A DNA stretch of 64,000 nt from Shigella phage TB004. The notes under the pieces were generated by a model that was not told the origin of the DNA, ran no database searches, and saw only the letters and a list, made by a program, of their open reading frames with translations. This document shows, one piece after another, positions 1 through 64,000 of this stretch. Numbering within the stretch: position 1 is the first letter of the stretch; each line of letters begins with the position of its first letter. Where the stretch lies: sequence record MW822011; one strand, written 5' to 3'. The position numbers and the translations under genes were made by a program.

Positions 1-1526
1 GTGATGATAATATCATCAGCAAAAGAGAATGTGGTGTTCTGATTCACTTGAGCAGTAGTTGCTATTCTTGCGATACCTCTACGAGTTTCTGTAGCAGTAC
101 GGTTAGCTAATGTTTCTGGAGTAATTGCTAATTCTTTTTGTGGAGAATTTTCTAAATCGACATTAGCTTGAGCTTGTGTAGCTAAAGCAATTACACCTAA
201 TCTTGCTCTAGTAGAATCATTTAAAGAATCAACTCTTTCTACGGTTGGAACGTTTTGCTGTACAACCCAATATTTTCCATCAGAATCTTCTATGTAAGCA
301 AGCTCCAAAACTGGAACATAATTAGTTTCACCGTTAAAAACTAATTCTTGAACAGTCACCCATTTAGTTTCAGGCGGATACTCTGAACGTTTTGGGAATT
401 GCAGCAATTGAACTGAAGAAGCAATTTTATCTTCACCGGCAGCTTTGATTTTAACTGTTTGTCCTTTTCTCATGTAATTCATGGAAATTTTAACAGTATC
501 ACCAACAGAAATATTAGTTGGAAGCTTAAGCTCAATTGTCTGAGCTGTTCCGTTATTCGCACCAAATACCATAACTTCTTCATTTGGACGAATATTAGAA
601 TTAGTCGTTATAATGCGTAAACGCGCTTTACTATCCCCGTCAAACAATCTCCACAATTTCTCATTATCATCAAACATCAAGAAACCGTCAATCGTTGTAC
701 GGCCTTCAATGGAATGAGTTCCAACTTCTTGTATTGAAGTCGTTTCATCGTATGTAGTAACAATTGTATGATAAAGCGGATTTAGTTTATCTAAATCGAC
801 GAAATTAATAATATCGCCATGATTAGCAAATCTTGGAAGTTTAACATTAATTGGTGCAGCAGAAGTAAATCTACGTACGATAAAATCGTTGGATTGCGCT
901 TGATAAGTATTCGCTGGTGTTACAACTACAGCTTCTCTGCTATAATCAGCTACATACATTTGCCACAGACGATTACTAAAAATTAAAACTAGCTGTGACT
1001 TTGGATGAGTCATTAGTACTGAACGTACTTGCTCGCCTCTGAAGTTTACAATACTTTGCACCGGAGCTACAATTAAAACTTGGTTAACTCCAGGTTTTCC
1101 TCCAATATCTTGGAGAACGATAGTATCACCATCAATTGGAGTAGATGGTAAAGTAAATGTAATATCATTACCAGCTGCAGTGTTAACCGAAATAGCTTCA
1201 CCGGATTTTAATTGATATGAACCAGATGAAACTGTAATCCAGTTAGCATCAGTACGTAATGCTCTCCAGCGTCCGCTATTAAAAGCTCCTGCCGGTTTTG
1301 GAATATCATTTATAGCAGCCCAAAAGCGGTTATCATAAATGATTACAAAATCTTTTAAATATCCACGAGTTGGATCATATTGTTGAACTGTGTTTTCTTG
1401 AATTAGATAATCAACGTTAACACCGTCAGTTCCTACGGTACGATCAGCTAAAGCTACGTTGATTATTTTATCGCCACCTGCGTCCAGACCATCTTCTGCT
1501 CTGAACTTTCTTTTAATCTCGGCCAT
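1..1526 (-). CDS. 34: Long tail fiber proximal subunit gp34, N-terminal ~508 codons; gene continues past the window start
   Basis: Minus-strand ATG at 1526 reads MAEIKRKFRAEDGLDAGGDKIINVALADRT..., matching T4 gp34; frame stays open to position 1 (…NQNTTFSFADDIIIT); lies next to rnh as in T4. Confidence 0.93.
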   Translation of the reverse strand, partial: MAEIKRKFRAEDGLDAGGDKIINVALADRTVGTDGVNVDYLIQENTVQQYDPTRGYLKDFVIIYDNRFWAAINDIPKPAGAFNSGRWRALRTDANWITVSSGSYQLKSGEAISVNTAAGNDITFTLPSTPIDGDTIVLQDIGGKPGVNQVLIVAPVQSIVNFRGEQVRSVLMTHPKSQLVLIFSNRLWQMYVADYSREAVVVTPANTYQAQSNDFIVRRFTSAAPINVKLPRFANHGDIINFVDLDKLNPLYHTIVTTYDETTSIQEVGTHSIEGRTTIDGFLMFDDNEKLWRLFDGDSKARLRIITTNSNIRPNEEVMVFGANNGTAQTIELKLPTNISVGDTVKISMNYMRKGQTVKIKAAGEDKIASSVQLLQFPKRSEYPPETKWVTVQELVFNGETNYVPVLELAYIEDSDGKYWVVQQNVPTVERVDSLNDSTRARLGVIALATQAQANVDLENSPQKELAITPETLANRTATETRRGIARIATTAQVNQNTTFSFADDIII

Positions 1527-1560
1527 TCTCCCGGGCTCCTATTGTGTTTTCAATAATAAG

Positions 1561-1568
1561 TATTTATA
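1561..1568 (-). promoter_or_regulatory. T4-type late promoter (TATAAATA) for gene 34
   Basis: + strand tatttata = TATAAATA on the minus strand, ~35 nt upstream of the gene 34 ATG. Confidence 0.6.
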
Positions 1569-1571
1569 CTT

Positions 1572-1601
1572 GTTTACTTTAAGATTCGGATGGTATATAA
1601 T
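1572..1601 (+). promoter_or_regulatory. Early promoter-like element upstream of rnh
   Basis: GTTTAC, 17-nt spacer, TATATAAT; ~30 nt upstream of the rnh ATG. Confidence 0.5.
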
Positions 1602-1630
1602 AGAAATCTCACTAATTGAACGAGGTTCAT

Positions 1631-2548
1631 ATGGATTTAGAAATGATGCTGGATGAAGATTACAAAGAAGGAATCTGCTTAATTGACTTTAGTCAAATTG
1701 CGCTTTCAACTGCTCTAGTAAACTTCCAAGATAAAGAAAAAATTAATTTATCAATGGTTCGTCATTTGATATTGAATTCAATTAAGTTTAATGTCAAAAA
1801 AGCAAAAACTCTTGGATACACTAAAATTGTACTGTGTATCGATAACGCGAAATCTGGATACTGGCGTCGTGATTTCGCTTATTATTATAAGAAAAACCGT
1901 GGAAAAGCACGAGAAGAATCTACTTGGGACTGGGAAGGTTATTTTGAATCCAGTCATAAAGTTATAGATGAATTGAAAGCTTATATGCCATACATCGTTA
2001 TGGATATTGATAAGTATGAAGCAGATGACCATATTGCTGTTTTGGTTAAAAAGTTCTCTTTAGAAGGACATAAAATTTTAATCATTTCATCGGATGGTGA
2101 CTTTACTCAACTTCACAAATATCCAAATGTTAAGCAATGGTCACCGATGCACAAGAAATGGGTTAAAATTAAAAGCGGTTCTGCTGAAATTGACTGTATG
2201 ACTAAAATCCTTAAAGGCGACAAAAAGGATAACGTTGCTTCAGTTAAAGTACGATCTGACTTTTGGTTTACCAGAGTTGAAGGTGAACGAACTCCTTCAA
2301 TGAAAACCTCTATTGTTGAAGCTATTGCTAATGACCGTGAGCAAGCTAAGGTGCTTCTCACTGAATCTGAATATAATCGTTATAAAGAAAATTTAGTTCT
2401 AATTGATTTTGATTATATTCCTGATAATATTGCTTCAAACATTGTGAATTACTATAATTCATATAAATTACCACCGCGTGGCAAAATTTATTCATATTTT
2501 GTAAAAGCGGGTCTTTCTAAATTAACTAATAGCATTAATGAATTTTGA
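1631..2548 (+). CDS. rnh: RNase H (5'-3' exonuclease / flap endonuclease)
   Basis: 305 codons from ATG at 1631; MDLEMMLDEDYKEGICLIDFSQIAL... matches T4 RNase H; track ORF begins upstream at a non-ATG start. Confidence 0.95.
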   Translation: MDLEMMLDEDYKEGICLIDFSQIALSTALVNFQDKEKINLSMVRHLILNSIKFNVKKAKTLGYTKIVLCIDNAKSGYWRRDFAYYYKKNRGKAREESTWDWEGYFESSHKVIDELKAYMPYIVMDIDKYEADDHIAVLVKKFSLEGHKILIISSDGDFTQLHKYPNVKQWSPMHKKWVKIKSGSAEIDCMTKILKGDKKDNVASVKVRSDFWFTRVEGERTPSMKTSIVEAIANDREQAKVLLTESEYNRYKENLVLIDFDYIPDNIASNIVNYYNSYKLPPRGKIYSYFVKAGLSKLTNSINEF

Positions 2549-2556
2549 GGTGAATA

Positions 2557-2826
2557 ATGGCTAAAAAAGAAATGGTTGAATTTGATGAAGCTATCCATGG
2601 CGAAGACTTAGCTAAATTTATCAAAGAAGCATCTGATCATAAACTGAAAATTTCAGGTTATAATGAATTGATTAAAGACATTCGAATTCGCGCCAAAGAT
2701 GAACTTGGCGTTGATGGTAAGATGTTTAATCGTCTATTAGCTTTGTATCATAAAGATAACCGTGATGTGTTTGAAGCTGAAACCGAAGAGGTAGTTGAAC
2801 TTTATGACACAGTTTTCTCTAAATGA
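2557..2826 (+). CDS. dsbA: Double-stranded DNA-binding protein DsbA
   Basis: 89-aa ORF directly after rnh, upstream of gene 33; size and position as in T4. Confidence 0.8.
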   Translation: MAKKEMVEFDEAIHGEDLAKFIKEASDHKLKISGYNELIKDIRIRAKDELGVDGKMFNRLLALYHKDNRDVFEAETEEVVELYDTVFSK

Positions 2827-3142
2827 TATTCGTCCGGTCGATGAGACCGGTCTTTCAGAAAAAGAACTTTCAATTAAGAAAGAAAAGGATGAAATAGCAA
2901 AACTTCTTGACCGTCAAGAAAATGGATTTATTATTGAAAAAATGGTAGAAGAGTTTGGAATGAGTTATCTTGAAGCTACGACAGCATTCTTAGAAGAAAA
3001 TTCTATTCCTGAAACTCAATTTGCTAAATTTATTCCTTCGGGTATAATTGAAAAAATTCAGTCAGAAGCTATTGACGAAAATCTTTTACGTCCTTCTGTT
3101 GTTCGTTGTGAAAAAACTAATACATTAGATTTTCTGCTATGA
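2804..3142 (+). CDS. 33: Late transcription accessory protein gp33
   Basis: 112 codons from ATG at 2804; MTQFSLNDIRPVDETGLSEKELS... matches T4 gp33; overlaps the dsbA 3' end. Confidence 0.9.
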   Translation: MTQFSLNDIRPVDETGLSEKELSIKKEKDEIAKLLDRQENGFIIEKMVEEFGMSYLEATTAFLEENSIPETQFAKFIPSGIIEKIQSEAIDENLLRPSVVRCEKTNTLDFLL

Positions 3143-3792
3143 TTAAACTCCGCATGCCTGCTGGTGGTGAAAGATACATTGATGGTAAATCAGTTTATAA
3201 ATTATACTTAATGATAAAACAACATATGAATGGAAAGTATGATGTAATTAAGTATAATTGGTGCATGCGGGTGTCTGATGCCGCTTATCAAAAGCGAAGG
3301 GATAAGTATTTTTTTCAGAAGTTATCAGAAAAATATAAATTAAAGGAACTTGCTTTAATCTTTATAAGCAATCTTGTTGCTAACCAAGATGCTTGGATTG
3401 GTGATATCTCTGACGCTGATGCACTTGTGTTTTATCGTGAATATATCGGACGCTTAAAGCAAATTAAATTTAAGTTTGAAGAAGATATTCGCAATATTTA
3501 CTATTTTAGTAAAAAAGTTGAAGTTTCTGCTTTTAAAGAAATCTTTGAGTATAATCCAAAAGTTCAATCAAGTTATATTTTTAAACTACTTCAATCGAAT
3601 ATAATTTCGTTTGAGACGTTTATCTTGCTTGATTCGTTTTTAAATATAATCGATAAACATGATGAACAGACTGATAATTTAGTCTGGAATAATTATTCTA
3701 TAAAGTTAAAGGCTTATAGAAAAATTTTAAATATTGATTCACAGAAAGCTAAAAGTGTTTTTATTGAAACTGTGAAATCTTGTAAGTACTAA
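3139..3792 (+). CDS. 59: Helicase loader gp59
   Basis: 217 aa, MIKLRMPAGGERYIDGKSVYKLYLMIKQHMNGKYD...; size and sequence match T4 gp59. Confidence 0.93.
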   Translation: MIKLRMPAGGERYIDGKSVYKLYLMIKQHMNGKYDVIKYNWCMRVSDAAYQKRRDKYFFQKLSEKYKLKELALIFISNLVANQDAWIGDISDADALVFYREYIGRLKQIKFKFEEDIRNIYYFSKKVEVSAFKEIFEYNPKVQSSYIFKLLQSNIISFETFILLDSFLNIIDKHDEQTDNLVWNNYSIKLKAYRKILNIDSQKAKSVFIETVKSCKY

Positions 3793-3817
3793 TTGCTTAT
3801 TATAAATAGATTATAAT
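3791..3817 (+). promoter_or_regulatory. Gene 32 promoter cluster: MotA-box-like TTGCTTA, late-type TATAAATA, and a TATAAT -10
   Basis: aaTTGCTTAtTATAAATAgatTATAATtat immediately upstream of the gene 32 leader. Confidence 0.55.
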
Positions 3818-3825
3818 TATCTCAC

Positions 3826-3891
3826 TGACCAGCTATGAGGTCATACATCGTCATAGCACCAACTGTTAATTAAATTAAAAAGGAAATAAAA
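3826..3891 (+). promoter_or_regulatory. Gene 32 translational operator: leader pseudoknot plus A/U-rich single-stranded region
   Basis: UGACC/GGUCA and GCUAUGA/UCAUAGC interleaved pairings (3826-3857), then an A/T-rich unstructured run up to the gene 32 ATG; corresponds to the known gp32 autoregulatory site. Confidence 0.7.
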
Positions 3892-4827
3892 ATGTTTAAA
3901 CGTAAATCTACTGCTGAACTCGCTGCACAAATGGCTAAACTGGCTGGAAATAAAGGTGGTTTTTCTTCTGAAGATAAAGGCGAGTGGAAACTGAAACTCG
4001 ACAATGCGGGTAACGGTCAAGCAGTAATTCGTTTTCTTCCGTCTAAAAATGATGAACAAGCACCATTCGCAATTCTTGTAAATCACGGTTTCAAGAAAAA
4101 TGGTAAATGGTATATTGAAACGTGTTCATCTACCCACGGTGATTACGATTCTTGCCCAGTATGTCAGTACATCAGTAAAAATGATTTGTATAACACTGAC
4201 AATAAAGAGTACGGTCTTGTTAAACGTAAAACTTCTTACTGGGCTAACATTCTTGTAGTAAAAGACCCAGCTGCTCCAGAAAATGAAGGTAAAGTATTTA
4301 AATACCGTTTCGGTAAGAAAATCTGGGATAAAATCAATGCAATGATTGCAGTTGATGTTGAAATGGGTGAAACTCCGGTTGATGTAACTTGTCCGTGGGA
4401 AGGTGCTAACTTTGTACTGAAAGTTAAACAAGTTTCTGGTTTTAGTAACTACGACGAATCTAAATTCCTGAATCAATCTGCGATTCCAAACATTGATGAT
4501 GAATCTTTCCAGAAAGAACTGTTTGAACAGATGGTTGACCTTTCTGAAATGACTTCTAAAGATAAATTCAAATCGTTTGAAGAATTGAGCACTAAGTTCA
4601 GTCAAGTTATGGGAACTGCTGCTATGGGTGGTGCCGCAGCGACAGCCGCTAAGAAAGCTGATAAAGTTGCTGATGATTTGGATGCATTTAATGTTGATGA
4701 CTTCAAAACAAAAACTGAAGATGATTTTATGAGCTCAAGCTCTGGCAGTTCATCTAGTGCTGATGACACGGACCACCAAAGCATACTGTGGTACTATACA
4801 ACTATCGGCAATACTGCTGATGATTAA
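3892..4827 (+). CDS. 32: Single-stranded DNA-binding protein gp32, with a divergent C-terminal tail
   Basis: 311 aa; [52 protein letters not shown]... matches T4 gp32 except the last ~17 residues (…[22 protein letters not shown]). Confidence 0.95.
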
Positions 4828-4840
4828 AGAGGAAAATAAT

Positions 4841-5068
4841 ATGGCTAAAATTGATATTGATGTTGTTGATTTTGAATATATTGAAGAAATTATTCGTAAT
4901 CGTTATCCTGAACTCCGTATTACAAGCGCACTAAATGATCCTAATTGCAATGTTTCGGTTGTTATTGAAGGTCCTTTAAATCGTCTTAAACAATTTATGG
5001 TTAATGAATACTGTGATGGTATGGATGCTGAAGATGTAGAATTTTACACAGGATTTATTGAGCAGTAA
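4841..5068 (+). CDS. Hypothetical small early protein (75 aa), first ORF after gene 32
   Basis: ATG at 4841 with AAGAGGAAA SD 6 nt upstream; track ORF 4757..5068 is an in-frame upstream extension overlapping gene 32. Confidence 0.6.
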
Positions 5069-5074
5069 TTATCA

Positions 5075-5092
5075 AGGGGCTATCAAGCCCCT
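5075..5092 (+). terminator. Hairpin (AGGGGCT-atca-AGCCCCT) after the gene 32 region; possible terminator or RNA stability element
   Basis: 7-bp GC-rich stem with a 4-nt loop and a weak T tract. Confidence 0.4.
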
Positions 5093-5112
5093 ATTAAAAT
5101 GAGGAAAACGCA

Positions 5113-5493
5113 ATGTATACTGGTCGAAAGTATGAACTTGTTCCAAGACTTATTGATACATTTATTAATTATAGCCCACGATCCAATGCGTCAATAGTTA
5201 AAATTATTCGAGAAAATGGCGGATGGTTTGAAGTTAAAGAAGTTTCCGTCGCCAATGGATACAAAGCAGTAAAACACATTGAATGTGCAAATGGAAAGCA
5301 TTTTTATCTCAAAGATAGACTTTTAGAAATTTGCGAAGACGAATTTCATTGTTTTCGTGAGTATAAAGAACCGACTTCTGAAGAAGATGAAATCGAAGAC
5401 AAGGTTTCTGGCGTAACAAAAATTCACTGCATTGTTGACGAAAACAATGTAGATGAAATCATTGAACTTTTGCGAAAAACTTTCAAAAAGTAG
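5113..5493 (+). CDS. Hypothetical protein (126 aa)
   Basis: ORF with GAGGAAAA SD upstream; in the ORF-dense region between 32 and frd. Confidence 0.6.
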   Translation: MYTGRKYELVPRLIDTFINYSPRSNASIVKIIRENGGWFEVKEVSVANGYKAVKHIECANGKHFYLKDRLLEICEDEFHCFREYKEPTSEEDEIEDKVSGVTKIHCIVDENNVDEIIELLRKTFKK

Positions 5494-5522
5494 TTTACAG
5501 AAGGGTAGTAGTGTGATACTAT
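5493..5522 (+). promoter_or_regulatory. Early promoter-like element
   Basis: GTTTAC, 17-nt spacer, -10-like ATACTAT, upstream of ORF 5548. Confidence 0.45.
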
Positions 5523-5547
5523 TACCCTATAAACTAAGGAGAATAAA

Positions 5548-5790
5548 ATGAGATTACAACGTCAGAGCATTAAAGATTCAGAAGTTAGAGGTAAATGGTA
5601 TTTTAATATCATCGGTAAAGACGCTGAACTTGTTGAAAAAGCTGAACGTCTTTTGCGTGATATGGGATGGGAAGATGAATGCGATGGATGCCCTCTTTAT
5701 GAAGATGGAGAAAGCGCAGGATTCTGGATTTACCATTCTGATGTTGATCAGTTTAAAGCTGATTGGAAAACTGTGAAAAAGTCTGTTTGA
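5548..5790 (+). CDS. Hypothetical protein (80 aa)
   Basis: ORF with AAGGAGAA SD. Confidence 0.6.
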   Translation: MRLQRQSIKDSEVRGKWYFNIIGKDAELVEKAERLLRDMGWEDECDGCPLYEDGESAGFWIYHSDVDQFKADWKTVKKSV

Positions 5791-5800
5791 GGAAAATATT

Positions 5801-6136
5801 ATGTCTGACATTCATGTAACTGGAATTTCCCAAGTAAACATTCGCTGCCAATTTAAAACTGTACCTGGGGTGACTCATATTACTTTATCACACGACCCAT
5901 ATTCTCGTGGAACACAGTTAACTGGTGTAATTAAGTTTTTCGGTGGAATTGGCGGAAACGAATTTACTATAGGCGATGACGAAATTGTTGGTTGTAAATT
6001 AAAAGTTCAGAAGGGAGTGTTAGAACTTTTTAGTGATGAAGTTTTTAATGAAATCTCACAAGCAGTTAATAAAGGACTGCTAACGTTAATCAAAATGATT
6101 AAAGCCAGTGGATATGTTCCCGATCCTTTATATTAG
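5801..6136 (+). CDS. Hypothetical protein (111 aa)
   Basis: ORF with TGAGGAAAA SD; closely spaced after the previous ORF. Confidence 0.6.
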   Translation: MSDIHVTGISQVNIRCQFKTVPGVTHITLSHDPYSRGTQLTGVIKFFGGIGGNEFTIGDDEIVGCKLKVQKGVLELFSDEVFNEISQAVNKGLLTLIKMIKASGYVPDPLY

Positions 6137-6144
6137 GAGATAAT

Positions 6145-6971
<827 letters not shown>

Positions 6972-6990
6972 AATAACATTGGCGGAAAAT

Positions 6991-7341
6991 ATGAATTTTA
7001 ATTATTACCCTATTCTATTAGAAAAAGACGCGAAACAACCAAAATGGCAGGGTCCTCAGTTTATTAAAGGCGTCTATCAATTAGTAGTTCCCAAAGATAA
7101 GATTTATAGCAGCAGTTATTGCACTGAATCCGCTTGCAGTATTTTCGGTAATAGTTCTCCGTATTGGAATTTTGATATAAAGCTGGATAGAAATATCGAT
7201 ATTTGGTTGAAAGCTATGGATATTGGCAATATCACGTTTGATGAGAATAATTACCATATTATTGGTCGCTTTTCCAAGCGTGGTAAAGAATTGTATTTTA
7301 CGCCTGAAATTGAAAGAAAATTTGATGCTAAACCGTATTGA
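6991..7341 (+). CDS. Hypothetical protein (116 aa) on an insertion at the frd/td junction
   Basis: ORF from ATG at 6991 (track start 6979 is a TTG); lies in a ~418-bp segment that separates the frd stop from the td start. Confidence 0.55.
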   Translation: MNFNYYPILLEKDAKQPKWQGPQFIKGVYQLVVPKDKIYSSSYCTESACSIFGNSSPYWNFDIKLDRNIDIWLKAMDIGNITFDENNYHIIGRFSKRGKELYFTPEIERKFDAKPY

Positions 7342-7385
7342 TTATTAGCTTCATAAAATGTATTATAATTTATATAAGGTACTAA

Positions 7386-7934
7386 ATGAAACAATACCAA
7401 GATTTAATTAAAGACATTTTTGAAAATGGCTATGAAACTGATGACCGAACAGGCACAGGAACAATTGCTTTGTTCGGTACTAAATTACGCTGGGATTTAA
7501 CTAAAGGTTTTCCTGCAGTAACGACTAAGAAGCTCGCCTGGAAAGCTTGCATTGCTGAGCTAATATGGTTTTTATCGGGAAGTACTAACGTAAATGATTT
7601 ACGTCAACGTACTCATGGATCTTTAATTGCAGGAAAAACAATTTGGGATGAAAACTACGAAAACCAGGCCAAAGACTTAGGTTATCATAGCGGTGAACTT
7701 GGTCCAATTTACGGAAAACAGTGGCGTGATTTTGGTGGTGTAGATCAAATTGTAGAAGTTGTTAATCGTATTAAAACATTTCCCAATGATAGACGTCAAA
7801 TTGTGTCGGCATGGAATCCAGCTGAACTCAAGCAGATGGCATTACCGCCTTGTCATATGTTCTATCAGTTTAATGTGCGTAATGGTCATCTTGATTTACA
7901 ATGGTACCAGAGAAGTGTTGATGTTTTCTTAGGT
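7386..7934 (+). CDS. td: Thymidylate synthase, exon 1
   Basis: MKQYQDLIKDIFENGYETDDRTGTGT...QRSVDVFLG; coding continuity breaks at the position of the T4 td intron. Confidence 0.95.
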
Positions 7935-8950
7935 TAATTTAGGCCTAGGTATAAGGTGACTTATACTTGTAATCTATCTAAACGGGGGACCTCTCTAGTA
8001 GACAATCCCGTGCTAAATTGTAGGACTACCCTTTAATAAATACTTCTATATAAAAAGAGGTGTTTATGAAAAGCGGAATTTATCAGATTAAAAACACTTT
8101 AAACGGTAAAGTGTATGTTGGAAGTGCTAAAGATTTTGAGAAAAGATGGAAGAGACATTTTAAAGACCTTGAAAACGGTGTTCACTCTTCTATAAAATTT
8201 CAAAGGTCTTTTAATAAACATGGTAATGTTTTTGAATGCTCTGTACTGGAAGAAATTCCATATGAGAAAGATTTGATTATTGAACGAGAAAATTTTTGGA
8301 TTAAAGAGCTAAATTCTAAAATTAATGGATATAATATTGCTGATGCGTCTTTTGGCGATGTGCTTTCAAATCATCCATTAAAAGAAGAAATTGCTAAGAA
8401 ACGAGCTGAAACTGTTAAAGCTAAGATGCTTAAACTTGGTCCTGATGGTCGGAAAGCTCTTTATGGTAAACACGGAAGTAAAAATGGCCGATGGAATCCA
8501 GAAAACCATAAGTTTTGTAAATGCGGTGTTCGCATACCGTCTTCGGCCGATACTTGTGGAAAGTGCCGAAAACGTTCAGGTGAAAATAACCCGTTCTTTA
8601 ATCACAAACATTCAGAAAAAACTAAAACTAAGCTATCTGAAAAGATGAAAGGCAAAAAGCCAGCTAACATCAAAAAGATTTCATGCGATGGGATTATTTT
8701 TGAATGTGCAGCCGATGCGGCTAGACATTTTGAAATTTCATCAGGATTAGTTACTTACCGTGTAAAATCTGATAAGTGGAATTGGTTCTACATAAATGCC
8801 TAACGACTATCCCTTTAGGGAGTAGGGTCAAGTGACTCGAAACGATAGACAACTTGCTTTAACAAGTTGGAGATATAGTCTGCTCTGCATGGTGACATGC
8901 AGCTGGATATAATTCCGGGATAAGATTAACGACCTTATCTGAACATAATG
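7935..8950 (+). mobile_element. Group I self-splicing intron in td (1016 nt) carrying the I-TevI ORF
   Basis: 5' end TAATTTAGGCCTAGGTATAAGGTGACTTATACTTGTAATCTATCTAAACGGGG..., 3' end ...GATAAGATTAACGACCTTATCTGAACATAATG, then exon 2 in frame; length equals the T4 td intron. Confidence 0.9.
8066..8803 (+). CDS. I-TevI: Intron-encoded GIY-YIG homing endonuclease I-TevI
   Basis: 245 codons from ATG at 8066; [35 protein letters not shown]...WNWFYINA; AAGAGG SD upstream. Confidence 0.95.
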   Translation: MKSGIYQIKNTLNGKVYVGSAKDFEKRWKRHFKDLENGVHSSIKFQRSFNKHGNVFECSVLEEIPYEKDLIIERENFWIKELNSKINGYNIADASFGDVLSNHPLKEEIAKKRAETVKAKMLKLGPDGRKALYGKHGSKNGRWNPENHKFCKCGVRIPSSADTCGKCRKRSGENNPFFNHKHSEKTKTKLSEKMKGKKPANIKKISCDGIIFECAADAARHFEISSGLVTYRVKSDKWNWFYINA

Positions 8951-9262
8951 CTACCGTTCAACATTGCATCATATGCTGCGTTAGTTCATATTGTAGCTAA
9001 GATGTGTAATCTTATTCCGGGAGATTTGATATTTTCTGGCGGTAATACTCATATCTATATGAATCACGTAGAACAATGTAAAGAAATTTTACGTCGTGAA
9101 CCTAAAGAGCTTTGTGAACTTGTAATAGGCGGATTACCTTATAAATTCCGCTATCTTTCTACTAAAGAACAATTGGAATACATTCTTAAACTCAGGCCTA
9201 AAGATTTCGTTCTTAAAGGTTACGAATCACACCCTTCTATTAAAGGAAAAATGGCGGTGTAA
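8951..9262 (+). CDS. td: Thymidylate synthase, exon 2
   Basis: LPFNIASYAALVHIVAKMCNLIPGDLIFSGGNTHIYMNHVEQCKEILRREP...KGKMAV, in frame with exon 1 once the intron is removed. Confidence 0.93.
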   Translation, partial: LPFNIASYAALVHIVAKMCNLIPGDLIFSGGNTHIYMNHVEQCKEILRREPKELCELVIGGLPYKFRYLSTKEQLEYILKLRPKDFVLKGYESHPSIKGKMAV

Positions 9263-9285
9263 TTAATTATTAATTGTGAGGATAT

Positions 9286-9531
9286 ATGATTTTACGATTT
9301 AAAGATACTTCTGGTGTAGTTCTTTTTACACTTCCTAATCCAAGCGAGTTAGAAGTTCCAGGACCAGAACAGCCTATTGTCATTTATGGCAAAAAATATT
9401 ATACTCATAAAATGACTCGTGAGTATTTTGATAATAAAATTTCTACAGTTAAAACTTCTTCAGATTGTTATTATGATATTACTGTTTTAACGGAAAAACA
9501 ATATGACGAATGTAGAACTTTAGCAGTATAA
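9286..9531 (+). CDS. Hypothetical protein (81 aa)
   Basis: ORF with GTGAGGAT SD; its 3' end overlaps the convergent GIY-YIG gene by 12 nt. Confidence 0.55.
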
Positions 9532-10251
9532 ATATGATTCCCAACAATCTAGAGCACATCTTTTAGATATAAGTTTTCTGCTTATTCCAGTTTGACGCAC
9601 AGCTTCTGCTATTGTTGGATATTCTACCCCATCTATACTTACTCTTAGATGGGGTTTCTTTTTACCTCTTTGTGAGTCAGAAATTCGTTTTCTAACTTCA
9701 TTGGTATGTGTCTGTCCATAATATGGATTATTGATGCCTTTCATATTAAGTGCAGCGTTTCTTTCTTGGAACTTTTTGCTTATTTCTATAGCACGATCTA
9801 ACCCATAGTGTTCTTCTATAGTTTTACCTTTGATATCTTTAGGTCTACCATGTTTTTGCTTAAGTTCTTCTGGTGATAATTTTGAATTATTATTTTTAAT
9901 TGCATTTGAAATTTTATTAAGGATTTCTTGCTTTCTTGGGTGATGAGATAAGGTATCCCCAAACGATGCGTCTGCTATATTATACCCATTTTCCTTTGAG
10001 TCATATTCATGTATCCAATAATTTTCACGTTCAATAATGATAGATTTTTCGTATGGAAGTTCTTCTATGATTTTACATACGAAAGCATCTTTCCCATGCT
10101 TATTATAAGAACGCTGCAGCTTTATTGAATGATGATTTCCATTATCTAAATCTTTAAAGTGTCGTTTCCATCGTTCTTCAAAATTAATTGCACTTCCTAT
10201 ATAGTGCTTATTGGTTTTAGTGTTTATAATAGCATATATTCCAGATTTCAT
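9520..10251 (-). CDS. Free-standing GIY-YIG homing-endonuclease-like protein (243 aa), antisense to the flanking early genes
   Basis: N-terminal ~100 aa is close to the I-TevI catalytic domain ([35 protein letters not shown]...[13 protein letters not shown]); basic C-terminal half; AGGAGA SD and a late promoter upstream. Confidence 0.85.
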
Positions 10252-10273
10252 TATATTCTCCTATATAAAATTA

Positions 10274-10281
10274 TATTTATA
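10274..10281 (-). promoter_or_regulatory. T4-type late promoter (TATAAATA) for the antisense GIY-YIG gene
   Basis: Minus-strand ...CCCCATATAAATATAATTTTATATAGGAGAATATA-ATG. Confidence 0.6.
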
Positions 10282-10306
10282 TGGGGTAACTTACTACAGA
10301 GGACTT

Positions 10307-12571
10307 ATGCAATTAATTAATGTTATCAAAAGTAGTGGTGTTTCTCAGAGCTTTGACCCGCAAAAAATTATTAAAGTTTTATCTTGGGCAGCTGAAGGAA
10401 CATCTGTAGATCCTTATGAATTATATGAAAATATTAAATCATATCTCCGTGATGGAATGACCACTGATGACATTCAAACCATTGTAATTAAGGCTGCTGC
10501 GAATTCTATTTCAGTTGAAGAGCCTGATTATCAATATGTAGCTGCACGCTGTTTAATGTTCGCTCTTCGTAAGCATGTTTATGGGCAATATGAACCACGT
10601 TCATTTATTGATCATATTTCTTACTGTGTAAATGAAGGTAAATATGACCCTGAACTGCTGTCAAAATATTCAGCAGAAGAAATTACATTTTTAGAATCAA
10701 AAATTAAGCACGAGCGGGATATGGAATTTACTTATTCCGGGGCGATGCAATTAAAAGAAAAATATCTCGTTAAAGATAAAACCACTGGTCAAATTTATGA
10801 AACTCCGCAGTTTGCATTTATGACTATTGGAATGGCATTGCATCAAGATGAACCTGTTGATAGACTAAAACACGTTATTCGTTTTTATGAAGCGGTATCT
10901 ACTCGACAAATTTCATTGCCAACTCCTATTATGGCTGGTTGCCGTACTCCGACTCGACAGTTTAGTTCATGCGTTGTTATTGAAGCAGGTGATTCATTAA
11001 AGTCTATCAATAAGGCTTCCGCTTCAATTGTTGAATATATCTCCAAACGCGCTGGAATTGGCATTAACGTTGGTATGATTCGTGCCGAAGGTTCTAAGAT
11101 TGGTACAGGTGAAGTACGCCATACTGGTGTTATTCCTTTTTGGAAACATTTTCAGACTGCTGTTAAATCATGCTCACAGGGTGGAATTCGTGGCGGCGCT
11201 GCTACTGCTTATTATCCTATTTGGCATTTGGAAGTTGAAAATCTTCTCGTTTTGAAAAATAACAAAGGCGTAGAAGAAAACCGTATCCGTCATATGGATT
11301 ATGGCGTCCAGCTGAATGATTTGATGATGGAACGTTTTGGAAAGAACGACTACATTACTTTGTTCAGTCCGCATGAAATGGGTGGCGAACTTTATTATTC
11401 TTATTTTAAAGACCAAGATCGTTTCCGTGAATTATACGAAGCCGCAGAAAAAGATCCTAATATTCGTAAAAAGCGTATTAAAGCACGTGAACTGTTTGAA
11501 TTACTCATGACTGAACGTTCAGGAACAGCAAGGATTTATGTGCAGTTCATTGATAATACGAATAACTATACTCCATTTATTCGTGAAAAGGCACCTATTC
11601 GTCAGAGTAACTTGTGCTGTGAAATTGCTATTCCAACAAATGATGTGAATAGTCCTGATGCTGAAATTGGATTGTGCACGTTATCTGCATTTGTGTTGGA
11701 TAACTTCGATTGGCAAGACCAAGATAAAATTAATGAATTAGCAGAAGTTCAAGTTCGTGCTCTTGATAATCTTTTGGATTACCAAGGATATCCAGTTCCT
11801 GAAGCAGAAAAAGCTAAAAAGCGTCGAAACCTTGGCGTAGGTGTTACTAACTATGCAGCTTGGCTGGCAAGTAACTTTGCTTCTTATGAAGATGCTAACG
11901 ATTTAACACATGAACTATTTGAGAGATTACAGTATGGACTCATTAAAGCATCCATTAAGCTCGCCAAAGAAAAAGGACCTTGCGAATATTATTCAGACAC
12001 TCGTTGGTCTCGAGGCGAATTACCTATCGACTGGTACAATAAAAAGATTGACCAAATCGCAGCTCCAAAATACGTTTGTGACTGGTCGTCGCTGCGGGAA
12101 GACCTTAAGCTCTTTGGCATCCGTAATAGCACATTATCAGCACTTATGCCATGTGAGTCATCTTCCCAAGTTTCTAACAGTACAAACGGTATCGAGCCTC
12201 CACGTGGACCAGTCTCGGTTAAAGAATCAAAAGAGGGTTCCTTTAATCAAGTCGTGCCCAATATTGAACATAACATAGACCTATATGATTATACATGGAA
12301 ATTAGCTAAGAAAGGTAATAAACCTTATCTTACGCAAGTAGCTATTATGCTGAAATGGGTATGTCAATCAGCTTCAGCGAATACATATTATGACCCGCAG
12401 ATTTTTCCAAAAGGAAAGGTTCCAATGTCAATAATGATTGATGACCTTTTGTATTTTTGGTATTTTGGCGGAAAAAATTTCTATTATCATAATACCCGCG
12501 ACGGTTCTGGTACTGATGATTATGAAATAGAAACTCCAAAAGCTGAAGATTGTTCATCCTGTAAATTATGA
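10307..12571 (+). CDS. nrdA: Aerobic ribonucleoside-diphosphate reductase, large (alpha) subunit
   Basis: 754 codons from ATG at 10307; MQLINVIKSSGVSQSFDPQKIIKVLSWAAEG...; track ORF starts upstream at 10211. Confidence 0.95.
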   Translation: MQLINVIKSSGVSQSFDPQKIIKVLSWAAEGTSVDPYELYENIKSYLRDGMTTDDIQTIVIKAAANSISVEEPDYQYVAARCLMFALRKHVYGQYEPRSFIDHISYCVNEGKYDPELLSKYSAEEITFLESKIKHERDMEFTYSGAMQLKEKYLVKDKTTGQIYETPQFAFMTIGMALHQDEPVDRLKHVIRFYEAVSTRQISLPTPIMAGCRTPTRQFSSCVVIEAGDSLKSINKASASIVEYISKRAGIGINVGMIRAEGSKIGTGEVRHTGVIPFWKHFQTAVKSCSQGGIRGGAATAYYPIWHLEVENLLVLKNNKGVEENRIRHMDYGVQLNDLMMERFGKNDYITLFSPHEMGGELYYSYFKDQDRFRELYEAAEKDPNIRKKRIKARELFELLMTERSGTARIYVQFIDNTNNYTPFIREKAPIRQSNLCCEIAIPTNDVNSPDAEIGLCTLSAFVLDNFDWQDQDKINELAEVQVRALDNLLDYQGYPVPEAEKAKKRRNLGVGVTNYAAWLASNFASYEDANDLTHELFERLQYGLIKASIKLAKEKGPCEYYSDTRWSRGELPIDWYNKKIDQIAAPKYVCDWSSLREDLKLFGIRNSTLSALMPCESSSQVSNSTNGIEPPRGPVSVKESKEGSFNQVVPNIEHNIDLYDYTWKLAKKGNKPYLTQVAIMLKWVCQSASANTYYDPQIFPKGKVPMSIMIDDLLYFWYFGGKNFYYHNTRDGSGTDDYEIETPKAEDCSSCKL

Positions 12572-12622
12572 TATAATTTGACTCACGGACGAGTCACTAT
12601 CTATTAACTAAGCGGAAAATTT

Positions 12623-13792
12623 ATGAGCACAGTTTTTAATACAAATCCAGTTGATGTTTTAAAAGAACCTATGTTCTTCGGTTCAGGTCTTGGTATTGCG
12701 CGTTATGATATTCAACGGCATAGAGTATTTGAAGAACTTATTGAGAAATCTTTATCATTTTTCTGGCGTCCTGAAGAAGTAAACTTAATGATGGATGCTG
12801 CACAATTTAACAAGCTTCCTCAATATCAGCAAGATATTTTTACTAATAACCTGAAGTATCAATCACTTTTGGATAGCATTCAGGGTCGTGCACCGTCTGC
12901 TGTACTTATGTCATTAATTTCAGACCCAAGCCTTGATACATGGGTTGCTACATGGACTTTTAGTGAAACTATTCACAGTCGTTCATATACTCATATCATG
13001 CGAAATCTTTATACTGATCCATCAAAGGTATTTGATGAGATTGTATTAGATAAAGCTATCATGAAACGCGCTGAATCTATTGGTCGTTATTATGATGACG
13101 TTCTAGTTAAGACTCGTGAATATCAGAATGCGGTTGAAGATTATGAAGGAATTTTATCAGAAGGATTTCGTAAAGAAGAGTTAGGCAAAGTTGTTGAATG
13201 TACTAAACGAGCACTAATGAAATCTCTTTACCTCTGCCTGCATGTAATCAACGCATTGGAAGCTATTCGTTTTTATGTATCTTTCGCATGTACCTTTAAC
13301 TTCCATAAGAACATGGAAATCATGGAAGGTAATGCCAAGATTATGAAGTTCATTGCACGTGATGAGCAGCTTCACCTTAAAGGCACCCAATATATTATTC
13401 GTCAACTTCAATCCGGTACTGATGGCGATGAATGGGTTAAAATTGCTCAAGAGTGTGAACAAGAAGCAGTTGATATTTTCATGGAAGTTAACCGCCAAGA
13501 AAAAGATTGGGCAGTTCATTTATTTAAAGATGGCGATGTTCCTGGATTAAATACAAATAGTATGTGGAGTTTTATTGATTACTTAACTGTATCTCGTATG
13601 AAACAGTGTGGTCTTCCATGCCCAATTACCGATGCTCCGGTTAAACATCCATATCCTTGGATTCGTGAATATCTTAATTCTGATAATGTTCAATCCGCGC
13701 CACAAGAAGTAGAACTGTCATCTTACCTTGTTGCACAGATTGATAATGATGTTGATGATAAAGTTATGATGAGTTTTAAAAAATATTTTTAA
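12623..13792 (+). CDS. nrdB: Aerobic ribonucleoside-diphosphate reductase, small (beta) subunit; uninterrupted (no intron)
   Basis: 389-aa continuous ORF, MSTVFNTNPVDVLKEPMFFGSGLGIARYDIQ...; only a 51-bp gap separates it from nrdA. Confidence 0.93.
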   Translation: MSTVFNTNPVDVLKEPMFFGSGLGIARYDIQRHRVFEELIEKSLSFFWRPEEVNLMMDAAQFNKLPQYQQDIFTNNLKYQSLLDSIQGRAPSAVLMSLISDPSLDTWVATWTFSETIHSRSYTHIMRNLYTDPSKVFDEIVLDKAIMKRAESIGRYYDDVLVKTREYQNAVEDYEGILSEGFRKEELGKVVECTKRALMKSLYLCLHVINALEAIRFYVSFACTFNFHKNMEIMEGNAKIMKFIARDEQLHLKGTQYIIRQLQSGTDGDEWVKIAQECEQEAVDIFMEVNRQEKDWAVHLFKDGDVPGLNTNSMWSFIDYLTVSRMKQCGLPCPITDAPVKHPYPWIREYLNSDNVQSAPQEVELSSYLVAQIDNDVDDKVMMSFKKYF

Positions 13793-13796
13793 GGAG

Positions 13797-13817
13797 TGGG
13801 CCGCAAGGCCCATTTTA
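13797..13817 (+). terminator. Hairpin (TGGGCC-gcaa-GGCCCA) plus T tract after nrdB
   Basis: GC-rich stem, GNRA-type loop, then TTTTATT; overlaps the denA ribosome-binding region. Confidence 0.5.
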
Positions 13818-13819
13818 TT

Positions 13820-15408
<1,589 letters not shown>

Positions 15409-15410
15409 GC

Positions 15411-15466
15411 TGTTTACAAGTCCCTCGTGTTGTGTTATAGTAATCTTACTGACATAACATGAGGAC
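15411..15466 (+). repeat. 56-bp early-promoter cassette, copy 1 (GTTTAC, 17-nt spacer, TATAGT, then a downstream stem-loop/RBS segment); PeSL-like
   Basis: 55 of 56 nt identical to 29670-29725; ends at the alc start. Confidence 0.75.
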
Positions 15467-15469
15467 TTT

Positions 15470-15976
15470 ATGATGGATTTACAGCTTATTACTACTGAAA
15501 TGGTCGTTGAAGCATACGGTGATACTACAGATGGGATTTCTGTATTTAAAGGAAATCGTCGAGTTGGATATATCACCGATCTTAAGAAAGATTTAGCTAA
15601 GCAAGTCAAGCGGAAAACGACCATTAAAGAATATCGAAATCGTCGTCTTGAGCAAGCCCGTGATATGCTTCCTGATGCAGTTGAGGAGATGAAAGTCTTT
15701 TTAGAAAATCAGCTTGCGAAATATGATTGTGATGTGTTCATTAATCAGACTCAACCTAATGTTCATATTAACAACTGTAAATGCTATATCATCGTTAATC
15801 CTTTGACGGGAAAACATCGTCTTGGAATTAGTAATCCAAATCGTAGCGCATCAGATATGGCAGAAGATGTTGAGGCATGCTTTAAAATTTCTAAATCTCC
15901 GGCTGAACATCATATTTTAATTAACGGTCTTTCTCAAGACGATATTGTAGAGGTTATTAAAACTTTATGCAATTAA
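15470..15976 (+). CDS. alc: Alc, host transcription terminator on cytosine-containing DNA
   Basis: 168-aa ORF directly after rnlA, as in T4; size matches Alc (~167 aa). Confidence 0.8.
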   Translation: MMDLQLITTEMVVEAYGDTTDGISVFKGNRRVGYITDLKKDLAKQVKRKTTIKEYRNRRLEQARDMLPDAVEEMKVFLENQLAKYDCDVFINQTQPNVHINNCKCYIIVNPLTGKHRLGISNPNRSASDMAEDVEACFKISKSPAEHHILINGLSQDDIVEVIKTLCN

Positions 15977-16320
15977 GTAATACGACAGCAGGTTTGTTAT
16001 TAATTGTAATTGCATTGGGCGGAACTTCTTTAATTTTAAAAAATAAAATTGAAAGATTAGAAACGTCTGTTGTAGAAATTACAAAAACGGCCAATGAAAA
16101 CGCTTTAGCATTAGATAATTTGCGAATTCAGTATAATTATATTGATGCGATGAATAATAAAAATCGTGAGGCAATTGCTGCTATTGAGCGTGAAAATGAA
16201 AAACTGCGCAAAGATGCAAAGAAGGCGGGTGTGGTGGCTCATAAGCCAGGATTGGTTGAAAAACAAATCAACAACTCCTTCAACAAGTTCGCAGAAGACA
16301 TCCAGGACCTTTCTAAATGA
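15967..16320 (+). CDS. Hypothetical membrane-anchored protein (117 aa)
   Basis: N-terminal hydrophobic segment TAGLLLIVIALGGTSLIL followed by a charged, coiled-coil-like region. Confidence 0.6.
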   Translation: MQLSNTTAGLLLIVIALGGTSLILKNKIERLETSVVEITKTANENALALDNLRIQYNYIDAMNNKNREAIAAIERENEKLRKDAKKAGVVAHKPGLVEKQINNSFNKFAEDIQDLSK

Positions 16321-16616
16321 TTAAACTGTCAGCAGTAATATTATCTATTGGTCTTCTAGTTGGTTGTTCGACAAAGCCTCTAGAAGTAAAGAAAGAAACA
16401 GTTCATCCTAATTGGCCAGTACAAATAAAGTCATACGATGAAGCTAAACTATCTTGGCAAGTTAAAGTTATTGATGGTAAAGCTTGGGTCGGTATGCCAT
16501 TTGAAGATTCCCAGGAATTTCGTATTTGGCTTAATGATGTAAAACGATATGTACATGACCAAAAAACTATGATATGTTATTATCGTCAAGAGCTAAAAGA
16601 GGATAAATGTAAATGA
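16317..16616 (+). CDS. Predicted lipoprotein (99 aa)
   Basis: Signal peptide with lipobox: MIKLSAVILSIGLLVGCSTKP. Confidence 0.6.
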   Translation: MIKLSAVILSIGLLVGCSTKPLEVKKETVHPNWPVQIKSYDEAKLSWQVKVIDGKAWVGMPFEDSQEFRIWLNDVKRYVHDQKTMICYYRQELKEDKCK

Positions 16617-16839
16617 TTTCATGGCATCAATTTGAACATCTCAAAGGATTGATTTATGAATCCGAGATGGCTGCAATGATTTATGGACGCCAGATTCAGC
16701 GATTAGAATCTTTACCTCCAACTAATGATGTTTTATTAGCTCAATCTCGGGCTAATCTTAAAAATGAATATCAAAATAAGTGGGGTAAAGCATCTAAAGA
16801 CCTGTATGATTATATTCAATCATTGGTTGAGAAAAATAA

Positions 16840-16843
<4 letters not shown>
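16613..16843 (+). CDS. Hypothetical protein (76 aa)
   Basis: ORF with overlapping stop/start junctions on both sides. Confidence 0.55.
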
Positions 16844-18064
<1,221 letters not shown>

Positions 18065-18065
<1 letters not shown>

Positions 18066-18262
18066 TGGCTTTGCATCATGAAACTTGGGCTATTGTTATT
18101 GTAAATAGTGGTTTAGTTGGTACTAGTAATGGGCAATTTTGCATATTCACTAGTGAAATCAGAGCTTGGGAGGAATGCCTTAAATTAAGAGAAAAGAATC
18201 CTGATGTTGAACTAACAGTAAAGAAAACTAAACTGCCTTTACCATGGAAAACTTATGAATAA
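18065..18262 (+). CDS. Hypothetical protein (65 aa)
   Basis: Small ORF coupled to the pseT stop. Confidence 0.5.
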
Positions 18263-18455
18263 CATAGAAAAGATTTATCGACTTTGTGATAAAATTGAAA
18301 AAGAAAAGAAATATCTATTTTGTTTATGGCCTATTGTAGATGGAAGAGTAGGCTTAGATGTTCTTGATTATGAAACAGAAGACAAAGTAGATGGTTCAAT
18401 TTTTGATAACGCTTTGGATGTTATTGATTGGCTTGAAGAAAATTATGTGAGGTAA
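18255..18455 (+). CDS. Hypothetical protein (66 aa)
   Basis: Small ORF in the pseT-cd interval. Confidence 0.5.
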   Translation: MNNIEKIYRLCDKIEKEKKYLFCLWPIVDGRVGLDVLDYETEDKVDGSIFDNALDVIDWLEENYVR

Positions 18456-18457
18456 AT

Positions 18458-18733
18458 ATGTTTCCGACTTACTCTAAAATCGTAGAAGTAGTGTTTAGCC
18501 AAATTATCGCTAATAACATGTTTGAAAAGCTTGATAATGCAGCTGAACTTCGAATCCACGCTCAAGTGACTCATGTATTGAACGCTTTGCTTCCAGACCA
18601 AGTGGATTCTATTGCAATTACGCTGTATCCAGGTTCCGCGCATATCATTGTCGTATTTGGTCTTGATGCTGAGTTAGTTATCAAAGGCGATATTCGCTTT
18701 GAATCGCAGACATCAGAATTCAAAGCAATTTAA
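18458..18733 (+). CDS. Hypothetical protein (91 aa)
   Basis: Small ORF in the pseT-cd interval. Confidence 0.5.
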   Translation: MFPTYSKIVEVVFSQIIANNMFEKLDNAAELRIHAQVTHVLNALLPDQVDSIAITLYPGSAHIIVVFGLDAELVIKGDIRFESQTSEFKAI

Positions 18734-18735
18734 TA

Positions 18736-18765
18736 GTTTACTTTAAGGCAGAGTTGTGATATTAT
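18736..18765 (+). promoter_or_regulatory. Early promoter-like element
   Basis: GTTTAC, 17-nt spacer, TATTAT, upstream of ORF 18796. Confidence 0.45.
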
Positions 18766-18795
18766 AGCTCTACCAAAACAAATGAGGAAATTGAA

Positions 18796-19323
18796 ATGAG
18801 CGAATGGTTTGAAGAAGATAAGGTTTATCGCTTTAAAGCTGGATATAAAGATATTTTTAATGAAACCTGCGGGGCTAATAAACGAATTGCCCAGTTTATT
18901 GGGGAAAATTCATTTAAAGTAAAAATAGATCCTGCGAAAAATGTTATTAGCATTAAACGTGAAATTGATGATTGCTGGTATAAAGCTGTTGATGTAATGG
19001 GCGAATCCTATAAAGTTAGCCCGTTATTTTCAATTGCTTATATGTTGGAATATTCTTTTTTCGAAGAAGTTCAAAAAGATGACTCTGTCAGTAAATTTGA
19101 AATTAAAGCTGATAAAGAAATTAAGTGGAAAGTAGTAGGTATTACTGGTTGTATGTTTTATATCTATGCTCAAACTGATACGAAGGAAGAAGCTAAAAAG
19201 AAAGCTCTAGAATATCTCGAAGAGTATGAAGAAGGTCCGGTAATGATTACTCAAGATGCTGAATTAGTTTCTGTCAAATTAGTTAAAAACGTTGAAAGTA
19301 AGGAGCTTGGATCAACATGCTAA
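18796..19323 (+). CDS. Hypothetical protein (175 aa)
   Basis: ORF with GAGGAAA SD and its own upstream promoter-like element. Confidence 0.6.
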   Translation: MSEWFEEDKVYRFKAGYKDIFNETCGANKRIAQFIGENSFKVKIDPAKNVISIKREIDDCWYKAVDVMGESYKVSPLFSIAYMLEYSFFEEVQKDDSVSKFEIKADKEIKWKVVGITGCMFYIYAQTDTKEEAKKKALEYLEEYEEGPVMITQDAELVSVKLVKNVESKELGSTC

Positions 19324-19553
19324 GTGAAAAACCAATTACTGTTAAAGAATTCCAAGAAAAAGTTAAACTATTTGCTCAGGAATTGGTAAATAAAGTTTCT
19401 GAACGATTTCCTGAAACATCGGTTCGTGTTATTACCGAAACTCCTCGTTCAGTATTAGTAATTGTGAATCCAGGTGATGGTGACCAAATAACACATCTCA
19501 AATTGGATTTTGATGGATTAGTTGAAGCGCAAAGGGTGTATGGCGTACTATGA
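19317..19553 (+). CDS. Hypothetical protein (78 aa)
   Basis: Small ORF in the pseT-cd interval. Confidence 0.5.
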   Translation: MLSEKPITVKEFQEKVKLFAQELVNKVSERFPETSVRVITETPRSVLVIVNPGDGDQITHLKLDFDGLVEAQRVYGVL

Positions 19554-19888
19554 TGAATTTAACTGATATAATTGATAATTGTCTTGAAAATGATACTGGC
19601 GATCATAGAGCGCTTGACTCTGAAACAGCACAGTTCATTAGAATAACTTTAATGAATGATACTCTAGTGAATAGCATTCATCCTTCTGTGTATGATGCTA
19701 TTATTGTGACGAAGTATCCAGTTGAGCTTCACAAAAAGATGGCTGGTGCAATTTTTATTGATAAGAAAAACCGCTTTAAAGATGGGCAGAATATAATTAG
19801 TTCTGTTATTAAAAGTATAACTAAACTTCGTCACGAAATTTATCGTGTTGAAACTGCTAAATCTGCTTATCTGGTGATTATGAAATGA
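19550..19888 (+). CDS. Hypothetical protein (112 aa)
   Basis: Small ORF; its stop overlaps the cd start. Confidence 0.55.
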   Translation: MMNLTDIIDNCLENDTGDHRALDSETAQFIRITLMNDTLVNSIHPSVYDAIIVTKYPVELHKKMAGAIFIDKKNRFKDGQNIISSVIKSITKLRHEIYRVETAKSAYLVIMK

Positions 19889-20466
19889 AAGCGAGTACAG
19901 TACTTCAAATTGCATATTTAGTATCACAAGAATCCAAATGTTGCTCCTGGAAGGTAGGAGCAGTAATTGAAAAGAATGGACGTATTATTTCTACCGGATA
20001 TAACGGTTCTCCTGCCGGTGGTGTGAATTGCTGCGATTATGCTGCTGAGCAAGGTTGGTTGCTGAATAAGCCTAAACATACTATCATTCAAGGTCATAAG
20101 CCCGAATGTGTATCATTTGGTTCAACTGATCGTTTTGTTTTGGCGAAAGAACACCGCAGCGCTCACTCTGAATGGTCGTCTAAAAATGAAATTCATGCTG
20201 AACTAAATGCGATTTTGTTTGCTGCACGAAATGGTTCTTCAATTGAAGGTGCTACTATGTATGTAACACTTTCTCCTTGCCCAGATTGTGCAAAAGCGAT
20301 AGCTCAATCTGGAATTAAAAAGTTGGTTTATTGTGAAACATACGATAAAAATAAACCTGGCTGGGATGATATTCTGCGAAATGCGGGTATTGAAGTGTTT
20401 AATGTTCCTAAGAAAAACTTGAATAAGTTAAATTGGGAAAATATCAACGAATTCTGTGGTGAATAA
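19885..20466 (+). CDS. cd: dCMP deaminase
   Basis: 193 aa; zinc-binding deaminase motifs HAELNAI and PCPDCAKAI; MKASTVLQIAYLVSQESKCCSWKVGAVIEKNGRIISTGYNG... Confidence 0.93.
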   Translation: MKASTVLQIAYLVSQESKCCSWKVGAVIEKNGRIISTGYNGSPAGGVNCCDYAAEQGWLLNKPKHTIIQGHKPECVSFGSTDRFVLAKEHRSAHSEWSSKNEIHAELNAILFAARNGSSIEGATMYVTLSPCPDCAKAIAQSGIKKLVYCETYDKNKPGWDDILRNAGIEVFNVPKKNLNKLNWENINEFCGE

Positions 20467-20702
20467 TGAAATTTCGTTTGGTACAACTCACAGCAATTAG
20501 TTCTTATTCTAATGAGAATATTTCATTTGCTGTAGAGTATAAGAAATATTTTTTCTCTAAATGGAAGCAGTATTATAAGTCAGAATGGGTTTGTATTGAT
20601 AAACCGTATAGTTGGAAATCTGATTTAGAAAAATGCCAAAAGTTGCTTTCCACTCTTAAAGAACGTGGAACAACCCATATTAAAACTGTAATAGGTAAAT
20701 AA
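20466..20702 (+). CDS. Hypothetical protein (78 aa)
   Basis: Small ORF between cd and gene 31. Confidence 0.5.
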   Translation: MKFRLVQLTAISSYSNENISFAVEYKKYFFSKWKQYYKSEWVCIDKPYSWKSDLEKCQKLLSTLKERGTTHIKTVIGK

Positions 20703-21011
20703 ATGAAATTGACAACTGAGCAGAAAGTAGCAATTCGTGAAATTTTGAAAACTAAATTGTCCATGGGTATTTCAAACGTGGTTTTTGAAAAGTCTGATGG
20801 TACTATTCGTACTATGAAAGGTACTCGTGATGCAGACTTTATGCCAACCATGCAAACCGGTAAATTGACTGAATCTACTCGGAAAGAATCTACTGATATG
20901 ATTCCAGTATTTGATGTTGAGCTTGGTGCATGGCGAGGTTTTTCTATTGACAAATTGATTTCTGTTAATGGTATGAAAGTTGAGCATTTACTCCAATTTA
21001 TTGGTAAATAA
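20703..21011 (+). CDS. Hypothetical protein (102 aa)
   Basis: Small ORF between cd and gene 31. Confidence 0.55.
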   Translation: MKLTTEQKVAIREILKTKLSMGISNVVFEKSDGTIRTMKGTRDADFMPTMQTGKLTESTRKESTDMIPVFDVELGAWRGFSIDKLISVNGMKVEHLLQFIGK

Positions 21012-21067
21012 ATGCTTTAAGAATTATTTGTTATTATTAATTCATCTGTTAACAAAAAGGAAAAACG

Positions 21068-21403
21068 ATGTCTGAAGTACAACAGCTACCAATTCGTGCT
21101 GTCGGTGAATATGTTATTTTAGTTTCTGAACCTGCACAAGCCGGTGATGAAGAAGTTACAGAATCAGGACTTATTATCGGTAAACGTGTCCAAGGTGAAG
21201 TTCCTGAACTGTGTGTAGTTCACTCTGTTGGTCCTGATGTTCCTGAAGGTTTCTGTGAAGTTGGTGATTTGACTTCTCTTCCAGTTGGTCAAATTCGAAA
21301 CGTTCCGCATCCTTTTGTAGCTCTGGGTCTTAAGCAGCCAAAAGAAATTAAACAAAAATTCGTTACCTGTCACTATAAAGCTATTCCGTGTCTTTATAAG
21401 TGA
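21068..21403 (+). CDS. 31: Co-chaperonin gp31 (GroES analogue needed for capsid protein folding)
   Basis: 111 aa, [51 protein letters not shown]...; matches T4 gp31. Confidence 0.93.
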
Positions 21404-21550
21404 TATAAATAATAATATGAATTGGGTGTCGGAATAATAAGTTAACCGAACGATTCTACGTGGTAGTCTACAACTGAGAGATCTGTCGAAAGAAGATGAA
21501 ATTCAGAAGAACGTGACTACCGAGTTTTAATCTCTAACGAGAATTTTTAA

Positions 21551-21799
21551 ATGATTAAACAATTACAACACGCTCTTGAACTGCAACGAAACGCATGGAA
21601 TAATGGTCACGAAAACTATGGCGCATCTATTGATGTTGAAGCCGAAGCTCTTGAAATCCTGCGTTATTTCAAACATCTGAATCCTGCTCAAACTGCATTA
21701 GCTGCTGAGCTTCAGGAAAAAGATGAACTTAAGTATGCTAAGCCTCTGGCTTCTGCTGCACGAAAAGCAGTTCGTCACTTTGTGGTAACACTGAAATAA
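21551..21799 (+). CDS. rIII: rIII lysis-inhibition accessory protein
   Basis: 82 aa, MIKQLQHALELQRNAWNNGHENYGASIDVEAEALEILRYF...; size and sequence match T4 rIII. Confidence 0.88.
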   Translation: MIKQLQHALELQRNAWNNGHENYGASIDVEAEALEILRYFKHLNPAQTALAAELQEKDELKYAKPLASAARKAVRHFVVTLK

Positions 21800-22197
21800 T
21801 TTATTGGAGATTCACTGCCTTAGTGTGAGCTAAAATCGAGGAGCCATCGAACTGTCTGATTAATGATTTGCGAATCATTATAGTTTTAAGACCCCGGCAG
21901 TTTTATGGTGTACCTCTTGAATGTTATTCTTATAGCGGCAAGTGCATGCTACCCCGAGGTGATGGCCAATCGGGAGTACGCCTCAAGGCCTATATATCCA
22001 TCAGTATATATCTTATCCTCGAGAAATCGAACCCGGAACCTTTAAGCTAACGGTGTGCAACAGATAAGAGCTATAAGGTATGATGACGGGTTTATGGTTA
22101 TCCTGGTCGTTAAATATTCAAAAACCTATGTTCCCCTTGAGGGCTTGCGCAGGCAATGCCAATAAGTCCTGCATTTTCATTTAAAAGAGAATTTATA

Positions 22198-22374
22198 ATG
22201 GCAAAACAAGCTAAAGCAAAGAAAGCAGTTGAAAAGAAAGTTGGTGATTCTAAACGCGCTGGTTACAAGCGTGGGTCGAACTCTCGTATCAATCAAACTG
22301 TTGAGAAGATCATGCGCCGAGCACGTGCGGTTCTTCGAGATGATGCTTCTCGTTTTGGTAAGCAGAAAGCATAA
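22198..22374 (+). CDS. Hypothetical small basic protein (58 aa)
   Basis: MAKQAKAKKAVEKKVGDSKRAGYKRGSNSRINQTVEKIMRRARAVLRDDASRFGKQKA; followed by a strong terminator. Confidence 0.55.
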   Translation: MAKQAKAKKAVEKKVGDSKRAGYKRGSNSRINQTVEKIMRRARAVLRDDASRFGKQKA

Positions 22375-22378
22375 GTTG

Positions 22379-22404
22379 AGGACTCCTTCGGGAGTCCTTT
22401 TTTA
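22379..22404 (+). terminator. Rho-independent terminator (GGACTCC-ttcg-GGAGTCC plus T tract)
   Basis: 7-bp GC-rich stem, UUCG loop, then TTTTTTATTTT. Confidence 0.8.
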
Positions 22405-22427
22405 TTTTCCAAAGATTGCATAAAGTT

Positions 22428-22456
22428 GTTTACAGTATAGTTCATTTGTGATAGTA
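22428..22456 (+). promoter_or_regulatory. Early promoter-like element
   Basis: GTTTAC, 17-nt spacer, -10-like ATAGTAT, upstream of ORF 22485. Confidence 0.5.
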
Positions 22457-22484
22457 TTATCTTACACAAACAAAGGAGAATAAA

Positions 22485-22817
22485 ATGAAAACGATTAATC
22501 TGAACGCTACAGTTAAAACTAAATGCTTCAATGGTAAATATGATGAAACTATGTGGTTCTTAATGGCAGTTGAAGGTGATATTATTGAAGTAGAAACAAC
22601 AGAAGGTATGGGAACAGATTTCACCTTTACAATTCAAGTTCATAATTTCTTTACTGGTTGGATTTATGAATTGAATACAGTAATCGTTGGAAAAATTGAA
22701 CAAAATGAATTAGGTGAATGGTATTATGTTACAGCTCGCCAACGTGCAGAACGCTTAATTGAGAAGATGAAAAAAGTTGGTAAACTTGACATGCAGCACT
22801 GGAAAGTAGTAAAATAA
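22485..22817 (+). CDS. Hypothetical protein (110 aa)
   Basis: ORF with AAGGAGAA SD. Confidence 0.6.
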   Translation: MKTINLNATVKTKCFNGKYDETMWFLMAVEGDIIEVETTEGMGTDFTFTIQVHNFFTGWIYELNTVIVGKIEQNELGEWYYVTARQRAERLIEKMKKVGKLDMQHWKVVK

Positions 22818-22819
22818 TT

Positions 22820-22848
22820 GTTTACTTTGGTACAGGATATGATATTAT
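22820..22848 (+). promoter_or_regulatory. Early promoter-like element
   Basis: GTTTAC, 17-nt spacer, TATTAT, upstream of ORF 22873. Confidence 0.5.
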
Positions 22849-22872
22849 ATACCTATACCGCAATTAAACATC

Positions 22873-23250
22873 TTGGAGAATAAAATGAACTACATCAACT
22901 TTGAACGTAAATATGTTTCTAACGGTATTGCAGGTTCTATTGATACTATCTGCCTTTGGAAACATCAAAATGGATCAGTATGCGAAATTGAACAGTATAT
23001 GACTCCTAACTACGTTTATATGCGATTTGAAAATGGCATCACGGTTTCAATCACGAAAGAAGGTTCTTCTTTTAAAATCGCATTAGATGATGATTTTCGT
23101 CAACGTGATTTAGGGACTCATCCTTGCTGGAATGGCGTCAATCGTAAGCTTCTGGTTAAAACTTGGATTCGTCATATTCTGAGTAACAGAGCTAAACCTG
23201 AGCATCTTGAAGCGATCTTTGATGTAGTTCTTAACGAATTTGATATTTAA
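22873..23250 (+). CDS. Hypothetical protein (125 aa)
   Basis: ORF with TGGAGAA SD; followed by an AGGGGC-ttcg-GCCCCT hairpin at 23259-23274. Confidence 0.6.
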   Translation: MENKMNYINFERKYVSNGIAGSIDTICLWKHQNGSVCEIEQYMTPNYVYMRFENGITVSITKEGSSFKIALDDDFRQRDLGTHPCWNGVNRKLLVKTWIRHILSNRAKPEHLEAIFDVVLNEFDI

Positions 23251-23290
23251 AATAAAATAGGGGCTTCGGCCCCTTACTGAGGAAAATATT

Positions 23291-23578
23291 ATGTTTATGA
23301 CTACTTATTTTGATACCCGTAAAAACTTCTGTGAAGTAGTTTTCTCTAAGGCGCCTAAAGACCTTCCTGCTCATTTGCAGCCTACAAGTGAATCGATTAA
23401 AAACTACGTTAATGTAGTCTGCCCTTTAGAGTTTCGTACTGTAAATGGGCGTGATACTCTAGCTATCGCTAAACTCAATCGTGAAATTGACATTGACCCT
23501 TCAATTGCGCGTGAAATTAACATTTCTGACATTGGCGGCGGTAATGTTAAATCGCACGGTTTTCAGATGAGGTTCTAA
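23291..23578 (+). CDS. Hypothetical protein (95 aa)
   Basis: ORF with GAGGAAAA SD. Confidence 0.55.
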   Translation: MFMTTYFDTRKNFCEVVFSKAPKDLPAHLQPTSESIKNYVNVVCPLEFRTVNGRDTLAIAKLNREIDIDPSIAREINISDIGGGNVKSHGFQMRF

Positions 23579-23775
23579 TGAAATTCTTTTTAGATCAAAC
23601 TGTTGAATTAAAGGGAGTTGGTATACCTGGATTAATTTCTAAGGTTCTACCTCCATTTAAATGGAGTGGTATTCAAATAAAAGAGGCTTATATTGTTTCC
23701 TGGGTAGATGGAAATGAAGACCTTCGTATGGGTGATGAATTATCTCCTATCTATGGATTAAAGGAATTAATATGA
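23578..23775 (+). CDS. Hypothetical protein (65 aa)
   Basis: Start overlaps the upstream stop. Confidence 0.5.
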   Translation: MKFFLDQTVELKGVGIPGLISKVLPPFKWSGIQIKEAYIVSWVDGNEDLRMGDELSPIYGLKELI

Positions 23776-23978
23776 ATATAATTAATAAGATTTTTGGAAT
23801 TCAGTACATTAAGGTTACATATAAAGTAACGTATAAAGGTCCGTATACCGATGAATATGAAGAGCCACAAGTTCAGTCTATTATATTAGAAAAGGACCCT
23901 AACTGGCCAGTTGAATTTCGTCTTCCTTGCTATGGTCATTGGGCTGATGTTGAAATTATAAGTATTGAAAATGTCTGA
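23772..23978 (+). CDS. Hypothetical protein (68 aa)
   Basis: Start overlaps the upstream stop. Confidence 0.5.
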   Translation: MNIINKIFGIQYIKVTYKVTYKGPYTDEYEEPQVQSIILEKDPNWPVEFRLPCYGHWADVEIISIENV

Positions 23979-24429
23979 GTTAGAGATTAGAAGCAATTTT
24001 AAATGGCCATCATGTGCATTAAGCAATTTCGCCCAATGGCCTTTTGTTATGGATGGCATTCAATTTGGAGGTCTCGAAGGATTCCTACAAGGATGTAAGG
24101 TGAAAAATGCTGAACATCAAAGACGTATATTTGGGTTGTCTGGATTGGCTGCACAGCAAGCTGGAAGGTCTTATGCAAGAGCTCAGGACCGTGGAACTCT
24201 CTTCTGGTTAGGAGTTCCATTTTCAAGATACTCTGAAGCGTGGAAAGAATTATACACAAATGCATATTTTGAAGCAGCGATCCAAAACAGGGGCTTTCGT
24301 GATGCATTACAAGCCTCGAAAGGAAAAGTTTTGAAGCACAGCATGGCTAGTGGTCTAACAAAAGATGATACAATACTAACCGAAGCTGAATTTATTGACG
24401 TGTTAAACCTATTAAGAGACTCTCTATGA
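23965..24429 (+). CDS. NADAR (YbiA-like, DUF1768) domain protein (154 aa)
   Basis: Motif LSNFAQWPFVMDGIQFGGLEGFLQGCKVKN resembles the YbiA/NADAR signature (FSNF...W...DG...E.YFQA.K). Confidence 0.6.
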   Translation: MKMSELEIRSNFKWPSCALSNFAQWPFVMDGIQFGGLEGFLQGCKVKNAEHQRRIFGLSGLAAQQAGRSYARAQDRGTLFWLGVPFSRYSEAWKELYTNAYFEAAIQNRGFRDALQASKGKVLKHSMASGLTKDDTILTEAEFIDVLNLLRDSL

Positions 24430-25289
24430 AGCCAACTATTTTGACTGATATTGATGGAGTATGTTTAAGCTGGCAATCAGGCCTTCCTTATTTTGCTCAG
24501 AAATATAATCTTCCATTAGAACATATTTTAAAAATGATCCAAGATGAGAAATTTATTTCTCCAGGTAAGCTCTTTAATTGTGATGAAGAACTTGGTGTCA
24601 AGTTAATTGAAAAATACAATCGTTCGGATTTTATTCGTTACTTGTCTCCATATAAAGATGCTCTGCGTGTAATTAACAAATTAAAAGAAGATTATAATTT
24701 TGTAGCTGTTACAGCACTGGGTGATTCTATTGACGCTCTGCTGAATCGTCAATTTAATTTGAATGCTCTTTTTCCTGGTGCCTTCTCAGAAGTACTGATG
24801 TGTGGTCATGATTCTTCAAAAGAAGAGTTGTTCAAAAAGGCAAAAGAGAAATATAACGTAATTTGTTATATTGACGATCTCGCTCACCACTGCGATCATG
24901 CGAGTGAAATATTAAATGTTCCTGTTTATTGGATGGCTCGAGGGGAGCGTGACAGTATTCCAAAAACTGCACAGCGAGTTTATACATGGAATGATGTAGA
25001 AAATAAGCTTTTTTCACCAAAGGAAAATAAAGAAAGTTTTGATAGTGAAAAAGCTATAAAAGATGTAATTGAGAAGATGGTTAAAAACGATTCTTTTCGT
25101 TGGAACACTACCTGGAGAACTCCTGGATTTAATCCGTATAACCCATATTATACACATCCATATAATCCATATTATACACACCCGTATCATATGAATCCAT
25201 TCCATACGTGGAGTTATATTAAGCCCGGTGATGCAGGGTATTTTAATAGATTTACTAGTGGTGATAATATTTTCCAAGGAGCATTCTAA
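24426..25289 (+). CDS. HAD-superfamily phosphatase-like protein (287 aa) with a Pro/Tyr-rich repeated C-terminal tail
   Basis: N-terminal HAD motif I (ILTDIDGVCL); C-terminal NPYNPYYTHPYNPYYTHPY encoded by a 24-bp tandem duplication. Confidence 0.6.
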   Translation: MKPTILTDIDGVCLSWQSGLPYFAQKYNLPLEHILKMIQDEKFISPGKLFNCDEELGVKLIEKYNRSDFIRYLSPYKDALRVINKLKEDYNFVAVTALGDSIDALLNRQFNLNALFPGAFSEVLMCGHDSSKEELFKKAKEKYNVICYIDDLAHHCDHASEILNVPVYWMARGERDSIPKTAQRVYTWNDVENKLFSPKENKESFDSEKAIKDVIEKMVKNDSFRWNTTWRTPGFNPYNPYYTHPYNPYYTHPYHMNPFHTWSYIKPGDAGYFNRFTSGDNIFQGAF

Positions 25290-25558
25290 TGTTTGTCGTT
25301 CACACTATTTATGAAAATGAAGGTAATACTACACGTGATTACGGTCACGTAAATCAATTTTTTAGATGCAATCCAGAATTCCGAGCTCAAAAAGACGAAC
25401 GAATTTTTAAAAAATGTGTAGAGCAAGGTTTCATTTACGTCAAGCATTGGATGCAAGGAAATAAAGTTAGAACTACATATCATAAGTCTTTGCCTGAGCT
25501 TAATGATGAATTGATTTATAATAGAGCTGTAAACCAAACCTTGAAGGATGAGCAATGA
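25289..25558 (+). CDS. Hypothetical protein (89 aa)
   Basis: Overlapping junctions with both neighbours. Confidence 0.5.
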   Translation: MFVVHTIYENEGNTTRDYGHVNQFFRCNPEFRAQKDERIFKKCVEQGFIYVKHWMQGNKVRTTYHKSLPELNDELIYNRAVNQTLKDEQ

Positions 25559-27018
25559 TTCTTAAAATTCTGAATGAAATAGCATCTATTGGATCAACTA
25601 AGCAGAAGCAAGCAATTCTTGAAAAGAATAAAGATAATGAATTGCTTAAACGGGTATATCGTCTGACTTATTCTCGTGGGTTACAGTATTATATCAAGAA
25701 ATGGCCTAAACCTGGTATTGCTACCCAGAGTTTTGGAATGCTGACTATTACCGATATGCTTGACTTCATTGAATTCACGTTAGCTACTCGGAAATTGACT
25801 GGAAATGCAGCAATTGAGGAATTAACTGGATATATCACTGATGGTAAAAAGGATGATGTTGAAGTTTTACGTCGAGTTATGATGCGAGACCTTGAATGCG
25901 GTGCTTCAGTATCTATTGCAAACAAAGTTTGGCCAGGTTTAATTCCTGAACAACCTCAAATGCTGGCAAGTTCTTATGATGAAAAAGGCATTAGTAAGAA
26001 TATCAAGTTTCCAGCTTTTGCACAGTTAAAAGCAGATGGAGCCCGGTGTTTTGCTGAAGTTCGAGGCGATGAATTAGATGATGTTCGTCTTTTATCACGA
26101 GCTGGTAATGAATATCTAGGATTAGATCTTCTTAAGGAAGAATTAATCAAAATGACTGCTGAAGCCCGCCAGATTCATCCAGAAGGTGTGTTAATTGATG
26201 GCGAATTGGTATACCATGAGCAAGTTGAAAAAGAGCCAGAAGGCCTAGATTTTCTTTTTGATGCTTATCCTGAAATTAGTAAAGCTAAAGAATTCGCCGA
26301 AGTAGCGGAATCTCGTACTACTTCTAATGGAATCGCCAATAAATCCTTAAAAGGAACCATTTCTGAAAAAGAAGCTCAATGCATGAAGTTTCAGGTCTGG
26401 GATTATGTCCCGTTGGTAGAAATATACGGTCTTCCGGCGTTTCGTTTAAAATATGATGTACGTTTTTCTAAACTAGAACAAATGACATCAGGATATGATA
26501 AAGTAATTTTAATTGAAAACCAGGTAGTAAATAACCTAGATGAAGCTAAGGTAATTTATAAAAAGTATATTGACCAAGGTCTTGAAGGTATTATTCTCAA
26601 AAATATCGATGGATTATGGGAAAATGCTCGTTCAAAAAATCTTTATAAATTTAAAGAAGTAATTGATGTTGATTTAAAAATTGTAGGAATTTATCCTCAC
26701 CGTAAAGACCCTACTAAAGCAGGTGGATTTATTCTTGAATCAGAGTGTGGAAAAATTAAAGTAAATGCTGGTTCAGGCTTAAAAGATAAAGCCGGTGTAA
26801 AATCACATGAACTTGACCGTACTCGCATTATGGAAAACCAAAATTATTATATTGGAAAAATTCTAGAGTGCGAATGCAACGGTTGGTTAAAATCTGATGG
26901 CCGCACTGATTACGTTAAATTATTTCTTCCAATTGCGATTCGTTTACGTGAAGATAAAACTAAAGCTAATACATTCGAGGATGTATTTGGTGATTTTCAT
27001 GAGGTAACTGGTCTATGA
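25555..27018 (+). CDS. 30: ATP-dependent DNA ligase
   Basis: 487 aa, MILKILNEIASIGSTKQKQAILEKNKDNELLKRVYRLTYS...; adenylation lysine context FAQLKADGARCF; matches T4 DNA ligase. Confidence 0.95.
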   Translation: MILKILNEIASIGSTKQKQAILEKNKDNELLKRVYRLTYSRGLQYYIKKWPKPGIATQSFGMLTITDMLDFIEFTLATRKLTGNAAIEELTGYITDGKKDDVEVLRRVMMRDLECGASVSIANKVWPGLIPEQPQMLASSYDEKGISKNIKFPAFAQLKADGARCFAEVRGDELDDVRLLSRAGNEYLGLDLLKEELIKMTAEARQIHPEGVLIDGELVYHEQVEKEPEGLDFLFDAYPEISKAKEFAEVAESRTTSNGIANKSLKGTISEKEAQCMKFQVWDYVPLVEIYGLPAFRLKYDVRFSKLEQMTSGYDKVILIENQVVNNLDEAKVIYKKYIDQGLEGIILKNIDGLWENARSKNLYKFKEVIDVDLKIVGIYPHRKDPTKAGGFILESECGKIKVNAGSGLKDKAGVKSHELDRTRIMENQNYYIGKILECECNGWLKSDGRTDYVKLFLPIAIRLREDKTKANTFEDVFGDFHEVTGL

Positions 27019-27203
27019 AAGCTTACTTAGAAACAATTGTCGTGGCTCAAAAAGAAGGTGGAGATGTTTCTACTTCTGTATCACAAATCGTTCTTGAATT
27101 TGTAGATGCATATGCTTATAATAAATTCACAGAAACATTTGATGCCTATGAAAAAGGTCCAAAGTTTGAAATATATCGTACTCTCTTACCATTAGATTAT
27201 TAA
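27015..27203 (+). CDS. Hypothetical protein (62 aa)
   Basis: Small ORF coupled to the ligase stop; followed by a hairpin. Confidence 0.5.
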   Translation: MKAYLETIVVAQKEGGDVSTSVSQIVLEFVDAYAYNKFTETFDAYEKGPKFEIYRTLLPLDY

Positions 27204-27226
27204 AGGCCTTCGGGCCTTTAATTTTA
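27202..27226 (+). terminator. Hairpin (AAAGGCC-ttcg-GGCCTTT) with an A/T-rich tail
   Basis: 7-bp stem with UUCG tetraloop, between ORF 27015 and alt. Confidence 0.55.
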
Positions 27227-27261
27227 TAAATAGAATAAGAATAAACACTAGAGAGGATATG

Positions 27262-29310
27262 ATGGAACTCATTACAGAATTATTTGACGAAGATACTACT
27301 CTTCCGATTACAAACTTAAATCCAAAGAAGAAAATACCGCAAATTTTTTCAGTTCATGTTGATGACGCAATTGAACAACCAGGCTTTCGTTTATGTACCT
27401 ATACATCTGGAGGTGATACTAACCGTGATTTAAAGATGGGCGATAAAATGATGCATATTGTTCCTTTTACATTAACTGCTAAAGGTTCAATTGCTAAATT
27501 AAAAGGTCTCGGTCCAAGCCCAATTAATTACATCAATTCAGTTTTTACTGTTGCGATGCAGACGATGCGGCAGTATAAAATTGATGCCTGCATGCTTCGT
27601 ATTCTTAAGTCTAAAACTGCTGGTCAAGCTCGACAAATTCAAGTTATTGCTGATAGACTTATCCGTAGTCGTTCAGGTGGCAGATACGTCCTTCTTAAGG
27701 AACTCTGGGATTATGATAAAAAGTATGCATATATTCTTATACATCGCAAAAATGTATCACTAGAAGACATTCCAGGAGTTCCGGAAATTAGTACCGAGCT
27801 CTTTACTAAAGTTGAATCGAAAGTCGGCGATGTTTATATCAATAAAGATACTGGAGCTCAAGTAACTAAAAATGAGGCAATTGCAGCATCTATCGCACAA
27901 GAAAATGATAAACGTTCTGACCAAGCTGTTATTGTTAAAGTTAAAATTTCCCGTAGAGCAATTGCGCAAAGTCAATCATTAGAATCTTCTAGATTTGAAA
28001 CACCAATGTTTCAAAAATTTGAGGCTTCAGCAGCAGAATTAAATAAACCCGCCGACGCGCCTTTAATTTCTGATGCTAACGAATTAACTGTTATTTCTAC
28101 TTCAGGATTTGCATTAGAGAATGCTCTTAATAGTGTTACAGCTGGAATGGCATTCAGAGAAGCTTCTATAATTCCTGAAGATAAAGAATCTGACGTTAAT
28201 GCAGAAATAAAAAATAAAGCTTTAGAAAAATTACGAAAAGAATCTATTACTTCAATAAAAACTTTAGAAACTATTGCTTCTATCGTCGATGATACTTTAG
28301 AAAAATATAAAGGTGCTTGGTTTGAAAGAAATATTAACAGACATTCGCATTTAAACCAAGATGCTGCAAATGAGTTAGTACAAAATTCTTGGAATGCAAT
28401 AAAAACAAAGATTATTCGAAGAGAATTACGTGGATATGCTCTTACCGCTGGATGGTCATTACATCCTATAGTCGAAAATAAAGATTCATCTAAATACACA
28501 CCAGCGCAAAAACGCGGAATTCGTGAATATGTAGGTTCAGGATATGTAGACATGAATAATGCTCTTTTGGGATTATATAATCCAGATGAGCGTACAAGTA
28601 TTTTAACAGCACCTGAAATAGAACAAGCCATTGATAATTTAGATTCAGCCTTTAAAAATGGTGAACGATTACCAAAAGGTATTACTTTGTATCGTTCACA
28701 ACGAATGTTACCTTCAATATATGAAGCACTGGTAAAAAATCGAGTTTTTTATTTTAGAAATTTTGTATCAACATCATTATATCCAAACATTTTTGGTACT
28801 TGGATGACTGATTCAGCTGTGGGTGTTTTACCAGATGAAAAGCGTCTAAGCATTTCTGTCGATAAAAATGATGAAGGGCTTGTTAATTCTAGCGATAATT
28901 TAGTTGGAATTGGATGGGTTATTACTGGAGCTGATAAAGTCAATGTTGTTTTACCCGGTGGAAGTTTAGCACCTTCAAATGAAATGGAAGTCATTTTGCC
29001 ACGTGGATTAATGGTCAAAGTCAATAAAATAACTGATGCATCTTACAACGATGGAACAGTTAGAACTAACAACAAGCTTATTCAAGCTGAAGTTATGACC
29101 ACAGAAGAACTCACCGAATCGGTAATTTATGACGGTGACCGTTTAATGGAAACTGGTGAATTGGTTACAATGACAGGTGATATAGAAGATAGAGTTGACT
29201 TTGCATCGTTTGTTTCATCAAATGTTAAACAGAAAGCAGAATCATCTCTTGGAATTATTGCGTCTTGCATAGATATTGCAAACATGCCTTACAAGTTCGT
29301 TCAAGGATAA
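27262..29310 (+). CDS. alt: Alt, virion-packaged ADP-ribosyltransferase
   Basis: 682 codons from ATG at 27262; MELITELFDEDTTLPITNLNPKKKIPQIFSVHVDDAIEQPGFRLCTYTSGGDTN...; GAGGA SD. Confidence 0.9.
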   Translation: MELITELFDEDTTLPITNLNPKKKIPQIFSVHVDDAIEQPGFRLCTYTSGGDTNRDLKMGDKMMHIVPFTLTAKGSIAKLKGLGPSPINYINSVFTVAMQTMRQYKIDACMLRILKSKTAGQARQIQVIADRLIRSRSGGRYVLLKELWDYDKKYAYILIHRKNVSLEDIPGVPEISTELFTKVESKVGDVYINKDTGAQVTKNEAIAASIAQENDKRSDQAVIVKVKISRRAIAQSQSLESSRFETPMFQKFEASAAELNKPADAPLISDANELTVISTSGFALENALNSVTAGMAFREASIIPEDKESDVNAEIKNKALEKLRKESITSIKTLETIASIVDDTLEKYKGAWFERNINRHSHLNQDAANELVQNSWNAIKTKIIRRELRGYALTAGWSLHPIVENKDSSKYTPAQKRGIREYVGSGYVDMNNALLGLYNPDERTSILTAPEIEQAIDNLDSAFKNGERLPKGITLYRSQRMLPSIYEALVKNRVFYFRNFVSTSLYPNIFGTWMTDSAVGVLPDEKRLSISVDKNDEGLVNSSDNLVGIGWVITGADKVNVVLPGGSLAPSNEMEVILPRGLMVKVNKITDASYNDGTVRTNNKLIQAEVMTTEELTESVIYDGDRLMETGELVTMTGDIEDRVDFASFVSSNVKQKAESSLGIIASCIDIANMPYKFVQG

Positions 29311-29313
29311 ATC

Positions 29314-29699
29314 ATGGAACTTATTACAGAATTATTTGACGGCGCTTCGGCGCCGGTTGTTAACTTAAATCCTAAGCATAAAATACCACAAATTTTTGCT
29401 ATTCAAGCCGGCGAAGAAAGCGTGCTTCCTGGATTTAGATTTTGTACATACACCTCTGGCGGTGATACGAATAAAACGTTAAGCCGGGCGATAAAATGAT
29501 GCATATCGTAATGATAGGTGTTAATGAGAAACTATCATTAGTTAAGCTTAAAAACTTGGGTGGAAATCCAATTGGTGTCATTAATGCTGTTTTTGATACT
29601 GCTCTTCAAACAATGAAACAGTATAAAATCGACGCATGCCTATTACGCGTACTAAAAAGTTCAAAATGTAGTTTACAAGTCCCTCGTGTTGTGTTATAG
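29314..29699 (+). pseudogene. Frameshifted, 3'-truncated paralog of the alt 5' region (two short ORFs)
   Basis: MELITELFD...NLNPKHKIPQIF...PGFRFCTYTSGGDTN parallels Alt residues 1-53; a 1-nt length difference gives a TGA, and the next frame resumes MMHIV...QTMKQYKIDACLLRVLKS parallel to Alt residues 64-117; similarity ends at the promoter cassette. Confidence 0.75.
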
Positions 29700-29725
29700 T
29701 AGTCTTACTGACATAACATGAGGAA
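29670..29725 (+). repeat. 56-bp early-promoter cassette, copy 2 (PeSL-like)
   Basis: 55 of 56 nt identical to 15411-15466; ends just before ORF 29732. Confidence 0.75.
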
Positions 29726-29731
29726 CACAAA

Positions 29732-30022
29732 ATGAAATCTTCTTTACGCTTTTTAGGTCAAGAACTTGTAGTTGAAGGCGTTATTCCTGCTGATAACGCT
29801 TTTAATGAAGCGGTTTACGACGAATTTATCAAAATTTTTGGAACAGATAAAAAGTTCGGAATTTTTCCTTCTGAAAATTTTTCAAAGCCAGAACAGACTG
29901 AAAGCATTTTCCAAGGTGTAGTAACAGGTAAATTTGAGTCAGAAGCTCCGGTAAAAATTGAAGTTTATATTGAAGACAATTTAGTTGCTTCAGTTGCTGC
30001 TTTTATTTCATTCCGTAAATAA
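29732..30022 (+). CDS. Hypothetical protein (96 aa)
   Basis: ORF driven by promoter cassette copy 2; convergent with gene 54 and followed by a shared hairpin. Confidence 0.6.
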   Translation: MKSSLRFLGQELVVEGVIPADNAFNEAVYDEFIKIFGTDKKFGIFPSENFSKPEQTESIFQGVVTGKFESEAPVKIEVYIEDNLVASVAAFISFRK

Positions 30023-30026
30023 AAAT

Positions 30027-30048
30027 ATGGGGACCGAAAGGTCCCCAT
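30027..30048. terminator. Bidirectional hairpin terminator (ATGGGGACC-gaaa-GGTCCCCAT) between convergent ORF 29732 and gene 54
   Basis: 9-bp stem with GNRA loop, exactly between the two convergent stop codons. Confidence 0.7.
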
Positions 30049-30050
30049 TG

Positions 30051-31016
30051 TTATATTGCTCCTAATATTTTACTTTGCGAGTTGACAATTCCCGTCATAG
30101 TATTAATGTTTGAAATGCTTCCCGCAGTTCCTCCTAATCTACTAAGTCGTGAAAGCGAATTAGATAGTCCAGTAACACCTCCACTATTTCCGAGAACGCT
30201 TTGAATGCCATTTATAGCAGCAGATTCAAGCCACTCAAGCGCAGCTTGTCTATCAACCGACCCAGCCTGCATGACTCTATACGCAAAAGTAACATCAAAT
30301 GTAGTTATTTGGTTATCTCCATCATATGATAACTCAGGAGCGCTCACTGACACTGGAATGCATCCAGTGAACATCACCGCAGTATGAGGTAATCCATTAC
30401 GAGCATGAAGATTAACCTGAATATCTGCCTCGACATCTTGTGGCAAAGCACGCAATCCAGTTACTGGGTCTTGAACAGCGTTAACCCAGTCTTGCATTGC
30501 ACGATAGTTACAAGCTTCTGAATCCATTCTAAATGAAATAACCAAAGGGTCTAATTCTCTCCCAGTTATACGAATATTAGGAGAATTATAGTTCCAGTCA
30601 GTTTCATAGGATAATCTATTCTCTGGCATTTTTACGGAATATATCATCAATCCAGATGAGTTATATGCCATGTTAAAGAAGTCAATTAAATATGTACCAA
30701 CTGTAAATGAGCCCAATAAACTTTGAACTGTACGTTGACTCATGGCACCAATAAGATATTTACTAACCCCTGATTTTCTTATCAGTTTTTGTGTGCCAGC
30801 AGTAATTAGCGTGGTAATTCCCTGATTAATATCGCCTTGAGTCAATCCTAACCAATCTGAATTTAGGCCCAAGTTATTATAAGAAAAGTTGCTAATTGAA
30901 CTTATCAACGAAGAGCTTTTAGTTGATGGAGTTGTCGCAAAAACGCAGCTAAACATATTATTACGTTGGAAATCTGCGTTTATTGCTTGATTATTAAATT
31001 CCTCTAAAGAATACAT
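30051..31016 (-). CDS. 54: Baseplate tail tube initiator gp54
   Basis: 321 aa; last gene of the 51-27-28-29-48-54 block; size matches T4 gp54. Confidence 0.85.
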   Translation of the reverse strand: MYSLEEFNNQAINADFQRNNMFSCVFATTPSTKSSSLISSISNFSYNNLGLNSDWLGLTQGDINQGITTLITAGTQKLIRKSGVSKYLIGAMSQRTVQSLLGSFTVGTYLIDFFNMAYNSSGLMIYSVKMPENRLSYETDWNYNSPNIRITGRELDPLVISFRMDSEACNYRAMQDWVNAVQDPVTGLRALPQDVEADIQVNLHARNGLPHTAVMFTGCIPVSVSAPELSYDGDNQITTFDVTFAYRVMQAGSVDRQAALEWLESAAINGIQSVLGNSGGVTGLSNSLSRLSRLGGTAGSISNINTMTGIVNSQSKILGAI

Positions 31017-32110
31017 TAAAAAGTCCCCGCATATAAAGAAGCACGGTTTAACGTGATAATTTCTCTCATAGTAATCTCAAGAGTAAATGTACTAGGGAGG
31101 TTTGGAGCAATAGCTAATCCATTAAAGTTACCATTAGGTGTTTTATCAAATCTGATGCTCTGTATTTGACATGGGCCAAATATTTCCGTTTTTCCATCAA
31201 ACTTAGATGTTGCACCAAAGTTTTTCACCATCCAAACTGTCGGGTTTGAAACTACTAGAACGTTAGTTAAACTCGATGTCATTTTCTCAAATAGTGTTTT
31301 ATTTTTAGCTGCGTCTTCCGGAGATAAAGGTTCAATTAACGTAGAACGATACCAATCATCTAAATACCCCTTTATTTCAGCAGCATATTGAGATTTGCCA
31401 GTTTCACCATAAGAAAAATAGTTAAAATATTGATAGATATTGATAATAGCCATCAAATCTTCTGTTGAACGTGGAGTCAAATCCCATGTAAACACTTTAG
31501 TTCTATTCTCAGCACCGCCATACATACTTCTGGCTGTCGTATAAATCTGTTCATTATTATCAGCCATTATACCTTGCGTTATACTTTCCAGTGCCCCAAA
31601 TACTGCAGTTGAAGCAATATTACTTAGCACGCCAGTAGCAGTACCTCCGCCTCTACTGATAAGACTTTCTTGAACATCATTAAATCTATGTGATGATGTA
31701 TCAACATCAGATTTAGATCTCGGTAAAAGAATATTTGCGACAGGAGCTTTACTTATTGTTCCTGAATTATTGTTTGATATTAATCCATTTGATAGTTTTG
31801 ATACTGTACTACTAATAGTGTTTCTAGCTGTACTTAAAATACTCGAAGATGAAGAAGAGTAGTTAGATCTCATCGATCTAAGACTTCCAGAATCCCTAGA
31901 TGACATATTGTATGCAGTAAATAATAATCCATTCTTATATAGATCTGTTACCTGGAAGTCCCCTGTAGTGTCATTACCACTAGCACGCCCAGTTGGAAAC
32001 TGGGCAGTGTATGTTTTAGTTGCTACTTCTGATTTAGTACTCTGTCCGGCTGAAATTTTCTCACCGGACTTTTTAATTAAATCAGCAGTTATTTCTTTAA
32101 CAATTGCCAT
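31016..32110 (-). CDS. 48: Baseplate tail tube cap gp48
   Basis: 364 aa, between genes 29 and 54; size matches T4 gp48. Confidence 0.85.
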   Translation of the reverse strand: MAIVKEITADLIKKSGEKISAGQSTKSEVATKTYTAQFPTGRASGNDTTGDFQVTDLYKNGLLFTAYNMSSRDSGSLRSMRSNYSSSSSSILSTARNTISSTVSKLSNGLISNNNSGTISKAPVANILLPRSKSDVDTSSHRFNDVQESLISRGGGTATGVLSNIASTAVFGALESITQGIMADNNEQIYTTARSMYGGAENRTKVFTWDLTPRSTEDLMAIINIYQYFNYFSYGETGKSQYAAEIKGYLDDWYRSTLIEPLSPEDAAKNKTLFEKMTSSLTNVLVVSNPTVWMVKNFGATSKFDGKTEIFGPCQIQSIRFDKTPNGNFNGLAIAPNLPSTFTLEITMREIITLNRASLYAGTF

Positions 32111-32118
32111 ATTATTCC

Positions 32119-33891
32119 TTAATTAACTCCAGTCGCATCAAATACACCAGGAGCAGTCGTGCTCGTTACGGGTGTCATGTTATGAACGACAGTATTTTTC
32201 TTAACAACGTTATTAGTATTATTGATCGAAGGAGATGCTTGTTGAACAGGAGCTTGCTGTGCTTTGTTCTTTTCTATTACCTGGACTTGTTTTGCTTCTG
32301 GCGATTTAGCAGAAGTTTGAGGTTTGGCATTAGGCTGATTTTTCTTGAGCTCTTGATAAGTAGCATCAATTTTAGAAAATCTAGCAGCAAGTTCTTTTTT
32401 AACTGCCGGTGAATTATTTAAATCCGGGTCATCCATCCGTTTTTTAAGGTCTTCATAGGCAGCTTCAACTGATTTAACTGTCGAGTCTTTACTCATATCA
32501 GCTGAATCAGCATATTTTTCAAAACGAATCATCGCGGCCCGAGCTTCATTAGCCTTCATTAAAGCATTTTTTCTTTCTTCTGGTGAAAGTTGCTTTAATT
32601 TTTCTTCTTCTGCTGCGCGTTCTTCGTCGGTAGTTAGTGCTTCTTTATTATCAACGCCACGAATCCAGTTAGATGCACGAGTTTTCCAATTAGCAATTTT
32701 ATCTAATCCTTTTGCTATCGGACCAAGGTCTCCGTTCATTCGTTTATCTTGATAATTTGCAACTTTTTCCTGGTCTTCTTTATTGAGAGATGCTCCAGTA
32801 GAATTTTGGAAATTTTCTAGTGCTCTTCCTTCTACTTCATCAGCAGTATCCTTCATACCAGGAATGACTCGAAGAATTGCCGCAGATAATTTAGCCATAC
32901 CTAATTGAATAAGTTCACCTAAATTGTAAAGAACCTTTCCAAGCCCTTCTACAATAGCTACCGTCAAACCGCCCCAATCTCCCTCTTCCCAGAATTTTTT
33001 AATTTCATCAATAGAACTAAAGATGCTCTGTAATAAAGGACCCCATGTTCCAGTTTCGCTAGAGAATTTAGTAAAGTTTGAACTAAACAAATCCCAAGCC
33101 TGCGAAAATTTATCTGACCAATATTTAAAGTGAACCATCAGCAGATCTATTCCAACAACAACAGCCAATATCATTGCAGTCATTTTAGCAGCTTCAATAG
33201 CAGCACTGACAGTATACTTAAATAGCATGCTTGATATTTTATCAGTAATTGAAATGGATTTCTTAAATCCAAAATCAACAGTCTTCGTTAATTTATCTAA
33301 AGCTTGAGATAATTTTAAGTTAAATGCGTCTTTTTTCTGTTTTTCTTCTGGTGATTCTTGTTTGGGTTCAACTGGCTGAGGGGTAGGGAAAAAATCAGCA
33401 TCAGGATCATTATTAACTGCTTCAGGAGCTGGTAATAAAGGACCCACAGATTCAGCTGTATCGTCCTCAACAACTTTAACAGGAATAGCGCTTTCAACCG
33501 TGGCTAAACTAGTTCCTGTTTGTTGAATTCCGGCTGTCTGAATTTTTTGCTCTAGTAAACTTGTTAATTTATCTAATTTGCTCCCGAGCGATTCACCGAT
33601 TTCTTTATTAATATTATTGCCAATTTCAACAGTTTCAGCAATTAACTCAGAACCAGCAGTAGTATCACTCACTGCGCTTTCTACATTGTCAATTGCTCCA
33701 ATTATTTCATTCGATTTTTCTTCGACAGTTTGAGCAATTAATTCAGAAGCAGCTTGAGCATCATCCAATTTCGTAGATATATCGTTAAGTCCAGATAAAG
33801 TGTTGGAAGCGGATTTAGCCGCTTCCTGTGTTGGTTTATTATCTGAAATAACTTTTCTACGCATCGTTTGCATTTCTTGTGGCTTTTTCAT
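32119..33891 (-). CDS. 29: Tail length tape-measure / baseplate hub protein gp29
   Basis: 590 aa, [35 protein letters not shown]...; size and sequence match T4 gp29. Confidence 0.9.
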   Translation of the reverse strand: MKKPQEMQTMRRKVISDNKPTQEAAKSASNTLSGLNDISTKLDDAQAASELIAQTVEEKSNEIIGAIDNVESAVSDTTAGSELIAETVEIGNNINKEIGESLGSKLDKLTSLLEQKIQTAGIQQTGTSLATVESAIPVKVVEDDTAESVGPLLPAPEAVNNDPDADFFPTPQPVEPKQESPEEKQKKDAFNLKLSQALDKLTKTVDFGFKKSISITDKISSMLFKYTVSAAIEAAKMTAMILAVVVGIDLLMVHFKYWSDKFSQAWDLFSSNFTKFSSETGTWGPLLQSIFSSIDEIKKFWEEGDWGGLTVAIVEGLGKVLYNLGELIQLGMAKLSAAILRVIPGMKDTADEVEGRALENFQNSTGASLNKEDQEKVANYQDKRMNGDLGPIAKGLDKIANWKTRASNWIRGVDNKEALTTDEERAAEEEKLKQLSPEERKNALMKANEARAAMIRFEKYADSADMSKDSTVKSVEAAYEDLKKRMDDPDLNNSPAVKKELAARFSKIDATYQELKKNQPNAKPQTSAKSPEAKQVQVIEKNKAQQAPVQQASPSINNTNNVVKKNTVVHNMTPVTSTTAPGVFDATGVN

Positions 33892-34421
33892 TCAAATAAT
33901 CCAATAATATTGCCAATTCCGGTTATTGGACCATTAGGGCCAGGAATTGCTAAAGTTGTAAAAATATCATTTGCCCATTTTAAAACGAATGCTGGCATCT
34001 CAAGAAAATTAATTTCTTTAACTTCATCATTGACCTTAAGCAAGCATTTGGATAACATATCGCTCACAGTTAAAAACTGTTCAAATTTTCCAGGCGGTCT
34101 AAAATAAAATGTATTTCCTTGGTATTGAAATTCTAATCTTTGGCATACATAAACATCATTAATGTCATAAGTATAACCATCTATTTCTTTACGAGATTTA
34201 ATCTTTCCATTAAATTCCAATAAATGAATAGAAACGAAATCAACTTCTGCCGGTGATAAATTCGGACAAATAGAATCGATAAGAAGTTTTAAATTTTCAT
34301 CAGGACCTTTAACATCCTTTAAAATGTTATAATGTTTAAGACCCATTTTAGGAATAGAAACTTCTTTATTGCTTATTGGAAGAACTACTTTCTTCAGTGG
34401 TAGTATCAGATTTAAATTCAT
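33888..34421 (-). CDS. 28: Baseplate hub distal subunit gp28
   Basis: 177 aa between genes 27 and 29. Confidence 0.85.
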
Positions 34422-35541
34422 TTTTAACCTTAACTGGGTCTATTGTTTCCAGTTTCGTTGCATTAGTGAACATATATAGATGAGTTACTGAATTATTATT
34501 TGATAATTCATGGATAACTTCATCAACGTAAAATTCTGTTTTAAATTGGTTTTTACTATCATTAAAAATAATTTTAACGCCAGGGGTTAAGTTAAAATTA
34601 CCGACAGTAGAACATTTAGCATAGCCATCATATTGTGCCATAGTTTGAAGACGAATAGCTTCTTCATACCCGTTCCTATAAGTCATTTCAGAATAAGCAC
34701 CTGATCTTGACACTACAATAGAGTTTTCTCCCTTTCCTGTAGTAATCATTGGCAATGAAGAATCTAAAAATGAATGCGCATAGATAGTAGCGTTTTTCAT
34801 TGGGTCACGTTTGTGAGGATTCGATTTAGTCAACCAAACGAAATCATATGCTAATGGATATTTTAATTCTTGGATGAATTGACCTATTAAAGATGGCTCA
34901 CCGACAATCATTGGATATGGTTCTTGATTTATCATCATATCATAGTCCATCATGTTAACTCCCATGATGTCTTGCCACACAAACACAAATTTGTCACTTC
35001 CTACAGCTAGAGCAACTTCTCTAACATACGATAAATAGTTTTCAAATGTACTAGTCCACGGAATATCAGGAACATAAGCATTTATAGCATTTATTGCTGG
35101 AGTTAATAATGTGCGATCTTGATAAATGACGCCAAGCATTTCCTTTATAGATTCACCTGCATCAGGGAAAAACGGTCTGCCAAATTTAAGATTTTCTATG
35201 GAATGAATAGTTCCCAATTCAATAGCAATGATGTTATCACCCTTTGAATCTACTGACACGGAAAAATGCTTACATCCATAAATTCTTGTTTTAACATTAT
35301 TAATATCGTTTGCATTAGCTACAGAAATCTGAATTATTTCATTTCCATCCATTTTTGTATGGATGTTTTTAGAATCATAAAACTGCAGCATTCCTTCATT
35401 TCGGCCATAAAGAGAATCCCGCATAGTTAATGTGGTAATAGTAGCAGCTAATTCAACAAATCTATTATTACTCCAAGCGTCGTAACTATCAAACAATTTA
35501 ACGCTGAGATTTGGATATCCTGGGCGTTGCAACATACTCAT
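34366..35541 (-). CDS. 27: Baseplate hub subunit gp27
   Basis: 391 aa, [50 protein letters not shown]...; matches T4 gp27. Confidence 0.9.
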
Positions 35542-36290
35542 TATTGTTTATCCTTCTCAATCAGTTTTAATACGAATCCGCGCTCGGCAGGAATCATTTT
35601 CATTATTGAATTTAAGCTATAATTACTTTTTACAAGTGTGTGGTTAATTTGATAAAAAGTAAATATTTCATCTGGGTTAACTAATAGCTTAAACACATCT
35701 ACTATATCAGTGTATTTTTTTACATACTTATTACAACATGACATATGCAATGTTAAATTAATAGGATTCATTGCATCGAGAATTTTTTCTAATGTTTCTA
35801 TCTCGATGGCATCAACAAGTTCTATTTGACTCGATTCGCTAATTTCCTTCCAATCATACCATGTTTCATCTACTTGAACAGAATGAATATTTTCAGTAAT
35901 CATCTTTGCTTTATTTTCATAAAACTCAGAAGGAAACTTTAATTTAATTTTAACATTAGCTACATCAAAAACAGGTTCCTTTAATTCTTTTTGATATATT
36001 TCAAATGGAACTGTCTTTTCTTTTTTACATTTTGGACATACAAATGTGACCGGTACTTTAGTTTTACCTATTGACCCTACAAATACCTGCAAAAATATAA
36101 ATGGTTGCCAAGTCTTCGGATAGTCTCCAAAATAATCAGCAATTAAATCAGCAATTATTTCTTTTTGTTCTTGTGGTGACCGATGTTCTATATCGTTTCG
36201 AACTAACAAAAAATCTCGATAATCTTCTACCGTAAATGGTTTAAAACGATGAACACCATCTGGTAATTTACAACGAATAATGTTTGCCAT
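35541..36290 (-). CDS. 51: Baseplate hub assembly catalyst gp51
   Basis: 249 aa, first gene of the minus-strand hub block, divergent from gene 26. Confidence 0.85.
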
Positions 36291-36307
36291 AGATGCTCCT
36301 TTTATTC

Positions 36308-36319
36308 TATTTATAAATA
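36308..36319. promoter_or_regulatory. Back-to-back late promoters (TATTTATAAATA) serving gene 51 (-) and gene 26 (+)
   Basis: Overlapping TATAAATA on both strands in the 50-bp divergent 51/26 intergenic region. Confidence 0.6.
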
Positions 36320-36340
36320 TGATAAATAAAGGAGCTAAAT

Positions 36341-36967
36341 ATGTATGAATATAAATTTGATGTGAGAGTTGGTTCTAAAATAATCAACTGTCGCGCATTT
36401 ACTCTTAAAGAATATCTAGAACTTATTACTGCTAAAAAGAACGGTTCAGTAGAAGAGATCGTTAAAAAGCTAATTAAAGACTGTACAAATGCAAAAGATT
36501 TAAACCGCCAAGAATCAGAACTACTGCTGATTCATTTATGGGCGCATTCTCTTGGAGAAGTTAATCACGAAAACTCCTGGAAGTGCACCTGTGGAACTGA
36601 AATACCAACCCATATAAATCTATTACATACACAAATAGATGCACCAGAAGACCTCTGGTATACACTGGGCGACATTAAAATTAAGTTCCATTACCCTAAA
36701 ATTTTTGATGATAAAAATATAGCTCACATGATAGTATCATGTATAGAAACGATTCATGCTAACGGTGAAAGCATTCCAATTGAAGACTTGAATGAAAAAG
36801 AGTTGGAAGATTTATATTCTATCATCACAGAGTCAGATATTGTAGCTATAAAAGATATGCTTTTAAAGCCTACTGTTTATTTGGCTGTTCCAATTAAATG
36901 TCCAGAGTGTGGAAAATCTCACGCTCATGTAATAAGAGGACTCAAAGAATTCTTTGAGCTATTGTAA
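36341..36967 (+). CDS. 26: Baseplate hub subunit gp26
   Basis: 208 aa, [35 protein letters not shown]...; size and position as in T4. Confidence 0.85.
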
Positions 36968-37365
36968 TGGCAAATATTAATAAGCTTTATTCTGACATTG
37001 ACCCAGAAATGAAAATGGATTGGGACAAAGATGTTTCTAGATCTCTTGGATTAAGGTCAATTAAAAATAGCCTTTTGGGAATTATTACAACCAGAAAAGG
37101 GTCGAGACCATTTGACCCGGAATTTGGATGTGATTTATCTGATCAGCTTTTTGAGAATATGACTCCTCTTACTGCTGATACTGTTGAGCGTAACATTGAA
37201 AGCGCAGTAAGAAACTACGAGCCACGTATTGATAAATTAGCAGTTAATGTAATACCAGTTTATGATGATTATACTCTGATAGTAGAAATACGCTTTTCGG
37301 TCATCGATAACCCTGATGATATTGAGCAGATAAAACTACAACTGGCTTCCAGTAACAGAGTATAA
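36967..37365 (+). CDS. 25: Baseplate wedge subunit gp25
   Basis: 132 aa, [54 protein letters not shown]...; matches T4 gp25. Confidence 0.9.
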   Translation: MANINKLYSDIDPEMKMDWDKDVSRSLGLRSIKNSLLGIITTRKGSRPFDPEFGCDLSDQLFENMTPLTADTVERNIESAVRNYEPRIDKLAVNVIPVYDDYTLIVEIRFSVIDNPDDIEQIKLQLASSNRV

Positions 37366-37391
37366 TGCTTCACGTATAAACGTGGTATAAT
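37364..37391 (+). promoter_or_regulatory. MotA-dependent middle promoter of uvsY (part of the region known as origin F in T4)
   Basis: MotA box AATGCTTCA, about 13 nt, then TATAAT; ~40 nt upstream of the uvsY ATG. Confidence 0.65.
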
Positions 37392-37431
37392 GAATCTAAG
37401 TCCATCCAATAACAATTGAATAGAGAACAAT

Positions 37432-37845
37432 ATGAGATTAGAAGATCTTCAAGAAGAATTGAAGAAAGATGTGTTTATAGATTCGACTAAATTACAGTAT
37501 GAAGCAGCTAATAATGTGATGTTATATAGTAAATGGCTCAATAAGCATTCAAGTATTAAAAAGGAAATGCTTAGAATTGAAGCGCAGAAAAAAGTTGCTC
37601 TTAAAGCTAAATTAGACTACTACTCGGGACGAGGAGATGGTGATGAATTTAGTATGGACCGTTATGAGAAATCAGAAATGAAGACAGTTCTATCAGCTGA
37701 TAAGGATGTTTTAAAGGTTGATACCTCGTTACAGTATTGGGGGATTTTATTAGATTTCTGTAGCGGAGCTCTTGATGCTATTAAATCACGTGGATTTGCT
37801 ATTAAGCATATTCAAGACATGCGAGCATTTGAGGCTGGAAAATAA
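37432..37845 (+). CDS. uvsY: Recombination mediator UvsY
   Basis: 137 aa, MRLEDLQEELKKDVFIDSTKLQYEAANNVMLYSKWLNKHSSIKKEMLRIEAQ...; matches T4 UvsY. Confidence 0.93.
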   Translation: MRLEDLQEELKKDVFIDSTKLQYEAANNVMLYSKWLNKHSSIKKEMLRIEAQKKVALKAKLDYYSGRGDGDEFSMDRYEKSEMKTVLSADKDVLKVDTSLQYWGILLDFCSGALDAIKSRGFAIKHIQDMRAFEAGK

Positions 37846-38069
37846 TGAAATATAGCATTGATGATGCTTTTAATTATGAAGAAGAATTTGAAATGGAAAT
37901 TCAATTCTTAATGAAAAAGTATAATCTCAAGCGTCAGGATATTCGTATCCTGGCCGACCACCCATGCGGTGAAGATGTACTTTATATTAAAGGAAAATTT
38001 GCCGGATATCTTGATGAATATTTTTATTCCAAAGATATGGGTATTGATATGCATATGAGAGTTATATAA
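37845..38069 (+). CDS. Hypothetical protein (74 aa) downstream of uvsY
   Basis: Start overlaps the uvsY stop. Confidence 0.6.
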   Translation: MKYSIDDAFNYEEEFEMEIQFLMKKYNLKRQDIRILADHPCGEDVLYIKGKFAGYLDEYFYSKDMGIDMHMRVI

Positions 38070-38097
38070 ATAGATATATAATTTAGAGGAGACAATC

Positions 38098-38265
38098 ATG
38101 TCAGATAAGATTTGTGTTGTCTGTAAAACTCCAATCGATTCTGCATTGGTTGTTGAAACAGACAAAGGTCCTGTACATCCTGGGCCTTGCTATAATTACA
38201 TCAAAGAACTACCAGTTTCAGAAAGTTCGGAAGAACAATTAAATGAAACACAACTTTTGCTATAG
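38098..38265 (+). CDS. Hypothetical small Cys-containing protein (55 aa), possible zinc ribbon
   Basis: MSDKICVVCKTPIDSALVVETDKGPVHPGPCYNY...; GAGGAGA SD; TATAAATA at 38065-38072 upstream; below the track length cutoff. Confidence 0.5.
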   Translation: MSDKICVVCKTPIDSALVVETDKGPVHPGPCYNYIKELPVSESSEEQLNETQLLL

Positions 38266-38320
38266 TGTGACCTTTAGTCTATAGTTTTGGCCCTTCCTTT
38301 TTGGTTGGGCCTTTTTTAAT

Positions 38321-38551
38321 TTAAAAGCTTTCTTCTACTTCATCGTCTGAATCTTCTAATTCAGCTCTTTTTCCTGCCAAAGCATCTCTCACAGAGATGT
38401 CATCAGTATCTTTTAATTCAGTTTCTTTAACTCTTTTCTTGTAATAAGCTTCAAGTTCTTCTAGACCTTCTAATGTTTGACAAGAGGCAATTTTACCCAT
38501 AAATTCATCAATAGAAGCTTCATAAAGAAATTGTTTAAATTCTAGTAACAT
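38321..38551 (-). CDS. Small protein downstream of uvsW (UvsW.1-like, 76 aa)
   Basis: ATG at 38551 gives MLLEFKQFLYEASIDEFMGKIASCQ...; track ORF extends to a TTG at 38563. Confidence 0.6.
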   Translation of the reverse strand: MLLEFKQFLYEASIDEFMGKIASCQTLEGLEELEAYYKKRVKETELKDTDDISVRDALAGKRAELEDSDDEVEESF

Positions 38552-38576
38552 CTTTTTCTCCAAAGGGCCGGAGCCC

Positions 38577-40085
38577 TTATAAATTAACTGTTTTCATTAC
38601 GTAATTAAATTTTTCATCTGCGTAGCGCTGAATACGATCAATGCCGTGTTTTAAAAGATAGTTCAAATGAACGTATTTCTTTTTCGTATTAGCAGATTTT
38701 GGTCTAACGCCCGCGTCATCTATGAGGTCCCAGACCGTTGCGATTGTTTTAGAACCATGCTTACGTAATACACGACCTATTGTTTGCAATACAATAATTT
38801 TAGATTTAACACCGTGTGCTAAAACAACGTGATGCAGATTTTTAACTGAAATACCAGTAGAAAATACACCATAACTAGCTACTATAATTATTCCTTTACC
38901 GTTTTCAGCTAAGGTTTTCATTACGTTGCGTGTTTCGGTATCAACTTCCCCTGATACGTAATAAACTTTATCGTATTCATTTTTAATTAAATCGAAAATA
39001 GCTTTACCGTGCGATACGTGTTTAAACATGACAAAAGCGTTTTCATCTTTTTGTGCAAGTTTAATAGCTAATTTAGCGATCCATTTATTTCTTTTACTGA
39101 GCCCAGTAATAATTTTTATTTCTTCTTGGTAAGTTTTTCCCTTTAATTTAGTAGTGAACTCATCGGGATAGCGAAGAAAAATACTATTAATTTTTAACTC
39201 AGTTACTTGTCCATCTTCCATTAATTTAGAAGTTGTTACTGGCTTAAATATTTCACCAAACATTCCAACATACTGCATGATATTAGCTTTGCCATCGCGC
39301 AATGAACCGGACAAACCGAATTTGAACATGCAGTTATTTAAACCTGATATGATAGATGAAATACTTTTTCCTGTAGCAAGATGACATTCATCATTCATCA
39401 TCATTCCAAACTGTGAGAACCATTCTTTTGGTTGTTTTACTACAGTTTGCCATGTACCAACAACGACCGGTGCATCATTTTTATATTTATCATCTTTTGA
39501 TGCTCCACCACCGATTTTCTTTATCATTGCATGACTAAATAAACGATAGTCAACAAAGTCATCAGCCATCTGAGTTGTCAGAGCAGTTGTTGGAACAATG
39601 ATAAGAATTTTACCTTCATAATTTTCCAAATAATAACGTGCAAGCAAAGCTTGAATTAAAGATTTACCTGCGGATGTTGGAAGATTAAGAATTCTACGAC
39701 GATTAACTAATCCTTCGAACACTGCATCTTTTTGATACCAATGCGGTTCAATTCTTTTATTTCCTGAATAGATTTCTAATTTAGAAAGCCATTCATCAAA
39801 ATCTTTTCTTGATAATTCTTCTTTTTCGTTAATCTGCGGGTCAATCCAGGCTTTATAGCCAAAGTTATCACAGAACTTTTTAATTTGCCCGACTAAGCCA
39901 AATGGAAGAAGGCGATTATAATCTAAAAGACGGATTCGTCCATCCCAGTTGCCATATCTGAAGCGAGGATTAAACCTATATCCATCGGCCTCAAACGAAA
40001 AGAAATCTCTTAATTCGTGGAACGTGCTCTCTTCACAATCGATGCGTACATGACTGAAGTCGTGAAAATGTACTTTAATATCCAT
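38577..40085 (-). CDS. uvsW: UvsW RNA-DNA and DNA-DNA helicase (SF2)
   Basis: 502 aa, MDIKVHFHDFSHVRIDCEESTFHELRDFFSFEADGYRFNPRFRYGNWDGRIRLL...; Walker A PTSAGKS and DECH box. Confidence 0.93.
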   Translation of the reverse strand: MDIKVHFHDFSHVRIDCEESTFHELRDFFSFEADGYRFNPRFRYGNWDGRIRLLDYNRLLPFGLVGQIKKFCDNFGYKAWIDPQINEKEELSRKDFDEWLSKLEIYSGNKRIEPHWYQKDAVFEGLVNRRRILNLPTSAGKSLIQALLARYYLENYEGKILIIVPTTALTTQMADDFVDYRLFSHAMIKKIGGGASKDDKYKNDAPVVVGTWQTVVKQPKEWFSQFGMMMNDECHLATGKSISSIISGLNNCMFKFGLSGSLRDGKANIMQYVGMFGEIFKPVTTSKLMEDGQVTELKINSIFLRYPDEFTTKLKGKTYQEEIKIITGLSKRNKWIAKLAIKLAQKDENAFVMFKHVSHGKAIFDLIKNEYDKVYYVSGEVDTETRNVMKTLAENGKGIIIVASYGVFSTGISVKNLHHVVLAHGVKSKIIVLQTIGRVLRKHGSKTIATVWDLIDDAGVRPKSANTKKKYVHLNYLLKHGIDRIQRYADEKFNYVMKTVNL

Positions 40086-40087
40086 AA

Positions 40088-40705
40088 TTATGCCTTACTA
40101 AATTTGCCTTTAGAGTCTCTTTTCATGAGACGACCTTTAATAAATCCGTCGGGAATAATACCGTCTGGTTGTATTAATTTATTTATTACGCCATTATTGA
40201 CCCAAAAAGTTCCTGTGGTAGTCGGTTTAACTTTACATCCTTTTCTAGACTTTCTATTAGGATGAACCATCCCTTTTACAAATCCTTCTGGAACAAGTTC
40301 TCCAGGTTTAATAAAAATATTTTTAGTTCCATTAGTGTAACAAGTTTTACCTAATACCGTGCCTGGTGAGTTTTCAAATCTTTTAGCGGAAGATTCTTTC
40401 ATCTTTGCTATAACCTCTGTAGTCATAACAATTCCACCAATTCCACCGGGTTTCATATTATAATAATTTTTGCTTTTTATTAGTTCAGGAGTTATAATTT
40501 CTTCTTCATACATGTACGCTTCTTCGGAAGTTTTAAACTCTTTTAGTATTTTTCTAGAGAAATTGTTTTCACCATATTTCTTTATAGCCTGCTGAATTGC
40601 CTTACCGGAACCAAGGTAACCATCATTCAAGTCGTCAGTAGAATGCTTTCCTATATACTTTTTACCGTTTATTAGATTTGTTGTTTCATATACAAAGTGG
40701 TACAT
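40088..40705 (-). CDS. segE: Free-standing GIY-YIG homing endonuclease SegE
   Basis: 205 aa, MYHFVYETTNLINGKKYIGKHS...; between uvsW and inh as in T4. Confidence 0.85.
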   Translation of the reverse strand: MYHFVYETTNLINGKKYIGKHSTDDLNDGYLGSGKAIQQAIKKYGENNFSRKILKEFKTSEEAYMYEEEIITPELIKSKNYYNMKPGGIGGIVMTTEVIAKMKESSAKRFENSPGTVLGKTCYTNGTKNIFIKPGELVPEGFVKGMVHPNRKSRKGCKVKPTTTGTFWVNNGVINKLIQPDGIIPDGFIKGRLMKRDSKGKFSKA

Positions 40706-40733
40706 ACTATTTTCCGAGTAATAAATATATCTA

Positions 40734-40741
40734 TATTTATA
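40734..40741 (-). promoter_or_regulatory. Late promoter (TATAAATA) upstream of segE
   Basis: + strand tatttata, ~29 nt upstream of the segE ATG on the minus strand. Confidence 0.5.
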
Positions 40742-40754
40742 CTGAGGAAATATT

Positions 40755-41435
40755 ATGATAGATAAAGATTATATTGCAGAGCTGAAGGCTCTTGATGATA
40801 ATAAAGAAGCTAAAGCTAAATTAGCTGAATATGCTGAACAGTTTGGTATAAAGGTCAAAAAGAATAAATCTTTTGATAATATCGTTGTTGATATTGAAGA
40901 AGCCCTCCAGAAGCTCGCTAGTGAACCTATGCCAGAGACTGATGGGTTATCTATTAAAGACTTAATCAATGCTGCTGATGCCGCAGAGGGATTAAAATAT
41001 GACGATGAAGAAGTCAATCCAGAAGCAGCACTTCTGATTGATTCTCCGGTTAAATCTGACATTAAAATTGAAGTAGTAGAAACGGATAAAATTCCCGAAA
41101 ATACCGATGTTTTGATTGAAGATACTCCTTTTGTTGAAGAAAAATTCGAGCAAGCTGTAGCTGAGATTATTGAATCTGAAAAGCCGTCTGTATTTACTCT
41201 TCCGGAAAACTTTAGTCCGAATCTTCAGCTGATTGGAAAAAATCCAGGATTCTGTACTGTTCCTTGGTGGATTTATCAGTGGATTGCTGAAACTCCGGAT
41301 TGGAAATCTCACCCAACTAGTTTTGAACATGCGTCGGCACACCAAACTTTATTTAGCTTAATTTATTACATTAATCGCGACGGATCAGTTCTAATTCGTG
41401 AAACACGCAATTCTTCTTTCGTAACATTAAAATAA
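40755..41435 (+). CDS. inh: Inh, inhibitor of the prohead protease (226 aa)
   Basis: Acidic ORF immediately upstream of hoc, as in T4; assignment rests on position and size. Confidence 0.6.
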   Translation: MIDKDYIAELKALDDNKEAKAKLAEYAEQFGIKVKKNKSFDNIVVDIEEALQKLASEPMPETDGLSIKDLINAADAAEGLKYDDEEVNPEAALLIDSPVKSDIKIEVVETDKIPENTDVLIEDTPFVEEKFEQAVAEIIESEKPSVFTLPENFSPNLQLIGKNPGFCTVPWWIYQWIAETPDWKSHPTSFEHASAHQTLFSLIYYINRDGSVLIRETRNSSFVTLK

Positions 41436-41444
41436 GGATAACTT

Positions 41445-42575
41445 ATGGCTTTTACAGTTGATATAACTCCTAAAACACCTACTGGAGTTATAGATCAGAC
41501 TCAGCAGTTTACTGCTACACCCAGTGGTCAAACTGGAGGTGGAACTATTACCTATGCTTGGACTGTAGACGATGTTCCACAGGATGGAGCTGAAGCAACT
41601 TTTAGCTATGTACTAAAAGGACCTGCCGGTCAAAAGACTATTAAAGTAGTTGCAACAAACACAGTTCCAGATACTGATGCTGAAACAGCAGAAGCTACTA
41701 CAACTATCACAGTTCAAAATAAGACACAGACAACTACCTTAGCTGTAACTCCTGATAGTCCTGCTGCTGGAGTGATTGGAACTCCTGTTGAATTTACTGC
41801 TGCTTTAGCTTCTCAACCATCAGGCGCATCTGCTACGTATCAATGGTATGTTGATGACTCTCCTGTTAGTGAAGCAACTTCCGCTACATTTAGCTATACT
41901 CCAACTACAAGTGGAGTAAAAAGAATTAAATGCGTAGCTCAAGTAACAGCGACAGATTACGATACAAAAGAAGTTACTTCTAATGAAGTATCACTAACTG
42001 TTAATAAGAAGACAATGAATCCACAGGTTACATTGACTCCTTCTTCTATTAACGTTCAGCAAGATGCTTCGGCTACATTTACGGCTAATGTTACTGGCGC
42101 ACCTGACGCAGCACAAATTACTTACTCGTGGAAGAAAGATTCTTCTCCGGTAGAAGGGTCAACTAATGTATACACTGTTGATACCTCATCTGTTGGAAGT
42201 CAAACTATTGAAGTTACCGCTACTGTTACCGCTACTGATTATGATAGCAAAACTATCACAGCAGAAGGTCAAGTTCAGGTAACTGATAAAGTTGCTCCGG
42301 AACCAGAAGGTGAATTACCTTATGTTCATCCTCTTCCACATCGCACTTCAGCTTACATCTGGTGCGGTTGGTGGGTTATGGATGAAATCCAAAAAATGAC
42401 TGAAGAAGGTAAAGATTGGAAAACTGACGACCCAGATAGTAAGTACTACTTGCATCGTTACACTCTTCAGAAGATGATGAAAGACTATCCAGAAGTTGAT
42501 GTTCAAGAATCGCGCAATGGATACATCATTCATAAAACTGCTTTAGAAACTGGTATCATCTATACCTATCCATAA
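41445..42575 (+). CDS. hoc: Hoc, highly immunogenic outer capsid protein (Ig-like domains)
   Basis: 376 aa, MAFTVDITPKTPTGVIDQTQQFTATPSGQTGGGTITYAWTVDDVPQDGAEATFSY...; repeated Ig-like modules. Confidence 0.93.
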   Translation: MAFTVDITPKTPTGVIDQTQQFTATPSGQTGGGTITYAWTVDDVPQDGAEATFSYVLKGPAGQKTIKVVATNTVPDTDAETAEATTTITVQNKTQTTTLAVTPDSPAAGVIGTPVEFTAALASQPSGASATYQWYVDDSPVSEATSATFSYTPTTSGVKRIKCVAQVTATDYDTKEVTSNEVSLTVNKKTMNPQVTLTPSSINVQQDASATFTANVTGAPDAAQITYSWKKDSSPVEGSTNVYTVDTSSVGSQTIEVTATVTATDYDSKTITAEGQVQVTDKVAPEPEGELPYVHPLPHRTSAYIWCGWWVMDEIQKMTEEGKDWKTDDPDSKYYLHRYTLQKMMKDYPEVDVQESRNGYIIHKTALETGIIYTYP

Positions 42576-42579
42576 TCAT

Positions 42580-42604
42580 AAGGGGCTTCGGCCCCTTTCT
42601 TCAT
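42580..42604 (+). terminator. Terminator hairpin after hoc (AGGGGC-ttcg-GCCCCT plus T-rich tail)
   Basis: GC-rich stem with UUCG loop directly after the hoc stop. Confidence 0.65.
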
Positions 42605-42664
42605 TTTGAAAGCACACAAAACACAATCAGAAAATGATGTATATAATGGCACCAACTCGATAAC

Positions 42665-42880
42665 ATGAGATTGATTATGAGAACTGAGGTTGTGGTGTTT
42701 ACTCTTCATGAGTCTGGAAAGTCATTCATTGAAATTGCTCGTGAATTGAACTTACAGGCGAAAGAAGTGGCTGTATTATGGGCTCGAGCTATGACTGCTA
42801 AGAATAAATTTGAGACTCGAGAAAAAGTTGTCTATAGAAAAAGACATATTAATAAAAAGGTGAAAAATGGAACAGTATGA
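42665..42880 (+). CDS. Hypothetical protein (up to 71 aa)
   Basis: Small ORF between hoc and rnlB; start uncertain. Confidence 0.45.
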   Translation: MRLIMRTEVVVFTLHESGKSFIEIARELNLQAKEVAVLWARAMTAKNKFETREKVVYRKRHINKKVKNGTV

Positions 42881-43145
42881 TCTTTATGAAAATGAATCTT
42901 TTGCTAATCAATTACGCGAAAAAGCACTTAAAAGTAAACAGTTTAAACTAGAGTGTTTTATTAAAGATTTTTCGGAACTTGCTAATAAAGCAGCTGAACA
43001 AGGTAAAACATATTTTAGTTATTATTGTACTGCTCGCGATAAATTGATTACTGAAGAAATTGGTGATTGGCTGAGAAAAGAAGGATTTAGCTTTAAAGTC
43101 AATAGTGATCAGCGTGATGGTGATTGGTTAGAAATTACATTTTGA
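42867..43145 (+). CDS. Hypothetical protein (92 aa)
   Basis: Small ORF directly upstream of rnlB. Confidence 0.55.
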   Translation: MEQYDLYENESFANQLREKALKSKQFKLECFIKDFSELANKAAEQGKTYFSYYCTARDKLITEEIGDWLRKEGFSFKVNSDQRDGDWLEITF

Positions 43146-43154
43146 GGATTAATT

Positions 43155-44159
43155 ATGTTTAAAAAGTATAGCAGTCTTGAAAATCATTACAATTCTAAAT
43201 TCATTGAAAAACTTTACAGTTTAGGATTGACCGGCGGCGAATGGGTAGCTCGTGAAAAGATTCATGGCACAAATTTCTCACTGATTATTGAACGCGATAA
43301 AGCAACTTGTGCTAAACGTACTGGACCGATTCTTCCTGCTGAAGATTTCTTTGGGTATGAAATTATTCTAAAGAATTACGCTGATTCCATTAAAGCAGTA
43401 CAAGATATTATGGAAACTTCAGCAGTTGTATCTTATCAAGTCTTCGGCGAATTCGCCGGACCTGGCATTCAGAAGAATGTTGATTATGGTGATAAAGATT
43501 TTTATGTATTTGACATTATTGTTACTACAGAAAGTGGTGATGTGACTTATGTCGATGATTATATGATGGAATCATTCTGTAATACATTCAAATTTAAAAT
43601 GGCTCCACTTTTGGGTCGTGGTAAATTTGAAGAACTTATTAAATTGCCAAATGATTTAGATTCTGTCGTTCAGGATTATAATTTTACAGTAGACCATGCT
43701 GGATTAGTTGATGCAAATAAATGCGTTTGGAATGCCGAAGCAAAAGGCGAAGTATTTACTGCTGAAGGATATGTATTGAAACCTTGTTATCCTTCTTGGA
43801 TGCCTAATGGCAATCGTGTCGCTATTAAATGCAAGAACTCTAAATTTAGCGAAAAGAAAAAGTCTGATAAGCCTATTAAAGCTAAAGTTGAGTTGTCAGA
43901 AGCTGATAATAAATTGCTGGGAATTTTAGCTTGCTACGTTACACTGAACCGAGTAAATAATGTTATTTCTAAAATTGGCGAAATTGATCCAAAAGATTTT
44001 GGAAAGGTGATGGGGCTAACTGTTCAAGATATTTTGGAAGAAACTTCTCGTGAAGGTATTACTTTAACTCAAGCGGATAATCCTTCCTTGATTAAGAAGG
44101 AATTAGTTAAAATGGTACAAGATGTACTTCGTCCGGCTTGGATTGAATTGGTAAGTTAA
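43155..44159 (+). CDS. rnlB: RNA ligase 2
   Basis: 334 aa, [43 protein letters not shown]...; matches T4 Rnl2. Confidence 0.93.
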
Positions 44160-44164
44160 ATAAA

Positions 44165-44188
44165 AAGGGACCTTTCGGTCCCTTTGTT
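44165..44188. terminator. Bidirectional terminator (AGGGACC-tttc-GGTCCCT) between convergent rnlB and gene 24
   Basis: 7-bp GC-rich stem flanked by T-rich sequence on both strands, centred between the two stop codons. Confidence 0.7.
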
Positions 44189-45472
44189 TTATTCATCAAT
44201 GATAATTTTTGGTAGCTTAACACCTAATAAAACAGACAAATCTGAACGACCCGCCATTTTATCCATGTCTCCACCATCAATTATTCTTGCTTCTTTTTCA
44301 TCTTTTGCTACAGTGTAAGGATTTGCAGATAAAGCATATCTAACCAATAAACCGATAGATGGTTGTAAGCTTTCTGGATCAACTACAACTTTAAATGCAC
44401 CTACATGTTCAGGGTCATCTAAGTCAAGACCTTCTGTATACGGAGCATAGAAAATTGATCCAACAATTTCTTTTTCGCCAATATTTTCTACTACACCAAC
44501 GATTACATAATCTAATGGGCTGTTAGTATCGCAATAAAGCGGTAAACCATTAGCTAAGAACCCATAGGCATTTTGTGAAAGATATTTGTCATCTTCTGGT
44601 TTATGTTTTAACCAACCTGATGCAGCAAGAATCGCAGCGGCACGAGCTGAAGCAACACAGAACGTTGCAGTATAAGTTGATTCTTTCTGGATATGTGAAA
44701 CCATTTCACACACCATTCGGTATAATGAACGACCAGCTTCAGGTGCAGATGCATAACTCAAATCAATGAATCCAGTATCAGTAATTCCTGTAACTTTATA
44801 GCGTTTTGATACTGTAATCAAAGACTGTAGAATATCTTTATTGATTTCATCTGCCATTTCAGTTGCAAGCAAATCTTCCAAGAAATTAGGAGCATCGAAT
44901 CCATTTGCTTCTAAATCTTGTGCTAATTCAACTGTAATGCCAGTTTTAAGTTTACGAGATTTAACTGCGGTTTGCCATTTATTAATCTGGAATCTAGCAT
45001 CCGCAATTTCGCTATCAGAGCTTTCAAATTTGCTTGTTACTGCAGCATCAGAAAATAGACGAACCTTTAAAAGAACAATTGCAATCTGAAGAGCTAATTC
45101 TAAATCGCTTTCTTCAATATCAGCAAATGGTGTATCTTCTAATACTTTATAAACGATATTATTATATTTGAATAAATCGCCTTTATTGAGAGTTAATTTA
45201 GACTCTTCTGTTAATTCTGTGATTTGTTCTCGGTCTACGTACCCAGCTTCGCCAGCGTAAGTAGCACCAGTTTTAAATGTAAATTCGTTATCTGGGTTAA
45301 GGTATTTGATACCATAAAAAGCAGCAACAGGTTGATTAGTTCTTTGCGTTGCTACAATGTCAGAATATATTAATTTAGTGGTAGCGCGAGTCAAAGCAAC
45401 GAGATTTGGGCGACCGATTGAGTTGCTATTCGTTGTGGTTGATTCGCGCAGAAGTTCGTTGATTTTAGCCAT
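44189..45472 (-). CDS. 24: Capsid vertex protein gp24
   Basis: 427 aa, MAKINELLRESTTTNSNSIGRPNLVALTRATTKLIYSDIVATQRTNQPVAAF...; paralog of gp23. Confidence 0.95.
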   Translation of the reverse strand: MAKINELLRESTTTNSNSIGRPNLVALTRATTKLIYSDIVATQRTNQPVAAFYGIKYLNPDNEFTFKTGATYAGEAGYVDREQITELTEESKLTLNKGDLFKYNNIVYKVLEDTPFADIEESDLELALQIAIVLLKVRLFSDAAVTSKFESSDSEIADARFQINKWQTAVKSRKLKTGITVELAQDLEANGFDAPNFLEDLLATEMADEINKDILQSLITVSKRYKVTGITDTGFIDLSYASAPEAGRSLYRMVCEMVSHIQKESTYTATFCVASARAAAILAASGWLKHKPEDDKYLSQNAYGFLANGLPLYCDTNSPLDYVIVGVVENIGEKEIVGSIFYAPYTEGLDLDDPEHVGAFKVVVDPESLQPSIGLLVRYALSANPYTVAKDEKEARIIDGGDMDKMAGRSDLSVLLGVKLPKIIIDE

Positions 45473-45499
45473 TGCGCTTTCCTTTTGGTTTATATGATT

Positions 45500-45507
45500 T
45501 ATTTATA
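45500..45507 (-). promoter_or_regulatory. Late promoter (TATAAATA) for gene 24
   Basis: + strand tatttata, ~28 nt upstream of the gene 24 ATG. Confidence 0.6.
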
Positions 45508-45510
45508 CCA

Positions 45511-45542
45511 TAAAAACAACTAAAGGGACCCGAAGGTCCCTT
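45511..45542 (-). terminator. Terminator after gene 23 (AAGGGACC-uucg-GGUCCCUU plus U tract on the minus strand)
   Basis: 8-bp stem with UUCG loop, then TAGTTGTTTTTA on the transcribed strand. Confidence 0.75.
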
Positions 45543-45555
45543 AAATCGTCAAAGA

Positions 45556-47121
45556 TTAGATACCTTTAACATATACACGGCGGAAGTAAGCGTTTTTACC
45601 AAGGCTATTCAGAATAGAAGGCATACCGCTCTGGATGCGAGAAGCCGGAGCCTGAGCAGCGGATTCTGCAAATGGGTTGATACCAATACCGTAACGAGTT
45701 TTGAATCCCATTACTGGTTGGAAGTTCTTCGGATCGGAACCACGCAGCGGAGTCAGAGCTACATATGGAGCATAGTAAATACCAGCATCCATTTCGTTCG
45801 GACCTTTATAACCTACAGTGAAATAATCCTGTTTAGCATACTGGTCGATATATACACGGTATTTACCACCCAGAACACCAGCAAATACTGACTTGGTAGT
45901 ATCAGTGTTAAAGCCGGTAGCCAGACCCTGTGCAGCATAAGAAATGCCGGTATCAACTGAAGCCAGAACGTTAACTACGTTACGGGAAGCGATAATGAAG
46001 TTACCTTCACCACGACCGGTCTGACGAGCAATTTCAACTGCTTCTTTGTCAATCTGGAACAACAGAGCTTTAAAGGATTCACCCGCCCAGCGAGCACCAC
46101 GAATATCAATCGGATCCTGGAAGTCAAATACACCAGCTTTAGAACCTGGAGTCAGGGTCATACCAGATTTACCAACCTGAGCTGAGTAGTTAATCCAATC
46201 AACAACTTCACGGTTGATTTCCAGCATGATTTCGGTAGCCAGAATACCAGACAGTTCAGCATCAGCATCCATACCGTGAACAGCGCGGAGGTCTTGTGCT
46301 AATTCGATAGAGTAAGCAGCTTTCAGCTGACGAGATTTAGCTTCGATAACTTGTTTATCGATACGGAAGCCCATTTCATTCCATGGGTTATCGGTAGAAC
46401 CGTTGAAACTTTCCTGAAGTTCAGCGATAGAAGTAGCCATACCTTCAGCGATTTCTACCAGTGCACCAGCTTCCATTTGTTTCTTAATTTCAGCATCTAA
46501 TTTAGCTGCATCATCTGCAGTAGAACTAATTGTTACTTGAGCAGAAGCCTGCAGATACACAGTGCCAGTGTCCTGGAAGAAGTGAGTATAGATATCACCT
46601 ACTGTGGTTTGTGTGCTAGCAGCCAGAGCTGTGAATTTCTTAGCAGCACCCTGACCAGAGAACATTGCATCTGGACCATACATTGGGTGGAATGCTTCTT
46701 TAGCACCGGCAGCGATTGGGTCTTTACCATATACTGCACGCAGTGCGAATACCTGGCCAGTCGGGCTGTTCATCGGCTGAACACCACAAATATCGAAAGC
46801 AATCAGGTTAGGAATAGCACGACGTACCATACCCATAACAGCTGGGCCAATCTGAGTTACTGCGCCAGAAGTCTGACCAGCAGCAATGTTAGTAGCGTTG
46901 TAACCGTGATCACCACCGATTTCAGCTTCTGTTAAGAAAGAACCGAACGCCTGAGCAATTTTTTCGTCTTTGTACTCTGGAGCTGTCTGGAAATCTTTTT
47001 CCTGGTTTTCAAAGATTTTAGCGATAATCGCTTGTTTGCTATTAGCAATTTCCGGTAAACCTTCACCTTCCAGTAATGGTTTCCATTTGTTCAAAAGTTC
47101 AGCTTTAGTTTTGATAGTCAT
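45556..47121 (-). CDS. 23: Major capsid protein gp23
   Basis: 521 aa, MTIKTKAELLNKWKPLLEGEGLPEIANSKQAIIAKIFENQEKDFQTAPEYKDEKIAQAFG...; matches T4 gp23. Confidence 0.97.
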   Translation of the reverse strand: MTIKTKAELLNKWKPLLEGEGLPEIANSKQAIIAKIFENQEKDFQTAPEYKDEKIAQAFGSFLTEAEIGGDHGYNATNIAAGQTSGAVTQIGPAVMGMVRRAIPNLIAFDICGVQPMNSPTGQVFALRAVYGKDPIAAGAKEAFHPMYGPDAMFSGQGAAKKFTALAASTQTTVGDIYTHFFQDTGTVYLQASAQVTISSTADDAAKLDAEIKKQMEAGALVEIAEGMATSIAELQESFNGSTDNPWNEMGFRIDKQVIEAKSRQLKAAYSIELAQDLRAVHGMDADAELSGILATEIMLEINREVVDWINYSAQVGKSGMTLTPGSKAGVFDFQDPIDIRGARWAGESFKALLFQIDKEAVEIARQTGRGEGNFIIASRNVVNVLASVDTGISYAAQGLATGFNTDTTKSVFAGVLGGKYRVYIDQYAKQDYFTVGYKGPNEMDAGIYYAPYVALTPLRGSDPKNFQPVMGFKTRYGIGINPFAESAAQAPASRIQSGMPSILNSLGKNAYFRRVYVKGI

Positions 47122-47139
47122 TTGTGTTAACCTTTAAAA

Positions 47140-47949
47140 TTAGAAACGAGATGCGACTTTCGCATATACACTTACAATATCTTCTGCACCAGGTGCAGCT
47201 TTATCTTCTACAGCTTCAGTGACGAAATTCAGTCCGGCTGCTTCAGTATCAGGAGTATTTATACCCTCAGTAATAGTGCTTTCATCTTTATTAGACTTCT
47301 TCACCATTTCTACGATGGCACTCAATTTACTTGAGAATTCATCTGAATAATCCATACCTTCGACCAGAGCAGAGACTTTTTCTTTTTGAGACTCAGTCAG
47401 ATCTTTAGTACTTTCGCTCAATGCCACTTCACGCTGCACATAATTGATATATGCGTCGCGCATATTGAGTTCTTCGAACAGACGAGCTGATTCTTCTTTA
47501 TGTTCTTGCAGCTCTTCTTCCATTTCAGCCACAACATCAACTGATTCTTCTGGAACAACAACGTTGTGTTCAACAAAGAGCTCTTTTAATCCACCAAGCA
47601 TGGATTCAAACAGTTCGGCTTTGATGCCTTTATCAACTGCTAATTTATTTTCAGCGAGCCATTCTTTCGCAAGATGGTCGATGAATTTAGAAGCTTGCTC
47701 AGCGATTTTCTTCTCAGCTTTTTCTTCGGCTTCTTCTTTATTTTTTTCTACTTCTTCTTCTGCTTTTTCAGCAATTTTAGCGATATGAGATTCAGCTAAT
47801 TTAACGGCGTGCTGCTTGACGGTAGCTTCGAATACAGTGCCGAAAGTTTCTTTTGCTTCCGGAGAAATATTAACTGATTCGAAAATACTATCAAGAGCAA
47901 CGGAAGCATCAATTTTTTGCGCTTCAGCAATCAGTTGTTCTTTAAGCAT
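47140..47949 (-). CDS. 22: Prohead core scaffold protein gp22
   Basis: 269 aa, acidic and coiled-coil rich, MLKEQLIAEAQKIDASVALDSIFESVNISPEAKETFGT... Confidence 0.93.
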   Translation of the reverse strand: MLKEQLIAEAQKIDASVALDSIFESVNISPEAKETFGTVFEATVKQHAVKLAESHIAKIAEKAEEEVEKNKEEAEEKAEKKIAEQASKFIDHLAKEWLAENKLAVDKGIKAELFESMLGGLKELFVEHNVVVPEESVDVVAEMEEELQEHKEESARLFEELNMRDAYINYVQREVALSESTKDLTESQKEKVSALVEGMDYSDEFSSKLSAIVEMVKKSNKDESTITEGINTPDTEAAGLNFVTEAVEDKAAPGAEDIVSVYAKVASRF

Positions 47950-47979
47950 TTTGTAGTCCTGTTGTTTAGATAATAATAT

Positions 47980-48618
47980 TTATAACGCTTTTTTCATGGC
48001 CTCTGCGAGAGCCATATAGGCGTCATCGGCACTTGTATCGGCTTCCGCCGTCTGTGATTCGGTAATTTCCTTAGGAGTTACCCATGCATCTGGAGCACTT
48101 GGACCCCATACTGCATCAACACCTACAGTTAATTTGAATCCTTCGTTTACGATACGATAACCTTTATTTGTGTCAGTCAATGAACCTAATCCACGAGAAG
48201 AAACTCCTGGAATCCATCCGGCACGAATATTAGCTGCTAATTTATCTCCAGGACCATGGTCACCTTCAATAACACGAGCTCGTCCGTATACGTCATTTCC
48301 TTTCCACCACATATCTTCTATAATGATAGCGGCTTGCATCGGGTCAACATTAGCGCGTGGAGGATGATTTAATTCTCCGAGAGCTTGTTTAGTTAAAACT
48401 TGCTCATTGATATAGTCTTTTACCGCTTTTTCTAATATGCGTTTTGGATAAAGACGTTTATTTCTATTGACGACTTCCGCTTGCATGAATATTCCTTCGA
48501 TGTATAAACCAGGTTTTAAACCTAAGTCTTTTCCATCATGGGATTCAAGCATTGGCACACCATCAATAATTTCGCCAGGTTGACCCCAAGTTTCAATTAG
48601 TAATTGGGGTTCATTCAT
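47980..48618 (-). CDS. 21: Prohead protease gp21
   Basis: 212 aa, [55 protein letters not shown]... Confidence 0.93.
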   Translation of the reverse strand: MNEPQLLIETWGQPGEIIDGVPMLESHDGKDLGLKPGLYIEGIFMQAEVVNRNKRLYPKRILEKAVKDYINEQVLTKQALGELNHPPRANVDPMQAAIIIEDMWWKGNDVYGRARVIEGDHGPGDKLAANIRAGWIPGVSSRGLGSLTDTNKGYRIVNEGFKLTVGVDAVWGPSAPDAWVTPKEITESQTAEADTSADDAYMALAEAMKKAL

Positions 48619-49043
48619 TAGCTTAATCCTAATGCTTTACGGCGTTTAAGAGCTTTTTTACGCTTACGCTGAGCACGAGATTGACCTGCTGGATTGGCAA
48701 TCTTCGTTTTGGTAGCTTTGCGAGCAATTTGTCTACGTTTTGCTTTAGACAGCCCAGTGGTTTGAAATGCATTACGTTCGCGTGTTTTGCGGTCTTTAGT
48801 ACGTGTAATTTCACCACGAGCTGAAACATGCTTAACAATGAATTCATTTAACGGCATATTTTCATTAATAGAAGCTAATGCAACTGCTAAATCAGTTTCA
48901 TCATCAAGCATATTCTCGACAATTGTATTTATATCGTCTTTATTTAAAGCAGAAGACAATTCGTCAAAGCGACCCTGTGCTTCAGGAATAAGTGCTTCGA
49001 CATTCTCGAGAACTAATTCATGAGTTTCAGGGATCAGAAGCAT
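48618..49043 (-). CDS. 68: Prohead core protein gp68
   Basis: 141 aa, between genes 67 and 21; basic C-terminus. Confidence 0.85.
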
Positions 49044-49284
49044 TATTCATCATCCTCGTCTTCGTCATCTTCGTCAGAGTCTTTGTCTTTTTTGTCGTCT
49101 TTATCATCACCATCTTCGTCATCATCCTCGTCTTCAGGTTCTTCACCTTCGATTAAGAAATTACGAGCGATAGCGATTTTTTCTTCTTTAATTAAATCAA
49201 TCGTTCTTGCAGCCATGGCTTCAGCAAAGAATTTACGAGCGGCTACGAGGTCGTTTGATTTAATAGCTTCAATTAAACCTTCCA

Positions 49285-49285
<1 letters not shown>
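49043..49285 (-). CDS. 67: Prohead core protein gp67
   Basis: 80 aa, with a highly acidic C-terminus [33 protein letters not shown]. Confidence 0.85.
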
Positions 49286-50910
<1,625 letters not shown>

Positions 50911-50942
50911 TTAAGCAGGATGGGGATTTCTCCCCATTCATT

Positions 50943-51434
50943 TTATTCCCAATAATCGAGAGCGAGAGTTACTTCAAAGGTTTGGATTTCATTGTTTGAA
51001 TCCCAATCTAATTGAAGTTCACCCACGTTGGTAGGCCACAAGCCTTTAATTTCGACTTCTTTTGTTACAGTTTTAGCGTCACGAGCATATTGGCGAACAA
51101 CAGCGCTCTTTTTATACTCTGCTGGTTTTCCACCAGTAATTTCGTTCCCTTGCCCAGCAGCAATGCTTTGCCAATCAACAAACTTCTGGCGAGCATCATG
51201 TGCCTCATCGTTCATTACTGTAACAGTCCAGTCATCGAATGTACGATCGCCTGCTACGTTAATTTTACGGTTCATAAATCCGACTGGAATTTTTTCTACA
51301 ATACCAGCTGGTAAAGCAGTAGCTTTACATTGAAACGTAAAATTTTGTCCAAGATAAGAAATTTCTACTTGGAATAAGTTAGGTCGAGCAAAATCACCAG
51401 ATTCAAACGCTCGTGTTACATCATCTACAAACAT
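50943..51434 (-). CDS. 19: Tail tube protein gp19
   Basis: 163 aa, MFVDDVTRAFESGDFARPNLFQVEISYLGQNFTFQCKATALPAGIVEKI... Confidence 0.95.
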   Translation of the reverse strand: MFVDDVTRAFESGDFARPNLFQVEISYLGQNFTFQCKATALPAGIVEKIPVGFMNRKINVAGDRTFDDWTVTVMNDEAHDARQKFVDWQSIAAGQGNEITGGKPAEYKKSAVVRQYARDAKTVTKEVEIKGLWPTNVGELQLDWDSNNEIQTFEVTLALDYWE

Positions 51435-51447
51435 ATTAGCCTCTGTA

Positions 51448-51455
51448 GTATTTAT
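51448..51455 (-). promoter_or_regulatory. Late promoter (TATAAATA) for gene 19
   Basis: + strand tatttata 14 nt upstream of the gene 19 ATG, with GAGG SD in between; a second TATAAATA at 51508-51515. Confidence 0.55.
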
Positions 51456-51516
51456 ATCCCTATGTTTAACCTAGGGCATATAGAATTAAAGAATTAAGGA
51501 TATAGTGTATTTATAT

Positions 51517-51534
51517 GGCCTGCCGAAACAGGCC
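51517..51534 (-). terminator. Hairpin after gene 18 (GGCCUG-uuucgg-CAGGCC)
   Basis: 6-bp GC stem 17 nt downstream of the gene 18 stop. Confidence 0.5.
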
Positions 51535-51550
51535 TTTAGAATGCACCGTA

Positions 51551-53530
51551 TTAACCTGCAAGACCAGTTAACTCATCGAAATCTGCACCAGTAGCAGTTG
51601 CGACGAAATTAAGTTGGATATAATTTATACTTCTAGCCGGTTGAATGTAGAATGTTGCAACAAACTCATTTCTATCAATTACTGACGGAGTGTTATTTGT
51701 TGTATCGCAAACTACACGATATTCATAAATTCCACCGAGAGCTTTAATTCCCTGTAAGTATTGGGCAGTTTCTGTGCGGAACGATGAACGGGTAAACGCG
51801 TTGTTTAATTCGAACAAACGATATTTTGAACTACGTCCGATATTCGTTTTCAACATATTAAACAGACGACGAACGTTAATACGATCAAATGGAGAAGGAA
51901 CAGAAGTAGCTGTTTTATCACCATACAATACGTAACCATCACCACCTGTACCGGTTACCGGGTTGATAGCTTCTTGGTATAAACGGTCGCGCTGCGCCTG
52001 GCGAGTTTCAATAGCAAGTTTAATAACGTTAAGAATCTGGCCACGATTATAACCAGCTGGAGACATCCAAGTATGAGAAACGTTATCAGTTCTTGCGCAT
52101 AAACCAGCAATATCAGCTGCTAATGGAACCCAACGATTCACATCATTATATTTGTCATACTGATACTTGTAGTTACCATCAATTGCTGCGTAGGTTGAAC
52201 TGATATTAAAGTTATTATCAGTGTATGAACCTGCCGCAGTTCTCCAATTGACTAAGTTATCGACAGCACGAGTTACAGGAATTCCAACTACAGTTTCACG
52301 CGGTGGTGAGCATAATACTAAGCAATCTTGACGAGCATCCCCAATTGAAACGACGTGTTTTTGGACAGTAGATGCTGTTTCTAAAGATTCACCGGCACAA
52401 GAACCCGCAATAAACAACTGAACGTCAACAGATTCACGGTCAGCAAAGAAGTCCCAGGCTTCCATCAAATCTCCTGCTGTTACTTCAGCATTTGACGATA
52501 ATCCACCAGACAGAGTTAAAATTCCAGAGAAGCCTTCTGGCCAGTTTTGTGCAGTTGCGAAAATATATTCTGAACCACCTTTTGCGAAAAAGTCATCAAT
52601 ATAGATGTTACTATCGTAAATATCTTTTTCACCACGCTTCGTTGAAAGAACAACGCTTTGAACAATAGCATCATTGCGACGAACTATAATAGCGTATTGT
52701 GAATCAGTTTGCGGTCCATATCCAAACACTGCCTTGGCAGTAGATGCGCGGGTTCCGCCACCTGGATAAATTGGGAGTAATGCAGAAGCTCCTTTTGCGT
52801 AGTCAGCTTTAGATACGATTTCAATTTCGATTTTATCACCCAACTCGCCTGGATAAAGAGCTACTACTCCTGGAATTCCATATTTTTCGAGATTTGCTTG
52901 AAAGTCAACAGCTGCCATAGCAGCTTCGGCATTTTCAATTTCAGCTAATAAAATACCAGAATCAGTAATAATTTTTCCAAGAGTTATTACTGCAGCTAAA
53001 CCAGAGGAAGACGAAGAAATTTCCGCGGTCCAGTTAGAACCTAATTCTGGATATTCGCCTACTTCTTTCGCTTTAGCGATAATTTTTGCAGTAGGAATAT
53101 TAATTTTCTTAATTTTTCCATCAGCATCTACTTCGGTAATTTTACCTTCCGTTTCAATGTCTTCTGAAACATACTTAACCGTGATTTTATCTCCAACCGC
53201 GTAGTTACTACCTGGGGTAGAAATAGTGTATTCAATATTACCGGCAATCGGAGATGAGTTTTTAGCGGTATCTCTATCGACAGCACGCACAACTCGCAAA
53301 TCATTTCCGTACTGTAAGAAATTCATTGCAGACATAAAATAGTCAGCAGTTTCAGCTGTAGGTTGACCAAAAGTATTAACTAAATCTACTTCGTTTGTAA
53401 CCTGTTTAATTTGAAAAGCAGGACCCCACTGGAATTTACCGGCCAGAGCTGCTGTACCAGTAGAGTTATTAACCACGGTGCTTTGAACCGTAGTTTCTTT
53501 GAGCTCAATGCCCGGAGATAATAAAGTCAT
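51551..53530 (-). CDS. 18: Tail sheath protein gp18
   Basis: 659 aa, MTLLSPGIELKETTVQSTVVNNSTGTAALAGKFQWGPAFQIKQVTNEVDLVNTFGQPT... Confidence 0.97.
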   Translation of the reverse strand: MTLLSPGIELKETTVQSTVVNNSTGTAALAGKFQWGPAFQIKQVTNEVDLVNTFGQPTAETADYFMSAMNFLQYGNDLRVVRAVDRDTAKNSSPIAGNIEYTISTPGSNYAVGDKITVKYVSEDIETEGKITEVDADGKIKKINIPTAKIIAKAKEVGEYPELGSNWTAEISSSSSGLAAVITLGKIITDSGILLAEIENAEAAMAAVDFQANLEKYGIPGVVALYPGELGDKIEIEIVSKADYAKGASALLPIYPGGGTRASTAKAVFGYGPQTDSQYAIIVRRNDAIVQSVVLSTKRGEKDIYDSNIYIDDFFAKGGSEYIFATAQNWPEGFSGILTLSGGLSSNAEVTAGDLMEAWDFFADRESVDVQLFIAGSCAGESLETASTVQKHVVSIGDARQDCLVLCSPPRETVVGIPVTRAVDNLVNWRTAAGSYTDNNFNISSTYAAIDGNYKYQYDKYNDVNRWVPLAADIAGLCARTDNVSHTWMSPAGYNRGQILNVIKLAIETRQAQRDRLYQEAINPVTGTGGDGYVLYGDKTATSVPSPFDRINVRRLFNMLKTNIGRSSKYRLFELNNAFTRSSFRTETAQYLQGIKALGGIYEYRVVCDTTNNTPSVIDRNEFVATFYIQPARSINYIQLNFVATATGADFDELTGLAG

Positions 53531-53558
53531 TTTTAATCCTCTTTAATATGCTTTAATA

Positions 53559-56699
<3,141 letters not shown>

Positions 56700-56740
56700 G
56701 ATTTCTCCTAATCTGGGCTTTAATTAGTTTATAATATTTA

Positions 56741-58442
<1,702 letters not shown>

Positions 58443-58443
58443 T

Positions 58444-58472
58444 TAAAAAATCCTTTGGGGCCTTGCGGCCCC
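58444..58472 (-). terminator. Terminator after wac (GGGGCC-gcaa-GGCCCC plus U tract on the minus strand)
   Basis: 6-bp GC stem with GNRA loop, then AAAGGATTTTTT; between the wac stop and the gene 13 start. Confidence 0.75.
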
Positions 58473-58475
58473 ATG

Positions 58476-59939
58476 TTATGCTGGTGATAAAAAGGTAGAA
58501 AGTAATACCCATTCGCCGTCTTTACGAACGTAAGCTTGACCATCTTTTGGAGCTTCAGGAATATAACCTGCTTCTTGTAGAGCTTGAACATCACCTTGCA
58601 GAGAAGATATACTACCTTTGGCTGTATTCACTTCTTGTGTAACTGATGCAATGTTGGTTTCGTTAGCTTTTATTGAATTGGTTAATCCACGTTCTTCGAC
58701 AGTTGAACCATTTGGATTAGTTCCATTTACTAAAGTATTTAACGCTACAACTTGCCCTTTAATTCCTGTGCTGTTATTACCAATCTCTACTTGTAGGTTT
58801 TGAACATCGTTGTTCAAGCTTGAAACAGAAGTTTCAATTGTAGAAACTCGGTTTAAAAGAGACCCAGGAGGAGAAGGTTGTCCACCGCTAGAATCAGTTC
58901 CAACAATTTGGTTTAACCACGAAACATTCGCTCTTAAACCGGATGAAGTGTTTTCACCGACGATTCCATTTAGAGCTTCGATTGAAGTTGTATTATCTTT
59001 GATTTGGCCTTTAATACTCGAAGGAATATCATCTGAACCAATAGAAGTTTCAATAACGGTTAAACGCTGTTTAATACCTCCACTTTGATTTAGCTCTAAA
59101 TTAATAGATGCAATATTATCAGTGTTTGTATTAACACTCGTGATAATCGAATTATTTCCTGGATATCCTATTGAGGTCTTAATAGCACTAATGTCAGACT
59201 CAACTGTTGTCTGTTTAGTGTCAATTTCATTTAAACGACTATAAACAGTTTGGGAAAATGACGGCGGTTTCGGTCCAAGCTCTTCGCGAAGATTACCAAC
59301 TTCAATAGTTAAAGAACCTACATCAGATTCAATAAATTTTGTTTCTAATTCGCTTAAACGTATTCCCTGTGAAGTGATGACATCAGTATTATTAATAATG
59401 CGATGCTTCATTCCTGTGCTAGGATTTCCTACAACAGGAAGACCATTAATATCTTGGCCTGTATATTGCCCAAGTTCACGCTTTATCCATAATAAATCAT
59501 TTCTGATCGTTCTGTATACAGAGTTGGCCTCGGAGTTAAATGGACCAATATCAGCAAGAATGCTGTCAACCGTGTTATTAGTTCCATTTAATATTTCTGT
59601 ATGTTCACTGGTTAGCGTTTTAAGGTCAGAAATATCCTTTTTATTGATACTTATTTGGGCCAAAGCTTCAATATCACCAGATACATCTAAGATGCCCTGA
59701 ATTGTTTTAATATCACTATTTGCGGTTTCTAAAGATGTTTTGAGTATTCCAATGTTTTTATCAAGAACTTCAACATTTCTTAGTACAGAAACTGTAGGTC
59801 TATTCATTGAGCCTTCACTTCCATACTGTGTGTCAGCTCCTAATATTTCTTCGCCGTTTTTAATCCAGGAAATGCGGCTCTGGCCCTCTGCAGGAGGGCC
59901 GTCAACGAATGGTAAGTCATTCAGTACAATATCTGTCAT
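58476..59939 (-). CDS. wac: Fibritin (whisker antigen control)
   Basis: 487 aa, [43 protein letters not shown]..., coiled-coil repeats; C-terminal foldon [27 protein letters not shown]. Confidence 0.95.
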
Positions 59940-61519
59940 TCTTTTACCTTAATTATGTAGTTTAAAGAAATGTTCCATGGACGTGTTTCATTTCCAATTA
60001 ATTCAGGACGATTTAATGTATATTTGGAATTTCGTTGTGATGCTGGGTCAATTTCATATCCATCATTGGTGAAGTATGAACGGTTATCCCAGTCAAGTCC
60101 TTTACGTGTACCAACAAAATTTGATCTACGGGTATTACCGAATGCTCCAGAATCATCATGCTCACCAAATCCGCCAGCGTGTTTATGATAAGACATCTGC
60201 TGTTTTTGTACTTCACCAACATATCCACCGGTACAACCTACACCTAATCTAGGCTTACCAAATTGGTCATTACCATTAACGTTTGGATTTGTTAAGTGAG
60301 AGCCACGACCAGAGCCACGAACAAAAAGACCACGCATATCAGGTAATCCAGGATTTGATGAGCTTCCGCCGTATCTTGTTCCAATTCTAGAAGCATATAA
60401 TGGGCAATCCGACGCTGAAACAGTTCCGCCATGACAGAAGCGCCAAGCATCACTAGGAAGACTATCTGCCGCCCACATCATAATAGCTCCGACAGGAATA
60501 GTTCTATCTATTTCATTCTGTGTTACAACACGCTTACCCTGAATATAACCACCGGTCATGTTAACTGTTCCGGTAATATTTGCTCCACCTGAAGCTATTG
60601 TGAGCGTATTATTAATGCGAAGTGTTCCATTAATCGTTTGACCACCTCTTTGGTGGATAACATCAGCATTCCAAGCTAATGCTGATGAAGCATCGCCTCC
60701 ACTCTGTGAGCCGGCAATTGTAGTTAATTTAACTACGCCTCTCATTGACGTTGTAGAACCACGACCATTAAGAGTTGCACCAGTAACCGCAACAGAAGCA
60801 TTATTCGAGTTAACTTCTGATTGTGTTCCTAATTTAATTACGCCTTTATATTCTTCAGTAGCAGTAGAATTCATGAACGTATAAGGAGAAATTGCATAGC
60901 CTTCTCTTAAAGTTCCTTGACGAACTTGAGCTACTGTCGCTAATTGAACAACACCTTGGGCCGATTCGGTAGCTGTGGATTCAGAAGGAGCGATTTGCGC
61001 AATTAGTTTAATAGCTAACTGCTGCGTTTTTAATGGAGTCATTGCAGTAGTATCATCTGCGCCAGCTAATGCTTGCGGTAGAGATGAAATTTTAATAACT
61101 CCATTTGATGATTCAGTTGAAACTCGTGTTTCAAAGGCATTATTAAGGGCAACAGTAAATTTAGCAGGAGTTATAGAAGATTCATTATTAACTCCAGCAA
61201 TCGCTTCATCATTGGTTGAATATCTTGTTAATCCGTAAACAGTTTCAGTTGCGTTTGGATAAGATAATCTTGTTGCTAACGTTGCTGGTGTAACTGCTTT
61301 GGTATTATCAGTTCCGTCAATAACTTCCTGTTCAGTGGCAAGAAATAAAATTCCTTTTGTTGTTGATGATGCATCAGGAACTCCATTTACACCAGCAGGA
61401 GAAATGGCTGCTATAGCAGCCTGAACATCAGTAATCTCTGCTGGAAAATTTGTGCCAGTTGGATCAAATTTTACATAGCGAGATTCATTAGAAACGTGTT
61501 GGTATGTATTATTACTCAT
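59936..61519 (-). CDS. 12: Short tail fibre protein gp12
   Basis: 527 aa, [59 protein letters not shown]... Confidence 0.95.
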
Positions 61520-62175
61520 GCTGTTCTCTCAAAATGATAAAGTACTATTGGAGTTTGCTGATTATCTAAAGTTACAGTTTGTGCACCAAGCAAATTCCAT
61601 GTGCCATATCCAGGCTTAGATTCGGAAATAATTTCTTGGGAAATAGTTATTCCATATGTAGAATATGTGCTTAATACATGTTTCTGATTATCTAAATAAG
61701 TAACTTCTAATTTACTACCATCGGTTGGATGGTCTTTATATGAATTGATAGCAGTAAATGACGCAATAGCTTCTTGCAGTGCAACACGAACTTTGGCGAC
61801 AAACTCAATAGCTGTCATTCCAGTTGTTGCTGAAACTGGAAGACCAAATACTAATACAGTAACAGGAGAACCAGGAGGAAGCGAATCATCTGTCACAGTT
61901 CCTGAAAATGCCCAATAATCAGTTTGAGAAACACCCTCAGGAGAAACACCAGTTTTATTAGTAATAATTGTACCAACGTCTTTTATAGAAAAATTATGAA
62001 CATCATTAATAGCTGATTCTATGTTTGGTTCATAAAATCCTTTCGCTAATTGAGAAATTGTCACTGACCCAACTGATTGACGATTCATTACATCGATGTC
62101 GCCAGTTTTAGGTCTAAAACCAAGAAAATCGGCTAAGCGGGAAATAACTCCCGCTTTATTATTAAGTAAACTCAT
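61516..62175 (-). CDS. 11: Baseplate wedge subunit gp11
   Basis: 219 codons from ATG at 62175; [36 protein letters not shown]...; track ORF extends 6 codons upstream. Confidence 0.93.
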
Positions 62176-63983
62176 TATGCAATCCTTATCCAACGATAAA
62201 CTGTAATATATGGTTGAATGTTAGTTATTGATGTTGGCGGAGTGTGAGTAGAGTTAGTAGATGCTTTAGCTTCACGGTATTTCGTGTAAACTGGACCAGA
62301 TTCATCTGGATCGTATTGACATCCACCAACAATGACTGATCCATTTTCATCAACTATTAGAACTTCTTCATCTGTTTCAGTTGCAGGAAGATTAGCATTT
62401 TCCAACGTGACAGAAGTAGAACCACCTGTTCCGCCTGCAGTATGTGAAGGATTTCCACCCGAATCTAAATCGTTGTTATTTAGAGCAAAGTTAGGGTCCG
62501 AAATATCTTCATTCCATCCAACTAAAACTTTTCCTTGCCCAAATAATTTCCATGAGCCGAATCCCATATATGTAACAGGGTTATTTGGATTGACAGCGTT
62601 TTCATATATAGTTCCAATAGGATAAATCGTATCAAAGATATTTGAAACAGCATTAAATTCACGTTGATAGGATTGAACTGCTTCTACATTTGGCCAACCA
62701 ATTTTGTCGAAGTCTGTTAAATTTACATCACCGGAAATATCTACTCCTGGCCCTTGCGATACATAGAGATTATCAGTTTCATCAATAATCTCATCTTTTG
62801 TTAATAATGTGCCTAAATCATTATTAAACCAGGTGATATTGATAATGTCGCCATGCTCAAATACTCTATCGAAATGTAAAATTTCTGGTATGCCGTTTTC
62901 ATCAGTTTCAACTGAATAGTCGGTATGAGACTGTTCCCAAGTTCCACCCAAAACAGAGCATTCTACTTCATCGTCTGAATCAGCACCAACACAATGAAAT
63001 AATGGCATTCCAACTGTTCCAGCCAATTCTTGTAAAATTCCATTAAAACGAACCTCAAGAGAATTAGGATTAATAGGTTCACCTGGAATTAATCCAAAAG
63101 CTGAAAACGGAATTGATTTCATTGTTGATAAATCAGTAACGTAAATACTTCCTTCTAAAGAAGTTTTTGACGTTAATTTTGAATCTAACAATCTAATTTG
63201 ACGTCTTGTATATGAACTTCTCCACTGCGATACACCATCCATAAATGTTTCAATTTGAACAGTGTCACCAATATTACAAGGCTGTCTTAATCGAATATTA
63301 AATCCATCAAGAGGAACTAGTTCTCCTTCATTTTCGCCCGGAGAGCCAAAATCGCTGTTTTCGCTAAACACATCGCCGTAATACAATTCGTTACCACGAT
63401 GTTTTACTCTGATGTTATTTACATTATAACTGGTTCCACGGAAAACATCTAAAAAGTCTGTTTGTCCTTGAACTTCGACTAAAAATTCTTTACGAGCTAC
63501 ATTACTAATGTCTGAACTGGTAATTTTGTCAATTTGCTTATTTTTGACATATTCCCAACGTCCTGGGGCGCAATACACTAATTCCAAATCACTGAATTGA
63601 ACATTAATTTCAACTGGTACTGCAGACCCTTTAATCGTATCGCCGGAAGCAGCTACTAGTGTAACTGGGTTGACGTTCCATGTAGCAAATACGTCTCTAG
63701 CTCTAATTACCTTGTTGTAATCATTAACTGTACCCTTTGGAAGATTTATAGTTACTCTTCCAGAAGAGGTATTAATAGCGTATGATTTTCCCCACTCAGC
63801 TTTTAATGTTTGACCAGATGAAGCATCATAAGTTTTCCAGGCACCGGCTGAATATGGAACATCTCCATCACCAAGCTCGTAATAAAGCTCATCAAAGTTT
63901 TCATTTATTTTTATACCACCTTTACGCAGGTAGTCACCGGTACCATCATCTACAACATTACCGATATTAATATTTTGTTTCAT
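62175..63983 (-). CDS. 10: Baseplate wedge subunit gp10
   Basis: 602 aa, [54 protein letters not shown]... Confidence 0.95.
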
Positions 63984-64000
63984 TATTGAGCCACCCCGAT
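63983..64000 (-). CDS. 9: Baseplate wedge protein gp9, last codons only (gene starts beyond the window end)
   Basis: Minus-strand frame reads ...IGVAQ then TAA overlapping the gene 10 ATG (TAATG); assigned by synteny. Confidence 0.55.
   Translation of the reverse strand: MGVAQ

Follow-up and report, generated by a model that had tools for sequence, protein, structure and literature searches.

We propose that the aberrant C-terminal end of gp32 in Shigella phage TB004 is explained by a 105-bp deletion in a Tequatrovirus ancestor of the standard gene layout, with the consequences and history set out below, and we put the probability of this reading at about 0.82. The gp32 protein is the textbook binder of single-stranded DNA (ssDNA), and its acidic C-terminal domain brings in much of the T4 machinery for replication and recombination. 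As read from its sequence, the TB004 gene is a real but rare deletion allele of this known protein. In the proposed ancestor, gene 32 would have ended in ...ADDTD-LDDLLNDL-stop, followed by an intrinsic terminator, an early promoter and frd.3. An illegitimate deletion would then have fused codon 295 to the promoter spacer and, because the 105 bp lost run from codon 295 to the -35 hexamer, translation of gene 32 would continue in frame through the spacer, the extended -10 and the frd.3 leader. Seventeen unselected residues would thereby be added before a TAA located 13 nt ahead of the frd.3 ATG.

The analysis covered one 64-kb stretch of TB004 DNA, referred to here as the window, in which the following features bear on the gene 32 end.

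3139-3792, plus strand: gene 59, in the T4-like (Tequatrovirus) segment of Shigella phage TB004, MW822011
3892-4827, plus strand: gene 32, 311 aa (ORF list; Pfam PF08804, E 4e-66; 96% identity to T4 gp32)
3892-4773, plus strand: gene 32 codons 1-294, colinear with wild-type gp32 (BLASTP alignment to T4)
4770-4779, plus strand: deletion junction GGACC/ACCAA, cut between 4774 and 4775 (alignment with Lv5cm, the T4 sequence and the carrier junctions)
4774-4827, plus strand: new tail codons H295-D311, with the stop TAA at 4825-4827; DNA that is non-coding in wild-type phages
4775-4806, plus strand: remnant of the frd.3 early promoter, namely spacer, extended -10 and start region (promoter scan; Lv5cm motA copy)
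4789-4790 and 4792-4797, plus strand: the TG and TACTAT parts of the extended -10
4829-4832 and 4841-4843, plus strand: frd.3 Shine-Dalgarno GAGG and start codon ATG (sequence reading)
4841-5068, plus strand: frd.3, 75 aa (Pfam PF05798, E 4e-33)
5075-5092, plus strand: RNA hairpin AGGGGCU-AUCA-AGCCCCU (RNA fold, -14.1 kcal/mol, z -2.7)
5113-5493, plus strand: frd.2
6390-6971, plus strand: frd

The gap between genes 59 and 32 measures about 100 nt (3793-3891) and holds no segG, whereas T4 carries this homing-endonuclease gene between the same two genes. Upstream of gene 32, TB004 keeps an AT-rich autoregulatory leader/operator as in wild-type T4, although with one TTAAA repeat fewer than T4. 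Since this leader with its operator is kept, autoregulation of gene 32 should be unaffected.

Up to its tail, the protein is an ordinary gp32. It is about 96% identical to T4 gp32 (NP_049854) over residues 1-293, up to ...ADDTD, and BLASTP aligns 299 residues, 288 of them identical, with the similarity ending at the tail. The PF08804 core domain, which in wild-type T4 gp32 corresponds to the structure 1GPC, is complete (223 bits, profile positions 1-208 of 208). The N-terminal MFKRKST and the Zn-coordinating His/Cys cluster match those of T4 in the same alignment; KRKST is the cooperativity motif as defined previously (PMC12893549). Within the acidic A domain, the Dda-binding helix (T4 residues 248-270) is unchanged, and the Ser/Asp-rich linker is also kept. 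By all its core features TB004 gp32 thus belongs to the gp32 family, but it lacks the conserved C-terminal tip.

A sequence-only reading of this DNA had noted that the gp32 tail is replaced after ...ADDTD, which the translation of ORF 3892-4827 and the BLASTP comparison with T4 bear out, and had given T4 gp32 a short LDDLLNDL-type end. Translation of NC_000866 agrees with this, giving a protein of 301 aa with the C-terminal end ...ADDTDLDDLLNDL. Where T4 gp32 has the eight residues LDDLLNDL, TB004 gp32 has 17 promoter-derived residues, a difference read straight from the sequence and not a statistical one. The difference of 10 residues in total length (311 versus 301 aa) is made up of nine residues from the tail (17 versus 8) and a single Gly insertion near residue 23 that also occurs in wild-type 302-aa relatives. 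The replacement is hydrophobic/aromatic, as described, and the lost residues do lie within the protein-interaction (A) domain. The description of the tail as non-acidic holds in part: its computed charge is about -2.2 versus -3.2 for the eight lost residues, but it is still net negative and ends in ADD. An exact-protein look-up of the 311-aa product gave no record.

Nucleotide alignment of the 3' end of gene 32 with T4 and relatives gave a clean deletion. Against the wild-type Salmonella phage Lv5cm, TB004 shows one gap of 105 columns, with both flanks identical and the placement unambiguous, and T4 carries the same wild-type layout as Lv5cm at the gene 32 end. The missing stretch begins with base two of codon 295 and ends with the final base of the frd.3 promoter's -35 hexamer. 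It takes with it the last eight codons and the stop of gene 32 (the rest of codon 295 to codon 302), a spacer of about 20 bases, the intrinsic terminator (GGGGACCCTAGAGGTCCCC, then TTTTTT), and the upstream A/T (UP-like) tract and -35 TTTACA of the TG-extended promoter that lies downstream of this terminator. From the junction to the start of frd.3, TB004 and the wild-type intergenic sequence agree at every base. No DNA hairpin or other structure joining the deletion endpoints was predicted. The tail DNA is the native spacer, extended -10, start region and leader of the frd.3 promoter, and it contains no foreign DNA. As the sequence-only reading had pointed out, the change adjoins the next ORF, at 4841, which is frd.3. 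Its suggestion that local recombination remodelled the gene end does not hold in the sense of imported sequence, the whole tail being native DNA brought into frame by the deletion.

That the tail DNA is normally promoter is supported by two observations: a consensus scan calls the frd.3 promoter in the wild type and not in TB004, and the same module recurs at motA. The wild-type early promoter consists of -35 GTTTACA, a 17-nt spacer, a TG-extended -10 and an upstream A/T tract. In Lv5cm (MZ150757), a 73-nt module stands upstream of both frd.3 and motA, the two copies (at about 147,790-147,870 and 164,418-164,490) lying about 16.5 kb apart with one mismatch between them. Its parts are the T-tract that follows the terminator, the A/T tract, -35 GTTTACA, spacer, TG-extended -10 and start region, and the 32 nt that TB004 retains at 4775-4806 match the motA-upstream copy of Lv5cm without a difference. 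The motA-upstream region, which appears as a second matching place in most phage records, is this promoter module; it explains the origin of the tail DNA and not the deletion.

The 73-nt repeats are potential substrates for ectopic recombination. The motA-upstream copy could in principle serve as partner in an exchange that replaced the gene end with foreign or ectopic DNA, and T-even genomes are highly mosaic. However, both sides of the junction are colinear with the wild-type native locus at every nucleotide, and a complete related genome has GACACGGACC, the sequence that ends at the left endpoint, nowhere but in gene 32. The 64-kb window, moreover, contains no relocated copy of the deleted segment and no second copy of the tail, whose 54-nt coding string occurs there once. 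We regard a replacement of this kind as extremely improbable.

The lost tip is a family-wide feature. A search of a 5.8-billion-protein collection gave 120 gp32 cluster representatives, 114 of which are full length (285-320 aa), with 58-98% identity to TB004. All 114 carry a tip motif, [LIV][DNQE]x[LI][LM], within their last 12 residues, placed exactly three residues from the end in 105 of them, and the preceding 30-40 residues are hypervariable among the representatives. The motif is absent from TB004 gp32, and no copy exists in any frame of the window. Among the listed proteins of more than 285 residues with a complete gp32 domain, just one ends without the tip, a 392-aa protein of phage phiC600P9 that combines the gp32 and Phage_FRD3 Pfam domains; two longer 'metaclust' entries, with about 30% query coverage and in one case a His tag, look artificial or chimeric and were left out. 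TB004 gp32 has therefore lost a short linear motif present in all other sampled family members. The replacement tail was absent from every collection searched, and the sequence-only reading, which had named a tail common among relatives as the finding that would speak against it, is borne out here as well. The universal tip, the lost terminator, the lost -35 and UP-like part of the promoter and the sister fusion alleles described next go beyond what it had noted.

In most of about 500 Tequatrovirus records the gene 32-frd.3 region is matched in two pieces about 105 bases apart, which is the wild-type state, and the wild-type junction 44-mer is present in at least 351 phage records. Six records match in one piece and represent four phages, CrRp10 (France), vB_Eco-B1.1 (Poland), GEP001 (China) and phiC600P9 (China). 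These carriers have the same left endpoint and a deletion of 106 bp, with the junction GGACC/CCAAAGC. The left endpoint, directly after ...GACACGGACC, is shared by TB004 and all carriers, except possibly the phiC600P9 record MZ681930. As the carriers have one base fewer, the gene 32 frame continues into frd.3, and five carrier sequences each translate without interruption to a gp32-Frd.3 protein of 392 aa.

L001, 743-1921: gp32-Frd.3 fusion ORF, 392 aa
L003, 743-1921: gp32-Frd.3 fusion ORF, 392 aa
L005, 740-1918: gp32-Frd.3 fusion ORF, 392 aa
L006, 740-1918: gp32-Frd.3 fusion ORF, 392 aa
L012, 396-1574: gp32-Frd.3 fusion ORF, 392 aa

The two phiC600P9 records differ at the junction, with GGACC-C-CAAAGC in MT630408 (L006) and GGACC-T-CAAAGC in MZ681930 (L012), a change from Pro to Leu in the fusion that could reflect a real mutation, stock heterogeneity or a sequencing error. 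As in TB004, the tip, stop, terminator and -35 hexamer are lost in the fusions, and all four phages resemble TB004 in lacking segG between genes 59 and 32. TB004, however, keeps an extra A and enters another frame that stops at 4825-4827, whereas the fusions run into frd.3. The TB004 allele is a sister of the gp32-Frd.3 fusion alleles and not one of their number. The frd.3 frame, +1 with respect to gene 32, stays open upstream as far as 4757 (ORF 4757-5068) and overlaps the gene 32 end, so that a fusion of the 106-bp type would arise from a +1 shift at any point in the tail.

The exact TB004 junction, GGACC/ACCAAAGC, was found neither in INPHARED (44-mer megablast) nor, by gapped patterns, in JGI metagenomes, GTDB genomes or IMG/VR, the last of which has low power for such a search since the wild-type junction itself occurs there in just one contig. 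This absence from the public collections searched is what an assembly or sequencing artefact would predict, in which case the real phage would have a wild-type gene 32 end. The right endpoint also lies inside the repeated 73-nt module, the deleted stretch contains a strong hairpin, and the disagreement of the phiC600P9 records at the junction base hints at instability or error at that position. On the other hand, the four carrier phages come from different laboratories and have the same left endpoint, with a right endpoint only 1 nt off; a repeat misassembly would link the frd.3 and motA flanks rather than drop unique gene 32 codons, and the loss of 105 bp is not a typical read error. The other large genes in the TB004 window are uninterrupted, which argues for a good assembly. 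Given four independent genomes with a near-identical deletion and the intact large genes of the window, we consider an artefact very unlikely.

The 105-bp and 106-bp alleles most likely had one origin, with a later loss of 1 nt in the fusion lineage. Comparison of the alleles favours this history because the extra A of TB004 matches the wild type at its position, both alleles have one left endpoint in common, and the left flank of CrRp10 is nearly identical to that of TB004 (99.2% over 500 nt, placing CrRp10 in the top 7 of about 500 records). Common descent is likely rather than proven, since several wild-type phages are as close to TB004 as CrRp10 is and the flanking haplotypes are mosaic among the carriers. 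The neighbouring gene content also differs among the carriers, which suggests that the allele has been spread by recombination onto different genome backgrounds. A TGA/GAT triplet length polymorphism in the frd.3 leader (CTGCTGATGATT versus CTGCTGATGATGATT; 4817 region, about 1667-1675 in L001) lies 43 nt 3' of the junction and splits the carriers into two groups. It occurs in wild-type as well as deletion phages and adds one Met to the linker of the fusion proteins.

The split of the carriers into these two flanking haplotypes, one having the TGA triplet and one lacking it, would also suit independent 105-bp and 106-bp deletions at a hot spot, for example through a nuclease or topoisomerase cut followed by end joining, and no microhomology was found at any of the three junction forms (AC, C and T). 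Breakage by SegG was considered as a cause of the deletion; it is plausible in general terms and unsupported by position, its site lying toward the 5' end of gene 32, well away from the deletion junction. SegG is known to cleave within gene 32 of segG-less phages in mixed infections (PMC2988022). However, the TGA triplet is found in wild-type phages too and is 43 nt off, such that recombination can explain the two groups, and the near-identity of the TB004 and CrRp10 left flanks speaks against separate events. Because the alleles share the left endpoint and their right endpoints fall within 1-2 nt of each other, a single event followed by a 1-nt change is the simplest account, more parsimonious than a hot spot. 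We hold independent deletions to be quite unlikely.

The CrRp10 paper, the single paper found on these carrier phages, does not mention the fusion, the fusion proteins are annotated simply as SSB, and our literature search found no description of either deletion allele. Separately, we observed that in vB_EcoM_HZ_ZJUN4 (PP216085, L011 1326-1574) a separate wild-type Frd.3 is annotated as 'single-stranded DNA-binding protein'. This label was probably transferred from the fusion proteins, and the practical point is that such fusions have probably already led to the mis-annotation of Frd.3 as an SSB in another genome.

Beyond the protein, the deletion allele is predicted to rewire transcription of the adjoining frd cluster. 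What remains of the frd.3 promoter in TB004 is the spacer and TGgTACTAT; the -35 position is now occupied by CGGACC, which, read by eye, matches TTGACA at 3/6 positions. The loss of the -35 and of the upstream tract has likely crippled this early promoter. A terminator-like site is present in the wild type, whereas the scan found none in TB004 at 4500-5200, and RNA folding gave z -3.5 for the wild-type 3' end versus z -0.45 for the TB004 junction, which is unstructured. At 5075-5092 lies the first stable hairpin 3' of the junction. The terminator scan did not call it, and its lack of a U-tract makes a terminator role doubtful. Gene 32 transcripts are now likely to read into frd.3 and, given a hairpin of this kind, possibly beyond it. 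The spacing of 13 nt between the gene 32 stop and the frd.3 start could allow translational coupling.

With its N-terminal domain and core intact, TB004 gp32 should still bind ssDNA cooperatively, and with helix 248-270 intact it should still bind Dda. Crystallographic work has shown the Dda helicase bound to the gp32 peptide 248-270 (PMC11551737; PDB 8S9I), and in the same study residues 271-301 were disordered and weakly binding. When the PDB was searched for the tip among chains of at least 20 residues, full-length gp32 (8GME) was the sole structure returned, and its residues 271-301 are disordered. On gp32-coated DNA, gp59, UvsW and gp41 depend on the whole A domain for their function, and their interactions suffer when this domain is lost (PMC10391720). 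The literature search found nothing specific on a function, a partner or escape mutations of the tip, with none assigned to residues 294-301.

Other ssDNA-binding proteins suggest what the tip may do. Like wild-type gp32, E. coli SSB (...DDDIPF) and T7 gp2.5 (terminal Phe) have a short, conserved acidic/hydrophobic tip after a variable disordered linker, and the tips of these two proteins dock partner proteins. However, gp32 shares no homology with either in the tip region, and its own tip partner is not mapped. By this analogy, the lost tip is most likely a docking site, and TB004 gp32, with the conserved LxxLL-like docking tip gone, probably suffers a mild partial loss of A-domain partner recruitment. 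The A domain is likewise impaired in gp32-A (gp32*I, residues 1-253), a proteolytic or engineered form; gp32-A lacks all 48 A-domain residues, whereas TB004 gp32 keeps 40 of them, including the sole structurally mapped partner site. Phages that lack the tip, or have it buried in a fusion, would show that it is dispensable for propagation. The fusion carriers are on record as complete genomes, their laboratory hosts named, and offer ready material on the role of the tip, and the alleles provide a natural handle on a little-studied, universally conserved motif of gp32.

A further reading would make the allele adaptive and still evolving. Loss of the tip, or its burial in a Frd.3 fusion, would alter partners or sensors (Tin, AbpAB, DARNA, Hna) on gp32-coated ssDNA and so evade host sensing of gp32; a 1-nt change would switch between a free tail and a fusion; and the frd.3-frd nucleotide-metabolism cluster would, through the missing terminator, come under the transcription and autoregulation of gene 32. 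The P2 Tin protein reportedly poisons gp32, a finding of Mosig and colleagues from 1997. The allele family has lasted in phages isolated in France, Poland and China, whose genome backgrounds differ, and its three junction states (AC, C and T) look as if the site were still changing. In addition, gp32 has been documented to trigger AbpAB (PMC10732053) and activates DARNA (bioRxiv 10.64898/2026.02.22.705581). However, none of the papers found implicates the C-terminal tip, and DARNA activation by T7 gp2.5 is unaffected by deletion of its C-terminal Phe (bioRxiv 10.64898/2026.02.22.705581). The frequency of the allele is low, with six records against at least 351 wild-type ones, and the tail-coding DNA is undiverged from the wild-type leader, so the tail peptide shows no sign of selection. 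We consider adaptive change unlikely.

Elsewhere in the window, between frd.1 and frd, where T4 has a short spacer, TB004 has two ORFs, at 5801-6136 (111 aa) and 6145-6390 (81 aa). Similar ORFs occur in GEP001 and CrRp10 and in part in vB_Eco-B1.1, indicating mosaic accessory content. Further downstream, the thymidylate synthase gene is apparently split into ORFs 7386-7937 and 8948-9262 (region 7386-9262), and the insert between them carries an ORF of 247 aa at 8060-8803. This insert would fit the td group I intron with I-TevI that is annotated in the best-matching phages.

Follow-up and report, generated by a model that had tools for sequence, protein, structure and literature searches.

An antisense, I-TevI-like GIY-YIG endonuclease gene between td and nrdA: a probable free-standing homing element of T4-like phages

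Introduction

Among the GIY-YIG homing endonucleases, I-TevI has been studied most thoroughly, and it also serves as a genome-editing reagent. Free-standing GIY-YIG genes spread through a double-strand break followed by co-conversion, in intronless homing or marker exclusion, as exemplified by SegF and SegG, and the interval between td and nrdA is not among the catalogued T4 sites of homing endonuclease genes (HEGs) (PMC2988022). In the DNA of Shigella phage TB004 analyzed here (sequence record MW822011; a stretch of 64,000 nucleotides, hereafter the window), this interval is occupied by an antisense open reading frame, raising the questions of what kind of nuclease it encodes, whether it is mobile, and which sequence it would recognize.

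Results

A single minus-strand gene lies within the frd-nrdB run

The window is a segment of a Tequatrovirus (T4-like) genome, 99.2% identical to that of Escherichia phage sutha over positions 9000-10500. Between frd (6390-6971) and nrdB (12623-13792), both on the plus strand, the same strand carries an unassigned 120-aa ORF located between frd and td exon 1, td exon 1 (from 7386), the resident intron-encoded I-TevI, a zinc-finger-bearing paralogue (8066-8803), td exon 2 (8951-9262), an 81-codon nrdA.2 homologue (DUF5496; 9286-9531), and nrdA (10307-12571). The only minus-strand gene of the run is the endonuclease ORF, 9520-10251, which comprises 243 codons from its ATG (10249-10251) to its stop (9520-9522). 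The initial annotation had placed this ORF on the strand opposite to its neighbors and had described two related GIY-YIG nucleases flanking td exon 2; both statements hold, with every gene from frd through nrdB on the plus strand and an I-TevI-family gene on either side of the exon. The nrdA.2 homologue and the endonuclease gene are convergent, and the 12-nt overlap that had been reported at their 3' ends is present at 9520-9531. Likewise, T4 had been described as having only small ORFs at this place, and its td-nrdA interval indeed consists of nrdA.2 and nrdA.1.

Downstream of 9520, a search of the minus strand within nrdA.2 revealed no terminator for the endonuclease transcript. An Rfam scan of positions 7300-10400 matched zero RNA families, and the ORF-interrupted td intron was likewise missed. 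The window is devoid of mobE.

The protein is an I-TevI relative that lacks the zinc finger

BLASTP aligned the endonuclease with the resident I-TevI over 242 aa, at 45% identity (E = 3e-70). By segment, the identity amounts to 69% for residues 1-98, 42% for residues 99-122, 19% for residues 123-170, and 30% for residues 171-243. The resemblance to I-TevI that had been claimed for the first ~100 residues is therefore real, but the homology is full-length rather than restricted to that domain.

The catalytic domain (residues 1-98; 9958-10251, minus strand) matches Pfam GIY-YIG (PF01541) above the gathering score (E = 1e-15), in an ORF far beyond chance expectation, and matches the I-TevI catalytic domain structures PDB 1MK0/1LN0 with an E-value of 4e-40. 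Y6, Y17, R27, H31, H40, E76, and N91 are present, align with the catalytic residues of I-TevI, and are invariant in a 44-sequence family alignment, which upholds the earlier assignment to the GIY-YIG nucleases. The AlphaFold model of the endonuclease has a mean pLDDT of 88 and superimposes on 1MK0 with a TM-score of 0.98 and an rmsd of 0.6 A.

The linker (residues 99-170; 9742-9957, minus strand) starts with a portion resembling that of I-TevI (42% identity) and contains no cysteine. Indeed, the only cysteines of the protein are at positions 59, 232, 236, and 243, none falling between residues 60 and 231. The I-TevI_ZnF family (PF22635) found no match in the endonuclease, while the resident I-TevI scores 1.8e-17. 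In the AlphaFold model, predicted helices 127-134 and 145-168 fill the position of the I-TevI zinc finger. The C-terminal region (residues 171-243; 9523-9741, minus strand) consists of a NUMOD3 minor-groove helix and a helix-turn-helix (HTH) related to the I-TevI DNA-binding domain. Pfam NUMOD3 scored above its cut-off (E = 2e-6), whereas the Pfam I-TevI_DNA-bd match (E = 2e-4, 21.4 bits) fell below the 27-bit gathering cut-off; residues 156-239 match PDB 1I3J, the I-TevI DNA-binding domain, with E-values of 2.8e-7 by sequence and 4e-4 by fold.

The protein thus belongs to the GIY-YIG superfamily and displays the I-TevI-type modular architecture (nuclease-linker-NUMOD3/HTH), without the Cys4 zinc finger in its linker and without residence in the td group I intron. 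It is accordingly related to I-TevI without being its orthologue. As read from its sequence, the endonuclease is an intact nuclease with the modular architecture of I-TevI minus the zinc finger.

We considered a recent duplication of the resident I-TevI as the source of the gene and rejected it: the two catalytic regions are 68% identical in DNA and no exact run between them exceeds 11 nt, the two proteins fall into separate tree clades, and the gene is also found in phages without I-TevI. On the basis of sequence comparison, the endonuclease belongs to a separate, old free-standing lineage.

The gene carries its own predicted late promoter

The initial annotation had attributed to the gene a late promoter and a Shine-Dalgarno sequence of its own, and both were located. 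An exact T4-type late promoter box, TATAAATA, occupies 10274-10281 of the minus strand and precedes the ATG by 22 nt, and the Shine-Dalgarno motif AGGAGA, retained in Escherichia and Klebsiella copies, lies at 10257-10262 on the same strand, 5 nt upstream of the ATG. A further box is located on the plus strand at 9527-9534. In the AT-rich window, TATAAATA boxes occur 18 times versus 8.9 expected by chance, and one box alone is therefore weak evidence. We hence compared the upstream regions of 14 homologous cassettes, whose proteins range from 100% to 45% identity. In 13 of the 14, with protein identities down to 47%, the box precedes the ATG by 22-28 nt, whereas the bases around it diverge. 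This conservation gives strong comparative support to the predicted T4-type late promoter as a real one.

The right end of the cassette, GTAGTAAGTTACCCCA (10282-10298, minus strand), lies directly beyond the box, and its promoter-proximal part, AAGTTACCCCA, is kept even in a 76%-identical relative. One may speculate that the AAGTTACCCCA block is an operator. The conserved block upstream of the promoter was also considered as an operator or homing-site mimic, a candidate that we rejected given that its best match in HEG-less td-nrdA DNA is 16/24.

A compact cassette replaces nrdA.1

Alignment with the HEG-less phage 236Ecol005PP and with T4 delimits the insertion. Homology breaks off after 9510 and is restored from 10299 on, 8 nt ahead of the nrdA ATG, which defines a mobile cassette of 788 bp (9511-10298, minus strand) that contains the ORF, ~9 nt past its stop codon, and 47 nt upstream of it with the Shine-Dalgarno sequence and the promoter. 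The sequence left of the endonuclease stop codon is TGTAGAAC. The cassette takes the place of ~301 bp, corresponding to the 3' end of nrdA.2 (its last codons) and all of nrdA.1, which encodes a DUF4326 protein, and its flanks join straight onto DNA that is coding in HEG-less phages. The final seven codons of the nrdA.2 homologue (CRTLAV*) are hence supplied by the cassette, giving a product of 81 aa versus 87 in T4. On the right, the junction is made with the Shine-Dalgarno sequence and ATG of nrdA, GAGGACTTATG (10299-10309, plus strand), which is identical in Tequatrovirus and Jiaodavirus; the nrdA-side junction, with ...GGGGTAACTTACTACA joined directly to GAGGACTTATGCAA, is the same in both genera. 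The Jiaodavirus cassette shares the DNA from 9519 to ~10298 at 87-93% identity and is fused, on its other side, to the last 7-9 nt of an intronless td.

Of the DNA displaced by the cassette, nrdA.1 (DUF4326) alone is shared by homology between the two genera. Two blocks within it are well conserved, and it continues into the conserved start of nrdA.

The cassette is rare, polymorphic, and recently exchanged between genera

T4 and ~98% of tequatroviruses have nrdA.1 and the nrdA.2 3' end in the place of the cassette. The cassette was detected in eight of the 538 tequatrovirus-type records matching the region (7 distinct phages, ~1.5%), the carriers being sutha, CJY920, RPN226, ECO07P5, N2, LH2, and Ozark. 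Such a low frequency in tequatroviruses could mean that most alleles are resistant. Among Klebsiella Jiaodavirus-type records, 18 of 154 (~12%) carry the cassette, again antisense between td and nrdA, and the HEG-less Jiaodaviruses have instead a 68-aa ORF and an nrdA.1 homologue. In KP179 and PKO111 the cassette is kept, with an unrelated, unannotated 76-aa ORF between it and nrdA. The gene is thus, in two genera, a stand-alone intergenic ORF that varies among collinear relatives, as expected of a free-standing HEG. Orthologues from the td-nrdA interval have already been deposited in at least 26 phage records, where they are annotated as "homing endonuclease" or "GIY-YIG nuclease family protein".

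Comparing the window with the Klebsiella phages, the endonuclease gene is 90-92% identical (dS 0.30-0.43), while the adjacent nrdA is 70% identical (dS ~2.6) and the td 3' end ~77% identical. The difference in dS between the cassette and nrdA indicates that the cassette was exchanged between the genera long after their divergence. The dN/dS ratio between the window copy and 10 other copies is 0.05-0.16; each of the 11 copies read has a 243-codon ORF without interruption.

The cassette is also found in several genetic backgrounds. In Jiaodavirus, two very dissimilar td 3' alleles are found next to it, and each of them also exists in cassette-free phages. In tequatroviruses, the neighboring td comes in three states: it contains an intron with I-TevI in the window, sutha, and LH2, has an intron devoid of an ORF in N2, and is divergent and intronless in Ozark. 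Left of the cassette, the SNP haplotypes of the flanks switch within ~40 nt, and on its right within ~60 nt; these haplotypes are mosaic throughout the region and not just beside the cassette. Taken together, polymorphism, occurrence in several backgrounds, transfer, and purifying selection are the footprints expected of an active HEG. They do not constitute proof of homing because T4-like phages recombine very freely and mosaic flanks alone are insufficient.

Several candidate traces of co-conversion were considered and discarded. An apparent co-conversion of the nrdA 5' end between genera, suggested by the extension of megablast matches into nrdA, reflects ordinary conservation of the gene; over its nrdA 5' end, KpV477 shares 98% identity with KP185, a HEG-less relative. 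For Nispero and PKO111, the reading of a "foreign" patch at the td 3' end as a hitch-hiking tract was rejected, this allele being common in HEG-less Klebsiella phages. Haplotypes linked to the HEG were rejected as well: the best matches to the nrdA 5' kilobase of the window come from HEG-less phages.

The wider family is tied to td

A database search retrieved 82 relatives with E-values below 1e-10. All 26 family members examined, ranging from 100% to 38% identity, reside in a td intron or adjoin the td 3' end. This linkage holds in either orientation, and includes contigs without nrdA nearby. The intron-borne members are the I-TevI proteins of T4 and of the window, those of STP4-a, PspYZU05, Aes508, L021, L022, and L028, and the second copy in L017. 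The antisense td-nrdA members are those of the window, of the tequatroviruses sutha, RPN226, N2, LH2, and Ozark, of five Klebsiella phages, and of L019 (75%), L017 (56%), L018 (54%), AbTZA1 (51%), Meroveus (47%), AB2I2 (45%), and L027. In L020 and L026, the gene follows td immediately, on the same strand. Within the T4-like td-nrdA examples, the orientation is strictly antisense.

In a neighbor-joining tree, the enterobacterial free-standing proteins of 242-243 aa and the Acinetobacter-phage proteins fall in clades apart from the zinc-finger intron clade. L017, a metagenomic T4-like contig, has both an intron I-TevI and a free-standing paralogue, and Acinetobacter phage AB2I2 retains an nrdA.1-like gene beside its homologue. 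This retention, the linkage of the whole family to td rather than to nrdA.1, and the low frequency of the cassette in tequatroviruses are counted against the reading that we favor in the Discussion.

Discussion

A late-acting homing endonuclease as the favored reading

The gene is probably an active, late-expressed, free-standing homing endonuclease gene of the GIY-YIG class and of the I-TevI family, seg-like and carried in a compact cassette. This homing reading is supported in that it fits all of the comparative evidence. Being antisense to the early td-nrdA unit, the gene would be silent on early and middle rightward transcripts, and its own gp55-type TATAAATA promoter, as the only one available, would restrict its expression to late infection; I-TevI reaches this timing by another route. 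We propose that a specific site in the td-nrdA interval of a co-infecting phage lacking the gene is recognized by the NUMOD3 helix and HTH at the C-terminus, and that the tethered GIY-YIG domain breaks both strands a set distance away, probably at a CNNNG-type motif by analogy with I-TevI. Repair by recombination from the carrier genome would then copy the cassette in, with replacement of nrdA.1. The carrier itself would most likely be protected, since the insertion deletes or splits the target.

HEG-positive and HEG-negative alleles of both genera were compared with regard to the target, and neither td, nor nrdA.2 as far as 9510, nor the first 480 nt of nrdA showed any HEG-specific substitution. 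Immunity, if any, would therefore come from the insertion itself. Some T4 seg enzymes reportedly cut their own genome weakly, according to the SegF and SegG papers, and self-immunity therefore need not be strict. Of the candidate targets, the replaced nrdA.1 segment or one of its junctions is favored by the evidence over the coding sequences of td and nrdA, the two genes suggested in the initial annotation. Provided that the gene does home, the logic of immunity by disruption would, by itself, place the site in nrdA.1 or across the junction between nrdA.1 and the nrdA start, a tentative placement that is slightly easier to doubt than to accept.

Other readings of the locus

The link of the family with thymidylate synthase genes invites a different target. 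The endonuclease may cut td, at or near the I-TevI/I-BmoI homing site or at the td 3' end, where it would compete or cooperate with the intron enzyme ("collaborative homing") and represent the free-living stage from which the intron-borne I-TevI arose or into which I-TevI escaped. The position of all 26 members examined, in a td intron or abutting the td 3' end, speaks for this proposal, as do the homology of the C-terminal domain to the I-TevI DNA-binding domain and the fact that I-TevI and I-BmoI, which are comparably diverged, have been described as cutting related thymidylate synthase sites (PMC12774661). However, the td gene of HEG-positive Jiaodaviruses is intronless, identical to that of HEG-less relatives at the I-TevI site, and free of HEG-specific substitutions save in its last 7 nt; tequatrovirus Ozark has the gene beside an intronless td; the td stop region of the window is the same as in HEG-less phages; and the DNA-binding region, just 30% identical to that of I-TevI, comes without the zinc finger. 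Cleavage of td, though the chief competitor of the nrdA.1 site, is hence an unlikely reading. The same low probability attaches to a broader scenario, in which I-TevI would have its free-living counterpart in the antisense lineage beside td, with td as the sequence recognized, the window would hold both stages of a passage from a free-standing endonuclease beside its target to an endonuclease in a protective intron, and the paralogues would jointly mobilize an exon 2-nrdA.2 "HEG island" across phage genera.

Two further readings dispense with homing. A domesticated protein, acting mainly as a site-specific DNA-binding regulator in the manner of the I-TevI autorepressor, or as a weapon against the DNA of competing phages or of the host, would account for the strong purifying selection, for the long-term conservation of position across genera, and for the conserved AAGTTACCCCA block that abuts the promoter, and a repressor role is known for I-TevI (PMC2988022, PMC10448857). 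Yet the catalytic residues are all invariant, an operator-like copy of a target sequence was not found, and patchy presence (1.5% and 12%) combined with recent inter-genus transfer is the signature of a selfish element and not of a host-beneficial gene, so that domestication appears improbable. Least probable is an inactive relic that is carried passively and owes its distribution to ordinary homologous recombination. The very high recombination rates of T4-like phages and the flanks that are mosaic everywhere in the region are compatible with such a relic, but a dN/dS of ~0.1, the lack of any frameshift or stop in 11 copies, and the intact catalytic residues and promoter are not what decay would leave, and entry into a genus with 70%-identical flanks is hard to explain without a break-stimulated event.

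Significance

For annotation, the case is a routine one, adding another free-standing HEG to a T4-like hyperplastic region. The cassette nonetheless provides a clean example of recent HEG transfer between the T4-like phages of E. coli and Klebsiella; a 2010 review of T4-related genomes had found "no convincing evidence" for cross-genus movement of these elements (PMC2993671). The protein is also a natural, full-length I-TevI paralogue: the nuclease domains are nearly identical, the linker is equally long and zinc-finger-less, and the DNA-binding domain has diverged. Comparing the two paralogues bears on how the linker sets the cleavage distance and how target specificity switches. Finally, through the family-wide link to thymidylate synthase genes, the question of how the mobile td intron originated becomes accessible to experiment.

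The initial annotation had allowed for the gene being an orthologue of an endonuclease already characterized at the same locus. Our literature search found no paper characterizing a free-standing GIY-YIG gene of the td-nrdA interval or an orthologue of it; the sole mention is a passing one, in which a gene of Acinetobacter phages 133 and Ac42 is called "I-TevI-like" (PMC4177764).

Comparison with known systems

The endonuclease resembles I-TevI through full-length homology, the same catalytic residues, a similar proximal linker, the NUMOD3 helix, and the C-terminal HTH, as well as in its size (243 versus 245 aa), late promoter, and physical link to td. It differs from I-TevI in lying outside an intron and antisense to td, in lacking the zinc finger, which is the distance determinant of I-TevI, and in its separate clade; its DNA-binding region is 30% identical, and its target therefore probably differs. 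I-BmoI, from the thyA intron of Bacillus mojavensis, is similarly an I-TevI-family GIY-YIG enzyme tied to a thymidylate synthase gene. It uses NUMOD-type modules and is not known to have an I-TevI-type zinc finger either, but is intron-encoded and bacterial, with a known target.

Another parallel is offered by "collaborative homing" pairs such as F-CphI and psbA, in which a free-standing HEG cuts the intron site of the gene beside it. The endonuclease is likewise a free-standing gene directly downstream of a gene that bears an intron in some relatives, and N2 is a carrier with an ORF-less td intron. In contrast to that system, intronless td alleles coexist unchanged with the endonuclease, and F-CphI comes from a different nuclease family. 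MobE, at nrdA/nrdB of T4, is a free-standing and patchily distributed HNH HEG that targets the neighboring ribonucleotide reductase gene (PMC2790892). The endonuclease is likewise a free-standing, patchy HEG of the same nucleotide-metabolism cluster, whereas MobE belongs to another nuclease family, occupies another location, and is on the sense strand, co-transcribed with nrdA. With SegA-G, the endonuclease shares the organization of a free-standing GIY-YIG gene that is variably present between conserved T-even-type genes, segD being antisense as well. It differs from them in that its sequence places it in the I-TevI branch rather than with any named seg gene.

Candidate promoters around the endonuclease gene

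In addition to the endonuclease's own late promoter box (10274-10281, minus strand), a second exact copy of the T4-type box TATAAATA lies on the plus strand at 9527-9534. It falls within the 3'-terminal codons of the endonuclease ORF, where it corresponds to the codons Y-L-Y on the opposite strand. This box is kept in every Escherichia and Klebsiella copy of the endonuclease. It would drive late transcription toward nrdA, antisense across the endonuclease gene; alternatively, its conservation may be caused by coding constraint alone. A weak sigma-70-like site, TTCAAA-17-TATAGT, is also present on the plus strand within the endonuclease gene (10177-10205).

Endonuclease-less alleles have in common an extended -10-like element, TGATATAAT, which sits within nrdA.1 and precedes nrdA by about 55 nt (3750-3785 in the L002 locus of phage 236Ecol005PP, with an equivalent in the L008 locus). 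The surrounding 19-mer, CATGGTGATATAATAGCTC, is identical between Tequatrovirus and Jiaodavirus, pointing to a candidate nrdA-proximal promoter, which would have been deleted by the cassette. In Klebsiella phages KP179 and PKO111, the 240-300 bp separating the endonuclease promoter from nrdA are filled by an unannotated 76-aa ORF (3214-3444 in the KP179 locus), unrelated to nrdA.1.

Cassette ends and flanking alleles

In the Escherichia-phage version, a 5-nt inverted repeat, TGTAG ... CTACA, coincides with the exact cassette ends (9511-9515 and 10294-10298). The 8 nt of the left end, TGTAGAAC, found no match in the endonuclease-less allele or in the Klebsiella cassette. This cassette-end feature could be filler from another donor or a chance match.

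Escherichia phage Ozark carries the same nrdA.2-endonuclease-nrdA block as the window, at 98.7% identity, next to a td gene (2146-3006 of its locus) that is intronless and strongly divergent. The I-TevI homing site of this td displays many synonymous changes, CAAAGAAGT replacing CAACGCTCA and GGATTGCCATTCAAC replacing GGTCTACCGTTTAAT. The Ozark td may have come from another lineage as an allele resistant to I-TevI, in which case the breakpoint would lie where nrdA.2 begins. In 236Ecol005PP and phage N2, the td intron is only about 248 nt long (2700-2949 in both loci) and is devoid of the I-TevI ORF.

A partial, 86%-identical copy of the endonuclease (P0005) was found on a 760-bp contig labelled Xanthomonas campestris, most likely reflecting phage contamination of a bacterial assembly.

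Comparison with T4 and Aeh1

While frd and td overlap in T4, a 120-aa ORF with a TTG start and no Pfam hit separates them in the window (6979-7341, plus strand). Small ORFs at this position vary among close relatives, with 68 aa in sutha and 116-119 aa in Ozark and N2. The nrd cluster, too, holds mobile elements other than those of the T4 reference: mobE, located between nrdA and nrdB in T4, is absent from this interval in the window (12571-12623), and nrdB (12623-13792) is uninterrupted, without the I-TevIII intron, unlike that of T4. In 236Ecol005PP (5300-6010) and in a metagenomic T4-like contig (1729-2439), nrdA itself is split in two by insertion of an endonuclease gene, an arrangement similar to the split nrdA with mobE reported in phage Aeh1.

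Follow-up and report, generated by a model that had tools for sequence, protein, structure and literature searches.

PeSL (promoter-early stem-loop) elements consist of a strong sigma-70-like early promoter and a stem-loop that overlaps the spacer and the -10 box, followed by a Shine-Dalgarno (SD) sequence and an ATG (PMC2839356). The PeSLs of T4/PST share the consensus TTTACW-N17-TAYWAT (PMC2839356; PMC4122927), with the stem-loop placed just upstream of the promoter (PMC4122927). A different arrangement is known from the T4 genes e, soc, 49 and I-TevI, in which the SD is held in a helix on long upstream transcripts and a proximal promoter lies within the DNA of the 5' strand of that helix, so that the gene's own transcripts escape inhibition; the internal promoter is late, what the hairpin keeps silent on early transcripts is a late gene, and similar structures are conserved in relatives (PMC3014915). 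The alc gene does not occur in that review (PMC3014915). The cassette analyzed here combines features of these two kinds, a PeSL-type cassette and promoter-in-hairpin gating, possibly with a twist that has not been described before.

The window (the whole 64,000-nucleotide stretch of DNA that was analyzed) is a Tequatrovirus sequence, 97-99% identical to many T4-like phages including T4, and its + strand corresponds to the T4 early-gene direction. It contains two direct copies of a 54-nt cassette on the + strand, copy 1 at 15412-15465 and copy 2 at 29671-29724, which are identical at 53/54 bases. An earlier note on this DNA had reported the pair as 15411-15466 and 29670-29725 with 55/56 identities; the repeat itself is real, but those limits are one base off and take in a non-matching base at each end, giving 53/56. 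A search allowing up to three mismatches finds the cassette at exactly two places in the window, with one mismatch between them, and none of 100 shuffled sequences yielded any match to it. In a repeat scan no other dispersed direct repeat of the window is as long as this pair (54 nt, 98% identity, spacing 14,259 nt), and identity within the pair ends sharply at both edges. The runner-up promoter repeat in that scan spans 37 nt at 70% identity, which bears out the earlier statement that other early promoters have only the hexamers in common. There is no third copy in the window, nor in any genome of the phage collection.

Copy 1 lies between the stop codon (15406-15408) of rnlA, which encodes RNA ligase 1 (14284-15408, + strand), and the ATG at 15470 of alc, the inhibitor of host transcription (15470-15976, + strand; PF17527, E 1.4e-91). 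Copy 2 sits upstream of the ATG at 29732 of alt.-3 (29732-30022, + strand; PF17602, E 6e-64), a DUF5498 gene with no assigned function, and partly coincides with the 3' end of the alt.-2 remnant ORF; both start codons thus follow the copies closely, as had been noted before. A second alt gene, altB, has lost about 1.69 kb, and the alt.-1 and alt.-2 frames (29314-29699, + strand) are what is left of it. In other Tequatroviruses altB is intact and its stop codon TAG abuts GTTTAC. The alt.-3 transcription unit ends at a bidirectional terminator-like hairpin (30027-30048) between alt.-3 and gene 54. On the + strand, no terminator-like site was found from about 12600 to copy 1 or in the 27150-29700 region upstream of copy 2. 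The late-promoter motif TATAAATA (27225-27232, + strand) lies 27 nt before alt, and late transcription starting there probably continues across alt, alt.-1 and alt.-2 to reach copy 2; at copy 1 the read-through RNA would come from rnlA. Since no terminator-like site intervenes on the + strand, and since a late-promoter motif precedes alt, read-through into both cassettes would be expected.

Each copy carries a sigma-70-type early promoter that matches the consensus at 10/12 positions: TTTACA, a 17-nt spacer, TATAGT and an extended -10 TG. In copy 1 (15413-15441, + strand) the -35 box lies at 15413-15418, the TG at 15433-15434 and the -10 box at 15436-15441; the corresponding positions in copy 2 (29672-29700, + strand) are 29672-29677, 29692-29693 and 29695-29700. 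The hexamers agree with those given in the earlier note once the -35 box is read as TTTACA, and the extended -10 is an addition to that description. The promoter conforms to the T4/PST form TTTACW-N17-TAYWAT except at the fifth base of the -10 box, which is G where the consensus has A. From the promoter geometry, transcription is predicted to start at A15448 in copy 1 and A29707 in copy 2. A motif search for the T4 late promoter TATAAATA gave no match in either cassette.

The whole cassette is predicted to fold into a single hairpin of about 20 pairs in both copies, with stabilities of -24.4 kcal/mol (copy 1) and -23.0 kcal/mol (copy 2) and z-scores of -5.05 and -4.57; none of 200 shuffled sequences was as stable. 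The hairpin of copy 1 (15418-15468, + strand) is formed by a 5' arm at 15418-15442, comprising the spacer and the -10 box, and a 3' arm that consists of the leader and includes the SD GAGGA at 15461-15465. In copy 2 (29679-29726, + strand) the 5' arm lies at 29679-29701 and the SD GAGGA at 29720-29724 is likewise paired. In the predicted fold the spacer CCUCGUGUUGUGU pairs with the leader ACAUAACAUGAGG, so that the SD is paired throughout, in the MFE structure as well as in the centroid. The sole difference between the copies is an A/G in the apical loop (15443-15446 in copy 1). The 9-bp imperfect inverted repeat proposed earlier is therefore a large underestimate of a structure that spans the cassette. 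Rfam 15 covariance models gave no match at E <= 1 on either strand of 15300-15600.

Because transcription is predicted to begin beyond the 5' arm, masking of the ribosome site would be possible in read-through RNA only. RNAs that begin at the predicted +1 show no stable fold (-3.2 and -3.6 kcal/mol; z-scores of -0.75 and +0.49), and the computed cost of opening the region from the SD to the AUG is 2.0-2.8 kcal/mol in own-promoter RNA versus 10.6-13.2 kcal/mol in read-through RNA. The suggestion that part of the ribosome-binding site could be sequestered was right in spirit, in that the whole SD is covered, but it would apply to read-through RNA and not to RNA from the cassette's own promoter. 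These properties suggest a gate. A polymerase firing at the cassette promoter would start inside the hairpin, near A15448 or A29707, and the resulting transcript would lack the 5' arm and leave the ribosome site open; read-through RNA, from rnlA for copy 1 and from late alt transcription for copy 2, would carry both arms and have its SD folded away. Translation of the downstream gene would in this way be tied to the firing of its own immediate-early promoter. For alc, whose product shuts off host transcription, the hairpin is thus a candidate control that should limit translation to the gene's own immediate-early transcripts.

The proposed gate resembles that of e, soc, 49 and I-TevI in three respects: SD pairing on read-through RNA, seen here in silico; a promoter within the 5' arm, its +1 here being predicted from geometry rather than mapped; and conservation, a significant helix being present in 18/24 alc lineages (see below). 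It differs in its temporal logic. The cassette promoter is an immediate-early sigma-70 promoter, so the order is reversed, and the early gene alt.-3 would be silenced on late alt RNA. The cassette also resembles PeSL elements in its strong early promoter, TTTACA-N17-TATAGT being near the T4/PST consensus, in a stem-loop over the spacer and -10 box (the 2010 subclass; PMC2839356) with an SD and start codon at the 3' end, and in being prone to recombination with other promoter cassettes. In contrast to PeSLs, its 3' arm is the SD itself, with arms that co-vary with the SD across genera, and there is no terminator-like T-run; the stem-loop runs across the promoter, whereas in T4/PST PeSLs it lies upstream. 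In the literature searched, which did not extend to the classic T4 promoter compilations, neither the alc leader hairpin nor a promoter replacement at alt.-3 was described; the near-identity of these two T4 early promoters may have been noted in those older compilations. The same search turned up no genome-wide T4 start-site map, nor any alc or alt.-3 data from reporters, ribosome profiling or protein work.

The alc hairpin is conserved well beyond the window. A protein-profile scan of IMG/VR yielded 43 alc loci. Of 34 distinct sequences running from the alc promoter to the ATG, taken from diverse T4-like contigs, about 26 fold as an SD-pairing hairpin with z-scores from -3.2 to -7.3. When spacer and leader were searched for the best register against matched shuffles, 18/24 representative lineages showed an ungapped helix of 9-11 bp (p <= 0.004), and in 16 of these 18 the 3' arm takes in the SD and comes within 3-8 nt of the ATG; in the other two (L042 and L049) the helix stops 15-17 nt short of the ATG. 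The arms vary by lineage, as in CCTCGTGTT/AACATGAGG, TCTCCTCATG/CATGAGGAGA, CCTCGTTTGTT/AACAAACGAGG and TCTCCATTTGG/CCAAATGGAGA, and they co-vary with the SD variant, which may be GAGGA, GGAGA, CGAGG or GGGGA. Six alc lineages lack the hairpin, and three of these have a small spacer hairpin instead. In the register-fitted arms 94.9% of cells pair, versus 44-53% when the partner is slid; two-sided changes occur in 11/11 pairs, and the covariation score is 1.13 versus 0.25 in shuffles (0/500). This alignment uses arms of fixed length set in register by the best helix and is therefore biased towards structure, the folding and register searches serving as independent controls. MAFFT followed by RNAalifold on the full promoter-to-ATG sequences gave no consensus structure, because differences in loop length shift the 3' arm out of register. 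Leader scans of IMG/VR and of metagenome contigs returned 10 and 8 loci, too few for population-level tests.

The main rival to the gate is that the hairpin serves mainly as an attenuator or terminator of upstream transcripts, or as a signal for RNA 3'-end formation or processing, a function suggested for PeSL stem-loops (PMC2839356), with the SD pairing incidental. Like intrinsic terminators, the cassette places a stable stem-loop where an upstream gene ends, and the stem-loop of a PeSL cut lacZ expression as strongly as rrnB T1 (PMC2839356). In addition, three alc lineages (L042, L059 and L049) have a hairpin that ends before the SD, and early promoters at 5494, 18737 and 22821 of the window have hairpins across the -10 box that leave the SD out. 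Since these other early-promoter hairpins stop short of the SD, the structure may have a more general role than SD masking. However, the stem is AU- and GU-rich and has no U-tract, a consensus terminator scan made no call at either cassette, and there is no T-run 3' of either copy, on which ground the reading as an intrinsic terminator was rejected. The 3' arm, moreover, covers the SD close to the ATG in nearly all lineages with a helix and tracks the SD variant. SD pairing is likely to have been selected, because the co-variation of arm and SD is otherwise hard to explain, and we consider the attenuator or processing role unlikely.

Within the phage collection the 54-mer occurs at 997 places in 499 records, two per genome in essentially every Tequatrovirus. 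No match was found outside Tequatrovirus at the sensitivity used, and no complete genome in the collection has one or three copies. The annotations under the matches are an intergenic region before alc and the 3' end of an Alt-like gene. Homologs of alc and alt.-3 are found in many other T4-like genera, and seven annotated genomes served as outgroups: VR7 (Gaprivervirus); PhAPEC2 and RB69 (Mosigvirus); VR5 and IME08 (Dhakavirus); Marfa (Marfavirus); and Melville (Gelderlandvirus). The gene orders rnlA-alc and alt-alt.-3-gene 54 are kept in all seven, with intergenic gaps of about 56-64 nt, and both gaps hold a GTTTACA-N17-TAnnnT promoter followed by an SD. The alc and alt.-3 promoters are therefore old and positionally conserved.

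The two outgroup promoters are of different types. The alc promoters of Dhakavirus, Marfavirus and Gelderlandvirus show the spacer-SD pairing of the cassette in other sequences (TCTCCTCATG/CATGAGGAGA, CCTCGTTTGTT/AACAAACGAGG and TCTCCGTTT/AAACGGAGA). The alt.-3 promoters, compared in Gaprivervirus, Mosigvirus, Dhakavirus, Marfavirus, Gelderlandvirus and one further lineage, are not of the alc type in any outgroup, and instead carry a small hairpin within the spacer: GCAC-aaggaa-GTGC, CACA-tgga-TGTG, CCACA-agga-TGTGG, TCCAC-atggaa-GTGGA or ACATCC-atggaa-GGATGT. Because the outgroups carry this spacer-hairpin type at alt.-3, the alt.-3 promoter of Tequatrovirus can be recognized as an alc-type replacement, and the comparison indicates that the alc module replaced an older, different promoter in the Tequatrovirus ancestor. 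Chance or convergence as the source of the repeat is ruled out by the shuffles together with the different ancestral promoter type at alt.-3. The earlier preference for copying over convergence is thus upheld, the alc promoter being cassette-type and the alt.-3 promoter of the other type in six other lineages. Beyond the 54 nt, the flanks at alt.-3 are orthologous to those of the outgroups, with altB C-terminal codons upstream and ACACAAA-ATG downstream. Since the sequence just outside remains native alt.-3 flank, the copied tract would run from the -35 box to the SD, both of which are motifs common to the two ancestral promoters.

These comparisons bear on the proposal in the earlier note that the cassette is a mobile, PeSL-like module of the kind held responsible for modular shuffling; on that view the duplication marks a site of gene-content exchange. 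The architecture of promoter, stem-loop, SD and ATG does match the PeSL description, the cassette has clearly been copied between loci, and the alt region on the upstream side of copy 2 varies among records, just 90/501 of which cover at least 80% of 29300-30060. The altB deletion of the T4 type ends in an A/T-rich stretch 11 nt upstream of the -35 box, and Gaprivervirus has one more ORF between rnlA and alc, with a promoter-hairpin of its own. Mobility that shuffles genes, however, does not fit the flanks. PeSLs lie preferentially in hyperplastic regions beside variable ORFs (ORFans), with indels or replacements at the cassette; here the rnlA/alc and alt/alt.-3 neighbors are the same in all seven outgroup genomes. 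The altB deletion junction is a 9-nt microhomology, CTAAAAAGT (29652-29660), and its other end lies within the gene, with no cassette there. Nothing in the 499 records suggests that the interval between the copies has been deleted or duplicated or has received a mini-circle insertion, and the 54 nt have native orthologous flanks on both sides. When relatives were compared for gene-content differences at the cassette boundaries, none was found to begin there, a result close to what the earlier note had named as grounds for abandoning its proposal. Modular shuffling is unsupported because the copy entered a site that already bore a promoter, between genes that are syntenic everywhere, and because the same two copies are present throughout the relatives; we regard it as very unlikely. 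The only detectable exchange is that of promoter for promoter, with no gain or loss of genes, and the sequence comparisons identify the cassette as a real copied regulatory module that has moved no genes. This narrows the PeSL idea, in that a PeSL-like element appears to have recombined without moving any gene.

Copying between the two loci happened more than once. Within a genome, the alc and alt.-3 cassettes show a background identity of 41-68% (cross-genus mean 57-61%), and the exceptions above it are the Tequatrovirus spacer (100%) and the leader of Dhakavirus VR5 (96%). The VR5 leader accttacacaaacatgaggagaacattATGAA is present at both loci, whereas in its relative IME08 the two loci are 68% identical. 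VR5 thus underwent a second, independent and partial copying event, apparently in the direction from alt.-3 to alc. A similar conversion in Mosigvirus, whose leaders share 'atcaacaaca.gagga' by eye, was rejected since the identity does not exceed background.

The VR5 event also speaks for another possibility, that near-identity in Tequatrovirus is kept by continuing gene conversion (concerted evolution) and does not simply go back to one replacement and vertical inheritance since then. In 11 Tequatrovirus genomes with both copies, some variants are indeed shared: 16A is present in both copies of two genomes (L014 and L015), and 27C in both copies of the first of these. However, the variants are mostly locus-specific, and 11T and 15T persist at alt.-3 only. 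The co-occurrence of 16A across copies is not significant (Fisher p ~0.15, calculated by hand for 11 genomes), and the shared variants 16A and 27C are too few in this sample to sustain concerted evolution within the genus, which was rejected. Moreover, because the Tequatrovirus flanks are about 97-99% identical anyway, no homogenization is needed to account for 0-3 differences in 54 nt. Continuing conversion is accordingly quite unlikely.

A single replacement followed by vertical descent leads to the following history. The alc module would be old and would have been conserved, with compensatory changes, in many T4-like genera; in the Tequatrovirus ancestor it would have been copied over the existing alt.-3 promoter, the -35 box and the SD marking the two ends of the tract, probably by ectopic gene conversion between the short common motifs GTTTACA and CATGAGGA; and both copies would since have been inherited vertically in every Tequatrovirus member. 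We consider it fairly probable that these elements together, the alc promoter-leader module, the hairpin gate and the copying onto alt.-3, form the whole explanation. The replacement would provide a clean, dated case of a whole promoter-plus-leader unit copied from gene to gene, with edges at the -35 box and the ribosome-binding site, and suggests that T4-type genomes exchange regulatory modules and not genes alone. More tentatively, at somewhat less than even probability, the alc hairpin may be a conserved, portable 'self-insulating' module whose gene is translated only from its own immediate-early transcripts, and which has moved whole at least once (to alt.-3, in Tequatrovirus) and in part in VR5 (the alt.-3 leader to alc). 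If true, this would explain how alc-like host-shutoff genes can be strictly immediate-early despite pervasive read-through. If the masking holds, the 54-nt unit would also be a compact insulated expression cassette for phage engineering.

The palindrome could in principle act as DNA, either as a cruciform or as a protein-binding site that tunes the promoter, rather than as RNA. Perfect Watson-Crick palindromes make up most of the outgroup helices, and the family as a whole shows no strand asymmetry: the folding energies sum to -419.9 kcal/mol for the sense strand versus -427.9 kcal/mol for the antisense strand, and the sense strand is clearly favored only in Tequatrovirus. Because both strands fold equally well across the family, the covariation alone is no proof that sense RNA is the functional form. 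In Tequatrovirus, however, the AU- and GU-rich stem contains three G.U pairs and the antisense strand is weaker by 6-9 kcal/mol (-24.4 sense versus -15.4 kcal/mol antisense), while the consistent inclusion of the SD points to a role at the RNA level; a DNA-level function is thus extremely improbable. The alt.-3 copies point the same way, in that one pair of their stem follows the path C-G to U.G to U-A. In several alt.-3 copies with GTTCCTTATG the bulge is lost and the arm pairs with the local GAGGAAC, giving stabilities of -25.7 and -26.9 kcal/mol. There is thus modest evidence, from sequence variation within the genus, that the alt.-3 stem is also under selection.

Exchange of sequence between the two cassettes, each an early promoter with its leader hairpin, is suggested in one of the T4-like outgroups. 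In VR5 (outgroup locus L018), the alc cassette matches the alt.-3 cassette perfectly across its 3' half and through the ATG, a stretch of approximately 30 nt, whereas IME08 (L020), a member of the same genus, has no such identity between its alc and alt.-3 3' halves. This difference between congeneric phages indicates that a partial conversion, involving promoter and leader, took place recently in VR5.

The outgroups also display other promoter-associated hairpins. In six lineages (loci L016, L017, L018, L019, L020, L021, L022 and L083-L085), the alt.-3 promoter contains a predicted hairpin of 4-6 bp within the -35/-10 spacer, with GGA in the loop, and its stem varies by lineage: GCAC/GTGC, CACA/TGTG, CCACA/TGTGG, TCCAC/GTGGA and ACATCC/GGATGT. 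A small spacer hairpin of this type also occurs at alc in Mosigvirus, L061 and L062. In VR7 (L016, Gaprivervirus; 17011-17316), and likewise in L033, L034 and L063, an additional 78-aa ORF annotated as Alc-like (ORF243c) lies between rnlA and alc. Upstream of ORF243c is a distinct promoter-hairpin (AAGGGG-tgtacaag-CCCCTT, with a T-rich stretch after it) that overlaps the -35 element, and alc lacks a promoter of its own where ORF243c precedes it.

Within the window, hairpins embedded in promoters seem to be a general trait of early promoters. Three further GTTTAC-type early promoters with hairpins are found on the + strand at 5494-5548 (dG -16.2 kcal/mol, z -4.5), 18737-18796 and 22821-22885; these hairpins span the -10 box and end short of the Shine-Dalgarno sequence. 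The alc leader contains, in addition, an AUG at 15459 that opens a four-codon mini-ORF (AUG AGG ACU UUA UGA; 15459-15473) overlapping the alc start, and the counterpart of this AUG in copy 2, at 29718, lies within sequence common to both copies.

The region containing alt.-1 and alt.-2 (29314-29699) is, on sequence comparison with alt (27259-29310), the leftover of a second alt gene. The start of alt is approximately 72% identical to the 5' part of alt.-1/alt.-2 (dispersed repeats D4 and D9 in a repeat search of the window), approximately 1.69 kb is absent relative to genomes with an intact altB, and the deletion junction is a 9-nt microhomology, CTAAAAAGT, at 29652-29660. At 27225-27232 (+ strand), 27 nt ahead of the alt ATG, is TATAAATA, a T4 late-promoter motif, which fits the packaged Alt protein being made late; the motif occurs 18 times across the window against 8.9 expected.

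Other elements of the window include a perfect 9-bp GC-rich hairpin, ATGGGGACC-GAAA-GGTCCCCAT, between the convergent alt.-3 and 54 (30027-30048), which is called terminator-like on both the + and - strands, and a run of imperfect repeats of 9-nt period (TCATCATCCTCGTCTTCGTCATCTTC and similar; 49047-49144) that probably reflects an acidic tract encoded on the minus strand.

Follow-up and report, generated by a model that had tools for sequence, protein, structure and literature searches.

The spacer between rIII and the 30.9 homolog in the T4-like phage DNA analysed here (64,000 nt in all, hereafter the window) carries a 149-nt RNA of seven helices, the core, which is found in about 400 sequenced phages of Escherichia, Klebsiella, Enterobacter, Yersinia, Serratia, Edwardsiella and other enterobacteria. 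We regard it as practically certain that the core is a structured RNA. Further folded elements surround it, and one of these, M1, is by its sequence very probably homologous to ToxI, which in type III toxin-antitoxin (abortive-infection) systems is the RNA antitoxin. The reading of the whole spacer that we favour, tentatively and with confidence that stays short of even, is that of a co-transcribed array of trans-acting accessory or anti-defence RNAs, one module of which mimics an antitoxin.

The window is a Tequatrovirus genome, shown in the orientation of its early and middle genes. With a 1-kb query around the spacer, many phages of E. coli and Shigella show 99% identity; Shigella phage SF2-1 and Escherichia phage U115, which have the core, are likewise 99% identical at this locus. 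The original prediction had drawn attention to a gap of about 400 bp between rIII and the next gene in which no credible ORF could be found. This gap proved to be a spacer of exactly 398 nt (21800-22197), bounded by the end of rIII at 21799 and the ATG of the 30.9 homolog at 22198, and it contains no conserved reading frame. The features of the locus are as follows.

21068-21403: gp31, in the T4-like genome
21404-21411, plus strand: late-promoter motif TATAAATA upstream of rIII, a candidate from its sequence
21551-21799, plus strand: rIII, 82 aa, the upstream neighbour, with the same direction as the RNA modules (phrog_1457, E=5e-44)
21803-21836, plus strand: M1, a ToxI-like unit (pseudo-ToxI), TTGGAGATTCACTGCCTTAGTGTGAGCTAAAATC, recognised by similarity to plasmid ToxI repeats and by compensatory changes
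21837-21916, plus strand: M2, a long irregular hairpin, from RNAalifold on seven close relatives; present in T4
21929-22077, plus strand: core RNA, 149 nt and seven helices, from covariation, covariance-model matches and the comparison with T4
22085-22126, plus strand: module C, an H-type pseudoknot, from covariation; present in T4
22130-22147, plus strand: module D, the motif GU(U/A)CCCYUNRRGGRCUUG with a short G-C hairpin, from conservation across loci
22149-22172, plus strand: module E, a hairpin GCAGG...CCUGC with the conserved loop CAAUGCCAAUAAGU, from spacer comparison; the least certain module
22173-22193, plus strand: predicted Shine-Dalgarno-pairing hairpin AUUUUC-AUUUAAAA-GAGAAU, from minimum-energy folds
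22198-22374, plus strand: 30.9 homolog, 58 aa and very basic, the downstream neighbour (phrog_1427, E=2e-31)
22378-22409, plus strand: intrinsic terminator that ends the transcription unit, from a signal scan
22429-22457: early-type promoter downstream of the terminator, from a signal scan
22485-22817: 30.8, in the T4-like genome

The description of the interval as GC-rich holds locally, with 53% GC at 21891-21990, a value that only 0.08% of the 100-nt windows in the 64 kb equal or surpass. Overall the enrichment is modest, at 41.5% for the whole spacer against 36.0% for the window, which places it in the top 6.5% among 398-nt windows. A perfect 8-bp hairpin, TAATGATT-tgcg-AATCATTA, had been reported as well and lies exactly at 21861-21880. 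The earlier failure to build a tRNA cloverleaf is borne out by ARAGORN, which finds no tRNA gene in the whole window, and a tRNA or tmRNA identity is thereby excluded. An Rfam search, one of the checks originally proposed, came back empty: the Rfam 15 covariance models match nothing in 21800-22197 even at E<=10 and nothing in the spacers of six other lineages at E<=1, and M1 of the close relative L039 has no match either. The sole match of the Rfam runs, a sub-threshold 'Atu_C8', was discarded, as it is the intrinsic terminator downstream of 30.9.

Nor does the spacer appear to encode a protein. None of its ORFs scores above threshold against Pfam or PHROG, and the one sub-threshold match listed is to BA14K, at 16.4 bits (cut-off 26), for an ORF of 36 aa. 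In several core homologs the longest open stretch is some 26-27 codons in every frame, and the homologs are 157-169 nt long with differences that are not multiples of 3. We therefore rejected the protein-coding reading, since no frame is open in all homologs, lengths vary without regard to codons, and no Pfam or PHROG family is recognised. The 30.9 homolog itself also belongs to no family in a Pfam search.

A MAFFT alignment of 15 core copies, folded with RNAalifold independently of the covariation scoring given further below, yielded the same seven helices, with compensatory changes in 16 of the 43 pairs:

21929-36 with 22070-77, plus strand: P1, the closing helix
21937-39 with 21988-90, plus strand: P1b, which encloses the P2 hairpin
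21948-81, plus strand: P2, a hairpin
21991-22010, plus strand: P3, a hairpin
22011-17 with 22063-69, plus strand: P4, which encloses P4a and P5
22019-30, plus strand: P4a, with a GAAA loop here and usually a GNRA loop
22031-35 with 22051-56, plus strand: P5

P1, P1b, P3 and P4 abut in a four-way junction without linker bases, while some 45 unpaired bases are invariant, in stretches that include AAGNGCAUG, GGA(A/C)CC...AGCUAA and GUGCAACA. When 34 distinct core sequences are considered, 99.2% of cells are paired and 29 of the 43 pairs show changes on both sides. The covariation score of 0.311 compares with 0.122 in shuffles, none of 500 of which reaches it, and falls to 0.046 or less once partners are slid by one to three columns. 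Among divergent copies even otherwise invariant helices vary. The copy of Yersinia phage fHe-Yen9-01 has GGU/ACC in P1b, where GGC/GCC is usual, and A-U in place of G-C at one P5 pair; in that of the Slopekvirus CPRSB another P5 pair has become U-A. G-U pairs are frequent in the core and A-C pairs almost absent, which means that the folded strand is the sense strand. Consistently, every core match of the covariance model built from the 15-copy alignment lies on the strand of rIII and the other genes, at 83-193 bits. An RNA from the minus strand is ruled out by the G-U pairs and by reverse-strand model matches of at most 5 bits.

Thermodynamic folding is unremarkable (z-scores of -1.7, -0.9, -1.35 and +0.5), and the case for structure rests on the comparative evidence. 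This evidence lends strong support to the structured noncoding RNA that the original prediction had listed as one candidate, since M1, M2, module C and the 149-nt core all show covariation. Folding by comparative alignment, which had likewise been proposed as a check, recovers the same seven core helices with compensatory changes across relatives. A pseudoknot between GGCC in the P2 loop and GGCC in P1b was considered and dropped, as the distal part of P2 is not kept in L053, L055, JC221 and CPRSB. Separately, a 4-bp contact between GCAU in J1b/2 and GUGC in J5/4 may form, the bases of which are invariant, so that no covariation signal is possible.

The corresponding spacer of T4 is 244 nt long and its flanks are about 98% identical to the window, from which it differs by a single insertion of roughly 153 nt in the window, at about 21926-22078, whose ends form the inverted repeat CTTATAGC/GCTATAAG. 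Whether the segment is shared with T4 or specific to a lineage thus has a divided answer: T4 has most of the spacer, and both alignment and covariance model show that it lacks the core. A sensitive blastn search with the spacer hits 990 phage records, 179 of which match over 80% or more of its length. Identity stays at 86-96% for the central 135 nt (21936-22070) in phages of Klebsiella, Edwardsiella (Kanagawavirus), Serratia and Enterobacter (Karamvirus), in which the flanks can no longer be aligned. The rIII protein is 66-76% identical in the same comparisons, and hence the core is under much stronger constraint than its coding neighbours.

In these Klebsiella, Edwardsiella, Serratia and Enterobacter phages, too, the core sits between rIII and 30.9 and is oriented like the genes, and each genome holds one copy. 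The core model also matches 20 of 44 IMG/VR rIII loci, 14 metagenome contigs and further GenBank phages. It has no match in the Aeh1-like rIII loci L067-L069, and a scan of IMG/VR with a degenerate two-anchor pattern returned only T4-like contigs that were already part of the comparison. Divergent core copies in a second context were found in two phages, JC221 of Yersinia (87.5 bits) and the Slopekvirus CPRSB of Klebsiella (82.6 bits). There the core comes after uvsY/uvsY.-1/.-2, within a noncoding tail closed by a terminator that faces uvsW; this uvsY-type context is present in 20 phage records. Downstream of the core, JC221 has an M1-like hairpin, a D motif and a module-C-like 'ACGUAAAAC' element, and CPRSB has a D motif. 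These neighbours indicate that the modules travel together, and that the core is not the leader of one particular gene. The constant position upstream of one regulated gene by which a riboswitch is recognised is accordingly not seen for the core.

A host origin of the core was rejected, as blastn finds no copy in 5,426 E. coli genomes or in plasmids, and an 18-mer scan of 185,579 species genomes yielded three chance matches, in unrelated MAGs, that the core model does not recognise. The suggestion that the interval might be foreign DNA stands in a limited sense only: the core is an insertion relative to T4, and one module resembles plasmid ToxI repeats. This resemblance had gone unnoticed in the original prediction, as had the division into modules and the fact that most of the spacer is present in T4.

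That module, M1, has a central duplex of UCAC (21812-21815) with GUGA (21825-21828) and is flanked on both sides by AAAT motifs (21794-97 and 21832-35), while the GAGGAGCC that follows it resembles the beginning of a second unit. It is identical to the ToxI unit of E. coli pU90-1 at 29 of 38 positions (76%), a level that none of 2000 shuffles attains. The M1 of L039 matches 75 plasmids at 87-90% identity, with several sites per record, and that of Klebsiella phages matches 65 plasmids at 91-94%. The T4-type copy in the window, which T4 itself shares, is more diverged than those of its relatives and has a one-base indel near its 3' part. The plasmid sites matched by the L039 unit are tandem arrays directly upstream of annotated genes for ToxN/AbiQ family toxins, and arrays of this kind are also what the Klebsiella-phage unit matches; ToxI arrays count 13 copies in P. 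atrosepticum pPA21A and 4 in the E. coli IncX4 plasmid pU90-1. Across the M1 duplex 93.8% of cells are paired, with A-U in the window where ToxI has G-C, and U-A in Klebsiella phages where the others have C-G. The positions concerned match U9-A25, G10-C24 and C11-G23 of the ToxI central duplex (in Blower's numbering) with pairing maintained, and such compensation agrees with the U9C/A25G pair of the PhiTE pseudo-ToxI (PMC3475682).

M1 is the sole ToxI-like site in the window, a single unit with a partial second start, and a tandem array of two or more units is absent from the window. Its neighbours are rIII and 30.9, with no toxN or abiQ gene beside it, which argues for a mimic and not for the antitoxin of a toxin-antitoxin locus. 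In our reading M1 is a one-unit mimic of ToxI, and its most likely role, now or in the past, is that of a decoy for endoribonucleases of the ToxN family; binding and neutralising of ToxN, and processing at AAAU, would be its putative activities. The pseudo-ToxI of Pectobacterium phage PhiTE, with 1.5 repeats, is inactive, and escape mutants expand the repeats (PMC3475682), which cautions against assuming that a single M1 unit is active. T4 had to evolve experimentally to overcome E. coli toxIN, and T4-like phages counter toxIN through the protein TifA (PMC9391042; PMC10853763). A ToxI-like sequence, rIII and 30.9 all go unmentioned in these two papers. A published study of T4-family phages escaping ToxIN likewise does not mention rIII and attributes no pseudo-ToxI to T4-like phages, and the ToxI look-alike of T4 goes unmentioned in the published work on T4 and toxIN that we searched.

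The remaining modules do not appear to imitate other plasmid antitoxin arrays, a possibility that was rejected when the core, the pseudoknot, M2, D, E and the alternative modules gave no blastn match in plasmids or E. coli genomes. M2 is built from the arms GAGG...CCUC, GCCAU...AUGGU and GAACUGUC...GGCAGUUU, and encloses the 8-bp hairpin at 21861-21880. RNAalifold assigns it 25 pairs in the seven close relatives, 5 of them with compensatory changes, such as ACUGUC/GGCAGU against AUUGUC/GACAAU and UAAUGAUU/AAUCAUUA against UAUCGAUU/AAUCGGUA.

In module C, the first stem pairs 22085-90 with 22102-08 and the second, S2, pairs GGUU (22096-99) with AACC (22123-26), the two being joined by the conserved A-rich linker CGUUAAAUAUUCAAAA. 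S2 occurs in at least six compensatory states across lineages: GGUU/AACC in the window and T4, and elsewhere GUAGU/ACUAC, UUGUGAG/CUCACAA, GUUGGUU/AACCAAC, UUAGUAGUU/AACUACUAA and CAAGGUU/AAUCUUG. Scored on an alignment that is crude and ungapped, covariation comes to 0.353; shuffles give 0.161 (none of 500 gets as high) and slid controls 0.196 at most. Compensatory changes affect 4 of 6 pairs in S1 and 5 of 7 in S2. Judged on that alignment, module C has the properties of an H-type pseudoknot, namely a second stem formed between the loop and downstream sequence, and covariation in both stems.

In 57 of 92 loci, among them T4 and some that lack the core, the D motif is present exactly once, and the window likewise has a single copy. 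By eye M1 and D also bear a weak resemblance to CRISPR I-F and I-E repeats. The pairing of module E, GCAGG/CCUGC in the window, becomes AACUGG/CCAGUU in L042 and L058 with the loop kept, while the hairpin is absent from the minimum-energy fold. The hairpin at 22173-22193 is predicted to pair the purine tract of 30.9, likely its Shine-Dalgarno sequence, and the spacer comparison gives UUCUCC...GGAAGA as its equivalent in other lineages.

Both the order and the presence of modules vary between T4-like lineages and genera. Module C precedes the core in Klebsiella phages and follows it in the window, module D directly follows the rIII stop codon in some lineages, and the distance from the core to the 30.9 start differs between lineages together with the modules in between. 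At the junction GAATGT|TATGATG, three alleles exist in near-identical spacers: T4 is empty, T6-type phages have a module of about 45-50 nt, and the window has the core. To the eye, the sequence of the T6-type module appears structured.

The TATAAATA at 21404, which we take to be the T4 late-promoter consensus, is the likely source of sense transcripts through the spacer. Promoter and terminator scans revealed nothing credible inside the spacer, the only nearby promoter-like match being a weak 9-of-12 site at 21772-21800 that straddles the rIII stop codon. With a late-promoter motif before rIII, a terminator after 30.9, no credible signal of either kind between them, and a core that in Karamvirus starts 10 nt past the rIII stop codon, the layout of the operon suggests that the RNA is transcribed within the rIII-30.9 mRNA.

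If the spacer is an array of accessory RNAs, the sense-strand transcript of the spacer would fold, within this mRNA, into a chain of independent modules that are shuffled, gained and lost between T4-like lineages. The helices of the core would then position its invariant unpaired nucleotides, which presumably form the surface that a specific partner binds. As an accessory RNA the core, whether excised from the mRNA or still part of it, would work in trans by decoying or sponging up some host or defence factor, and would not regulate 30.9 in cis. We infer the trans action because the core resides at two unrelated genomic positions, is dispensable, and has its site taken by another module or by nothing; its anti-defence role is suggested through guilt by association. 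Several points speak against such an array: M1 is the only module whose sequence resembles a defence RNA, it is a single and diverged unit, T4 had to evolve against toxIN with the same M1, T4-like phages use the protein TifA against toxIN, and the folding energies are unexceptional. Moreover, the core adjoins 30.9 in most genera, where the ribosome-binding site is predicted to be sequestered, and this would fit a role in cis. Possible, though on the doubtful side, is the bolder idea that a new class of phage accessory RNA begins with the core, either a structured decoy or inhibitor of a host protein of immunity or RNA metabolism, or a new aptamer or ribozyme, which would make the spacer an 'RNA anti-defence island'.

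The main rival to the array is a cis-regulatory or autoregulatory leader of 30.9, a leader or operator in which the modules bind a protein (e.g. gp30.9, in autoregulation) or a small ligand and so govern how 30.9 is translated or how the rIII-30.9 mRNA decays. Throughout the Tevenvirinae the core is always located between rIII and 30.9 on the sense strand, the ribosome-binding site of 30.9 is paired in the predicted hairpin, invariant junction nucleotides are typical of aptamers and operators, and gp30.9 is a small and basic protein, all of which such a leader would explain. It does not explain, however, why other modules and a terminator, and no gene, come after the core in JC221 and Slopekvirus, why the spacing between core and 30.9 varies and the core can be upstream or downstream of the pseudoknot, or how T4 keeps 30.9 and its hairpin without any core. 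As there is also no Rfam riboswitch match, we consider a cis-acting leader unlikely.

Small ribozymes are common in phage intergenic regions, and a core placed between cistrons or in 3' tails, with invariant unpaired nucleotides round a multi-helix junction, could be a self-cleaving ribozyme or a module processed by RNases, which would cut the polycistronic mRNA in order to separate the fates of rIII and 30.9 or to set a 3' end. With about 149 nt and seven helices, the core is nevertheless larger than the small self-cleaving classes and it resembles no Rfam 15 ribozyme family even at E<=10, and no signature of a cleavage site could be identified in it, making a cutting function improbable in our view. 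We give an equally low probability to generic structure, that is, a long untranslated stretch folded tightly against Rho-dependent termination and exonucleases without any specific partner. The whole spacer is paired in the comparative models, and the modules come towards the 3' end of their transcription unit, with the last small gene and its terminator, or just a terminator, still to follow, as one would expect of such protection. Yet T4 manages without the core, and a merely protective fold leaves unexplained the roughly 45 unpaired nucleotides that stay invariant while the helices change sequence across genera, as well as the 86-96% core identity and the similarity to ToxI.

The weakest rival, a remnant of mobile DNA (MITE-like), or a decayed gene or intron, as the original prediction had also entertained, is very improbable: although the core is an insertion relative to T4 with 8-bp inverted-repeat ends, is variably present among near-identical flanks, and has small ORFs annotated over it in some GenBank records, its 'terminal repeat' is helix P1, which changes from lineage to lineage yet stays complementary as an RNA helix would, its G-U pairs make the signal strand-specific, it is single-copy in each genome with no target-site duplication at the junction of T4 and window, and a decayed gene would be at odds with the non-conserved frame, the lengths and the absence of Pfam or PHROG families above threshold. 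We regard mobile DNA and a decayed gene as essentially excluded.

Among known RNAs, the core resembles four-way-junction aptamers and ribozymes such as the SAM-I riboswitch and the hairpin ribozyme in its closing helix, its four-way junction, conserved junction-proximal loops and variable helix sequences; it differs from them in having no Rfam match and no consistent downstream gene, and neither a ligand nor a cleavage site emerged for it. RNA mimicry is a known theme of phage counter-defence, in which RNA anti-CRISPRs consist of solitary repeat units and phage tRNAs replace cleaved host tRNAs. Such RNAs are small noncoding accessory cargo of patchy distribution, which matches the presence, absence and swapping of modules described here, but the core resembles no host, plasmid or defence RNA, so that mimicry by the core is hypothetical.

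The closest known counterparts of M1 are ToxI and the PhiTE pseudo-ToxI (Blower et al. 2012, PMC3475682). M1 measures about 36 nt, can be aligned with the ToxI repeats, keeps the central duplex and has AAAU flanks, and as in PhiTE some 1 to 1.5 units are present in the phage rather than an array. The differences are that M1 has no adjacent ToxN gene or tandem array, that the window copy is diverged, that the other modules of the spacer are not ToxI-like, and that its carriers are T4-like Straboviridae and not rv5-like phages. T4 rnaC and rnaD (species 1 and 2 RNAs, PMC3014915) are likewise structured RNAs of T4-type phages, of about 120-140 nt. They are encoded in the tRNA-cluster locus and look dissimilar by eye, and the core model does not match the rnaC/rnaD region (L027, 2409-2672), for which reasons a relationship with the core was rejected. 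Module C is comparable to the pseudoknot in the gene 32 mRNA of T-even phages, an autoregulatory operator (PMC3014915) that is also H-type, lies in a T4-type mRNA and is joined or followed by A/U-rich sequence. It differs from that pseudoknot in sequence and locus, and its spacing to a start codon is not constant, for in Klebsiella phages it is upstream of the core and far from 30.9.

According to Uzan and Miller (2010), T4 had no characterised riboswitch or trans-acting RNA (PMC3014915), and the main text of a survey of structured phage RNAs (PMC10690425) does not mention T4-like phages. The core sequence was not found in the literature searched, although it may be described elsewhere, and a Minerva preprint was set aside as a counterpart since it concerns an unrelated RT-associated RNA array. 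For the core and for the cassette-like organisation of folded RNAs, we could find no described counterpart in that literature, while M1 alone would be a further phage pseudo-ToxI.

T4 and its relatives are among the best-studied viruses, and the core matches none of 4,227 Rfam families despite unusually strong comparative support. If the modules are counter-defence RNAs, RNA mimicry would extend from one rv5-like phage to the main phage-therapy family, and a new kind of accessory locus would be defined. Were the spacer indeed an RNA anti-defence island, RNA cassettes including a ToxI mimic would be swapped in the manner of protein anti-defence genes, and the uvsY tail in Slopekvirus would be another such place. 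Finally, we observed that many GenBank records carry spurious 'hypothetical protein' genes over these RNAs.

No other feature of the rIII-30.9 spacer is as universal as motif D, which T4 has as well. It was found once per locus in 57 of the fetched loci, and its placement inside the spacer is variable.

22130-22147 of the window: motif D, GU(A/U)CCCYUNRRGGRCUUG

The core RNA and motif D are also housed elsewhere, in a noncoding tail that follows the uvsY operon and is closed by a terminator facing uvsW.

L086:1250-1935: tail 3' of the uvsY operon, Yersinia phage JC221 (MN508817)
L092:1986-2335: tail 3' of the uvsY operon, Klebsiella phage CPRSB (OM971649)

The JC221 tail is long (~650 nt) and additionally contains the M1/ToxI-like hairpin; besides these elements, further segments of conserved appearance are present in the uvsY-operon tail, across which GenBank annotates small 'hypothetical protein' ORFs.

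At exactly the site of the core in the window, the T6-type spacers (L028, L030, L034-L036, L039, L041 and L043) carry an alternative module of ~45-50 nt, present also in the loci L033, L045 and L053, with the consensus ACUAUCAYGCGUCAGAAAARGGUUAUCUGUSUAAGYCKUGGUKG. Judged by eye, both its inner stem (CAGA/UCUG versus CAGC/GCUG) and its closing stem show covariation. Searches for this module in Rfam and in the plasmids gave no match.

Within the spacer itself, the small hairpin that starts the irregular hairpin M2 is similar to P4a, a helix of the core, which could be an internal duplication or a coincidence. The loop of the M2-start hairpin holds a GGAG (RegB-type) motif.

21836-21851 of the window: M2-start hairpin, UCGA-GGAGCCA-UCGA-AC
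22018-22032 of the window: P4a of the core, UCGA-GAAA-UCGA-AC

Upstream of rIII, the gap that separates it from gene 31 opens with a late-promoter motif, TATAAATA.

21404-21550 of the window: gene 31-rIII gap, 147 nt

The Rfam match to the Rhizobiales sRNA Atu_C8 at 22330-22413 is sub-threshold (31 bits versus a gathering score of 50) and was rejected, the matched sequence being the intrinsic terminator 3' of 30.9.

Among the GenBank records under the blastn hits H4, H6, H8, H17 and H56, several phage records name a gene in the rIII-30.9 area '1,4-alpha-glucan (glycogen) branching enzyme, GH-13-type'; this seems to be a tiny ORF mis-annotated by an automatic procedure. In others, U115 and Roth17, annotated ORFs of 41-60 aa overlie the RNA modules. 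Two plasmid ToxI arrays have no feature in the gene tables examined, where only the ToxN genes are labelled.

L094:1503-1646: array of four 36-nt ToxI copies, E. coli IncX4 plasmid pU90-1
L093:1497-1972: array of thirteen 37-nt ToxI copies, P. atrosepticum pPA21A

Follow-up and report, generated by a model that had tools for sequence, protein, structure and literature searches.

Genes 30.3 and 30.2 of the phage genome analyzed here overlap, but they very probably have separate roles. In the explanation that we favor, gene 30.3 is adfN and would encode an anti-DarT hydrolase, and gene 30.2 would encode a dispensable HAD phosphomonoesterase that lies outside the anti-DarTG1 mechanism and has the DNA ligase gene as its genomic partner. 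The NADAR gene is a clear case of a phage orphan antitoxin-like enzyme that erases a DNA modification imposed by a defense system. This reading of gene 30.3 is correct but has already been published for T4, so it is not new, and the sequence analyzed here (a stretch of 64,000 nucleotides, referred to as the window) adds nothing to the mechanism of AdfN.

Genomic context of genes 30.3 and 30.2

On the basis of its sequence, the window is assigned to the genome of a Tequatrovirus (a T4-like phage), in the orientation opposite to that of the T4 map. When a 2.2-kb query around 30.3 and 30.2 was used, 653 phage records were matched with a best identity of 97%, and many Tequatrovirus genomes were found to be 96-97% identical to the window. 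Comparison of the local ORFs with T4 (tblastn, together with the T4 annotation) showed that the T4 order 30.6-30.5-30.4-30.3-30.2-30.1-30(ligase)-alt.1-alt is reproduced in the window. These ORFs were 93-99% identical to their T4 counterparts, the exception being the tail of 30.2 (73%). The features of the region are the following.

23772..23978, + strand: gene 30.4, a 68-aa ORF (phrog_2042, E = 5e-33; T4 annotation)
23971..24429, + strand: gene 30.3 = adfN, 152 aa, predicted NADAR-fold DNA ADP-ribosylglycohydrolase (anti-DarT factor NADAR; PF08010, T4 gp30.3 orthology)
24426..25010, + strand: gene 30.2, catalytic core (aa 1-195), HAD phosphatase fold with a helical C1 cap
25011..25289, + strand: gene 30.2, C-terminal tail (aa 196-287), a predicted helix at 207-220 followed by a disordered Pro/Tyr/Asn-rich stretch
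25132..25187, + strand: 24-nt tandem repeat within the 30.2 tail, 2.3 copies (Tandem Repeats Finder score 91, 87% matches)
25289..25558, + strand: gene 30.1 (DUF3045), between 30.2 and ligase (Pfam PF11243, E = 6e-63; T4 annotation)
25555..27018, + strand: gene 30, ATP-dependent DNA ligase (99% identical to T4 ligase, tblastn)
27259..29310, + strand: alt, packaged ADP-ribosyltransferase modifying host RNA polymerase (97% identical to T4 Alt; T4 annotation)

An earlier note, made from the sequence alone, had described two ORFs upstream of ligase and Alt. Both ORFs are present, on the + strand, and the downstream genes are as it described. The start that it gave for the first ORF (TTG at 23965) did not hold. 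The real start is the ATG at 23971 (MSELEIR...), 6 nt downstream, because this is the start in the T4 annotation and it yields a 152-aa protein that aligns with T4 gp30.3 end to end without a gap.

The stop codon of 30.4 overlaps the start of adfN by 8 nt, and in the ATGA at 24426-24429 the stop codon of 30.3 overlaps the ATG of 30.2, so that 30.4, 30.3, and 30.2 are packed as one translationally coupled block. In a scan for promoters and terminators, sites were no commoner than in shuffled controls, and none was placed within the 30.4-30.1 block so as to separate the genes. In T-even phages, adfN and 30.2 are co-transcribed and translationally coupled.

Gene 30.3 encodes a NADAR-fold protein

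The window gp30.3 and T4 gp30.3 are of equal length and are identical at 146 of 152 positions (96%), with no gaps. The protein matches the Pfam family PF08010 (Phage_30_3) over the whole profile (positions 1-138 of 138, E = 3e-68, 228.3 bits compared with a cutoff of 36), and no match was found for it in PADLOC or NCBIfam. The signature on which the earlier note had based its NADAR-like assignment, LSNFAQWPFVMDGIQFGGLEGFLQGCKV, corresponds to residues 17-44 of gp30.3 and aligns to residues 29-56 of Escherichia coli YbiA. Sequence similarity between the two proteins is marginal, and the link, weak but specific, covers the signature segment (E = 0.63 with phmmer and E = 0.0036 with a profile).

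A model of gp30.3 was built with AlphaFold2 on an alignment of 42 homologues (pLDDT 93.3, pTM 0.88) and compared with the PDB by Foldseek. The top three matches were YbiA (2b3w, E = 1e-5), the Phytophthora PnNADAR with ADP-ribose (8bau), and the DarG1-type NADAR of Geobacter lovleyi (8bat), each with a probability of at least 0.99; beyond these three solved NADARs, no match in the PDB was obtained at E < 1. The residues E36, K43, and H123 are present in the window protein and are invariant among the 42 homologues, which reach down to 36% identity. H123 sits in the last strand of the model (residues 120-123), and the C-terminal helix is predicted at residues 138-151 and is intact. Thus, the PF08010 match, the NADAR fold, and the presence of E36, K43, and H123 bear out the assignment made from the signature, and the structure prediction that had been proposed as a check confirms the fold.

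The window protein shares with T4 AdfN its length, E36/K43/H123, the C-terminal helix, and a position between 30.4 and 30.2, and its C-terminal 27 residues (126-152) are those of T4. The two differ by substitutions at positions 11, 47, 49, 89, 107, and 125, none of which is catalytic or invariant. In addition, the overlapping ORF 30.3' that is annotated in T4 is interrupted in the window by a stop codon.

The DarG1/DarT1-associated NADAR antitoxins (BC4488 family) and E. coli YbiA have in common with gp30.3 the NADAR fold and the Glu/Lys catalytic pair, and the reaction of these proteins, hydrolysis of ADP-ribose from the N2 position of guanine, is the same as that of the phage type. Phage NADARs differ in having a His where the YbiA family has a Glu (Schuller et al. 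2023) and DarG1 has an Asp. The phage type also lacks the N-terminal extension of DarG1, and it does not serve as an antitoxin in uninfected cells.

The length of AdfN in other phages was also considered. For sutha-like phages, a tblastn match covering residues 1-144 only had raised the possibility of a truncation of the type found in RB69. Translation of one such locus (L006) gave a full 152-aa protein, so the shorter coverage is an artefact of alignment trimming. The protein database also contains gp30.3 clusters of 126 aa and shorter; these are probably gene-calling variants, because 126 aa corresponds to a start at Met27.

Activity of T4 AdfN and what is expected of the window allele

The function of the T4 orthologue is described in PMC11825919, PMC11125620, and the HIDEN-SEQ preprint; that it counters DarTG1 was shown in vitro in Toxins 2024, and in vivo in Nat Commun 2025 and in the preprint. 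DarT1 modifies guanine with ADP-ribose at the N2 amine, a change that NADARs undo (Schuller et al. 2023). Purified T4 gp30.3 hydrolyzes guanine-ADPr in vitro (Cihlova et al. 2024), and the purified protein, since named AdfN for anti-DarT factor NADAR (Johannesman et al. 2025, Nat Commun, PMC11825919), strips ADP-ribose from DarT1-modified DNA (PMC11825919). The same study showed that T4 becomes DarTG1-sensitive when it lacks adfN and that ectopic AdfN rescues RB69, whose own allele is frameshifted, without the last 15 residues, and inactive; rescue was impaired by the E36A and K43A substitutions and by C-terminal truncation (PMC11825919). The HIDEN-SEQ transposon screen of T4 is an independent confirmation: plain K-12 tolerated insertions in 30.3, which were lost on the DarTG1 host (log2FC -7.25). 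The earlier note had suggested that the NADAR gene counters DarT-type defense, and this role has been shown experimentally for an orthologue that is 96% identical.

T4 gp30.3 is without antitoxin activity in uninfected cells (Cihlova et al. 2024), T4 AdfN does not rescue uninfected E. coli from DarT1 toxicity, and the help that it gives to non-T-even phages is weak. The picture of a stand-alone enzyme is therefore incomplete. Full activity of AdfN-T4 is limited to infection by T-even phages, and the authors who discovered it postulate an additional T-even factor (PMC11825919).

The mechanism has been shown for T4 AdfN, and its extension to the window rests on the 96% identity and on the intact catalytic and C-terminal elements. 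Infection would activate the host DarT1, which would ADP-ribosylate guanines of the phage DNA at their N2 amine and so block replication. AdfN, as a stand-alone NADAR-fold hydrolase, would then cleave the N-glycosidic link using E36, K43, and the phage-specific H123, with the predicted outcome that ADP-ribose is freed, unmodified guanine is restored, and the phage replicates in DarTG1 hosts. Because the window allele is full length, keeps all of the functional elements, and is 96% identical to that of T4, we infer that its AdfN is active and that the phage is resistant to DarTG1. An intact adfN allele predicts DarTG1 resistance, unlike the allele of RB69, and this makes the gene useful for host-range prediction.

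Gene 30.2 encodes a predicted HAD phosphatase

The second ORF (24426-25289) is gene 30.2 and encodes a protein of 287 aa in which the sequence ILTDIDGVCL is HAD motif I. This protein matches phrog_420 (E = 7e-90), a family annotated as being of unknown function. No curated HAD model of Pfam or NCBIfam was reached by the window gp30.2, no NT5C match was obtained at E <= 1, and PADLOC gave no match. The 100 homologues of gp30.2 that were collected, nearly all from T4-like phages, are 196-347 aa long, and conservation is limited to the first ~195 residues. Across 43 aligned members, the HAD motifs could be placed at D8-x-D10 (I), T96 (II), K132 (III), and D150-D151 (IV). D8, D10, and K132 are invariant, as are the cap residues W16, S18, Y64, and S67, and T96 and D150-D151 are at least 90% conserved. 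In the AlphaFold2 model, the core has a Rossmannoid HAD fold (pLDDT > 90), and a helical C1 cap formed by residues 16-72 is inserted after motif I. Both the fold and all four motifs thus agree with the HAD motif I that the earlier note had recognized in this ORF.

The structural neighbors of gp30.2 are a mixture of nucleotidases, sugar phosphatases, and dehalogenases, so that the fold alone leaves the substrate unspecified. A DxD motif, with the second Asp at +2, points to phosphoryl transfer rather than dehalogenation, and a helical C1 cap is typical of HAD enzymes that act on small molecules and not on DNA ends. The sole sequence match of gp30.2 in the PDB was the cytosolic 5'(3')-deoxyribonucleotidase (cdN; profile E = 0.076). 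In this alignment, D8 and D10 pair with N12 (the structure is of a D12N variant) and D14 of cdN, and the invariant W16 pairs with F20. In mdN and cdN, the Phe that lies eight residues after the nucleophile stacks on the nucleotide base, and we treat this correspondence as a lead rather than a test. The most specific Pfam match among the relatives of gp30.2 was likewise NT5C (PF06941), which was weakly matched by 8 of the 43 members (best E = 1.2e-4).

The likeness to cdN and mdN (Pfam NT5C, HAD subfamily I) lies in three features: the HAD core bears a C1 cap, motif I reads DxDGV, and an aromatic residue follows the nucleophile at a distance of 8 positions. It is set against an identity of 15-21% and an extra disordered, repeat-bearing tail of ~90 residues in gp30.2. 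As judged from its sequence, gp30.2 resembles the 5'(3')-deoxyribonucleotidases, and this is a resemblance rather than a demonstrated membership of the family. Because these are the enzymes that it is most like, gp30.2 probably acts on a nucleoside monophosphate as an Mg2+-dependent phosphomonoesterase, an assignment that we make with modest confidence. A reading of gp30.2 as a thiamine pyrophosphokinase was rejected because the scores are far under the cutoffs (Pfam E = 0.18, TIGR01378 E = 0.013) and because the HAD fold and motifs contradict it.

Gene 30.2 is non-essential in T4, in which insertions were recovered at 72 of 72 sites (published Tn-seq). A literature search on gene 30.2 and gp30.2 found no functional study, and gp30.2 is a so far uncharacterized member of a known enzyme superfamily.

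Linkage of gene 30.2 to the ligase gene

Gene order was compared in two sets of loci, 80 IMG/VR loci with gp30.3 relatives and 78 loci with 30.2. A ligase gene was present within 6 kb of 30.2 in 71 of the 78 loci. In 68 of them ligase starts no more than 1.5 kb downstream of 30.2, often after a gap of just 2 nt, and the linkage extends to distantly related T4-like phages of the Acinetobacter, Aeromonas, and Klebsiella types that are without 30.1 and 30.3.

This arrangement is what would be expected if gp30.2 were a ligase-associated phosphatase that, for example, removes a blocking 3'-phosphate or handles a nucleotide by-product, its variable tail serving as a tether to a protein of replication or repair. 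A weak match of gp30.2 to the polynucleotide kinase/phosphatase family phrog_415 points in the same direction. T4 PseT (polynucleotide kinase/3'-phosphatase) resembles gp30.2 in being an HAD phosphatase of a phage whose motif reads DxDG, and it is functionally paired with ligase; gp30.2 differs in having a helical cap and in lacking a kinase domain, and the match (E = 7e-4) is marginal and comes from a phage-only library. The predicted C1 cap (residues 16-72), typical of small-molecule HADs, argues against such a role, as does the finding that 30.2 is fully dispensable in T4 whereas ligase is essential. Moreover, a fixed gene order is common in the core regions of T4-like phages without functional coupling. 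We regard a ligase-associated function as a tentative possibility and on balance an unlikely one. Our preferred reading of gp30.2, as an enzyme outside the anti-DarTG1 mechanism, takes ligase to be its consistent genomic partner, a linkage that may be inherited synteny.

gp30.4 as a candidate helper of AdfN

The effects of insertions on growth in the DarTG1 host were taken from the published T4 table (HIDEN-SEQ, sheet Data S6). Insertions in 30.4 were depleted (log2FC -1.79, adjusted p 0.014), and those in 30.5 dropped without reaching significance (log2FC -3.0). Insertions in 30.2 were neutral (log2FC -0.12, p = 0.61, 71 sites), as were those in 30.1 and alt (log2FC -0.01 each).

If AdfN-T4 does need an additional T-even factor for its full activity, gp30.2 is unlikely to be that factor, given that insertions in its gene are neutral on the DarTG1 host. 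A better candidate is the 68-aa gp30.4, because its gene overlaps the start of adfN, is conserved in this upstream position in T-even phages only (a neighbor cluster of 13 loci), and shows a significant loss of insertion mutants on DarTG1. Polarity on adfN accounts for the depletion of 30.4 equally well or better and is the simplest explanation, and we consider it quite improbable that gp30.4 is the postulated factor.

adfN and gene 30.2 are separable

The earlier note had suggested that the NADAR and HAD ORFs form a small module for processing ADP-ribose or nucleotides. In such a module, the HAD enzyme could process the freed ADP-ribose or a nucleotide derived from it, or gp30.2 could itself be the T-even factor that AdfN needs. 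The ATGA overlap of the two genes, the retention of their arrangement in the 13 loci of the T-even clade, and the full activity of AdfN-T4 only during T-even infection (the rescued RB69 also carries 30.2) are consistent with joint action.

Several results speak against it. The Tn-seq data set the two genes apart, with T4 30.2 mutants not depleted on the DarTG1 host on which 30.3 mutants are lost. In about 60 of the 80 loci with gp30.3 relatives, no 30.2 homologue was present within 6 kb, and one was found at this distance or less in about 20. In the opposite direction, gp30.3 was within 6 kb of 30.2 in 36 of the 78 loci and directly adjacent in 19. In at least 10 complete genomes, the two genes are separated by 50-60 kb (as in the locus pairs L079/L096, L068/L099, and L069/L100). 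When gp30.3 relatives were clustered by their immediate neighbors, the 30.4-30.3-30.2 order was confined to one T-even clade; outside this clade, the neighbors of gp30.3-type NADARs were heterogeneous, and no conserved one was found upstream or downstream. No HAD-NADAR fusion was found among 97 gp30.3 homologues.

Based on the Tn-seq data and on co-occurrence measured in both directions, we conclude that the overlap of adfN and 30.2 reflects gene packing in T-even phages rather than a functional pairing that has been conserved. There is no support for the two-gene module, as 30.2 is neutral on DarTG1, is separable from adfN, and tracks ligase, and any joint action of the two proteins is very unlikely.

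Least credible of all is an explanation in which AdfN mainly erases off-target nucleic-acid ADP-ribosylation by the phage enzymes Alt, ModA, and ModB: it would account for the nearness of alt (2.8 kb downstream of adfN here and nearby in many relatives) and fits the failure of AdfN-T4 as an antitoxin in uninfected cells, but adfN is dispensable on K-12 and essential only with DarTG1, alt mutants are neutral on DarTG1, in distant phages alt often lies on the other strand or is missing from the vicinity of gp30.3, and the known targets of Alt are proteins (T4 annotation). The earlier note had claimed no functional link to alt, and none was found.

The C-terminal tail of gp30.2

The earlier note had reported a Pro/Tyr-rich repeated tail in the second ORF, and the repeat was confirmed. 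It was identified by Tandem Repeats Finder at 25132-25187 with a period of 24 and encodes PYNPYYTH twice, and residues 249-287 are disordered in the AlphaFold2 model (pLDDT < 50). The copy number of this repeat differs from that in T4, whose gp30.2 is 10 residues shorter at this point (a 10-aa gap in the alignment).

Within Tequatrovirus, gp30.2 is 278, 279, 282, 284, or 287 aa long and ends in one of two allelic C-termini, ...GGIEYLYNRPT(C/S)GDNIFQGAF or ...GDAGYFNR(L/F)TSG(SG)DNIFQGAF. The tail is hypervariable in length and sequence and fast-evolving, and it is missing in many phages, being entirely absent from the gp30.2 of some Mosigvirus-like phages. A GIEY(L/W)...PT element is common to the gp30.2 of several genera and has diverged in the window.

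Synteny of gene 30.2 and variation in the tail of its product

In very distant T4-like phages (IMG/VR loci L082-L154), the DNA ligase gene lies immediately 3' of the 30.2 homolog, with a gap between the two genes of as little as 2 nt, and this adjacency holds even in the absence of 30.1 and 30.3. The alt homolog in these loci is sometimes inverted relative to ligase.

25132-25289: variable part of the tail of gp30.2, the predicted HAD-fold phosphatase

Among near-identical Tequatroviruses, the gp30.2 tail differs in repeat copy number and ends in one of two allelic versions of the C terminus, variation that gives protein lengths of 278-287 amino acids. Both alleles retain the final residues GDNIFQGAF, and a GIEY(L/W)..PT element of gp30.2 tails is found again in other genera. 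The tail might provide a short motif by which a partner protein docks.

The adfN reading frame and its upstream neighbor

24107-24334: 30.3', +1 frame within adfN (gene 30.3), from the T4 annotation

The T4 annotation includes 30.3' as a 75-amino acid product of internal translation in another frame, overlapping 30.3. In TB004, a stop codon interrupts this frame after 34 codons, which speaks against conservation of 30.3' as a gene.

Among gp30.3 protein clusters P0104-P0118, P0141, and P0195, many database entries are short (83-126 amino acids) or carry pieces of other Pfam families (PF11097, PF06919, PF06019, PF26911). These entries suggest that, in some phages, the gp30.3 gene is called from a different start or contains a frameshift or recombination junction.

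23772-23978: gene 30.4, small ORF directly 5' of adfN

When gp30.3-relative loci were compared, a 30.4-like ORF 5' of gp30.3 was confined to the T-even clade (13 loci). Published Tn-seq data for T4 show that insertions in 30.4 were significantly depleted on the DarTG1 host (log2FC -1.79, adjusted p 0.014), and those in 30.5 were also lower (-3.0, not significant). This depletion could reflect either polarity on adfN or a genuine helper role.

22378-22399 (+): strong intrinsic terminator-like hairpin (9-bp GC-rich stem, T-run)

This hairpin, located 3' of a 30.9-like ORF, is the sole good plus-strand terminator candidate predicted 5' of the 30.8-30.1 gene block.

Follow-up and report, generated by a model that had tools for sequence, protein, structure and literature searches.

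The alt locus

The window analysed here is a 64,000-nt stretch of the Shigella phage TB004 genome (MW822011), and the genome from which it comes is a Tequatrovirus of the T4 type. The genes around alt run in the order DNA ligase, alt.1, alt and alt.-3 (Table 1), and alt.-3 is followed on the other strand by the baseplate genes 54 and 48. The remnant of a second alt paralog, referred to here as alt2, lies on the strand of the early genes, with alt on one side and alt.-3/gene 54 on the other, as it does in T4. Across the 901 nt around the remnant, identity is 97.2% with T4 and reaches 99.1% with other T4-type phages. The intact Alt protein of the window carries PF03496 at residues 374-614 (Pfam search, E 1.3e-33). 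The alt gene has two in-frame ATGs at 27259-27264 (ATGATGGAA); the ORF listing begins at 27259, and the second ATG (27262) is the start that matches both the T4 annotation and the alt2 copy. The possibility of genes on the other strand at the remnant was considered and rejected, the minus-strand ORFs 29435-29581 and 29581-29730 having no PHROG match.

Table 1. Features of the alt region in the window, and lesions carried by the same stump in related phages
Feature	Position	Strand	Details and basis
DNA ligase	25555-27018	+	first in the gene order upstream of alt
alt.1	27015-27203	+	between DNA ligase and alt
T4 late-promoter motif TATAAATA	27225-27232	+	upstream of alt; exact motif match
alt	27262-29310	+	full-length Alt ADP-ribosyltransferase, 682 aa, parent paralog; ORF, T4T annotation
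Remnant of second alt paralog (alt2)	29314-29660	+	codons 1-116 of alt2; homology
alt.-1 ORF	29314-29499	+	61 aa, last 8 codons in shifted frame; T4T/T4 annotation, phrog_23015
Frameshift site, A4 run	29473-29476	+	A5 in full-length and N2/SG1 alleles
alt.-2 ORF	29496-29699	+	67 aa; T4T/T4 annotation, phrog_15247
Deletion junction	29652-29660	+	single surviving 9-nt repeat CTAAAAAGT; T2 has two copies
Relic of last codons of ancestral paralog and its TAG stop (29669-29671)	29661-29671	+	TCAAAATGTAG, identical to T2 ...TCTAAAAAGTTCAAAATGTAG (end of T2_202)
Early-promoter/leader cassette for alt.-3	29671-29724	+	54 nt; promoter scan, repeat search
alt.-3	29732-30022	+	96 aa, DUF5498, gene served by the cassette; PF17602, E 6e-64
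Terminator-like hairpin between alt.-3 and gene 54	30027-30048	both	terminator scan
Second cassette copy, between rnlA (gene 63) and alc	15412-15465	+	one mismatch to 29671-29724
Lesion: GAA to TAA stop, codon 6 (E6*)			SG1, HY03, F1, IME537 (SD1-type relatives); same junction
Lesion: 7-nt tandem duplication			HY03; same junction
Lesion: 9-nt deletion			F1; same junction
Lesion: -1 in T-run			IME537; same junction
Lesion: -1 in junction A-run			F25; same junction

The original prediction, made from the letters of the window and a list of its ORFs, described a diverged repeat of about the first 117 codons of alt directly after that gene, and alignment bears this out. By blastn the remnant matches the 5' region of alt with 72% nucleotide identity over 200 nt (E 3.8e-26) and, in a second segment, 69% over 72 nt; the repeat is also seen when 27262-27700 and 29314-29731 are aligned with MAFFT. 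That alignment contains one in-frame gap of 3 nt near codon 10 and one frameshifting gap of 1 nt in the GGDTN...KMMHIV segment. The single-nucleotide loss had likewise been predicted, along with the resulting TGA and the resumption of the other frame at MMHIV, and both the alignment and the ORFs agree. Because one A is missing from the A-run, the remnant is split into the two ORFs alt.-1 and alt.-2. The TGA of alt.-1 (29497-29499) overlaps the ATGATG start of alt.-2 (MMHIV, at 29496) in the form ATGA; an AAGGA lies upstream of the alt.-1 ATG, and alt.-2 crosses the deletion junction into the promoter, where its TAG stop (29697-99) falls inside the -10 box.

With one A restored in the run, the remnant translates to 128 aa. 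Residues 1-116 of this repaired form are 62.4% identical to residues 1-117 of Alt (E 5.8e-49), and the form matches positions 2-120 of the profile phrog_802 (Alt-like; E 5.5e-51). A Pfam search with the 61-aa, 67-aa and repaired 128-aa products found no domain, the PF03496 catalytic domain being absent. By homology of its N-terminal module the remnant is thus Alt-like, and by the catalytic domain it is not.

The remnant is the alt.-1/alt.-2 region of T4, which is already annotated and known as a pseudogene remnant. In the T4 records (AF158101, HM137666; UniProt P39495, P39494) these ORFs occupy the same position between alt and alt.-3, and the deletion junction, the A4 frameshift and the ORF lengths of 61 and 67 aa are all as in the window; the junction CTAAAAAGTTCAAAATGTAG and the A4 run are common to the window, T4T and the T4 reference. 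Over 418 nt the T4 records are 97.8-98.3% identical to the window, the differences being a few point changes. The relevant note in the T4 reference GenBank entry describes alt.-1 and alt.-2 jointly as the product of an old duplication, covering the first part of alt, that gained a stop codon, and the note on them in the T4T entry describes a deletion plus a further frame shift in a second copy of alt. Nolan et al. (2006, PMC1524935) count alt.-1 and alt.-2 of T4 among the paralogous duplications of alt, and they report that phage 44RR has an alt duplicate of full length. No relevant account of what the second alt copy does turned up in a search of the literature.

The frameshift is not an artefact, because the same sequence and length recur across independent records. 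The 418-nt stretch is 100% identical in vB_EcoM_112 and G2540-3, and about 50 of the 60 best records, many independent T4 sequences among them, have the same length. The A4 run itself was read directly in the T4 reference, T4T, Lv5cm, IME537, F25, HY03, F1 and two IMG/VR contigs. That the frameshift stems from a sequencing error was accordingly rejected, given the same length and sequence in dozens of independent records. At one other site the T4 reference does stand alone: codon 17 of alt.-1 reads ACA in AF158101.6 and AAC in T4T, the window and all other alleles (alignment columns 50-51). This swap of adjacent bases probably reflects an old error in the sequencing of the reference.

A full-length second alt in relatives, and its decay

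When the 901-nt region was compared with phage records, 503 Tequatrovirus records matched, and 90 of these (the T4-type phages) matched the full query. In a sample spread evenly over the ranking, nearly all of the others match only query positions 1-461, across 462 nt of their own sequence (one base more), and are annotated with two Alt-like genes. A full-length second alt is present at this position in about 80% of the 503 records, T2 included. In T2 the gene is T2_202, a 685-aa ORF (L005:4615-6672) directly after alt; its product aligns with Alt over the full length (40.7% identity, E 5e-158) and carries PF03496 at residues 416-620. The gene order in T2 is alt, full-length alt2, the same promoter cassette immediately afterwards, and then alt.-3. 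Elsewhere the full-length gene goes under the names 'alt_2', 'alt.-2' (RB51) and 'Alt-like RNA polymerase ADP-ribosyltransferase'.

The first 116 codons of full-length alt2 in T2 and most Tequatroviruses are 98% identical to the remnant (98.3% protein identity to residues 1-116 of T2_202), and its neighbours, alt upstream and the cassette and alt.-3 downstream, are those of the window. The window differs from it in lacking 1,699 bp, which include the whole PF03496 domain, and in having one A fewer. A full-length tandem paralog is thus the common state, and the stump of the T4-type phages is the derived one. The idea of a decaying tandem duplicate in the original prediction therefore holds, with a full-length second alt in T2 and most Tequatroviruses and with lesions that differ among phages; the proposed comparison with the alt-flanking ORFs of T4 and its relatives has yielded the same ORFs in T4 and the full-length copy in T2. 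The converse reading, with the short form ancestral and the long form derived, was rejected: the T2 alt2 aligns to the whole of Alt and has the catalytic domain, and the repeat described next occurs twice in T2 and once in the window.

The sequence CTAAAAAGT is found in T2 alt2 at L005:4954 (codons 114-116) and again at L005:6653 (19 nt from the gene end), 1,699 bp apart. In the window it occurs a single time, exactly at the junction, and is followed by the 3' end of T2 alt2, now out of frame. The two T2 copies of the repeat lie in different frames, so that the frame created by the deletion passes the former TAG by and continues through the promoter. As read from these sequences, the pattern is that typical of deletions between short direct repeats, and it points to replication slippage or to short-homology illegitimate recombination. 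The position of the junction is thereby fixed to the nucleotide, with a 9-nt repeat and a loss of 1,699 bp. In IMG/VR the exact junction was found in only two contigs, and a protein-based search of IMG/VR gave only 10 loci, numbers too small for statistics on populations.

The A-run distinguishes the alleles further. Full-length alleles, together with N2 and SG1, have A5 (AATAAAAAC or AACAAAAAC), and the window, T4, T4T, Lv5cm and others have A4 (AATAAAAC). Phage N2 carries the deletion but keeps A5; its 128-aa ORF is therefore unbroken, and the product is the same as the repaired translation of the window. Intermediate states thus exist, and because N2 has the deletion without the shortened run, we infer from N2, together with SG1, that the deletion preceded the frameshift. 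The original prediction had held that a single intact reading frame would make this a second functional alt-like gene; the intact frame of N2 speaks against that, since it encodes only 128 aa and no catalytic domain.

Both events resemble classes of mutation known from the laboratory. Deletions between short direct repeats, familiar from T4 and E. coli mutagenesis, have the repeat at both ends and retain one copy, as is seen here with 9 nt (Albertini et al. 1982, as cited in PMC4122927). Set beside laboratory mutants of this class and of the frameshift class, the locus is a natural, fixed example and otherwise nothing unusual. Frameshifts of the Streisinger type occur in homopolymer runs, and the loss of 1 nt from the A5 run here fits that type.

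Further lesions have accumulated independently on the same junction (Table 1, last five rows). The allele sequences read are about a dozen of the roughly 90 T4-type ones. Among them, the tail of alt.-1 in its shifted frame is LNQ in T4 and LSR in the window, and the differing sites are silent in the ancestral frame. Substitutions private to the deletion-type alleles number about 5 non-synonymous to about 5 synonymous, too few for statistical proof of neutrality, and the private changes of T2 about 9 synonymous to 1 non-synonymous; small as the numbers are, these ratios suggest relaxed constraint in the deletion-type alleles.

Taken together, the locus is very probably a non-functional relic of a tandem alt paralog, left by a repeat-mediated deletion and a later frameshift in which the cassette had no part. 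In the ancestral state, alt would have been followed by a full-length 685-aa alt2 with an ADP-ribosyltransferase domain, the early promoter cassette and alt.-3. The T4-type lineage would then have lost 1,699 bp of alt2 between the two CTAAAAAGT repeats, and codon 116 would have become fused, in the wrong frame, to the gene's final 11 nt, with the result that the frame entered the alt.-3 promoter. The product of that step would be a 128-aa ORF without the catalytic domain, as in N2 today, and the later loss of one A from the A5 run would have divided it into ORFs of 61 and 67 aa. The sole working element of the interval would be the early promoter of alt.-3 at its 3' end, which would be older than the deletion. 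The locus is in this respect a textbook case of phage gene decay, with a tandem paralog, a short-repeat deletion, a homopolymer frameshift and scattered lesions, and as such it matters little. It does make T4 exceptional among its relatives, in that T4 is without a fourth ADP-ribosyltransferase, the full-length Alt2, and this absence may bear on comparisons of host takeover by T2, T4 and T6.

Two observations concern the alt genes more generally. The alt of the window is a mosaic relative to that of T2, with 91-99% identity over the first ~750 nt, ~50-65% from ~750 to 1800 nt, and 78-98% at the 3' end; overall the two proteins are 70% identical. In vB_EcoM_KAW1E185 (NC_054922) there is a hybrid single alt (L006, 2963-5020) that is 95-100% similar to T2 alt up to about nt 1800 and then 93-95% similar to alt2 to its end, apparently because the tandem paralogs underwent an unequal crossover in which one gene length was lost.

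Expression and possible products of the stump

The late-promoter motif lies 29 nt before alt, and late transcripts that pass through alt and on into the remnant probably start, to judge from the sequence, at this promoter (27225). The terminator scan gave no + strand terminator-like site between alt and 30027, and the stump would on that account be part of the alt transcript. In T4 omics data alt is classed as late (PMC9697503); in the T4 time-course of the same study (Table S2) the RNAs of alt.-1 and alt.-2 were detected (class 'middle') and their proteins were not detected, and alt.-3 and alc were early as RNA and as protein. Transcription of the stump would then be passive, through late transcripts from the alt late promoter and read-through, and its translation incidental. 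Upstream of alt, a GC-rich hairpin aaaggccttcgggccttt comes right after alt.1 (window 27204-27232), with the TATAAATA motif at 27225, so that the arrangement before alt is a terminator and then a late promoter; the hairpin is absent from the list of the terminator scan.

Whether anything useful is made from such transcripts has to be weighed. The fragments might work as small proteins: an Alt N-terminal module could carry a capsid-targeting or prohead-protease signal, say, or compete with Alt for packaging. The original prediction had raised a retained targeting or packaging signal. The N-terminus of alt.-1, MELITELFD, is identical to the first 9 residues of Alt, and Alt-like proteins throughout the Straboviridae conserve the N-terminal module as a whole (~112 aa) at 30-45% identity. 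A good Shine-Dalgarno sequence and the ATG of alt.-1 are retained, the ATGA overlap would allow translational coupling of alt.-1 and alt.-2, and N2 has the intact 128-aa frame. In addition, the stump persists in ~90 sequenced genomes, in which it has not been deleted outright. However, a stop occupies codon 6 in four sequenced relatives, several further indels differ by lineage, the shifted-frame tail of alt.-1 varies freely, and in the T4 time-course proteome alt.-3 was detected but these two proteins were not. A head-assembly review contained nothing specific on a capsid-targeting sequence of Alt. Shotgun proteomics easily misses small proteins. On balance we consider functional small proteins very unlikely, and infer that the stump lacks function.

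A more specific version has a product of the stump (the 128-aa form, the 61-aa Alt.-1 with its MELITE motif, or a form fused by slippage) made late from the alt transcript and, by means of the conserved Alt N-terminal module, entering proheads or modulating the packaging of Alt. We regard this as highly improbable.

The promoter cassette and the frameshift site

The 54-nt cassette in front of alt.-3 contains a -35 box GTTTAC, a -10 box TATAGT at 29695-29700 and a GAGGA at 29720-24. As a promoter it reads TTTACA-17-TATAGT, with 10 matches in 12 and a TG before the second hexamer; the early-promoter consensus is TTTACW-N17-TAYWAT (Comeau 2014, PMC4122927). The cassette was found at 997 places in 499 Tequatrovirus records, exactly two per genome, at alc and at alt.-3. 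In the undeleted T2 gene the G of the TAG stop also belongs to the GTTTAC -35 box, and in KAW1E185 the cassette likewise comes directly after the undeleted gene.

These facts bear on the breakpoint proposed in the original prediction: a partial tandem duplication that ended where it did through recombination at the promoter cassette, a mechanism of the kind put forward for PeSL elements. Similarity to alt was said to stop at the start of a 56-bp cassette; it does end near the cassette, at 29660, but this is 10 nt before position 29671, where a cassette of 54 nt begins. That proximity, with a second copy 14.3 kb away, is what speaks for cassette recombination. Against it, the cassette sits right after the full-length gene in T2, and the breakpoint was therefore not set by the cassette. 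The junction is a 9-nt repeat within coding sequence, and 29661-29671 is the gene's own 3' end. Nor is there a copy at the 5' breakpoint, because in the 499 records each genome has just the two copies, at alc and alt.-3. With the T2 and KAW1E185 sequences showing the cassette already in place, and with this copy count, a breakpoint mediated by the cassette is hardly credible and was rejected in favour of a deletion between the CTAAAAAGT repeats in alt2.

The PeSL cassettes of T4-type phages (Arbiol 2010, PMC2839356; Comeau 2014, PMC4122927) share with the 54-nt element an early promoter that fits the consensus and repetition within the genome. They differ from it in having a stem-loop/terminator next to the promoter, whereas here the terminator scan gave no + strand hairpin adjoining 29671 and the upstream sequence is the 3' end of the former gene. 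In a PeSL-mediated rearrangement the indel breakpoints would lie in flanking cassette copies, whereas both breakpoints here are CTAAAAAGT inside the coding sequence of alt2, and the window cassette has only two copies per genome.

Scarcely any credence can be given to recoding, by -1 slippage of Lys-tRNA on A_AAA_UGA (29493-29499) or by transcriptional slippage on the A-run, as a route to a deliberate single product of ~128 aa: the frameshift does lie in a homopolymer run, and ATA AAA TGA allows P-site tRNA-Lys to re-pair one base back and then read ATG ATG CAT, but a canonical X_XXY_YYZ heptamer is lacking, the A-run has no more than 4 nt here and is polymorphic (A4 or A5), the conserved slippery site and the upstream ORF open in relatives that define a programmed frameshift are not found, relatives instead having stop codons or extra indels, and the fused product would still be without the enzyme domain.

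The two cassette copies differ from each other at 1 position in the window and at 4 in T2, which hints at occasional gene conversion between the loci 14 kb apart. The window also holds another early-promoter-like pair of repeats, 1567-1603 and 18731-18767 (GTTTAC...TATAATAG and TATTATAG; family D2), which are 70% alike.
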